A stretch of DNA of 64,000 bases from Pocillopora damicornis (GCF_003704095.1 NW_020843644.1:248001-312000), one strand, 5' to 3'; shown: positions 1 through 64,000, numbered from the stretch's first letter. The notes: generated from the letters alone by a model not told the origin. Translations and numbers: made by a program.

Positions 1-2408
1 TCTGATTGGCTCTCAAAAGTTTGATTTAATATCATCATTTTATTTTTTTTTTTGCATTAAACCGCATATTTTTCCTAACCAAAGAGAAAGCTTTTTAATG
101 ACTAAAATGCAACAATCAATCAGAATTCAAGGCTTGTTTAAAGTAACAAATCAGTTTGTAGGAGAATGACTGAAACCTTTTGTAGGCTCATTACTAGATC
201 AATAAAATAATTGTACTGAATTTTAAGATTTCAAAATGGATGTAATAAAGTGGTAATTAAACTGAATCAAAAGCCATTTTGGTCTGAAATCATACTTGTC
301 CCACCAAACTGCACTCCACTCAGTTCAATTACCATTAATTGTTGTAAGTCACCTTCAAAGCAGACATGACCTTCACACTGGAGCTAAGTAGCATTGTGAA
401 ACAAGAGGTTGCTTTCTAACTACTGAGAACTGTGATCACAATAATCACTATCAATGCTCAATAAAATTACTTGATCTAAAATCTATAACATTTAATTCTT
501 TATCACTGAATGATTCAAACAAAAAAGGGACAAACTCCAATAAACACAAACACAAATATGTAGAGCAACCATAGAAGTAGAACTGGATCTAAAAAAGTGG
601 TGGGTCCCCAGGTTTGGTATAATTCGAGTACAGTTGAAGCAAGCATGATTGGTGTCAAACAGAGTTCATTGAACCCCTTGGCTTTAGCCAGCAAGGACAA
701 AAGGATTTCTTGGCATCACAGTCAAGAGTGTCCACTCAGGCAATAGAACACAAAGTTACGTAATAAGGCATCTTGCCTGGCCTCACTGATGGCTTAAATG
801 CATACAAAAAAAAAATTCACAATTCCCATCATCAACTGCAATATTTCAACTCTCAGGTGATGTAAATAAAACAATTATTTTTAATTTAGACAAGGAAACT
901 GGCACATAAATTTAACTAAATTCATGCAACAAAAAATCTTAGAAAAGGAAGCCTTTAGGGATGTGATATTTACGTTCAAATTCTGTGTAGCTGTTTCATA
1001 AATGCAAGATAGTTTGCAAAACAAAGGCATAGAAAAAGCTACTAGGCGTTGAATAAATGATCAGGAAAATATATTTTGTATCTAGCAAATTTTTCTTTAC
1101 ACTTTATGGTTACTCTCCTCTCCTCAGTACAGTATCTTTTCAATACGACTGTGTTGACTACATGCCAGTATGAAAAATAATGCTTAAATTTAAGCGCTAG
1201 ACAGAAATAATCAGCGCGAAAATTCATCAAAATTAACAGCTGAACACATGGAGAACGCGTGTTAGCTCATAAATACATTCACCGATTGCTTCGCTGTCTG
1301 AAGAAGAACACAAAGTGTTTCCGTTCTCTCGATCATTTTTATCTTTCTTATTTCACCCCCNNNNNNNNNNAAAAATAAACCACAATCGGGGAATACAGTC
1401 AATTTTAGACATAAAACCATGAATCTTCTTTAAATCGAGTTCAGAGAGCGTACGGAAGGAGTTCTGTTGTGTAACATTGGACAATTCGCTTACCTCCATT
1501 GTCAGAAAACGACAAATCACGCGCGGCGATTTCGGACAGAAATGGTTCGAATCCCTATCTGTTTCGCGTAATAAAAGGCACACGATTTATCGGAAATTTT
1601 GACAGGAATTTCCAAGCAAAAACGATGTTTGGGTCGTGGCTAGGAACAAGCGAAAAATCATCAGTCATTCCCCAATCTTCCCGCGGACAAAGGCTCCCGA
1701 GTGACCACTCCACTATAAAATATGTAAACAATCCAAACGCGCAAAGCCGAAAAAAAAATGAGTGATTTATTCGATGTTCCGGGAAAAAAAAGCAGCGATA
1801 GCCCTTTAATCAACTTAACGAGACGAAAGCTTGAACACTGGCTGAACATAACGAAGGAATTGTACATTTGCCGAGGAAATCTTCAAACGACTCCAACCCG
1901 TTGCGTGTTAGTGATTACAAAGTTTCATTGTTGACAATGTGACGTAGGGCTTCCCATTTCTGGTTTCAAAATCTTGTCGAAAATCTCTCATTTACTCTCA
2001 TCCGAGCCGGAGCGAAGGAATTCAACAGTTTCTCCAACTTTTTCCCCTTTTCAGAATTCAGGAAATGGAAGCTAACACTTACGAGGAACTATCAAATATA
2101 TTCTCTGAAACAAAGCCCATGTGACTCTGAACCACGAACCAGTCAGCTTTCATTGCTTCAATGACAGTTCGTTTAGTATTGCATAAATTTAGTGTCCCCG
2201 GATCGGAGGTCACGGTAGATTATACCGGAGATATTCGATTCTTAAGACTCCAAATGTGTCTTTCGTTCCTTGGAAAGACTCCATCTGTAACCGTAAGAAA
2301 AGGCTAAAGCTGAAACACAAAACCGTATTGTTGACAATAAATTGAAGAATGTTGCATAATATATCATGAATGACAAATTTAGATAATGAAGACAAACTGT
2401 GAACATAC

Positions 2409-2639
2409 TTTAGGCCGCTTTCGCTGACTTGTCCTTCTGGCAATTTCACTTTCTAAATCGAACATTTCAGCATCGGTTCTTTGGCTCGGACTACCTCCAT
2501 TCTGCCGTTTTTCTTCGAGACTGTTAGAGCCTGACTGACTTGCATTCACACCCTGACCTGGCATATTTGGTTTAGGTGCTATGAAAGGAAGGCCGACTGG
2601 AGGCTTAGGAAGAATTGGAGGTGGATATGAACCCGACAT
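2409..2639 (-). CDS. First coding exon of an unidentified gene with a proline-rich N-terminus; continues leftward, probably beyond the window
   Basis: ATG at 2639 opens MSGSYPPPILPKPPVGLPFIAPKP...RKRPK and ends at a GTATGT donor. A promoter-like motif cluster lies ~170-240 bp upstream. No family recognised. Confidence 0.6.
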
Positions 2640-2799
2640 TATCAAATTCTGGGAGCTACTTGACCTATCTGGCCACTTTTGGACGAGCCTAGTTCAACTT
2701 CTAAGTTTGGAAATAAATTGTGGAAATTGGGTGAAAATTCAGCGTGATAATCTGGCTGAGAGGAATGACAAAGGGCCAGGTGGAATAACAACGTGAATT

Positions 2800-2882
2800 A
2801 CGGCACGTGATTAAAAACCGCCAATCATTGCACGACTACGGCGCATGCGTCTTACCAAATGTAACAATTTCCATAGTAACGG
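2800..2882. promoter_or_regulatory. Promoter motif cluster: E-box, CCAAT, NRF1-like, RFX X-box-like
   Basis: CACGTG 2804-2809; CCAAT 2821-2825; GCGCATGCGT 2841-2850; TTTCCATAGTAAC 2868-2880; directly upstream of the minus-strand ATG. Confidence 0.5.
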
Positions 2883-5800
2883 ATTATTGACAGAATCAAT
2901 ACAATGACTGTTAGATTTCCTTCCTTATATCTTATCAGCCATTTCCATTTTAGAGGCTTAATTGTATTCCACATTCGATCTTAAAACGTGGATGTGGTAA
3001 AACGATCATTAATCGATTGTTTTCGACTGAATCGATTGTGTTTTTTTGCTATATACAATTTCTTTGAGAAGATTAGTACGTCATTGGCACGAGCTTAGCA
3101 ACTGTCACTAAAACCCTTGACAACCAACCATTTCGATTTCATTTTCCTCAAGGTGGATCTGCCGATGTATTTTTGTAAACTTGGTTAAAAATAAAAGGTC
3201 CAATCGAAAACACACACCAATGTGCACAAACTGGAGGCGATGCAAAGTCAGATTAAACTTTCAATGTCGATAAACAGCGCTGTGCGCCAGATGTTCTCGC
3301 CGACGCTATTGACATTTATAAGCACAAGTTCTGACCATTTCCTGTTCTCTTCTCGATATGACTGCCTTCGAAATTATCGATTACAAAAGATTCTCCTTGT
3401 TTAAATATAAAGGAAATCTTAAATATTAACGAGAAACAAACCACATGCAATATTTATGTGCATACACAGGACGCCATAATATCGACGTTTGATTGGTGCA
3501 AATTTCACTTCCCCGCGAGAGGTCAGTTGTGTCAGGGAAATACCTGTTCATTGCTCGTGCTGATATGAATTTATCACGAATGTTGACCTCTATTTACCAT
3601 CTTCGACCGGCTCTCCGATTGAGCAGAAGGAAAAAGCAGATTAAAATTAGTTTAATCAACTTGAAAAACGAATTATCGGCCGAATTTTAGTAAGCCTCCT
3701 TCCGCTGTCAATCAATCAATTGCCTCCAGCAGTTTCTCCTTGGGATTTACGATGTTCCGTCTGAACATTGAGTCTAACTTGGAACAAGACTGAACATGTA
3801 TTCTGGAACGTTCTGATATTTTCAAATTTCATACGTCCAACGGAGCTTTAGGGAGGAGAATTATTGTTGGCTGTAACCAACAGACCATGAAAATTATGCC
3901 ATCGCGTGTGTTACTCTGACAATACATTTATTTATTGTATACAAGTTCAATTACATCTCTGTCACCATATGATCTTTCAAAAGCCTCTAATAAGAATTGG
4001 ATAAGCATTATTCAACGAGTCATTAGGAGATTTTAATCTCTTAAAAGAGATTTTTCCAATATCTGGTCAATTTTGTTTGTCAGGAAACGAGCTCAAACTA
4101 AAAACATCAAAAGCACATGGGGTATTCGGCTTCTTAAGTGTTTCGCTACCCTGGCTCAATGAATAGTGCATGTGCTATTAGCCCGTCTCAGTTTCTGAGA
4201 TGTTGTCCTTGACCTCACTTTGCCATTACTATATTTATGTTTACATCAGAGTGCGGGCCTTTTATTGAGACATCTTCAACAGAGCTAAAGCAAGAACTCT
4301 TTCCAGTATCGGAACATTATTTAGTCAGATGAAAAGATGAATCTGAAAGGTTTCGAATTTTTCAATATCAGTAACAAAACAGAAATTCACAAATGAATAT
4401 TGGACGGGCAAAAAACTTCGCTCAGAAACAGAAGACCATCATCCAACCTTTACATCGGGTTTATTTGCGTATGAGAACGCTCGGCTTAATCTGTTTACCG
4501 TAGGATAACTGTAGTCTGTGATGGAGTAATCTTGCAGTCATTCACCCGATAGGGATATCTATATGTGTCCGACTCAAATAAGGCCCAAAAAAATATCAAA
4601 CTGGTTTAACTTGATGAAATTCGTTTACACCCACCTTGATAAATTAAGAGTTTCCTGGGAAAAATCCAGAAAAAATCAGCTTTAAGCCATCCTCGTACTC
4701 ATAAATTTGAGCCATATTTAAATCTCTCCATCAGACGACCAATGCCCACGATTAGTTGCTTCCACACCATTACAGCAGACTCCCCCTGACCTTTAGTTTC
4801 AAGCCTGAGATAGAAAGGCTGGCACAGATCCGTTGCCTGGAAATCAAAGAGAAGTTGAAGGAAACAAACAGTCCACCACCACGAAGGCTCTGAACTCTTT
4901 AGTTCATGAGGTGACTTAAAGGATAATTTTCGCCCGGGCATTGTTGTAGAAATAAAAGATTGAAACAGAGATTGCCGATAAAGAACAATTATGTACTTGT
5001 TGTGTAAAATATTATCCTGAAGCTCATAAGAATAACGGTTTAACACTGACCTTGAGGACCCACTCGAATCATGCAGTAACGAGGGGGTCATCTTCATCTT
5101 CCCTCTCTACCCGATCAGTTATGTTCGTTGTGGCATGCACTCTGAACTCTTTACCGGAAAGTCTGGGCTGAGATAAGATGTCTTCGGGAACACAAACTTC
5201 AGTCATCTTGTCCAATTAATTTGTTCTGTCTTTTTCGTTTTTCGTTATTCCCATCCATATCGTCAATAAAAAAAGTGACTAACCTGATCGATCACCGGCG
5301 GCTGATAAATTGTTGGAAATAAAGCATTTAAGGGAGTCTATCAGTGATGTTAGAATCACGTTTTGCAATTCTTAATACATTTTTTTTCCACCCTTTAAAA
5401 GAAAAGATTTTAATTGAAAAGGATTGGACAACGATCTGCGCCCTTGCTGGGTGTTGTATTGTCGTGAAAAGACAGACGCTACTTTCACGGAGGTCCCGTA
5501 TACTCACCCAGGTATATATAGGTATCAGTAGACTGTAGTGGAAACTCGACAATTCTTGTAGGCAAGTTCTCAGCAAAGAACTATCATAAAATATCTTCGG
5601 AGGGTCAATTCTCTACTCACCTCTTTTAATAGAAGCCGGGACTGATCGATTCACTCCTTTAACTTTTCATTCCAAGGAGTGACAAGAACCCACTGTGAAT
5701 GTCTCTATACATAATCACCACTGAATCAAAAATGAAGGTTCGGAGAATACGGGAAATAACCAATCACTTAAGACGCTCTTAATTTTTTTGAAAAAATTAT

Positions 5801-6677
5801 CCTTGACGATACTAGAGGAAATGTCTCTAGAACAGTATGGAGAACATACAAACTGATGCAAGGGCCACAGCCTGGTGTAAAGGTTAAACCAAATGCTGAA
5901 AGGGTTGTAAGGCAAAACTGTGAAAGTTACAGAGATCTCTTCTTACAAAATATTCCCAGTCGGATTAAGTAATTTGTGGTTCTTTCTTAGTTTTGATCAC
6001 GTACTAGTGGAAGTATAGAAGTGGTTGAAATCTGCATTTTAATAACCTCCCTTGAGTTAGTCCTAGATTTTTTGAACAGTTCATAATCTCGTGGATAGTC
6101 TCAACTGATACTGGATTGTCAATTTTATATTTGCAAGCACGGCAAAGGACCAGGAGTGAAAACTTAAGGAGCTCATCGCATTTAAGTTTAGGTCATAACT
6201 CTTAAATATAACATTTCAGGAAGCTTAACTTCCTGTCAATTTTGTTAAAATCTTTAAAACTTATTTCCTCGACGAAAGGTAACAGAATCTTTTTCTTTAT
6301 TTGAAGAGGACTTTCTTGCATTAGGTCATTAGTTTGGCTTAGAACTGTTCAGGCTATATCCATTTGATGAATATTGATTCGCAGACTTGCAATCCAAAAA
6401 AATGTTAAGATATTTTCCGTCTCAAGAGGTGTTGAGGAAAGTATGCAAATTTCCTTGTTCCCAGTTCCTTTCAACTTTGTTGAACAAAGCGAAATGAGTT
6501 GTTCCTTTGGCGTCCGATGTTAATATGGTTGTGTTTGCGGAGTAAATTGTGTCTGAAATTCAAATATGGCTACCAAGGAAATGGACTCGTAAGATAGATG
6601 CTTTTTTTGTCGTTCTTTTAATTTCACAGCTGTTACTGACTGAAGTGTTGTTTTTCTTCCTCCACAGAACAGTCCAA

Positions 6678-9600
6678 ATGCGGCTCTACACTCTTACTAA
6701 GCGGCAGTTTGTTTTGGTCTTCGTCTCGTTTTTCGTGGCTTTTTTCCTCACAGTTATCATTGGAATTGCAGGTGTGTCGCCATTAGTGAAGCTAATTTAA
6801 TGTACAAAGCAGAGAAAAAGGCCTCTTCGTGTATCTGGGGGGTATTCGAGCATTGGAAAAAGCGGCAAATTTTGCAGCCGCAGTAATCTAGTCAGGCAAT
6901 GGCTCAACGATTTGGTTATAGCGGCTAGACAGCCTATGAAATTCCCATTGTACTTATAATCTGTATTTTTACTGAATATGTCTTAAAACGACACATTAAA
7001 ATGGCTGGAGTTATCTCCAATCTTATAAGAATGGTCTTTTTCAGAATTGAACCAGTAAAATCCTCTGGCAGTGAAAATAAATTATTACAGGTCAATGATC
7101 AAAGTCCTGACTTTCCTTAATGACAAATTTTAAGTTCAGACGTGTTTTCTCGCGAGTTATCGGTTGCCTCGGTGTTCAGGGGCGCTTACAAATATGAACA
7201 ATCAATTTGTTAACATTTTGGGCGAAGAGCGTCTTTCGCTTCTGATCCCAAAACGAATGAATACTGCTCAGTTAATAAAAGTACTTGAAAATTCAGCACT
7301 AAAATTAATCCTCTAAGAATAGAGAATTTACATAAGCTTAGCTCTGATCAATGTATGCGGTTCTACGTTTTGCAATATTTATTCACAATTGATTGGTTAC
7401 AACATTAGTCTAACTAACCTTGATTATATTTCAGCATCATGCTTCTCTTAAATTGTTCGTTAAGGAAGTTAACCAAATTGAAATTTGATATCAGAAGAAT
7501 TCCGTTTCCATTGATAGTGGGTGTAACATATTCATGTACGCTTTCTCTTTAAAAACCATATTATCTTAGCTGATTTAAACCAACTGTATTGATTTGAAAT
7601 AATTAGAAAGTCACAGCAGTTACCTTGAAGGTTGATGACATAAAAATTTGATATACATGACAAACTGAATTTAGAGGCACCAAGCTTTTAAAAATAGTTG
7701 TCTTGAAAACAATTTGAAAATTTGAAAACACTTCTTTAATATCCATATAGCCTTATGACATCTTCAATATTTCAAGCATAATTTTTGTTGCAAGTCACAC
7801 TGCATGAAATAAGCAGATATTCTAATTGTTTGGTGAATTCATTTACATGGGGTGTAAAGAAATACTTGTGACTCAACTGTGATTGTAAAACTAGGCAGAA
7901 TCAGTATAGATCTGTGTCTGTTGAAACATAGTGACACAAATATTTGAATAGTGTTTTATTCTGTACTCAACTCAAATTATATGATATATTAGAGCATATA
8001 AATCAAAGTAAAAGTTTATTGTTAAATTTTTATGGCTTACTGAGCAAGGTATGAGTTTTGCAAACTTTGACTGGCTTTAGTCGGTTTGTTGCTGTTTTGT
8101 CAACTCAATTTTTTACTCTCCACTGATTATCACAACCTGTCTTGACTCATGATTCCAGATATCTTAACTCGCTCCTCTTGAACATCAGCATACATATTCT
8201 CTTTAATATTCTCTATACATTTCTAAGGGTGCTGTTCTTTTGTTTTATTGACTTCAGGGTAGTTAATTCATTGATTAATGCAACTCTGTGATTGAATCAA
8301 TCATGTTTAAGATATTTCTAGAAGTATTTTAGTGTTATTATTGATGTAAGAGTGTAAGGTTGAAACTGTTTTATTTCTTACTTAAGTCAACTGTTTTCAT
8401 TTGCTTCTTTTTACAGGACCTCGCATTATTGTTGAACATACCCAAAGTGCATCAAACCTTCACGTACCAAGCGGAAAGTTGTCGGTGAGTAGATTTACAT
8501 GTAGTTCATATGTAATGAGTACACCTTAATTGATGGTTTAGCATATAATAATGCAGATATTTGCAAGTTGTGTAGCACTTGAAGGGGCAAGGAAACATAC
8601 AAGCAATCAGCAAGTTGTTTTCAAAATAACATGTTTTAAATTTAAGTATTTAAAGAGATCAATGTACAACTACTCATCCACTATGCAAATTTATCCTTGA
8701 CATTAAAGATGGTTAACAAATTGAATTACTGCAAAATCAAAACATGGGGTTTGCTTCCCTGCTGTTGTTAAAGTGTAAGTTTAAAGTTTTTAGTTCTTCT
8801 TTCATCTACAGACTGGGCCATTTCAGATAGACACAGGTATCCTATCAACTTTCAATCAACAACTTTGGTTACTTTGCCAGATCAAACTGAATGGAACAAA
8901 AGCAGGTATACCGTAATATTGTTTTGAAATTGAGTATAAAAGCATTATCAGGTGTGTCATTATAAAATTTGATAGGTGTATGATGTTAGCTGAGTATGTG
9001 GCTGAATTGAATATTGCTTGTATAGGAAGCATGACATGTTGCAAAGCAACATGCAAAAAAAGTTAAATTTTAAACATTCTGAGATTTTGAAACATTCTGA
9101 GATTTATGCTAAATATGCCCTGGCAGTATTCTGGCAGAGCATATTTTAATATACATTGATTTCAAAATCAGTTCAAAGGTACACCTGCACTTATTTCTTT
9201 TCTCTTAAGTTTCCTGAGCTGTCTACACCACTAATAGTTTAAGCACTGTACTTCCTGTATACTGCCTACTAGCTTCAGTTGACAACCGTGATTATTGTGA
9301 AAGTTGTAAGAAAATCTAGCTTATCAGTTTACTAAACAAACTGTATTAAAGCTGAATATTGCTTTTTGGGTATTGCTGAGTGAAATCTATTTTCTGAGTG
9401 CAATACATGTGAGACTAAAAAATGATTTTCACATCAAAAGATTAAGAGCTGCTCTTATTCTCATCTTACAAAAGAGCATTGGGGGATCCTAGAAATTGCC
9501 TTTTTTTTACTAATACATGTATTTCTTGCATGTTTTTGTCATTTTTTTGTAGGGGCATCATTCTCAGACAGTTTTCACCTGAGTGTTAAGATTTATGGAA

Positions 9601-12600
9601 GAGCCAAGGACAGTAGTTATCATTTAATAGCTGAAACTCCTTTCAACAGGACTCGCCAGTTGCAATGTCAAAAGGTTTGAGGTTCTTTGCTTATTTTCTT
9701 GTTGTTATTATTATTAAGTTGATCTTCATAGTCTATGGCCCTGTTCACACTGCAGTCAATACATTTGAAGATGGGGTTTTCCCCCTGAAATTTTAAATAA
9801 AGAACAGGATATTACACAAATTTCTTTTGATCACACACAAATAATATGCAGTGCTGAGTCTCAATAAAGCAATTACATCAAGATTGAGTCAAAGAGGTTT
9901 TGACAATTGTTAAGTTTTGTTTACCTTCTACTACCTATACTATTTTTTTATTCCAGTCATCAGCAACTATAAGCTACATCTGCAATTAATGGTAGTTAAA
10001 TTAACTATTTTTGGTCAATTTTGCAACATTATTGAAACAAAACAGTCAACCGAGCATAACTGATTTCTAAATATAAGTACTACAATGTATTATTGTGTGA
10101 TTTGGCCACCTTAGTTTGCGAAAAAAGTGTTTGAATAGAAAGTTACAAGAATTAGTTCTCAACAAAAATTACTATAATGTAAAATGGGAAAGTTGCCCTT
10201 GCATAACACACACACACACACACACTAAAAATTCCAATATCCAAAATTTTCATCCTCTAAAGTCCATTACAGAAAAAAGTTATATTAAGAACTATTTGAT
10301 AGGTACTGAATAGCAAACTGGCCTCAGGTGAAATACTATTAAATTCCAGGTTTACATGTTTTAATTTATTGTCTGGTTACCCTTTTGGTTCCAGGAATGC
10401 AATCCTTTGGTTATTTTACATCTTGGATATCTTGATTATCCATCATATGTGGCAACGGTCAACTTTCATGGCCTCCAATTCCCTAAAGGAATAGATATTA
10501 GAGACATTGATTTTGTGGTAAGCCTTTGTACTTGAGATATGAAATTGTGAGTTGTTCATCAGTGTTTTTTATAAGATATCAATGTGAATGTGTTAAAGGG
10601 AAGAGGAAATAATGTAATTTAAAGCTCATATTAGACATGTAATTTGCATTGGCAGAAAAATTATTTGATTCACCACTATTTTCTCAAACATGTGACACAA
10701 TAGTTTTATATTCAAGTTAGTTTTTTCATAATTTGGAGTTAAATAGCTGTGAATAAATGATACATTTACATCTTACATTGGGGTTCAATAAGCTAGCATG
10801 TAAAATTACCTTTAATTTGAAAGAAGCCACAGAATTTTAGTTTGGTTCGATAGAAAAACATCAAAATGGAAATTATGAACAAAAATGGAATGAGGATCAT
10901 TAGAAAGGAAAGGGTTGATGCAGATTGTAAATTGAGATATTTACAAATGAATGCATAGCTTCATCAATTCTTCACCTGTAAAATGTTTTCAGAGGTGCAA
11001 CAAACTAATGACTAACTGTTCACTTTGATTGCAGTTGAAACATTACAGTGCTGATTTCAGTCAAGTTGAAATCTGGTTCAGATTTGTATTCCTTGTCCTT
11101 ACATTCATGGTTACAGTAAGTACCTGGTTGAAAGTGATGTTAACTTGTTTTCAAATAGAGAACTGTTCCTAAAAGATGAACTGTAATTAAAAACAGGGCA
11201 GGAAAAAAAGTTTGAAAAAGTTTTAAGGTTTTAGCTAGGATCAAATCCCAACATCACAATAGGGTGGAGCCACAATCTTTGCTTAAGAGCTTTATTTTGG
11301 GAGTGTGGCAACTTTGCATGGGTTCTATGTTTGCTGCCAAGGGATCCAGCCAAACAACTGACAGTTAGGATCATCAAACTAAAATTTAAGTCCTCTATAA
11401 ATATCCAAAATTCACCACAGATAATTATATTTAAGGAAATGACTAATGTAGCCCTCAGGTCTCTGGAAGATCATCGAATTGTGATTTTTTTGGTTTCAGT
11501 GTATGTTTGCTCACTCATTGAGAAGATTTCCATTACGAGAGTGGTCTATAGAACAGAAGTAAGGAACTTGCATAGTCTCTCAATGCAGTAATTCTGGCTT
11601 TTAACTTTGATATTATTATTTATGCATCATATCAATTGCATTGTTAATCAACCTTGAGACAATTTTTTTAAATTCATGAATGGAATTTTTTTGCTGCTAG
11701 TAACATGTAAATGAAGAATTGCATGTAATATCAAGGGAAAGAATCAATAAGCCAAGTTTATTTCAGTTTATTGGTAACTTACAAGCTTTTGTTACCTACA
11801 ATTATTTATAAAAACACTGTTTAAAGAGCACCTGTGTAGTTTTGAATATGGTGGAAATGTTTCCTATTGGCTGCAACTCCTGACGTTCATCTTAGTTTAG
11901 GCAACAAGTTTCAAGCATGTGTTTCTCCATGCTTGAACTGGATGAATAGATATCCACATGTTGTTGAGTTGATAATGAGATTATTGTAAACTTTTTCTGA
12001 AAGCTTTTTTTGCTGATAATCGGGTCTAGAATCATACTTGAAAAAAAATATTGTTTGTGCAAAAAAATCTGTGACAGTCTTACATACAATTAAGTGTCTC
12101 TAAATCTAATAAATTTCTCTTTGTTCAGATGGATGTCACTTCTTCTTCCACTACTGCTGTTGTACAATGGTAAGTGATTTCCTTCAACCTTTTCATTGCC
12201 AGGAGTGATCAATAAGTTATTGTGCTAGAAAGCATCAAGACTCTGTCAAATAAAAAGATCACAAAGAGAAAGTAAAATATCAACTTGAGCTGCTGATTAA
12301 TTCAACAACTACTTATTTTAAGATACAAACACACGAGAAATGTATGACAGACAGTAAGGAGAATTGATAGATGTCAAAATCTTGGGTTGAAAATTCTGAG
12401 GGAGTGTTTTCATCTCAGCTCAGCTGGTGCAGAAAACTTTTCCTCCATGGGGATGATCTATATTTTGGCTGATAACAGAGTTCTGCAATGAGGTTGCACA
12501 ACTTTTGAGGAGCTGTTAGGAATAAATTAAGGTGATATATGGAAGTTAAATTTGAGCACAAAGTAAGAGACTGGTAGTGCTTCATTTAAGTTTTACAGCA

Positions 12601-15600
12601 CACATTTATTTCTCTTCTCCCTTTTTAACATTTCAGTCTCTGTCAGAAATGTTTCCAAACCAACCACAGACATTTCTTTTTGTTTTGTTGTAAACAGAAG
12701 GAGTTATGTTCACCGCCTTATACACTATTCCTAACCTTAAACAAGGAGTGATGCAACTACTTAGACAATCCACTGAAAACTCTTTTCAGCTCTTAAATTA
12801 TACTAGTCTTATTGTTTTCATTATGGTTTTTTTTTCAATAGACCCATTATTTCCTCTCAACTTCCTGGTGAACAGTTGGGTTCCTGGGATGTTTGATTCA
12901 GTGTTCCAGGCATCATTTCTCTGTGGCCTGTTGCTCTTCTGGCTTTGTGCCTTCCATGGCATCAGACAGGTTTTTAAAATTTTCTTCTTATTATCAGTAT
13001 GGAAGAGGTGATTTTTCTATTGCAGAAAATTTTGAAATGAGTTCTGAAAGATCAGATGCAGCAGTGGTGTTACTTTCAACGAGTTATAATCAGATATTCC
13101 TTTTTGAGAAAAGTCCTCCTCTTTCATGGTTCCCTTTCTCTCAAAAAGAATGCCTGAGTGTTAGATGTAATAGACAGCTGACTTCAGTACATTGTTAAGA
13201 CCCAGTTTTTAAAGACATTATTTGCCTTTCTGGACTTGAATGGATTGAAAAGACAGCATGTTTGAGGCTTTTCCCAATTGGTTGGTGTGTATGAAAAATT
13301 TCTTGCTCTCTTAATGAAGAGCAACATCCAGTCTAGTCATGGAATTGGGGTAGTTGCATTTGTGGTTGAGTAGTACTCTTAAGGTAGTGAATTATGTGAA
13401 ACAACTCATTGAAATCCTTTTTTTTTTTTTACTTAAAACAGAGTGAAAGAAAATTAAGTTTCTATCTCCCAAAAGTTCTCATAGTTGGCCTTCTATGGAT
13501 TGCATCATTCACCCTGTCATCTTGGCAACAGTAAGTTTTCATTTGAAGGGTACATAGGAAGAAGCTTACACTGACTTGTGATAGATAACCAAAAAGTTCT
13601 TTCAAGTGTTTTTTTCCTTTCTGAAACGCAGNNNNNNNNNNAAAAGCCATTTAAAGCTTTATTTGCACAAATCTTTGGTTTCCTAATGAAAAAAAACATT
13701 CCATTTTCTTCTTGAAGCTTTGTTGATTTGGTTGTTCAGTAATTATGTTAGCAACCATCTGAAAGAGTATCTTATTGGCAAATGGGGTTGTAATAATGCT
13801 GCACCTGAATAATCTTATATGCTGCTTAAGCCTTTGAAAAAAGTGTAAAGTACACAGTGCAACAAAGGGTACTGCATTCATTTATTTCCTGGATCAGTTT
13901 GAACTACAGTCATGGTTGACCTCTCTAAGGAGGAGGGTGGAAATATTAAGGTGATCTGATGAAAGATACTTCTTTCTTGACAGGTATAATGAGTTACAAG
14001 ATCCCACGTACCAATACAAGATAGATATTGGCCATTTTATGGTAAGAAAGCACAGGATGTTGAAAATGTAATACAGGAGTTTTGTCATGATAAGTGAAAA
14101 TTTGTCATTAGCTATCTATGTTAACCCTTTAACTCCCAAGATCTGATTGTTAGTTCTCCCCTCTGGCTGCTGCACATTTCCTTTTTAGTCACAAAAACAA
14201 GAATGTGGTGTTAGATCAAGACTACTAACTTCTACCCAATAAGTTTGAGTATTCTCATTGCATGTTGGCTGGATAATGTGTGGATGTTATTGAGAGAAGA
14301 TGGAAATTTTGCTGGTTTTAATTTTGGTGGATTTTGCTGAATTTCCTCAATCTGCAAGAATAAATTCCCTCAAAAAAATTCTGGGTATATCCATAGTGAA
14401 ATTAAAGACTCTCTTCACAGATTTCTTGTCTTGCATCTGTGGTTTGTAATGATTATTTAGATGCATGCTCATCTCTGAATGTTGTGACCATTTTTCACAG
14501 GGTCTGAAGGTGATGTTCTTCACTATTGGTGCCATTTACCTGGTGTATTTGATCTACCTGTTATTCAGGGCATACAGTGAGCTCAGAGCCATGCCTTACT
14601 TTGGTAAGTTGGATATTGATGTGAGACAAAAAAGAGAAGTAGTCATCTATTAAATTTCCTTTTCAGAATCTTAACAGTTTTACAACACATGCTGTCAAAT
14701 GTGAGTTAAGTCATGCAGTGTCTAAGATGAAAAATGGCAATTTTTATTTGCCTGATTTTTTTAATTCTTGTTTTTTTCCCTTGTTGAGGTAATTGGAATT
14801 GAAAGTAATGTTGTTGTAATCAAAGGTAATTCTTAACTCCAAATGCTGATCAAGATTTGTTTTTTTCAATATGGCAGTCATTTATCAAAAAAACATTCAA
14901 CTAGAGTTGGATATCAGTACAGCTGTATGTGGCAGTAAAAGTCAGCCCTCCACCTGTCAACTTACAAGCAATTAGCCTAAATTAACTTATCTGTTAAAGT
15001 TCTCCCAATTTGTGTTCACAGATGTTCGCCTTAAGTTCCTCACAGGTCTTATGCTGATTGTATTGACAATAAGGTATGCAGGATAATCTTTGTTATAAGT
15101 TTAACAGTGACTAACCATACTTTACATGTAATGGTAATCAATTGATTCTGGGTGCTGTTTGCAATACATGTATATAGGGACCAGTAAACTTTTCAAAGAC
15201 CTAAAACCAATGAAATAAGGTGCAATTTGATGTCTTTGAACAGTTTATGAGCTGGTGGGATTATCATTAACTTATTTCCTCCAATAAGCACTTATGCGCT
15301 TTTTCAAAATTTCAGATACAAGGAGGGAAGACGACACTTAATTGAGGGGGTGCTTATTATTCTCCTGTATTGATTCCCTTGCTGTTAAAGTTCAAAAAAT
15401 TGTAAATGAAATGGCAATAGAAACAGGTTTTCCTTGTATCCCTACTATTGAAGAAATTTTAAGGAGTAGTGGGGCACTTATTTGGGCATGAGTGCTTATT
15501 TGAAGAAATACAGTTTTCATCAAATAATTTTTATGGCAACTTTCTGTTCACAATTTCAACCCTTCAGGGTTTGGCATTGATTGATAGCTCCACAGCCATA

Positions 15601-17864
15601 TGCCTTATCGTTTATGTGTACCTCGTCACCTGGTTTTTTTTGTTTTTTTTTTTTAATTAACTCTTCAATTGTATTTCAGTCTGGTAATCACAGGCCTTCG
15701 GTTTGGGACTGGAGTGTTGCAGGACAACTTTGTTGCAGAACTGGAAACACACTATGATAATTATATCCTTTTGTTCTAACAAGCAATCACTAATAACAAA
15801 AATGATTTCTTTTTCTGCTTAACAAATTTTTATCAAGAGTTAGCTTTAACCCTTTCAGTCCAAGGATTGATCAGTAGATTATTTTTCTGTAGCAAATCGG
15901 GTAGTTGTCGGGCATATAGGTGGTGAGAATGGTTTAAAACTACTGTTATGGGTCTATGCGTATTTGTAATCAAATGACTTTTAATACAATAGCTGAGATC
16001 AAAACTTGCCCAAACCACAGTTTCCCAGTAATTTTTTCGCCACCTATGTTAGACATCTCTGTCAAATTTGTTGCTTTGTAAGGATTCAAAGTGTATTCTT
16101 TAACACTGAATACCTGCCGAATTCCTGACGTTTTTTGGATTGCTCAACTTCTACTTGTACACCATGGCATTCGTTTATTCACCATCCAAGAATGCTCTGT
16201 ATGGTAAGACAACGTGTGTCCTTATCAAGTTTGTCTGGCTGGCTATTGTCTAGTTTTCTCCTTTCTCTTCACATCTGGAGAGTTGCAGAACCTCTTTCCC
16301 CTTTAGACCTGCAGACCTTGCAACGGCAGAATTGTATATTGCGACCCAACTGGCTAATTTTTGATGANNNNNNNNNNTTAATCAGAGTTCGAACTCCCCC
16401 CCCCCACACCACAAGAATGTCAAGATCCTCCCTGTCCTGTACTCCTGTGTCGTGATGTAATTTCCTCGTTCTCGTTTATTTGTGTCGGCGAAAGAAAATT
16501 AACGTGAAATGCCATTACACCGTGTTAACCCCTTTAATATAGAGACATTTTCATTTCATATTCTTCGTTTTTGTTTGTTAATTTTACGGTGTTCTTTTTT
16601 TGAATTGCATTTTTCTATGGACCGAAAATAAACTCAAAATGTCGTTCAAGCCATGTTTGGTCTAAAAAATTCGCGCTATTCTATCAACCAATCAGATGCA
16701 AAAGGTAAACCGATCACGACTTGGTCGCTCTCGTTCTACCGCGCTTCTGTGCTTTTGTTTTGAGGTCTCATGGGCTCATTGTGATATTTACCTTTGTTCC
16801 TATTGGTTGTTGTAGAGTCCTATTTTCGTGATCAGTCCACATTTTCGATGTTGAACGAGTCTGAAGATGAGGACGCCTTGATATACAAGTAAGGAGTTGA
16901 ATTTCGTCATGAGCTATCAATATTCTTTGTCTCATGAAACTTATTCTCGTCTAACCATGTATGTGAGAAGCAATACCCCCCTCTCCTTCCACGCCGCTGT
17001 TTCTTTAAATTAAAGAAGAGATTCTCTCAGCTCAGTGGAAGGGAAGGGGTGGGGGGTTATACCATAAGTTGTGCGCGCGAACGTCAGTAATGCCGGCAGT
17101 TGAGCAATTTCTCATTGAGTATCGAAAGTAATTAGGGGTAACAGGTTAGAATGAGCACTAGACTGGACGTAGATTTATTACGGTTTTCCTTTTGGTAAAA
17201 AAAGTTAAGGTGGGACTTAACCTAAAAAAGACCCCTTTTTTCAATGACTTGTCANNNNNNNNNNNNNNNNNNNNNNNNNNNNNNNNNNNNNNNNNNNNNN
17301 NNNNNNNNNNNNNNNNNNNNNNNNNNNNNNNNNNNNNNNNNNNNNNNNNNNNNNAAAAACAAAAATTGCATTTTGTAGTCAAATTTTAGGTTAAGTCCCA
17401 CCTTAAGCGAAAAATCATCACCCGATAACGTTTTGTATAACTCTTAGAGGCGGTAGGGTAAGAACATGTATTCGCTAATTTACTATTTTTTTAACTCACC
17501 AAATGTACACAGATGTAAGTGTTTGGAGGGTGTATTGAGGGTTTTTAGCAGTTTGAAATGTGTCTTTAAATTTTTCACTTATTAACCTATTAGGTGATTT
17601 CTGTATGAAGTGGAAGGGTGTTGTTGTCCTGCCTTTGGTTTCGATGCGAAACTTTGCTCTGACTCGGTCCTAGCTCTCCTTCAGCAACTTATGTTGTATC
17701 GTTCAAATATGACTTTCGCCAGATTTAAATCTGACGCGAATGTTGTTTAATATGATGCATCATTACTCAAAATGTTTAGTTTCTATTCAAAAGAGTCATG
17801 TTTTTTTCTTTTCAGCTCTCAGCGGGAAAAAGCTACCTTCAGCAGCAGCGAAGAAGAAACTTAG
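6678..17864 (+). CDS. TMEM181: Transmembrane protein 181. Exons: 6678-6771, 8417-8484, 8812-8905, 9553-9674, 10395-10517, 11035-11115, 11500-11558, 12129-12169, 12842-12969, 13442-13530, 13984-14041, 14501-14603, 15022-15073, 15680-15762, 16114-16203, 16816-16888, 17816-17864
   Basis: Spliced translation matches recalled TMEM181 throughout: MRLYTLTKRQFVLVF, FNQQLWL, EIWFRFVF, EQKWMSLLLPLLLLYNDPLFPL, FWLCAFHGIRQ, FYLPK, NELQDPTYQY, LQDNFVAELETHYDNSAEFL, FVYSPSKNALY. Exon phases are consistent. An acceptor at 6667 implies an unidentified upstream exon; the last exon is the least certain. Confidence 0.95.
14121..14300. mobile_element. Fragment of a non-autonomous TTAA/CCC-terminus (piggyBac-like) repeat family
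   Basis: Starts TTAACCCTTTAACTCCCAAGATCTGA. Related copies at ~5655-5890, ~12185-12400, ~40428-40530, ~62142-62276, ~62889-63069. Confidence 0.55.
15763..16113 (+). other. U12-type (minor spliceosome) AT-AC intron in TMEM181
   Basis: 5' site ATATCCTTT at 15763; branch site TTCTTTAAC at 16096-16104; terminal AC at 16112-16113. Removal restores ...HYDN-S-AEFLTFFGLLNFY. Confidence 0.93.
17205..17406. mobile_element. TIR element flanked by TTAA (Kolobok-like MITE); interior lies in an assembly gap
   Basis: Perfect 23-bp inverted repeat TTAAGGTGGGACTTAACCTAAAA (17205-17227) / TTTTAGGTTAAGTCCCACCTTAA (17384-17406). Confidence 0.7.
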
Positions 17865-19599
17865 AGCATTACACTTCCCTTCTTGCAAAGTGGACGTAAA
17901 AACAACGCTCTTCTCAGAAGTTTTGTATTCAGAAAGTGCTAATTTTAGAAAAAGAAAGTTACTATCCAGAAATAACTGGGGTTTTCCCCTCTGGATCAGA
18001 TCTTTAAACAGTTCCTTAAATTAGATACCAGATGCGCTAATTTCCATTTAACACGTTTTTTTCCGTTCTGTATTGTTTTGTTTTTGTTTGTTTGTTTGTT
18101 TGTTTGTTTCTCATTTCTAGAACAGTTTTTTTTTACTTCTAATTACGCTAGAGTAGAAAATTATAATGTTTATTTATAAAATCTTACATAACCTCCGTCT
18201 TTGATCAGAGGAAAAAATCAGTGAGAGTGATGAATTTGATAACGTTACGTTACATGATATTAATTTCCCTTTCAAGCCCATCACAGCCACGCCCCCTTCC
18301 CTCCCCCAACCTACCTCCATTTCTCTCCAACCCACCCCTCCCTCAACTTGATCCAGTTGGGAGAAAGGTGGGTAATCTTTAACGTAGTTTTCAAATCAGA
18401 ATATAAAAATATGTACGATAATATAGAGTAACAAATAGGTTCTAACTCTGAGATTCAACAGACCGAAGTATATTTTAACAGCATCAGATTGGTGCTTCTC
18501 CTCTTGACGAGTCACACAGCCGTAGAACTTTTTCAATGTATTTATGTAGAATCTTCAACCCCTTGTTGAATATGGAGTAACAGTTGAATCGACATAATCT
18601 ACTGTTATTGTCATATTTATTCACTCTTTATACGAAATGTTTTTAGTTACATATTAATGTGATAACTGTCACGTCACCTTTGTTAATGAGGACTGAAACG
18701 CAGCTTGTGTGAAGCATATAACTTTTAAGTGGGCTAATAAAATGTCCAAAATTATCGTAAATAAATAGATATCAAAATTTAGGTTAAGAAACTATCACGA
18801 TCGTTGTCTCTTCTGCTGATGAAGGCCTCACGAACCCCAAATGCTTAGGACTGTGTGCGTATGGGAAGTATAAATCACCTTTCGAAAGTAAAGCGCTGTC
18901 ACTTGCTTCACAGAGACGTTCGGGTAAAGTGAAAGTTAAGCCGGTTTAGCAGATCGCCAAAGGAATGTCTGTGGATAGTGAAAGAAGGATATTGGGCAAT
19001 AAAATGGAAAATGGGAACAATTGTTATTCGAATTTTGAATTTTTTTATGAATTATCGAACCGAAGAAATTTATTTAAGACTTCGATTGTTTAGCAAATCG
19101 TGTGATATATAGCACGTTGTTTATTTATCTATTTGATAAAAGTGATGGAGGTTGATAAATTACTTTTCTTTTCCGATATCTTGAAATACCTGACTGATGA
19201 ACTATTTTGCTTCTGTAACAAGGACGTGACATGCTTTCTGTTTGAGCGTGGTTATGTAAAGGATTGAGGGTTCTTGATGTCACAGCGAAAACCGCGTTTA
19301 CTCCGATATTATCTGGTGTTGACTTCCGTCATAACTGACATCCCTTTTGTATTTTGCATCATCGATGTGTTGGTTTCCTGTTTCGCTTAAACGACAAAAA
19401 GCCACAAGGTGAAAAGACACAATTCAACACTGTTCAATTGTAATCTTAATACAGGAAATGATTGTGCATCTTTTGTATACGGCGAAGCCTAGAATTCTAT
19501 GTAAGGAAGTTGGAAATTTTAGAGGCTCTTAAAACTGTTTTATTGCGAAAACTCGTGTATTTAAAACACACTTAACCCCCCCATACCACCCTGAGAGAG

Positions 19600-20060
19600 C
19601 GTCTGCCTATGCCTTCGAAGGCGTCGAAATCCTCTTGTACACTTCGTCTTTCCGGAGTGGAGAGGTGCATATTATCAAGTGTTTCTGACAGGCGACCGTT
19701 CAGGAATGCGTTTTGCGGTGAGAGGGCCGTTTTGACTTTGCTGAAGCGAAAGTCGAGCCTTGCTTGAGATCCTTTGGTTAATCACAGAGGGAGAACACTT
19801 TATGTTCATTTTTCTAAGAAACTTTTTCTTGAGAACTATAAGGCCAAAATTTGCTTATGTCTTGGAAGGCGTCAAAACGCTCTGGAACACTTCCACTTTC
19901 ATCAGAGGCATAATCCCTTCGATCTTGCTCAACGGAGAGGTCTTTATACAGGAAGTTGAAATCAAGTGCTGCGGACAGGCTATCGTTCTGGAATGCGCTT
20001 TGTGGTTAGAAGGCCTTGTTGAATTTGCTGAAGCGAGGTCAAAGATGAGACTTCTGTGAT
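19600..20060. repeat. Diverged local tandem duplication, possibly decayed coding sequence
   Basis: 19612-19760 aligns by eye with 19861-20045 (GAAGGCGTC.AAA..CTCT..ACACTTC; ATCAAGTG...GACAGGC...GGAATGCG...TTTGCTGAAGCGA). Confidence 0.65.
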
Positions 20061-23000
20061 CTCTCAACGGAAACGAAAAACAATTTGGGAGAGATACATG
20101 TAGTCTGCAGAGATCGTCATAGTTGAAGGCAACTCACAACGGTATTTCCAAGGGGGACGGATTCAGGTCCAAGATGAAATGGGGTTGTTTAGACAACTGA
20201 AATCGTTTTGTTCGTGTATTCAAAAGCGTCAATTAATAATATTGTTCTTCAGTTATATAACGCGTATCTTGACGTGTGACAAATTGAAGATTGAAGCAGG
20301 ATCAATATTTATGTGGTCGTGACAAATATTACAAACAGGATCTGGATGGTGCCTTTAGCGCTTAGCTTAAAAGGAAACAGGTTGTTTAGATAGGAGACCG
20401 TAAAACAATTTTAGTGCAGGCATTATTTTTTTTGGAATAATTAAAAAAAAAATGCTTCAAATCCGTTTCTTCCTGCGACACTTAAACCCTTGAGTCGTAA
20501 CTAAACCGCAGTGATAAAGGGATTTCACAATATGTCATTCCTTGACAGAATTGATTAAGCGGAAGTCAGAGCTATTAATAATCAGTCAAAAAAGCTTGTA
20601 TTAAGTGTCAGAAAATATCTCTTTTCATTTTAACAAATATTTGTACAATTTAAAGTTAGTGTAGGCTGGTTGAAACGTTATCCTTAATTCATTTGGTCTG
20701 CGTACCGCAACCTCCAGGACTTCTTGTGAAATGTATAAAATTGGCGGGATGTTTTTCGAATTTTAATAGCTGTTCCGTTGATGTCATATTGCGCACTGAA
20801 GCGCTACGATTCTTCCTATCGAAATTTGGCAGCTCGTGCTCATGTGTACAAGAATCCAACGACGGCCACAGCCATGAGAGGCAGGCACTCTCGCTTTTAC
20901 CCGATTTGGTATAAAATTTAATTGCGTTCTTTAACGAATATTGCAGTCTGATTGCCTACGCCATTTACTCTGTCACGTAATAGATAGTGACAGAACTATC
21001 ATTGAAAGTAGATAAATTTATCTTCTAGTCACGGTGGTTTGTGATCTCTAAGACTTCTAGTGGTCAAAGGCTAAATTCCACTATCTCAAGCTTCCTGTTT
21101 ATGTGACAAGAAGACTTAAAGAAACAAATTCATGATTATGAACAGGAAGAAGATTTTTCTCGCAGGAAAAAACCTAGGCTAAAATGGCATGACGAGACAC
21201 GTGCTGAATTTACCTGCGGGAAATGTAAATGAAAAAGCAAGGAAAGCATTTTTCAGAATACAAGGAAACTTTTACAAATTTCACCCGTTTTTTTGCAGTA
21301 AGCTTTTAAGTAAACACTTTTGAAATGTTTGCTTACAATATAGCACGTTTTTTATAGCCGGTGTGGGCTTAGGGTGACAAATCAATCAAATTAATTCATA
21401 TTTCCTCTTAGTTCCTGTCGATTTGTGTGGGCAAGCGTGTCCATCAAGGAATATTTTGCACACAGATCGGTGTGCGTATTAGAGTTCAGCTAAGAAATCG
21501 TTGACTGAATAAAAAACCGGTAATTTTCAGTAGGAAATTCTGAGTGATACAGTAGTGCATAATCCTAAAATTGTAAGATTCTTCTTCCTTTCGCAAAAGA
21601 GAGGTCTGTGCAACAAGTCACGTTTCTGTGAAGAGTAACAAGGTGCACGTTCTTCGTAAACGTCATTGTACAACGTCCGTAAAATATACTGATCTTATGT
21701 GAATCGGAACTTGGAATTGGATAAGTGATGAGAGATAGGAAAAAAATGATTTTCTTTTATATGGAAAGAAAATAAAGCTACCGTGTCTGTTTATTTAATG
21801 GTTATCTACAACTAGATATTTTGAGTCAAAATTCCTTTCAGGTTAGTGGAGACTACAAAGTATTAGCTCGGTAATAACAGAAAAACAGAAAAACACAATA
21901 CAGGCGATGGTAAAACAATAAGGAGCATGAAGAACTAATGGAAATAACGAGGCAGGCTCATCTTGTGACGTTTTAAAGGCCAGTCAGACAGTTTATGTTC
22001 ACATCTGTGACGATAACTTCTCACGTACATAATTGCATCCTGTATGTATCGATATAACAGATAACATGCGACTTACGACGGAGAGAGGAAAGATTTGTGG
22101 AGCTGTTCTAAAGATAAAGCGTTGTTGAAGGGTGTCAAAAGAGCCAGATATTAATAACCTTTATGTTTCTTCTCAGCTTACTATTTTTGGCCAGTGATCT
22201 GTACTACGCCCACACAAAATAAAAAGTAAATCTGCCATGTACAATGACCCTGTTCGATTCACTGACCTTGGCGATAATGAAATATTTTTTTTATGGGAAA
22301 TCCGGTTTACATTTTGACAGATTGTTTACTGCAGGTGTGTTCAAGTTCATTGGCAATTTCAGCAAGAATACAAAAAACCAAGGTCATAAGACTTCTGTGA
22401 ACACATTGACAGACACAGACACAGACACAATGAGACACAAACAGGTGTTACAATGTGATTAGGGGCTCCTATAGAAATAGTTATTCGGGCCTAGGAACAG
22501 GTCATTTTTTTCACTGCCAAGGGGGTGGGGGGGAATCGAAAGATTTTGGTAATGTCATAATAAAATTTACCAGACTCCCGCCCTAAGCCTCTGTATNNNN
22601 NNNNNNATTGGTTTTCCATATCCTATAGTCCTCTTGCTAGAGATAAATGATTTCCCCACTGTTTCCATCTAAAATAACCATGTGATCCCCGCCAAAATCC
22701 TCCCAATCTCACTACCTCAGGCGAAAAATATGAACTAGTCTCTTAGAACTGTAAAGGAAATACTAAATTCGTGGCCCAGGCTGCGTCACAGCACAAGGGT
22801 TTTTGGCGTGCTTTCTTCTTGCTTAAAGGATTTTGATCGGCTTCAGTTTCCCATAATTATCGACAAGGTTAATCACAGCATTAGGATGCACGTTTATACT
22901 GAAGCAGTGAGAAACATGAACTTATACAAATTGTGACCGTAAATTTGACAGCGTCAGGAGACACGACTGCCTGCTTAATCTTTAAAATCTTTCTCACATG

Positions 23001-24875
23001 TCCTACGTCTTGTCCCACTTGGTCTGCAAGTTTGTGACGGTCACAAGTTAACAGTAGTTCTCCATTTACGTAGAAATTGGCCAGCACAGAAGTGAGAGAA
23101 AGAATAGTCTCTGTGCTCTTGCTTGATTTTAGAAAAATTGTTCTCAAAAAGAGCATCTTGCCCACTAGTTTATAAAGAAATAGGAAAAAAGTTGATTTTT
23201 GTTAACAGGAAGATTCTGAAGTCCTTTTTATCTATAGGCCAAAAATAGTTCCCACTCAGTTGTGCGCGTGGTATTGTTAACAAGTTTGTGTAATTGGGGA
23301 TTCAACCTTTACATTCTGCCCTACCACCGATAATGGTATTATTTTCTTTTTATATCCCTTTAATTGTGGCATGGAATACAGGTTGTCATCTAGGGAGACA
23401 AATTATTTCTGATTAAAATTGTAATAACAACTTCTTACATAACTTTAGATGTTCCTGTCGAACTATGAATGGGTCTAAATTAGAATATGCTTCCAAATAT
23501 GCTGAAACTGAAATTTTTTCATAGTAATTGAAGGTAAAGTTTGAATTTTGTAAACAACGAGAAAGGGATGTTTTAAGAAGGAACAAAAGAACAAAACCAA
23601 ACCAAGATGCTCAACATGGCCATCTCGGTGGCATCTTGTAACGACATCCATTTATGTTAAAATCTGTAAATTTCAAATAAAGCAGTTTAAAAATTTTGTC
23701 AGTGGGTGTAATTCGGTAAAGGAAAACCTTTACTGAAAAGGTAGTTTTTCGAAGCATGGGGAAATCCGGCCTGACAGAATAAAAAAGCTCCTAGAACGTG
23801 ACATCTGAGTTGTTTACATGTAACGAACACCAACATCCTAGAGACGTCACGCTAGGACGTTTCCAATATTTGCATACTAAGAAAAACCTGTAATTTGAAG
23901 ATTCTTTGTTAGGCTTCGGGGATTGAAACTACAGATTATCTTACTTTTTTAACGTTATTCACGTATATAAGTTTCTTTTTGCTTCAATGTGGCTAAAAGG
24001 TGGATGTTAGTCGCTGAAAGTAAAATTAAAACTACTTCAATCGATGATCTAATTGCCCACTCTGTATTCATTTCCCGTTTGATCGAACGGGGTTTCACAT
24101 CTTCAAATGTTCCTCAAATGCATGTTCCTCATTCCGCTCCGATGCTAATGTATAAATTAAGGTTTTAAAATCGAAAGGATAAAGTATGACCGAGCGAAAA
24201 TGATGTTAAAAACTGTTTTCTTTATTTCATTTTTCTTGATTTTCTTTGTTTATTAATATGGAAGGGACTTACACCGACAAAGGAAAATCCCGAAGAAATA
24301 GCTTTTTATTTTTAGAAATTCAGCAGCTGAATCGGGGTGTCGCTTTTTGACCAGTGACTTAAAAATCTTACAGTTTCTTTCTCTTAAATAGGTTATTATC
24401 GTATTTTTCATTCAAAGATGCTCAAAATGGAAGATTAATTAAATCTGCACTAGGTGCGTGTCCTGACAGAATTCAAAACGAATTCGAAGAGATCCAAAAA
24501 ATAAATTATTTTGTCGGTTGTAAAAACACCACTGAATCACGTTTTACACATATCTTCCGACCAAGTGTGTTTCTGTGGTGATGTTTTACCATATTGCTGT
24601 TTAGAATGTAAACAAAACGCAAAATTGTGATATCGTTCAACAGGAAGTCTGATTCTTACGACTCTCTTCCCGTACTTTTGCAGTGGATGTTCGAGAAAAA
24701 CAATCACTAATGATGTCAATGCAATTTCCGTAACTTACAGCTGCTTTTCGACATAACTCGAAGCGAAAAATATATATTTTAGCTTGACTTAGAGCAAAGA
24801 CCAATAGATGTGGGAATAGAATATATGTATTCACGTCGGTGAAATCACCTCGAACTATGGGCTTCTGAGAAGTCT

Positions 24876-24926
24876 ACGTCACGTGACGTTACCAACGTTA
24901 TAACTTCCGCACACGGTGGTATATAG
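24876..24926 (+). promoter_or_regulatory. Proximal promoter of the UBAN-like gene: palindromic CLEAR/E-box, ETS site, TATA-like box
   Basis: ACGTCACGTGACGT 24876-24889; ACTTCCG 24903-24909; TATATAG 24920-24926; ATG at 25016. Confidence 0.55.
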
Positions 24927-25015
24927 TCTTCATTACGCGATACAGTCAGGTAAGAGAACGAGCGGTTAGACATGTACAGATCGTAAGAATAAAATTTCTT
25001 AAATCCGAAACATCG

Positions 25016-25882
25016 ATGGATGATAATACGGATGCGAAAGAAACGAGAGTCGAACGTGAATTAGAGAGAACAAACGCGTACGTTCTCTCTCTTCTCAGAG
25101 ACAAACGACGATTGAACGAGGATTTGGAGAACGAACGTAAGTTGTCAAGGAAGTTGAAGGAAGAATGTTATGATTTGAGAAAGAGACTCAGAGAAAGGGA
25201 GACAGCAGGGAGTGATTCTACCGCTTGCTCTAATACTAATTCCCTCGTTAGCGTAAGCGATCGAGGCGAAGCGGAAGATCTCGCATCGAAAATCGAAGCT
25301 CTTGAGAATAGTTTGCGCGAATCACGCGCGCAAATTATGTCATTGGAGGATCACAAAACAGTGTTGGAGTCAGAAATCTTGAGATTAGCAGAAGCACTAG
25401 GAAAGGACAATTCATGTTCTGAGCTGGAGCTCTACGTAGAGCAGCTAAGTATATACGAAAATGACTTTCAGAAAGAGAGAAGTGACAAAGAAGAGGCACA
25501 GAGTAAAGTCTCCGAGCTTTCAGAACAAATCACGGACTGTCAAGACCTAATATCGACACTCACCCGAGAGGTAGACATGTACAAGAACGCGTTTGAACGA
25601 GAGAAAAGGGACAAAGAAGTGGCAATGATGCAGGAAAGAGGCGAAACGACAATGCTTAATCTACCTTCTTATTCACAATCAACATTGCCGAACTTTCCTG
25701 GAAATTTAAGCGATCAAGCTCGAGTTGCGTTACCCGTACCCGCGCCGCATCTGCAAGTTGTTTATCCTATTGTAGACTCTGGAATGCAGCAGCAAAACTC
25801 CAGGCGAAAAAGGGAGCTTCATCGCAGAGGTGTTCTCACTCGAGATACCCCTGACACAACGGATTTCTTCTATGGGAGCTGA
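25016..25882 (+). CDS. Coiled-coil protein with UBAN-like ubiquitin-binding motif (ABIN/TNIP-NEMO-optineurin type), 288 aa
   Basis: Uninterrupted ORF with long heptad repeats. QLSIYENDFQKERSDKEE resembles the TNIP1 UBAN QVKIFEEDFQRERSDRER (DFxxER core). Confidence 0.75.
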   Translation: MDDNTDAKETRVERELERTNAYVLSLLRDKRRLNEDLENERKLSRKLKEECYDLRKRLRERETAGSDSTACSNTNSLVSVSDRGEAEDLASKIEALENSLRESRAQIMSLEDHKTVLESEILRLAEALGKDNSCSELELYVEQLSIYENDFQKERSDKEEAQSKVSELSEQITDCQDLISTLTREVDMYKNAFEREKRDKEVAMMQERGETTMLNLPSYSQSTLPNFPGNLSDQARVALPVPAPHLQVVYPIVDSGMQQQNSRRKRELHRRGVLTRDTPDTTDFFYGS

Positions 25883-28242
25883 TTTTGCGCTGATACGTGT
25901 GAGAAATATTTTTCATTAATATTAAACTACTGCATTCTGTCAACAATCTGTAGCTTAGGACTTCCTCATTGCGGACATGCCTTCCTTTGTGGGAAGGCTT
26001 ACCGCAGAGGAAAGAAGAGAGCAGGAGAATAATAAATAACCAGGATAATCGAAGACACATTACTGCTATGTATTTTTTGGCAGAAATTGAACAGCTTCGC
26101 TGATGGTAAAATGCTCCACAGTGATAACAATGGATTTATATCGAAAACGAGCCCTGCGCGGAAGCAGGACTTCTGTAAATGTACATTTGCATTAATAATC
26201 ATCTCAAGTGCACTTTTACGTGAGATGTAAAATCACGGAGAAATATCTACTTTGTATGAAATGAAATTCAAAAAATCAGCTTAAAACGAAACATGTTGCA
26301 GAAAAAGTAATTATTTGTAAATCATGTTTGAAACCAGCTGGCTGTGTATTAGGGTGCAATCGGCTTCAGTGTTATAGTTTTGTACATACATATTAAAAAA
26401 AAAATCGTGCCATTTACGAATGGCTTGTTTTAATGTAACGAACTCATCGCTCGCAAAGAAAGTCCAATGCCAGAGTTGACTTTATAAAAGATATTTTTGT
26501 TTTTGCGAATTAGAGTCCTAGCAGTGTATGTAAACGAGATTTGAAGATTCTGAAGGAGGAACTTGAACAGAAGAGCGACTGATAAGAGTCGCATACGAGT
26601 TCCTGTGGTATAGAAAACGATAAATTTTGGTTTTAACGATCATAACAAAAGAGGTACAAGGGTTAACGAAAAAAAGAACATAACTGAAAATACGGATGTT
26701 CAAAATTATCTTGAAGTAAATCTAGAAAAGTTTATTAGGTCAAACAGCTGAGGTTGCCATGTCATCGTCGACTTGGGGGCAGGAAGTCGTTGCGTTAGAG
26801 TTTCCTGTTTAAAGAAATTTCCTTTAAAAACCCAACCTTATATGGTTGAACTACTTAGGACAACAATAAAAGGTCAAAAGCAGTTCATTGATTAGAACTG
26901 CCAGTGACGCTTGGAGGATCCCTATATATTTGAATCATCATAACAGCTTTGAATTACTTTTTCGATTTTGAACATTTCATAGCTTAAGGAAGTTAATTTT
27001 TGTTTCTTTACATGCCTTAAAACCATCTTAATCGCCCACTATAATCGAGAAGCTATTTCTAAGACTATTGCATATAACTTTAACCGAATGAAACGCAAAG
27101 TCAGAATATTTCTATTCAGCTGTGGTGGAAAGTCACTTTCCGAAGAAATCTGTTAAACACCTTTATATTCGATATTTTCTAGCATTACTTAAGTGCATCG
27201 ACTCATTTCAAGTTTCAACTTCCTGACTTTGTATGCTCATGCATGAGAGGGGAGGGGAGAGGGACTTACACGTACGTGATCTCAGAGTAAGGTGAAACTT
27301 ATTTCTCTACTAATCCTATTCTTTTGATAAAATAATGAGCTTTTCCTAAAAATAAGAGTATTTGAATTCAACGATTCCTAGAATAGACAATTTAACTCAT
27401 TTTTCAGCATGTGACAGGCAAAGCTGGTTCCAATTCCGTACCAGTTGTCGAACCTGTCATGACAGATTTAAATCTTATCAAAATTTAATACTCTTTCCTT
27501 TACCAAGAAATTGAACATCAGCGCTTGGAGCAGTTTTTAAATAATTTCCTTTCAGCGTGAATGGCGATTCGTTGATGCAACAGCTGTGTTCCGTTTGTGA
27601 CACACCGACAAAATTACGGACGCGTGACGTAATAAACAGTGATCTGAATATTTCGTGTTGCGTGATTTGAATATTCCGTTCTCGACTGGAGGCTTTGTGG
27701 TTGCAGATATTTAACAGGTGAAAAGAATTTTCGCTTTGTGAGACGTCAGTAGTTTTATTCAACTCAATTTGATTCAAGAGTAAGACATTTTATTCCTGAA
27801 ATTCTAAAGGTTGACCGCAGCCTTTGCAAGAAACAATTTTTTACGCGAAAGATACCCTCCTTTCTAAACACAAACAATTGCTTCTGGGGTTGAGTTTTTT
27901 TTTAACTAGGTTCATGAAAAACATTAACATAACACACTTGCATTAAAATTTTATTTACAGTTAAATCCAGGAATGACTCCATGTAAAATAAAAAAATAAA
28001 AATAAAAAACCCCCTAAATTTGTTCACGTTCTTTGTTTGAGTTTTGACAGAGGTTGCATTACAATTCGTACTAAAATTAGACTAAGATCTGATTGTCAAC
28101 ATTGATCTTCTTTTTTACTATTGACGCAAAATAATATACCACTGAACAGAAGCAGTGTTCCAAATTGAAGCACCCCGAGTTTGGATCGAGTTTGCATTTT
28201 AGAAAGCAACATAATCGTACTGATCATGTCTATCAAGTACCC

Positions 28243-29100
28243 CTAGCTTTCACTGACTCTATCTTCTAGATCATTGAGAATCGAATAAATATATTTCACG
28301 GCTGCCCTTCGAGCGCATTTTACATTCTCTTGTCCGTCTGTTTCGATTAAGTCTAGACCAAGTAAGCAACGAGTTAGATATTCTTCTAAATAAAGGAATT
28401 CTTTGTCTTTCCTTGTTCCTTTAAAGGCCACCACCCTGGAAATCAGTTCTGTGGCTCGCACCAATTCATTCTTGATTGCCGCAAGTTTCTGTTCGTTTGC
28501 AGTTTGTATTTCGGGTGGTGAGTCATCTTGATTATCCACTACCGGTCGACTTTCCTTTGCACTTTCGTCCTCTGTGGTCACTGGAATACACCTGTGTTCG
28601 CCTGAGGTCTTTGCAGTCTCGCCCGCGGTTTGTTCTTCATTATCTGTAATCAGTGCATTTGTGGCATCACAATGATCTTCCCTCCAAGCCTCCTCGCTAG
28701 AGTCGTTGGTCGTCACAGTTTCTTCCTGGGGTTGATACTCAATAGGTATATTCCATTCATCTTGGGTTTTCTTTGGCCGTGATGGACTCGTTTGCTTTGT
28801 GTCCCCTTTCGGTTTCGTACCCTCGTGCCTCGAAAAGGGGTTTTCCCTTGCATTGTGCTGCAATGGGACTCTCGTATCATCCAACATTTGTTTATCCTTT
28901 GGAGCCCGTCTCGTTTTCTTCCTTGAGGAAACTTTTTGGGGGTTGGCAGGTGGAAAGTAAACTGCTGGGTTTTCCCAAAAGGGAAACGGTCTTTCTCCGT
29001 GAAAATCCCCCGAGCTCATGAAGAGGTTTCCTTCGTTATGACCACGTCGAGGTGGATAGCCAGTTGTCCATGGATCTCCGTAAATTATGTCACCGTACAT
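28243..29100 (-). CDS. BAG-domain co-chaperone (Hsp70 nucleotide-exchange factor), BAG3/BAG4-like, single coding exon (BAG-A)
   Basis: C-terminal FKGTRKDKEFLYLEEYLTRCLLGLDLIETDGQENVKCARRAAVKYIYSILNDLE matches the BAG consensus. First ATG at 29100; minus-strand TATAAAAG at 29182-29189; IPI and IPV motifs in the disordered middle. Confidence 0.9.
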   Translation of the reverse strand: MYGDIIYGDPWTTGYPPRRGHNEGNLFMSSGDFHGERPFPFWENPAVYFPPANPQKVSSRKKTRRAPKDKQMLDDTRVPLQHNARENPFSRHEGTKPKGDTKQTSPSRPKKTQDEWNIPIEYQPQEETVTTNDSSEEAWREDHCDATNALITDNEEQTAGETAKTSGEHRCIPVTTEDESAKESRPVVDNQDDSPPEIQTANEQKLAAIKNELVRATELISRVVAFKGTRKDKEFLYLEEYLTRCLLGLDLIETDGQENVKCARRAAVKYIYSILNDLEDRVSES

Positions 29101-29657
29101 CGTCAATATAGTAAACTTATTGCAAACGTTGATTCTTCTTCTGCTCTCAAATCTCTGAATGACCAAGCAAAAGAAGTCCTACTTTTATAGAGAGTTTTAT
29201 ATATTTCTAGAGAATGATAGAGCGTACTGGAACGATTTGTAACTACCTATTTTTAATCATATTCGAGTCATTCTCCAATAACGAGTAGAACCTACGGGAA
29301 AACCCTGGGAGATTTTTAAATTCGTCTCCAGGGTAGGGTAGAGTTGTTTTTTTTGATGAGTCATGAGTAAACTTTTTTATTTTAAACTGCAACGTTTTCC
29401 TCCTCTTTACCCTAAATAAGGATGAAGGAAGAGCTCGTAGTGTTCACAGTTTGTGTGTATGCGATAAAAGGACGAGAAGGTGAAAAACTTGTCAAGTGTC
29501 TATGTACACCTACCCCTCCCCTATCAGGAATTCTATGAAGACTATTCCAGAACATTCGAGGTGAATTTGCCACATAGTATAAAGAGCACCACGTTGACGT
29601 AGGTGACTCAAATCAGTAAAGTGTTTGAGTTGAAAGGACCGAGTCCTTGTTGAAATA
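29101..29657. promoter_or_regulatory. Bidirectional BAG-A/DnaJ-1 promoter with heat-shock elements
   Basis: Outward-facing TATA boxes (29182-29189 minus; TATAAAG 29578-29584 plus). Perfect HSE aTTCcaGAAcaTTCg 29544-29558; degenerate in-phase HSE array 29205-29232; AP-1 sites TGAGTCA 29357-29363 and TGACTCA 29604-29610; Rel-like GGGAAAACCC 29296-29305. Confidence 0.8.
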
Positions 29658-30695
29658 ATGGGAAAAGACTACTACAAGATCCTAGGCGTCTCAGAAACAG
29701 CTACGGACGATGAGATCAAGAAGGCCTACCGAAAACTTGCTCTAAAATGGCACCCGGACAAGAACAAGAGCCCAGGAGCCGAGGACAAATTCAAAGAAAT
29801 TTCCGAAGCATACGATGTCCTCAGTGACAAAGGAAAAAAAGAAACCTTCGACAAATACGGAGAAGAAGGACTTCATGGTGTTCCTAACGGTGGAACCGAC
29901 AGTAACATGCGTTTTCAAGGCGGACCAGGTTTCGCAAGAACATTCGTCTTCACGAATGGAAATGCACGCGAAACTTTTGCTCGAGCATTTGAGAATGACG
30001 ACGAATTCGCGGACCTTATTGGCGGTTTAGGGGGATTCAGCTTCTTTAATGATAGCAGGAGTAGAAAGCCAGGCACGACATTTAATAATATGGGAAATTT
30101 CACGTTCGACGCCGATTGTATTGCGCCTCAAACAAAGAAACAAAAGATTCAAGATCCCACGATCGAGAAAGATCTATTGGTGAGTCTGGAGGAACTTGTG
30201 AATGGCTGCACGAAAAAGATGAAAGTGTCAAGGAAGGTTCTGGACGATCGTGGTTTTTTCAGCACGGAAGAGAAAATATTGACGGTGAATGTCAAGCCCG
30301 GGTGGAAGGCTGGAACAAAAATCACTTTTCCTAAAGAGGGTGATCGTAAACCTGGTATCGTCCCTGCTGATGTGGTTTTCACAGTCAAAGACAAACCGCA
30401 TGCTAAGTTTACGAGGGACAGCAACAATAACATAATCTACGCCGCAGACATCTCTCTTAGAGATGCCCTGACCGGAGGACTAGCCGAAGTTCCTACAATT
30501 GATGGCCGAAAGATAAAAATGAGGTTAAGTGGCATCGTAAATCCTGATTCTTCACAACGAATTCAGGGCGAAGGTCTTCCTCTGCCTAAAAATCCCTCAA
30601 AGAGAGGTGACTTGATCGTCAAATATAACATTCGATTTCCCGATCAGCTATCCTCAGTTCAGAGAGACGTCTTATTGAATACACTACCTAGATGA
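29658..30695 (+). CDS. Class B J-domain protein (Hsp40, DNAJB1/4/5-like), intronless CDS, 345 aa (DnaJ-1)
   Basis: [10 protein letters not shown]...WHPDKNK J-domain with HPD; G/F region; C-terminal [40 protein letters not shown]. Confidence 0.96.
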
Positions 30696-33600
30696 TGTAA
30701 AAACAAAAAAACATCGAAACCGTGTGATGCTGTAAATACTTATTGTTTGTTCAATGATTTGATATATAATAGTGGATTTATTGCATATCTCTGAAAGAGA
30801 ATATTTCTGTGGTAATAACCCCTTTTTTCTCATTTTGTAACTCTTGATTCAAATTTACAAGGCTACGTATATAAAGATATGATAAGAATATTATTTTAGA
30901 TCTAACTTTTAATAGAAATTATAGTGGATATGGTTGTGTTTTGGACCTTTCAACTCCCCATGTTGATATTGGAAAAAAAAATATTCTAGATATTGAAAAA
31001 TATTTCCAGAATAAAAAGTTAAACAAATCCAATTTCTCTCTTTTTGTTCAACTATTTCATATATTTTCAAGTTTCTCTGTCCTAGTGTGTCAAAGCTCTA
31101 AGGATTTTTCGAATAAACCTGGTCATGTGATGTAGTGCTGATCTTGTTGTTTATTTCTTATTTATTTATATTAATCTTTACATCACACTATTAACATTAT
31201 ATGCTATTTAAAAGAGAAATTCTGTGTTGTTGTGTATCTGTTTGGTAATAGATCACAGATGATGTCAAAATGTAGTGAGAACAAAAAAAGGCACATGAGG
31301 TGCAGCCAAGTGTGTCTCTGACGCTCTCACCAAATTCTGACGTCTTCCATGATCTATTTCAGGACAGACCTGCAGCAACATAAAAGCTAATTCCTTTCTA
31401 TGACAAAGAGGCAAAATGACGTTAGTGGTAATGTTTTTTTTCTGTTTGCTCTCCAATAGATCATGAGTAAAGAATCCATTAAAATGCATGTATAATTCAG
31501 CTTATCACATTAACTGTAATAGAACATTTAAATGTTTTCTCTTCAACCCAGTGCCTTCCTTCAAGATTCATTCCTATGTGGTATTGACCCCCATGATACA
31601 ATCCTACTGATCTTGTTATTCAATCTTTTTTTACATTACATTTCAACATGACCCCAAAATATCCACATTTATGCCCAATTGTAAAAGAAAATTTAGATGT
31701 TTTTCTCCACATTTAACCTGATAATTTCCATTGAGATCAGTTTACGTATGATAGTGACCCTCTGGCAATACACGAGGCTGGTTATATTGCTCCTAATGAC
31801 CAACCCTCTTAAATAGATGTATTGTCGTCATGTGAGACGTAAGAAAATGGTGGATTACATAATCTGAGCTTTGTACTCCCACGCAATACTCACTTGGATT
31901 GTGCCCAGTGAGTGCTGATCTAAAAAAGTGGGTGAAAATATTAGGCATTTCCCAAAATAGGATATGATATTTGGAAAGATGACTGAAAGTTTTATGTAAT
32001 CTACATGACTATTATCCAATCTAGTGAGACTCTCTAAACTTCTAGAAAATGATAAAAGATATTAATTCAAACATGAAGTGTTTGTTTTCCTGGATCAAGG
32101 TTCACAGGGCATACTGGTTCTCTAAGAATTGCCACTTTGAATTCTTTCATTTGGTTTACATATTTGGAATAAATATTAGTCAAAATTGTCTAAAAGCTTC
32201 TAAGGAATTTATGTGAAATTATATTTCCTTCCTTTCAATTTCCTTGATTAGCTTAATGCTTTATTAGTTATGATTTAAACAACTGTATGGACTGTAATAG
32301 ACAATAAATTCAGAGGATTTCCCTTTATGGTGAGTAAAGTTGGAATGGTACAACTTTGCTGGATGACAAAGATTCACACTGTCCAGAAAGAGCTGCAGTG
32401 TCTGACAGTGTGAATAGTTGACGATTTTGTAATCTTTTGCTTTCAAACTTGTCTTGAAGCAAATATGGCATAGGAAAATAGAGGCTTAAGGCACAGCAAA
32501 AGGGACAAGTTTTCTCATTCACATGACCATTGTGATTAAGGGAAAAGATCATTGGTGCCTTGTCTTGCAACAAGATAGAACCAAAAAAGTCTGACATTAA
32601 TTGTGGGAAGATATTTATTTAAAGAGTTTGTCATAGAATAGGTTGGTGGGTTGCAAACCTAACTATTTTAACAACGTCTGAATTAATCACTACTCAAGAT
32701 CTTTGCCTTGTATTTTAAAATAAGACAACTCCTACATGCTACTTGAAATGGTAAATGAAACCTAAAAATATTTGCAAGGGTAACAGCTGATGGACTACAT
32801 CCTATGCAGGAATGGGGATTGCTAATATGCCTTTTGGTCATTATTTTGGATCAGGATAACCCAAGGTAATTGGGAATTAGGACAAATAATCTGAAAGCTT
32901 ACTTTTCATTGTGAGGAAAATTTGGTCGTTGTTTCAAAATGTTTCCAAAAACTTATTGCTTTATCTTAAATTCCCAATGATTACTATGAATTTTCTTAAT
33001 TCTGTTTGGCTCAATCTCTTAATTGTCTATCAAAAAATGCAAGGGGATTGATTAATTGATCATTTCAGGGAGTAGAGGGTTTATAGATAGTTAACCCCCT
33101 CTATTTTAAAAAAAATTTACCACCAGTTTGCAAAACAAATCAAGTATAATTTATTAATGTAAATGCAATTATGAATGCATTCTGACATTTTTTAATTATA
33201 CCTTTAAACTGAGTTAAAAACATAAATTTGCCAAAGAGAGCACCTGGCTGAGCCTAATAACAAAAAGCCGCTGATGACAACAACACAATCACACCCAATC
33301 TAATAAAAAAACTTCAGAGAAACCTACAAAACAATCTTATTTTACAATATATTGCAACATTGTCATGAACATCTACCAACCATAAAATATTAGACTTGTT
33401 GATTTATCAACAAATATTTTGCTTGCTGAAATTACCAAGTATTTACTATGGCAGTAGTGACTGTGATACCAATTTTAAAATTGCCAATTTAAACACTTTA
33501 TGTCAAATAATACCTAAGCTAATTTTGACATTCAGCAATCCATGAACCAAAAAGAATAACATATTTATACAACAATACATCCTCTCCCCTAAATATTTGA

Positions 33601-34231
33601 GTTTTCTACAATCATAAGTCCATAAGATAAATATTAGGCATATATTAACTCTATACAGTTTAAGCCAACGCTTTGTTATGCAATAACTCAAAGTGCAGCC
33701 AGCTAAACTTGCCTTGTCAACTTCTCATAAAACCTCACACACATTATATGAAGCTGCATTTTGACAAACAAAGACATTTTTTTGTCTAAACAACAATAAT
33801 AATAACTGTTATAATTTATAATGTTCACTCATTTGCTAAAAACTTCCATGGTGTTCTCTCTTCTTGCTACCAACACATGAAAAAAAATAGCTTTAAAGAT
33901 AGGTATGAATTTAAAAAAAATTGAGAGAGATTTTTGCTTAAGAAAAAGCTACAGTTGTAAGTTTACAAGGGGAAAATGGATATACACTGAAAGAAAACAA
34001 CTGTAATAATATTTCAACACCAAAATAAGTAAAGTCACATGAAGATCAGTTATGAACAGAGTTGTGCCATAATTTGTGTATCAATTAAGCAGGAAAAATA
34101 TCATTTGAAAAATATATGATTTAAACAACCTATACAAAAAATACATTCATCATGCTACCAACTGGAAATAATCTTTCTATTATTGGCAGTCTTCTTCACT
34201 ATTGTGATAAACTCTATGCTCACAAAATGCT

Positions 34232-37117
34232 CTAAAAACAGCCAGCAATATGCTGTCTCTGTTCCATTGTCAAATTTGTAGGGATCTCTACGTCAAATGT
34301 CACTATCATATCCCCCCTTTTTCCTGGAAATTTCGGCAGAGGGAGACCTTCATTTGGAATTCTTTTCTGTGTTCCTGGTTGTATAACCTCATTTAGCTGC
34401 ACTGCTAAGAATCTTCCCTTAATAGTTGGAATCTGAAGTACACATCCACAAAGAGCATCACGCAGATCCACTTTTGCTGTATAGAGGAGGTTGTTTTCAG
34501 CATCTCTTTTAAAGTATTGGTGGGGCTTGTCCCCTATAACAAAAATAATGTCTGCTGGAATTACTCCTGGTTTCTGATCTCCATGTTGTTCAAAGGTTAC
34601 TTTTGTTCCTGCCTTCCAGCCAGGTTTGACTTCAATTGTCAGAATTTTTTCTTCAGGAGAAGCCTGTCCACTGGGAGATAAGGCTTGTCTGGTTAGCTTA
34701 AGTTGTTTTGTGCATCCAGTGTCAAGTTCTTCAAGGGAAACTTGTAGGTTGGTCTCAATAGGAGGATCTCGAACAGGTTGTTTCTTAAATGGCTCAGGAC
34801 AGGGGAAGTCAAAATCTTCATCACAAAAATGTTTAAAGCCTCCAAAGGTTGATGAGTTCCGTGAGGTAGAAAACAAGCGAGAGAAATTGGGGTTAAAATC
34901 TCCATCCATGAAGTCTGTGAAAGAAAGAAACATACAGAATAAAAATGTGATTATGTACATTGTACTCTGTGTTGTGGTGAATAGATCACTACTAAATTCA
35001 ACACAAATAATATACTCTTGTAGTCTCATGAATTCGTTGAAAAACTCTTAAGTACGTACTTTCCATCTTTTACAATATGTAGTTTAAATTTAACGCTTCT
35101 AGCTGGAAATGAGATGTGACATCTGTACATACACGTATTGGGTGTTGGAGCTGAATACCACAATTCTATTAAAACAAGGGATTAAATGAAGAAACTTTCT
35201 GGTTCAGTCTACTGGAAATGTTCCAGAAGAAATGGAATTTTGAGAAATGTTGCTCTGTTTTCACACTTCAAATGCACCAGGAAATTGGTGTTCTGATTAG
35301 TCGCTCCAATGGAAATGAAATTGTTTCCACAAGAAACTTCCAGACTGAAATCATTTCATTCTTTGTTATTTTGTACTGCAGATGGTGTAAACAAGGAACC
35401 AATATTAATTGATAGAGTCTTATTGCTTTCACAAGATGAAACAAGCTTTAACCCCTAATTAAATGGAAGGTTCTAGAACAGGGAAGTTGGCAATTTTCAT
35501 CAGCACACCAAAGATAATGAGTTCAAATGTGCTCAGTAGTTCACTTAATTTTCGAAAATAGGCCTACAACTGCCATTAGTTATTTCCTGAATCATGGTTC
35601 GGTGTGACTCTTTAAAGTAAAATGAAGGGAGGTTTTGATATGCTGCTAATTATGGCGTTACGAAATTTCATGCCCCTTCAGTTGATTGTATCATCGAAGA
35701 AAAACTATGTTAAAAATGGAAACATTATCCAAATGCTACTCGAGGGAGATTTTTACGATAAACTTATTCATCATAGCTTTGCAGCAGGAATTTGATATTC
35801 GGCAAATTGAAGTAGAAATATATTTTCAAGGGACAAACAGAATGAAAACAAAGCGAAAACCAAACACAAAAAGTATCAATATATACGTTGTAGTCGAGAG
35901 AAAATTCCAGAATCATCGGATATGCTTGAAAAACGACAAACATGCAAAGTGTTCAGAATTTAAAACTGTGAGGAAAGCCATAAACTGCCAATTCAAGACT
36001 ATTACGTTTTCCCTTCAATACAAACCGGCAAAATTCAGTGGAACACTTATTCCAGTAGATGCACAGTTAAAAACAGACCAGTAATGTGTTAGTGACCGCC
36101 GACTGTTGTTTCGCATGAGCGCATTTTTGGTCGAGACAAGAAATTAATAGTAACACATTGATCTCGCCAAGCCACCTTTTTAAGTGCGTCAGGCATAACT
36201 AAATACCAAGAAACTACGTAAATGCTGAGCTCAATGCTCGCCAACGAAGATGAAAACCCTCGCGCTTATTAGTAAAGAACAGAAAATGTATTGATGAAAC
36301 GACCAGGTTTATGTTTTGAAACCTCAATTCGAACGATTCCTCGTAAGCAAAAATTTTGTGTTTAATTTCTACAAATTAAAATACTTGACAAAATCCCAAT
36401 GAAATAGTGACAGATAACCTAAAATCGAAATCTTACTGGCTCGTAAGAAGTGCAATATCAACAAGATCAAAATATAGAAGTTTCTAGAACTAGAAAACGC
36501 GCAAAACGTATTGTACTCTGATTTTCATGACGGTTCGGATCGAGTTGAGCGAACTCGGCAACAACTTGAATGTACCAAAATAATGAAAAAATCCAAACTA
36601 TACATCAACAGCCTTTCTAGAGTTTATTTTAAGGTTAAATGTAACAGTTTAGTAAATTCAGACGAAAACATCTGTAACCACTCGGTTTGTTAATACCATC
36701 TATTCTTGATGATATCGTTAAGAAGCTCAAAGATGGACGACTTAGAACTACCTGTGATAAATTCACACTAAAATCTCTCTCGATGATAAAAATCCATCAC
36801 CTACCTGAGAACTGAAAATCAGGATCATTGCCAAAAACGTCGCGGAAGATGTGCGCGGGGTCTGTGAATGGAGGGAAACCAAACCCGCCACATTCGTTCT
36901 TGAGCCCTTCTTCGCCATAGCTATCGAATATTCTTCTTTTGTCCGGATCTGTTAGCACTGAGTAGGCCTCAGATATTTTTTTGAACGTTTCTTCTGCTCC
37001 AGAGTTTTTATTCTTGTCTGGATGAAACAGAAGAGCTTGCCTTTTATAAGCCTTCTTGATGTCTTCCACCGAGGCATTCTTGGGAACCCCAAGAACGGAA
37101 TAAAAATCTCTCCCCAT
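34232..37117 (-). CDS. Class B J-domain protein (DNAJB1/4/5-like), two exons 37117-36805 and 34914-34232, 331 aa (DnaJ-2)
   Basis: Exon 1 MGRDFYSVLG...FHPDKNK...DPDFQFS with GTAGGT donor; phase-1 join to TTTCACAG acceptor; exon 2 has [28 protein letters not shown]; 996 nt including stop. Confidence 0.94.
35465..36490. promoter_or_regulatory. Three perfect three-unit HSEs in the DnaJ-2 intron
   Basis: gGAAggTTCtaGAAc 35465-35479; aGAAaaTTCcaGAAt 35899-35913; aGAAgtTTCtaGAAc 36476-36490. Confidence 0.65.
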
Positions 37118-37805
37118 ATACGCCTTCTGTTCACTACAAGCTGAAGTCTCGAAATAAAATCTCGGAATGAGGAATAGCTTTTTCCTGTACAACTGGACAG
37201 ATATCACGCGGAAATCAAGGAATAAGCACAGAGCGTAGACACTGGGTTCTTTCGAAATCGTTCACCGACCAGGACAACTGTCTTCATGTCGGCGAGTGGA
37301 TCGAATGTTCTAGAAACAGTAATCACCATGTAACCGCGCACGAAAGAAACTATTCACCTGAGAGGGGGAGCCCACGCGTTCATCCTCATGTTTATCTATT
37401 ACTCTTTCCGCCCCCCTTGCAGAGTTTTTCTTCTTGGAAATCATCATAAGCTCCAAATTATAGTTTTGATGATTTCAGATTCTTAAAAGGAATCTTTTAA
37501 AAAAATTTTCCAAGCGATAGCTCGCTGATTAGAAATGCAAAAATTTGTCTTTCTCACCCCTATTGTGTTAGTTTTGTCACTCAGCTGGACACCACAAAAC
37601 ACCGACGGCAGTGGTCACGAAGTGAATGTTCTCGAATTGTGTTTGTACTTTACAAGGTTTATTTGTTTCTTTGCCGCCTGATTTTTCGTTCAGATAATTT
37701 GCGATTGTTACGCGTGGATTACTTGGGTCAAAAACGTGTTCGCACCTCTTGTCATCGTGATATAACTTAATTTTTTGGAACAAGAAAACTCCCGAGCGGA
37801 ACAAC
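37118..37805. promoter_or_regulatory. Bidirectional DnaJ-2/BAG-B promoter with two perfect HSEs
   Basis: cGAAtgTTCtaGAAa 37302-37316 (~185 bp from the DnaJ-2 ATG); tGAAtgTTCtcGAAt 37623-37637 (~170 bp from the BAG-B ATG). Confidence 0.78.
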
Positions 37806-38555
37806 ATGGCGTCGGGTGGAAGCAACAGAGATAGATTTCCACAGTTCACATCGTCGAACTATGAAATCCCCTCGTGGCAGGTAGAATGGAATAAGCCGTG
37901 GTATCAGCAGTTTCAGGAGAAACGAAATGCCCAAAGCAATTACAATTCGAGGGGACATGTTGTAAATTGTAAATGTTCGCTATGCGAAGAAGACATGGAA
38001 TCTGCATTTTGCCCGCAAGAGAGTGGCGTAGCACATAATTTTAAACTTTCTAGAGATGAGATCGGTGGAGAAATATTTCCCCCGAATGAAAAGCTGGAAA
38101 AGCCGCAAAACCAAAGAACGGAAAATGTGATTTTATTCTCCGATTTACCGGAAGTAGTACCATCAACGTCAGCGTCTGCTGAAACCGAAGTTCCCGAAGA
38201 AATTCATTTTAGTGCGTCATCACAGCACAATTCCAACTCGTCAGCATCATTCGAAAGTTCTACGAACATCGACACAGATGCATTATTTAACAACATTGGC
38301 AGTCTATCTGCTGTTCAATCGATATCGGATCGAGTTACAGATCTACAAACGCAGGTGGAAAATTTCTCGGGTGAGAAAGACAGTCGCGAGTTTATAGTCT
38401 TACGAGGTTTGCTCGTAGCCACCCTAGCTGAACTGAACCGTATCGACGCAGTTGGCATCAGATGGCTCCAGCAGGCAAAAAGTATCGCTATGGAGTCAAT
38501 TCATGATCTGCTGAACCAATTAAGAAGCAAAATCAAAGAAGAAGATGACTACTGA
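37806..38555 (+). CDS. Divergent BAG-domain protein, single ORF, 249 aa (BAG-B)
   Basis: AACATGG start context. C-terminal VQSISDRVTDLQTQVENFSGEKDSREFIVLRGLLVATLAELNRIDAVGIRWLQQAKSIAMESIHDLLNQL aligns without gaps to the BAG domain of BAG-A (FxGxKxxxEF, hydrophobic pattern). Confidence 0.78.
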   Translation: MASGGSNRDRFPQFTSSNYEIPSWQVEWNKPWYQQFQEKRNAQSNYNSRGHVVNCKCSLCEEDMESAFCPQESGVAHNFKLSRDEIGGEIFPPNEKLEKPQNQRTENVILFSDLPEVVPSTSASAETEVPEEIHFSASSQHNSNSSASFESSTNIDTDALFNNIGSLSAVQSISDRVTDLQTQVENFSGEKDSREFIVLRGLLVATLAELNRIDAVGIRWLQQAKSIAMESIHDLLNQLRSKIKEEDDY

Positions 38556-51455: not shown

Positions 51456-53379
51456 AGAATGAAAAGACTCGATCTCTTAGCTCTCCGGGACACAGTTTTC
51501 ATAAAATAGTCAAGTTACTAAACCTAAAGAAAGCGTTTTGAAGCGAATTCAAGGCTCATTTTGGGAAATTTGAGCACTAATTAATCAACTCATCGATCGT
51601 CGCCACTGAATTGGGGAAATTTAAAAGCCAATTTCATTCAGCGTTTCGAGAAATACCTTTTAGGGCTGTGCTCCTCAATCAAGAAGTCTCAAACAACCTA
51701 AGAAATTCAGAGAAAGAGTCTTAGACGATGATTGTACATGAGTCAACTTGCCACCAGTGGTCTTTCCAGTTGAATATACGGGTTTTATCCCATGACCCCT
51801 TTTTTTAAATCCTTTTGCGAGTACATGGCTCAAAAGTAAGGGCCTACAAGAAAGTCACAGATCTTGCCTCTTACAAAAAACTTGCCCATCACATCCTGCA
51901 CTTGGGTGGGGCATTTGACTGACACAAATTTTAGCCCAGAGGGACGGAAATTTGAACGAACCAATATTAAAAGTTCAAATGCCCAGGGGAAAGGAGTTGC
52001 CCGAAGAGAGGGGATGTTAAAGCTTCGAATTGATCAACGCATTGGCATTGGCCTCTTCGTGGGCAAGGCTGAGAAACGAAAAATTAGTCAAACGGCCGTA
52101 AATTTCATGTGACTCAATCTTAAAGCGCCATAAATGGTTACATACTTTTTTCCTCTTGTTCAGGCAGCCTTTTATTGGCGTCTTTGTGCACATTCTGTTT
52201 TTCAACTTGCTATTTCACAACATCTTGTATAATATTTTTCAGCGACATCCCACAAGTTTAACAGCCTGCTGTTTAAAGAAGCTCAGCTAGCAAGCTGACA
52301 TTTCTTTCGGTACCCAGGTCCACACCTTAATTACCCACATTATAGACCTTCATTCAAATGTATGAACCTCTACTAAGTTTACAATACAATGTTTACACTG
52401 CGAGTCTGACACTTTAATGGTTCCTTTTTGAGTTCGCGGATGTTTTTTTGACACGTATCAGAACAAGAGATTCAGAGCTGATTAGAGAGTTCTGAAAACA
52501 TAAATAATTTTAAGGTTGCGCGGCCAAGATGATAGGCCAATCTCCTCTTCGATAAATTACTGTGAAACGCAGTCGCTTTTCTTCTTGAAGAACTATTCCA
52601 GACAAAAGGCAGATCTATGGCTAATGATGAAAAACAACAGTTATTTCATTTGTGTTTCTTGTAAACAGTCTTATTTCGGTTACTGTAAAGATTCGTATGG
52701 GTTAGATGTCTCTAGTAGCAGATTAGCTTCTGAAGGAAACCAAAACAACTTTCCATTAACCTTCACTTAATTTCAAATAATGAACTCGTTTTATTTCGAT
52801 CTCGACCATACATGCTTCCATTATATAAATCGCTTGGTTTGATCAAGCATGACTCGCTTTATATTTGCATCGCGCGATTAAAACTTAACTACTGCGCGAT
52901 TTAGTTTACGTTTTATTTCTGAATACATGTAAAGATAAACACTTTTAGGGGAAACTTTACTAGCCTGGGGAGTCATTCCGAGCGCGCAAACTGTTTCAAT
53001 TTAATTCATTTTAATAATATACTGAGCTTATAAACAAGTTAAATGATAAGGTGCTCTTTCTGGTCTAAGAAAAGACGCCTCTTCTGTACATTATGCATAG
53101 AAAACTCTAGTTTTCCATGAGTTTTGTAACCATTTTTATAACAAATAAAGAAATGTTAACTCGTAATGAATTATCTTTAAAAATAAGGAGGCTACACCGT
53201 GTTATTTCGCCTTTATCGTTCATTCAGTTATGTACAGCCACGAGTTCTTTTAAAGTATTCAAATACACAACATTAAGTTTGCAGTAGTTCAAACAAACAA
53301 CGATAACCTGCCTAACCACGGAGGAAGTTTAAGTAATTTACTCGTACTTGCTTCAATCTTCTTTATGTTCTTACACTAG

Positions 53380-54108
53380 TCAATCGTTTTTACAACCAAG
53401 GAAGCCGTGAATACTCAGTGACGTCTTTACTCTTTTCTCCCGTTGCCGTCTGTTACAGAACCACACTCGCACAACCTCCCTATCCAGGCGCAATCCCTCG
53501 GCAATGCGAACGATTTCTTGGGAAGATGGTTTTGGTTGTTTAAGAAAATGATCTTCAAGATGTTCCTTAGCAGTCAGACCGATAGTGGTTCGTCTTTTTC
53601 TACGGCGTTCAGCGTTGAATTTATCACCACACGCCCCTCCAGAACATTCAGCCTCTTCAAGCCAGCGCGCCAGAATCGGCTTCAGCTTACAAGCGTTCTT
53701 AAAGCTTAGTTGCAGATTCTCGAAGCGGCAGATGGTGGTTTGGCTAAAATCTGTTCCGTGGACTGTTGCTAATGCTGCACCAACGTTCGTCTGTGTAAAA
53801 CCCAGCTTGATGCGGCGGAGTTTGAACTGAGTCGCGAACTCCTCCAATTCGCGCAGTTTTGAAGTGTCAATGGCAAAACCCAAGCCGTGATGTGGTGCTG
53901 ACATACTGGGATCGCTGTCAAAATTAGCCATAGGGTTTAGCATAAATGGAGATGCCACGTGGATATTCGCTCGCGGGTCCATCTTACTGCAGTGAGTTAC
54001 TGGCGGTAGAGAGGTGGGATGCGAAGGCATCATTGAAATGGGCGTCTCGCGAACCATTTGCTGAAAAGGCGCATAGGATACTTCGGGTGGATATGGAGGG
54101 CAAGCCAT
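53380..54108 (-). CDS. POU1F1: POU class 1 homeobox transcription factor (Pit-1), intronless CDS, 242 aa
   Basis: POU-specific domain [46 protein letters not shown] and homeodomain ending [16 protein letters not shown] are class-1 diagnostic ([23 protein letters not shown]). Confidence 0.95.
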
Positions 54109-55990
54109 GGCTGATTACAAAGTCAAGCTGCCTTCGTTCGTCTTGCTGCCGGAATGAATGCGCAATCTCTGAGCCGTCATTTAAAGCAAAGTCCACACGC
54201 TGCAGGCAATAATTGTAGATAACAAAACCAACGCGAGCTTCTTAGGAGCGGAAGACATCAAGTCGGAAACACGGCTAAAATGCCGATGTTTTAAGTTCAA
54301 AGTGCTCTGCTATCGCAGCGCTCTAAAGATGAGATAAACGCTGCGCTGTTTTTTTGATACAGCGCGCGCTAAAAGCAAGTGTTATTTCCAAAGTGTGAAT
54401 GAGCTTTGAAGAGAGATTGAAGAGATTTTGAGGGCGGAACGAAAATACAGTTGTTAACCTCACGCGATTTTTGACATATTTGATTCCTCGATATGATTTC
54501 CAAGCTTTTCTGATTTGTTCTGAACTCTAGATCCTTCGGTAGAGATGTAAATTTTTTATATAAACGTTTTTGTTCACACTGAAATCGCAAATATGTGGGA
54601 AATTTTCATTTTTTGGGGAATTTCTTGACCAGGAAAAAAATTCCACGGAGGTTAATGCATCAACATTAATCATGGAGCCAAATGAGCTATAAGTGTGTTT
54701 GATAATCGTTCGCTTTTCCAAAAGGCACAATTATTCGTAACTGTGTAGATCATATGGTTCTGTTGTTTCTCTCTGGACCTAATTAGAACTTAGTGTCGGA
54801 AGTTGAACACCCTTAATTTGGTTAAAAAAAATTTTTACTTGAGGCGAAGTCAATCAGCCAACGGTGTAAATTAAGGAGTTAGATTCCGTGAGCGGCTCGT
54901 ATCGGATTTACTTGCCGCCTGTTTAATCGCTCTTTCCTTCTAGCTAAAAAGGCATCGTAGTTGCAAGAGGTAGATTTAAAATTTGTTTAATCCAGATAAA
55001 GAAGATTTATTTTCCGCTCACTGACGACACAGATCGATTTGATTTTTTTTCCTTTTTTTTCCTGATTGCAGCGTACGATTTAAGGGAAGGTAATTCTTTT
55101 CTCGCGCGTGAAGCGATAACTGTCATAGTTAAAAACCACAGGCGCAAATGTTTCCATATTAATGATTCCCAACGGAAGATGTTTAAAGATAAACGGCTGA
55201 ATTCTGGCGACGAGCTTTGGATATAAAATATTAATGGACAGAACACATTAAGCTCAACTTGAAAAGATATACCGAGCTGGCGTATGAATTTTAACAAAAG
55301 ATTTTGGATAATGATTTTTAAAATTCTTGTCAGAGACGTTGGCCTGGGTTAACATATTTCTAAATAATATTAAAAAGGTCATTCAGGTTGAGACTCAATA
55401 GGTGTCCGGGAAAAAAATTAATTGATTCTATACTACTCGGGGACAGATTTAATTTTGGTTTTGTTCGCGAGTAAATCGTGATTGTCATGATATGAAGTTC
55501 AAAAGAATCACCACGCTTTGATAAGCACGCGATTGATCGATTGAAGAATAAGTGGAGTTGACTATTAGTCAATTTAAGGTGAAAATGAATCCGTCATGCA
55601 GTCTGCGGCTTTGAAGAGAATTTCGAAAGCAGGAGCCATATTTGATAAAATCGAATGGTTAGCTGTCGAAAGAATAAAAAACTTCAAAGGCCTTCAAGAC
55701 AGGTTGGTGAAAAAAAAAGGCAATTCAGTTATCACATGGGCAAATAGCAAATAACAAGTTGATTCTTGAATCAAGAAAGAAGGAAAAACTCTGAACAGAC
55801 ATTAGAAAAATATAAGCAGAACAAACTTGACATGTGTAACGCCTGCAAAAAAAAGAGAACTTTTTTGAAGTAAAGTAGGATCTTTACTAAAATATGACAT
55901 TTTTTGTAATATCAAGGAATATCCTATTGAGAAAACAAATTGTAATTCGGTAAGATCTCTCCCCATGCCCTTGCGGGCCATCAAGCTAAG

Positions 55991-59675
<3,685 letters not shown>

Positions 59676-60599
59676 AATGGTGACTTTTTGAATCACTATC
59701 TATGCCAATGATGTGAGCACGGCTATATTAAATAATCTAGATCTTTCACGGGATTTCTTTTTAATGAAATGACTTTGATAGACTAGTCTTTTATATATAA
59801 ATATATAATGTAATATTTATGTATGAAAAGCGACCAAAAGAAGTTGTTGAAAAAAAACCAAAAAACCAAAAAAAGTTGTTAAACCTTGTTTACTTCATAG
59901 AAGAAAATAATTTTGTGCTGTATTTGGTGCTTTCAGTTTAGCCGTAGAGCAGTGGCTTGTAAACCACGATAAAAAGCCGAAAAACACTCCACAATTGCAC
60001 CTTGCATTGATAAAAACGCAATAATTAAGATAGTAATGGTGATAAATTGAAGAGAAACACCTCTACGTTTAAGAGAGTGGATCGCTCTCCATGCAGCTAC
60101 AAAAAGTTGCCTGACGGTTTTGTACACTTTTCTATCACACAATTTCCATCGCCCTCCTCCTGGGTCCTTTTGGGCTTATTGACGTGATTTACAGGTTTTT
60201 TAAGCCAAATAAAGCATAAGCTAGAGAAACAGTCACCAAAAAGCCAAGAAATCTTGCAACCCGTAAAATATCCGCCTAGGTAATCCGTTATATCATTAAA
60301 GATGCATGTCGGTCTTAATTTTTGGTTGCCAAGCTATTGGGAGGCTATTATTACATGTGCGAGCAAAATCGTTTTAAATTCAAATTAAAACCCGGTTATG
60401 TGCATGAATTGCTGATTTGTAGCGGAGGTTGGAGGAAGATTTTCTTATTTATGAAAAGACCAACTGGAACTACATCTCGACAAGCTTTTTTTTTACAGCA
60501 GTGTAATGAAAAACAGTCGCTGAACGCATCGAGAAAGTTTCAGAAAAACCGACAGAGTCGTACAAAAATTATATTTGCCGGTTACGATCATTATTACAG

Positions 60600-60962
60600 A
60601 TGAAATCAGCTGAGAAAAACGATGAACATATGAGCTCCGCGACCGGATCGTTCGCTGAAAATGAACTTTCCACGCAGAAAAAACGCCGGTCCAAAGACAT
60701 CACAGAACTAAAAGCTGAAGCTGAAGGCTTGAAAGAATCCTTGTCGAGCCTTACGACGGAAGATGAAAAATCACAAACGAAGGAAAGGGCGGCATATTTT
60801 GATGACCTGTTCCAGTTTTTAGGGACGACGAATGTTAAAATGGACAGGAAAGTGCTAGAGCACATTATGGAACTTTTAAAACTGGATGTACACCCAGACA
60901 ATATTGTAGAATTGCTAACAACAGTGATGGCGATGGAAAATGAAGAGGTTATTTTCATTTGA
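60600..60962 (+). CDS. Small protein with C-terminal MOZART2 (MZT2)-like domain, 120 aa
   Basis: DLFQFLGTTNVKMDRKVLEHIMELLKLDVHPDNIVELL resembles MZT2 ELYELAQAAGGGIDPDVFKILVDLLKLNVAPLAVFQML. The ATG directly follows a possible TTACAG acceptor, so an upstream exon may exist. Confidence 0.55.
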   Translation: MKSAEKNDEHMSSATGSFAENELSTQKKRRSKDITELKAEAEGLKESLSSLTTEDEKSQTKERAAYFDDLFQFLGTTNVKMDRKVLEHIMELLKLDVHPDNIVELLTTVMAMENEEVIFI

Positions 60963-62888
60963 GGATAAACACTGAGAAAAACAGTAGACCTTGTCTTTGT
61001 CGGGATCACGAATGCCTCCCAGATGTTTGTTTTAAATTTAATTAACGAGGAATAATTATTTTTATTGTTTTATTCAACTGCAAGACGTGTTTTTTAACGT
61101 TCTTTTTTGTATTTTTGTGCGTAAGTACTTACTCGTGTATAATTTTTTCATATGCAATAATTTCACAATCCGGTTTTTAATTTTCTTTTGGTTTTTAATC
61201 GCAGTAGAATAGGCTGGTACAATGTTTACCTTAACAAAACTTAAATAAACAGTGGGACACCTGTCTGGAGTGGTAGGAAAACGAATGTTTCATTGTGTGG
61301 TGTCATTTGTCTATCATTTTTTAAATTTTGATTTAATTTTTTTTATTCTACCCGACTTTAAAAAAGGAATATTAGAATTTAACTGTTATGACCTTTGTAT
61401 TAGAGACTTTGAGCAATTGATTTTTCCCTAGACGGCTGATTCTTTCCGACATACGTCAAAGTCGCAGGATGGGTCATTTTAAGATTCTTTCGTTATTCAG
61501 CTATATCTTCGTGTCAAATCCTTTTCAGCACTCCGTTACAACACTCCACACTGTCCGATTTTTCACTCGTCGCTCAATATTCGATGTTAGCGTTCTTTAG
61601 TAGATTAACTTGTTACCTAGGTGGAACGTTGCCAGAGATACAGTGCAACGACTGGGAGAACAAACCTCCCCCCTAATTAGAATTTAGACAGCAACAGCAA
61701 GCATCAAATCTTGGGATGGTTGGCAGACGGGAATTATTTCTCGAGAATTTGTTTCCATTTCTAGCGCTCCATTCCATCTTCATAAAAATTACTGGTTCAT
61801 GTTCAACGAAGGAGAAGGTGTTGTAAGATTGGTTTAAACGCGCCACGTGACCGAGTATTCGCTTTCTGAAGAATATCCTTAACGGGAAAAAATGATAATC
61901 ACAGGCAAATATTGAAGCACTTTTCCACAACGGCTATATCGAACTATAGGTTATTGTTCATGTAATCCCTTATCCAGGTAGAACATATTTGGTCTCGCGA
62001 TGCGGTTTGAAGTAAACACGGTAGACATTTTCACCCGGATGTGATTCCTCGGATTAAACCAATTTCAGCTACAAAATATTATTGTCATGTCTGAGAACAC
62101 AGAGGGAAATGGTTATCGTCCTTCAGGCTTTGGAGGTTAACTTAACACTTTAAACCCTCAGCGTGACTAGCATCTATTTCTCCCTACAATATTACCCGTG
62201 AATCAAATGCTATATCAAATGTATAGAGAACAGTATGGAGAATGTACATAGTGATGTTAGGGTGAAAAAGGTTGACGGCCACAATTTCGTTCCCAGGGGC
62301 TTTTCGGTTTTCAAAATGGCGGTTTTTTTGAAAATTAGGGGGCGCCTGGGAACAAAGGTTTGTCGCACGTGAGGAACGGGATTTCTGGAAAATCAAATGT
62401 TTTCCTCGTTTCACCAAGGGTTATTCTTTATCTATTGCGTTTGAAAGAATTTTCTTAGTTTTCGATAGATTTTAGATGATTCAATGCACTTTTTAAAAGC
62501 CTCTTCAAGGATGAGATGCAGAGGTTTACTGATAGTTGGATCAGGAAGATTTGTTATCATTGATCTGCGATGACCATTTTGCTTACACCTCACAGAACCA
62601 GGTAAGACTTGTACTTCATATCAGAAATGAACCAAATAGCAAGCTTATAGATACATAGGAGTCTGCTTAGTACCTAGACGTTCTTCTAACTTCACAGATG
62701 CACCAAAGCTGTGAGAGATAATTATAGACTTGCAAACTCTACATCGTAAATTATTTTTAAACAGACCGCAAAAAAAGAAGAACTTAAAGTGAGAACATTA
62801 AAAACAACTACGAATACAGTGGTTTGGTATGAGGAATTGTATGGTTGACAGTAAGGAGAATGACAAATTTGATGTGGGAGGTAAATGG

Positions 62889-63069
62889 TTAACTGTTTGA
62901 CCCCTAAAATTGACTAGTGTCTAATTTATTCCTTTAATATCACTCCTGAATCACACGTTAAGGGCACAAGAATACAGGTTGATTGTTATTCTCCTTTTCA
63001 GCACCTCAGGATATGTCTATGGAAAAGTATGGAGAATATGCATACTGATGGTAGGGTGTTGAGGGTTAA
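62889..63069. mobile_element. piggyBac-like MITE remnant (TTAA...GGGTTAA)
   Basis: Bounded by TTAA at 62889 and GGGTTAA at 63063-63069; internal GTATGGAGAAT.T.CATA.TGATG.TAGGGTG block shared with 62233-62265. Confidence 0.55.
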
Positions 63070-63133
63070 GTGCTTTTTAATTAATTTGAAGGTAACAAAC
63101 AAGCAGTTCAAGTACGTAATTCTCTTGCTGTTC

Positions 63134-63407
63134 TTCTGTAATACTGCATGTTCTGTAATACTGTGTGCTTTGTAATACTGCATGTTTTGTAATACTGCAT
63201 GTTCTGTAATACTACATGTTCTGTGATATTGCATGTTCTGTAATACTACATGTTCTATAATACTGCATGTTTTGTAATACTGCATGTTTTGTAATACTGC
63301 ATGTTCTGCAATACTGCATATTCTGCACTACAGCATGTTCTGTAATACTGCATATTCTGCACTACAACATGTTCTGTAATACTGCATGTTCTGCAATACT
63401 GCATGTT
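63134..63407. repeat. 17-bp minisatellite (TTCTGTAATACTGCATG), ~16 copies
   Basis: Tandem array seen directly; it explains the repetitive ORFs 62998-63534. Confidence 0.95.
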
Positions 63408-64000
63408 GATATCTTTGGTTTTGGTTTTGTGATATAACTTGAAATGATCTCTGACTACTAACTCTATATGCCAGAAATCCAGAGGTTTTTTCCTGAAGTG
63501 CATTGAAGTCAACAGAGCATGAAAAGTGCATCATGGCAAATTGAAATTAGTATATAACTATAGATGTATATAAAATATGAGATGGAGAAAACAATGTACC
63601 ACATTTGATCAGTAATGTTATAAGATGTACTCAGTAATAACACATAAATTATTTGCATGTGATAAAGGAAGTGGTATGCTCTTCAATGTAGTTGCTCTAG
63701 AAATAATGGCAAAAAATAAGGTCCTCACATACCGAAAGGGGGCTGGGTTCAAGTTAGGATACTGCGAGTCACTCCCAGTCACATGACTCAGTTTTTCCAT
63801 GCAAAGCAACAGCTTTGTTTCCTACCCAGTATCTGGCCTGTGTCCTTTTTAAAAAGTGATAGAAATGAGAGTGGATTCTGGTTGAGTAACTAGCTGTCAA
63901 TACAGAAGAACCTACTTTTTGACTGACAGAATGGCTGATTAATTGACTGACCTACAAATTAACTGACAGACCAACAAACCTACCAGAGAACTGAAAATGA

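What the first reader, a model, noticed from the sequence alone, without database searches (positions are those of the whole stretch)
28243..38555. Mirror-duplicated BAG/DnaJB bidirectional cassettes: a compact Hsp70 co-chaperone regulon
Seen: order BAG-A(-) | DnaJ-1(+) ... DnaJ-2(-) | BAG-B(+). Each pair is head-to-head across only 557 or 688 bp (ATG to ATG), and each spacer has perfect HSE(s). No Hsp70 lies in the window. Established: class B J-proteins stimulate Hsp70 ATP hydrolysis and BAG domains drive nucleotide exchange, the two complementary steps of the Hsp70 cycle. Inference: an ancestral BAG-DnaJB divergent pair was duplicated by inversion, and the shared promoters couple J-protein and exchange-factor output under HSF control. 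I do not know this arrangement from bilaterian models. If the host is a coral, it is a candidate thermal-tolerance locus.
Basis: partly seen in the sequence, partly recalled or inferred. Interest (0 to 1): 0.85.

Follow-up and report, generated by a model that had tools for sequence, protein, structure and literature searches.

The report
Conserved BAG–DnaJB heat-shock gene pairs
In this stony-coral (Pocillopora) genome the genes for the two kinds of Hsp70 helper, a J-protein and a BAG protein, lie head-to-head in three pairs (two in the window, one 40 kb upstream). Each gene has conserved heat-shock elements, and one pair is also present in the sea anemone Nematostella, so this is an ancient, probably co-regulated stress unit that I could not find described.

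Summary
The window is Pocillopora DNA. It holds BAG-A(-)|DnaJ-1(+) and DnaJ-2(-)|BAG-B(+), head-to-head across 557 and 688 bp, with perfect HSEs in both spacers (9 in the window against 1.5 expected).

- **A third pair.** BAG-C(-)|DnaJ-3(+) lies about 41 kb upstream on the same contig.
- **Conservation.** The layout recurs in Desmophyllum, an acroporid-like contig and several unnamed coral contigs. The BAG-A|DnaJ-1 pair recurs in Nematostella with HSE-like arrays and two TATA boxes.
- **HSE footprints.** HSEs sit in invariant blocks of the aligned spacers and of the DnaJ-2 intron.
- **Expression.** RNA contigs from four studies confirm the DnaJ-2 splice.

- The pairs are old paralogues, but a single "mirror" inversion making A and B is not shown. 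The trees are unresolved and there is no DNA-level inverted repeat.
- Each gene has its own TATA box and HSE rather than one shared promoter.
- BAG-B lacks the canonical Hsp70-contact residues.
- Heat induction and HSF dependence could not be tested.

I rate it a new variant of a known kind (divergent heat-shock gene pairs) and moderately interesting. The scan holds no note of this arrangement on other DNA.

The parts
28243..29100 (-). BAG-A coding sequence (285 aa, single exon). The BAG domain is at the C-terminus, and there is an NIPIEY (IPV-like) motif.
   Evidence: ORF. Pfam BAG 47.9 bits. 99% identical to P. verrucosa 'BAG family molecular chaperone regulator 4'. Orthologues in other corals.
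29101..29657 (.). Spacer A, with two core promoters. On the BAG-A side: a TATA box at about 29183-29190 (-), a gap-type HSE-like site at 29206-29224 and a one-mismatch HSE at 29288-29300. On the DnaJ-1 side: a four-unit HSE at 29540-29557 and TATAAAG at 29578-29584 (+).
   Evidence: Sequence. HSE scans. These blocks are conserved in L015, Desmophyllum and L018 (alignment A3).
29658..30695 (+). DnaJ-1, an intronless class B J-protein (345 aa).
   Evidence: Pfam DnaJ + DnaJ_C. Closest solved CTD and J domain are human DNAJB1. Intronless orthologues in L015, L016, L018, L019 and Nematostella L024.
34232..34914 (-). DnaJ-2 exon 2 (end of the G/F region, C-terminal domains, stop codon).
   Evidence: Pfam DnaJ_C E 6e-39. 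Acceptor cacag|ac. RNA joint.
34915..36804 (-). DnaJ-2 intron (phase 1), with three perfect HSEs at 35466-35478, 35900-35912 and 36477-36489. About 1.35 kb of it is conserved across corals.
   Evidence: Joint that skips 1890 bases in 4 RNA runs. HSEs. Invariant blocks in alignment A6. Three intronic HSEs also in L015 and L016.
36805..37117 (-). DnaJ-2 exon 1 (J domain and start of the G/F region).
   Evidence: Pfam DnaJ E 1e-26. Donor tca g|gtaggt. RNA joint.
37118..37805 (.). Spacer B. The HSE at 37303-37315 is nearer DnaJ-2 and the HSE at 37624-37636 is nearer BAG-B.
   Evidence: GAAGGTTCTAGAA is invariant in four species, and the second HSE is kept in Desmophyllum and L019 (alignment A2).
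37806..38555 (+). BAG-B (249 aa, single exon). It has a divergent BAG-type three-helix C-terminus and an invariant W/C-rich N-terminal module.
   Evidence: Pfam weak. BLASTP to BAG-A E 2e-9. hhalign to BAG-C profile 95%. Model helices 157-242 match BAG domains among other bundles. 26 orthologue clusters, 43-99% identical.

Best explanation
The finding is part of a conserved cluster of three divergently transcribed gene pairs on one coral contig. Each pair joins a DNAJB1-like class B J-protein with a short-BAG-domain protein of the BAG3/BAG4 kind.
- BAG-C(-)|DnaJ-3(+) lies at contig positions 229.6-235.4 kb.
- BAG-A(-)|DnaJ-1(+) lies at 276.2-278.7 kb.
- DnaJ-2(-)|BAG-B(+) lies at 282.2-286.6 kb.

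The pairs are ancient paralogues of one ancestral BAG|DnaJB pair. That pair already existed before sea anemones and stony corals separated.

Proposed mechanism:
1. Under proteotoxic or heat stress, HSF trimers bind the HSEs that lie 20-250 bp upstream of each gene's own TATA box. In DnaJ-2 they also bind three conserved intronic HSEs.
2. Both genes of a pair are therefore switched on together.
3. The J-protein delivers clients and triggers ATP hydrolysis by Hsp70. BAG-A and BAG-C then release ADP.
4. BAG-C (two IPV-type motifs) and BAG-A (one) may also tie Hsp70 to small heat-shock proteins, as BAG3 does.
5. BAG-B keeps the fold but has a remodelled surface, so its partner is uncertain.

Shown: gene identities, arrangement, conservation, HSE enrichment and footprints, and expression and splicing of DnaJ-2. 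Inferred: HSF binding, heat co-induction, nucleotide-exchange activity and small-HSP binding.
For: - **Genes and domains:**
- **Third pair:** found with PF02179 and PF01556 in the own genome and read in L014. It has an HSE in its spacer.
- **Family size:** only one other BAG locus (C295) and no other DNAJB1-like locus exist in the genome.
- **Synteny:**
  - The quartet A+B is present in L015, L016 (Desmophyllum pertusum) and L018.
  - Pair C is present in L021, L022, L023 (same 90% protein cluster as Montipora) and L054.
  - All three BAGs are reported on a 38.5-Mb Oculina record.
  - Nematostella scaffold DS469509.1 has DnaJ(-)|BAG(+) 378 bp apart. Its DnaJ is 60% identical to DnaJ-1, and its BAG domain is 48% identical to BAG-A's.
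- **Trees:** three clean orthogroups for each family. The DnaJ trio is monophyletic, and the Nematostella DnaJ lies within the DnaJ-1 group at 93/95.
- **Shared intron:** DnaJ-2 and DnaJ-3 have a phase-1 intron at the same place.
- **HSEs:** enrichment. Conservation in orthologous spacers and in the intron. In Nematostella, 6 of the 12 one-mismatch HSE sites in 20.7 kb lie in the 378-bp spacer, next to two TATA boxes.
- **HSE use in this genome:** an intronless cytosolic Hsp70 elsewhere in the genome carries two perfect HSEs.
- **Expression:** the splice-junction unitig has depth 499-1172, against 10-239 for the intron contig, in four RNA libraries.
Against: - No measurement of heat induction or HSF binding was possible. 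The RNA runs are stored as contigs only.
- On the BAG-A side the Pocillopora HSEs are imperfect, though they are perfect in two relatives.
- L018 has no perfect HSE in spacer A, and L023 has none in spacer C.
- The BAG tree does not show that A, B and C form one clade apart from the C295 gene and the bilaterian-like BAGs, so en-bloc duplication rests mainly on the arrangement and on the DnaJ tree.
- That DnaJ tree is rooted only by short exon fragments.
- BAG-B lacks the canonical Hsp70-contact residues.
- L019 has no BAG-A next to DnaJ-1, so the pairing can be lost.
Confidence: 0.7

Rival explanations
1. One reading: one inverted duplication of a BAG|DnaJB cassette produced the mirror quartet, so DnaJ-1/DnaJ-2 and BAG-A/BAG-B are each sister paralogues.
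For: - Mirror gene order with only 3.5 kb between the two DnaJ genes.
- The best DnaJ tree joins J1 and J2.
- The BAG-B profile hits only itself and BAG-A in the own genome.
Against: - The J1+J2 node has only 46-59% support.
- The BAG tree places B weakly with C, and A with the C295 and other BAGs.
- No DNA-level inverted repeat remains.
- DnaJ-2 shares its intron with DnaJ-3, while DnaJ-1 has none.
- Pairs A and C have the same orientation, so a tandem copy followed by a separate inversion is equally possible.
Confidence: 0.3
2. The pairing is inherited microsynteny without functional coupling. The genes stay adjacent because short divergent promoters are hard to separate. Each is regulated on its own, and some copies are constitutive.
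For: - Each gene has its own TATA box and HSE.
- HSE quality differs between the partners: perfect at DnaJ-1, imperfect at BAG-A in Pocillopora.
- L019 has lost BAG-A but kept DnaJ-1.
- DnaJ-2 appears well expressed in field and laboratory RNA libraries whose conditions are not known to me.
Against: - Three paralogous pairs have all kept the head-to-head layout across robust and complex corals, and one has kept it in Nematostella.
- HSEs are kept on both sides of the spacers in several species.
Confidence: 0.2
3. BAG-B is not a nucleotide-exchange factor but a neofunctionalised BAG-fold protein, for example a competitor or an adaptor for another partner. Pair B would then not be a J-protein/exchange-factor unit.
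For: - In BAG-B the motifs corresponding to LEE..L, ELD and ARK/ARR of BAG-A, BAG-C and BAG4 read LRGLL, ELN and AKS. These changes are invariant in 9 species.
- Its Pfam score is below the cut-off.
- It has a very long stem branch in the BAG tree.
- It is nevertheless the most conserved of the three: 69-75% identical in Oculina and Desmophyllum, against 46-47% for BAG-A.
- It has an invariant N-terminal module.
Against: - The C-terminus is still predicted as a BAG-like three-helix bundle.
- It keeps an HSE-bearing promoter head-to-head with a J-protein gene.
- No binding test could be run.
Confidence: 0.45
4. The arrangement and the HSE excess are due to chance or to an assembly artefact.
For: None beyond the general possibility. 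The assembly is fragmented (4393 contigs).
Against: The same layout is found in independent assemblies of several species. RNA contigs are collinear with the window. The HSE excess has p about 1e-6.
Confidence: 0.01

Closest known systems
Mammalian HSPD1/HSPE1 (Hsp60/Hsp10) bidirectional gene pair (from my own knowledge of the literature)
   Same: A chaperone-system pair transcribed head-to-head from a short intergenic region that carries heat-shock elements, so that two partners of one machine are made together.
   Different: The families differ (chaperonin and co-chaperonin). Here both genes are Hsp70 co-chaperones and the chaperone itself is unlinked. Here each gene has its own TATA box and HSE, and the unit exists in three paralogous copies.
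C. elegans hsp-16 gene pairs and the Drosophila Hsp70Aa/Ab divergent pair (own knowledge)
   Same: Divergently transcribed heat-shock genes with HSEs in a spacer of a few hundred bp. The hsp-16 pairs were themselves duplicated, partly as an inverted repeat, which is the closest precedent for a 'mirror' cassette.
   Different: Those pairs join two members of the same family and are recent duplicates that are still recognisable at the DNA level. Here the partners belong to two unrelated families with complementary roles, and the duplication is too old to leave any DNA similarity.
Human BAG3/BAG4 and DNAJB1
   Same: The BAG profile of the coral proteins matches BAG4/SODD (E 7e-23) and BAG3 (E 7e-21) best among solved structures. 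DnaJ-1 matches the DNAJB1 C-terminal and J domains. BAG-C carries two IPV-type motifs as BAG3 does. BAG3 and DNAJB1 are HSF1 targets in mammals (own knowledge).
   Different: No WW domain or PxxP region was found in the coral proteins (Pfam). In human the genes are on different chromosomes (own knowledge), so the linkage is not known there.

Membership tests
Class B J-domain proteins (DNAJB1/Sis1 type) | N-terminal J domain with the HPD motif | tested here: met
   Pfam DnaJ E 1e-28 (DnaJ-1) and 1e-26 (DnaJ-2 exon 1). HPDKN can be read in DnaJ-1, DnaJ-2 and DnaJ-3.
Class B J-domain proteins (DNAJB1/Sis1 type) | Gly/Phe-rich linker and no zinc-finger (CXXCXGXG) domain, which separates class B from class A | tested here: met
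   No zinc-finger family among the Pfam hits. GGLGGFSFF in DnaJ-1 and GGFGFPPF in DnaJ-2 can be read in the translations.
Class B J-domain proteins (DNAJB1/Sis1 type) | C-terminal substrate-binding domains (DnaJ_C) | tested here: met
   Pfam DnaJ_C E 4e-39, 6e-39 and 3e-34 for DnaJ-1, -2 and -3. The closest solved CTD is human DNAJB1.
Class B J-domain proteins (DNAJB1/Sis1 type) | Stimulates the Hsp70 ATPase | not testable with these tools
   A biochemical property, inferred here from homology only.
BAG-domain nucleotide-exchange factors | BAG domain recognised above the family's score cut-off | tested here: met
   This row covers BAG-A and BAG-C. BAG-A 47.9 bits and 50.2 bits, BAG-C 56.4 bits, against a cut-off of 23.4.
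BAG-domain nucleotide-exchange factors | BAG domain recognised above the cut-off (BAG-B) | tested here: inconclusive
   Pfam gives 21.6 bits, below 23.4, and BAG-B is missed by the own-genome scan. Against that, hhalign to the BAG-C profile gives 95%, two orthologue clusters carry a precomputed PF02179 hit, and the modelled three-helix bundle matches BAG domains at Z 9.5-10.4 among many other helical bundles.
BAG-domain nucleotide-exchange factors | Conserved Hsp70-contact residues on helices 2 and 3: the Glu, Asp and Arg/Lys positions of the BAG1-Hsc70 interface (named from my own knowledge) | tested here: not met
   This row covers BAG-B. The positions read LRGLL, ELN and AKS, invariant in 9 species. 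They are kept in BAG-C (IEEKL, ELD, RKRAVQ) and mostly in BAG-A (LEEYL, GLD, ARRAAV). So BAG-A and BAG-C pass, and BAG-B should not be filed as an exchange factor.
BAG-domain nucleotide-exchange factors | Binds the Hsp70 nucleotide-binding domain and speeds ADP release | not testable with these tools
HSF-controlled heat-shock promoters | At least three alternating nGAAn units close to the core promoter | tested here: met
   Perfect sites at 29545, 37303 and 37624, 20-250 bp from TATA-like boxes.
HSF-controlled heat-shock promoters | The elements are under selection (conserved in position between species) | tested here: met
   Invariant HSE blocks in alignments A2, A3, A6 and A9. HSE-like arrays in the Nematostella spacer.
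HSF-controlled heat-shock promoters | Transcripts rise on heat shock, and HSF1 occupies the site | not testable with these tools
   All runs that hold the locus are stored as contigs, so no levels can be compared. No paper in the held library reports these genes.
Bidirectional (divergent) gene pairs | Head-to-head genes with less than about 1 kb between their starts | tested here: met
   557 bp (pair A), 688 bp (pair B) and 378 bp (Nematostella), measured ATG to ATG. Pair C is wider at 1354 bp.
Bidirectional (divergent) gene pairs | One shared regulatory element drives both genes | tested here: inconclusive
   Separate TATA boxes and separate proximal HSEs are seen for each gene. Whether an HSE acts on both sides needs reporter assays.

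The most novel reading that the evidence does not exclude
The BAG|DnaJB divergent pair is an ancient unit, at least as old as Hexacorallia. Selection keeps it together so that the 'on' (J-protein) and 'off' (exchange factor) co-chaperones of Hsp70 are made in a fixed ratio under HSF control. Its triplication gave three specialised Hsp70-cycle modules:
- a BAG3-like module linked to small heat-shock proteins (pair C);
- a fast, intronless module (pair A);
- a module whose BAG-fold partner, BAG-B, has acquired a new binding surface and function.

Natural variation in these spacers would then be a direct handle on coral thermal tolerance.
Probability: 0.3. Interest if true: 0.75.

Novelty: new variant of a known kind. 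Interest (0 to 1): 0.58.

Why it matters
The ratio of J-protein to exchange factor sets whether Hsp70 holds, folds or releases its clients. How cells keep that ratio right during a heat-shock burst is usually explained by separate promoters on separate chromosomes.

Here is a hard-wired pairing of the two gene classes. It is conserved from sea anemone to reef corals, is present in three copies, and has footprinted HSEs. That would be a simple genomic answer to the ratio problem in one animal lineage.

It also gives concrete targets for coral heat-tolerance work: six genes, three spacers and one conserved intron. Nematostella is a tractable species in which to mutate them.

In addition, the locus flags BAG-B as a strongly conserved BAG-fold protein that has probably left the exchange-factor role.

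Tried and rejected
- **Complex prediction.** It gives no evidence either way.
- **Expression levels.** Every run holding the locus is kept as contigs, so depth cannot rank genes or conditions. Only pair B could be laid, because one call of 6 kb was allowed.
- **Named genomes.** Look-ups of the RefSeq-only proteins of Oculina and Montipora returned 'not on record'. Their local gene order is therefore inferred only from shared contig lengths and locus tags.
- **Metagenome scan with BAG.** A broad BAG alignment was too diverse for the scan.
- **Metagenome scan with DnaJ-1.**
  - The scan with the DnaJ-1 group returned mostly bacterial CbpA/DnaJ loci.
  - Only one further locus, coral-like, had a BAG neighbour.
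  - Two eukaryote-like DNAJB loci with 6-kb flanks had none. This is weak evidence that the pairing is not general.
  - L037 comes from a human-gut metagenome record. I left it out of the script and did not examine it.
- **Trees.** The deep order of both families stays unresolved. The outgroups for DnaJ are single-exon fragments.
- **Spliced genes.** DnaJ-2 and DnaJ-3 were handled exon by exon, by reference. I did not build or search a joined coding sequence.
- **DNA-level mirror symmetry.** None was found.
- **RNA families.** No Rfam family lies in 27-43 kb.
- **Bacterial promoter scan.** It is irrelevant to a eukaryote.
- **Literature.** Eight searches found no description of BAG-DnaJB linkage, and no report of heat induction of these coral BAG genes. 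The library lacks most subscription journals, so absence is not proof.
- **Taxon of L019.** The sample code was not found in any paper.

Full report
**What is there.**
- The region holds four genes exactly as described.
  - BAG-A: 28243-29100, minus strand, 285 aa, one exon.
  - DnaJ-1: 29658-30695, plus strand, 345 aa, no intron.
  - DnaJ-2: minus strand, exon 1 at 37117-36805 and exon 2 at 34914-34232.
  - BAG-B: 37806-38555, plus strand, 249 aa.
- The DnaJ-2 intron has a GT..AG boundary in phase 1.
- The spliced junction 34914->36805 is present in assembled RNA contigs of four runs from four studies. The junction unitig is 2.7- to 60-fold deeper than the intron contig.
- Both start-to-start distances (557 and 688 bp) are right.
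- The J-proteins have a J domain with HPD, a Gly/Phe stretch, DnaJ_C and no zinc finger. This is class B, nearest to human DNAJB1 among solved structures.
- No Hsp70 gene lies on the whole 724-kb contig.

**The host.**
- BAG-A is 99% identical to Pocillopora verrucosa XP_058962498.1.
- The assembly size of 234 Mb equals that published for P. damicornis (PMC6208414).

**Heat-shock elements.**
- The 13-mer GAAnnTTCnnGAA (either strand) occurs 9 times in the window, against 1.5 in shuffles.
- Six of the nine lie in spacer A (29545), spacer B (37303, 37624) and the DnaJ-2 intron (35466, 35900, 36477).
- With one mismatch allowed, 12 sites fall in these 3135 bp against 1.9 expected from the rest of the window (p 7e-7).
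- The spacer sequences show two core promoters each.
  - In spacer A, a four-unit HSE (29540-29557) sits 21 bp upstream of TATAAAG, which lies 74 bp before the DnaJ-1 start.
  - On the other strand, a TATA box lies about 85 bp before the BAG-A start, followed by a gap-type HSE-like site and a one-mismatch HSE.
- The 'shared promoter' is therefore better described as two closely spaced promoters, each with its own HSE.

**A third pair.**
- Scanning the genome with the BAG and DnaJ_C families found one more of each on the same contig, 13-18 kb before the window start.
- In locus L014 they read BAG-C (minus, 423 aa, one exon) and DnaJ-3 (plus, two exons). They are head-to-head across 1354 bp, with a perfect HSE in the spacer.
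- DnaJ-3 has a phase-1 intron at the same place as DnaJ-2. DnaJ-1 has none.
- Beyond these genes, the genome has only one further BAG locus (contig C295, with a P/Q-rich N-terminus) and no further DNAJB1-like locus.
- Three of the four BAG genes are thus each paired with one of the three DNAJB1-like genes. This cannot be chance.

**Conservation.**
- The order BAG-A|DnaJ-1 ... DnaJ-2|BAG-B recurs in three places: an unnamed coral contig (L015), Desmophyllum pertusum (L016) and a more distant contig (L018).
- L019 is more distant still (BAG-B 43% identical). It keeps the NEMO-like gene, DnaJ-1, DnaJ-2 and BAG-B but has no BAG-A.
- Pair C recurs in L021, L022, L023 and L054. L023's protein falls in the same 90% cluster as Montipora, that is, Acroporidae and 'complex' corals.
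- In Oculina patagonica the three BAGs are reported on a 38.5-Mb record. BAG-C and BAG-B carry locus tags nine apart.
- Most telling is Nematostella vectensis (scaffold DS469509.1).
  - An intronless DnaJ (351 aa, 60% identical to DnaJ-1) lies head-to-head with a BAG gene (371 aa, BAG domain 48% identical to BAG-A). They are 378 bp apart.
  - That spacer has two TATA boxes.
  - It also holds two arrays of HSE-like pentamers. Six of the twelve one-mismatch sites in the 20.7-kb locus lie there.
- In the aligned coral spacers, and in 1.35 kb of the DnaJ-2 intron, the HSEs sit in invariant blocks. I read this as selection on the elements.

**Evolution.**
- In the tree of the C-terminal domain, DnaJ-1, -2 and -3 each form an orthogroup across species. 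Together they stand apart from the other DnaJ_C fragments of the genome (85-94% support).
- The order among the three is unresolved (46-59%).
- The Nematostella gene groups with DnaJ-1 (93/95). If the fragment-based root holds, the three copies arose before anemones and stony corals split.
- In the BAG tree the three orthogroups are solid, but their relations are not. BAG-B has a very long stem.
- There is no inverted repeat at the DNA level.
- An ancestral pair that was copied is therefore the economical reading. A single inversion that made the A/B mirror is only one of several possible histories.

**The BAG proteins.**
- Their profile is closest to human BAG4/SODD and BAG3.
- BAG-C keeps all the canonical contact positions. 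It also has two invariant IPV-type motifs (EIPVTVH, SIPIQVE), as BAG3 does. BAG-A has one (NIPIEY).
- BAG-B has replaced the acidic and basic contact residues, invariantly in nine species.
- BAG-B scores under Pfam's cut-off, yet it is the best conserved of the three. It is still modelled as a three-helix bundle that matches BAG domains.
- I would not call BAG-B an exchange factor without an assay.

**What could not be done.**
- Heat induction, HSF binding and Hsp70 binding are untested here.
- DnaJ-2 and DnaJ-3 were analysed exon by exon.
- Searches of the held literature found no description of this linkage, and no report on these coral BAG genes.

**Verdict.** This is a real, ancient and probably HSF-driven set of J-protein/BAG gene pairs. 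It is a new variant of the known theme of divergent heat-shock gene pairs. It is of moderate interest, and it is readily testable in Nematostella and in corals.

Noticed in passing
L014:1614-7418 (contig C279 229,614-235,418, upstream of the window): A third head-to-head pair: BAG-C (423 aa, two IPV-type motifs) and DnaJ-3 (two exons). The spacer is 1354 bp with a perfect HSE, and a KDM1A-like amine-oxidase gene follows.
   Followed up: yes
window 34915-36804: The DnaJ-2 intron is conserved over about 1.35 kb between three corals. Its three HSEs lie in invariant blocks, and intron contigs have 2-37% of the junction depth in RNA libraries. It may be an intronic HSF enhancer or an internal transcript. 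No Rfam match.
   Followed up: partly
window 37806-37990 (BAG-B residues 1-61): An invariant N-terminal module of BAG-B (PQFTSSNYEIPSWQ.EWNKPWYQ, then C.C..CEED). It has no Pfam family and no confident model.
   Followed up: partly
window 42270-42325, minus strand: A perfect HSE (42309-42321) followed about 15 bp downstream by TATATAAGG on the minus strand. This is a complete stress-type promoter with no obvious gene. Another first-stage note calls it a solo LTR.
   Followed up: no
L019:2066-4177: In this distant relative the place of BAG-A, between the NEMO-like gene and DnaJ-1, holds no BAG ORF. The pairing has been lost there.
   Followed up: partly
window 25016-25882 (+): A coiled-coil gene with a weak NEMO CC2-LZ match (E 5e-7). 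Its orthologues flank BAG-A in L015 and DnaJ-1 in L019, so it is part of the conserved block.
   Followed up: partly
window 53380-54108 (-): A 242-aa single ORF with a POU-specific domain and a homeodomain (E 1e-36 and 2e-17). It is a POU-class transcription factor gene or its last exon.
   Followed up: no
L025:1700-4195 (contig C853): An intronless cytosolic Hsp70 (ends in EEVD) with two perfect HSEs upstream. Its paralogue on C1169 (L026) has none. They are likely the inducible and the constitutive copy.
   Followed up: partly
window ~48300-48860: A run of N (an assembly gap or masked stretch). I left it alone.
   Followed up: no
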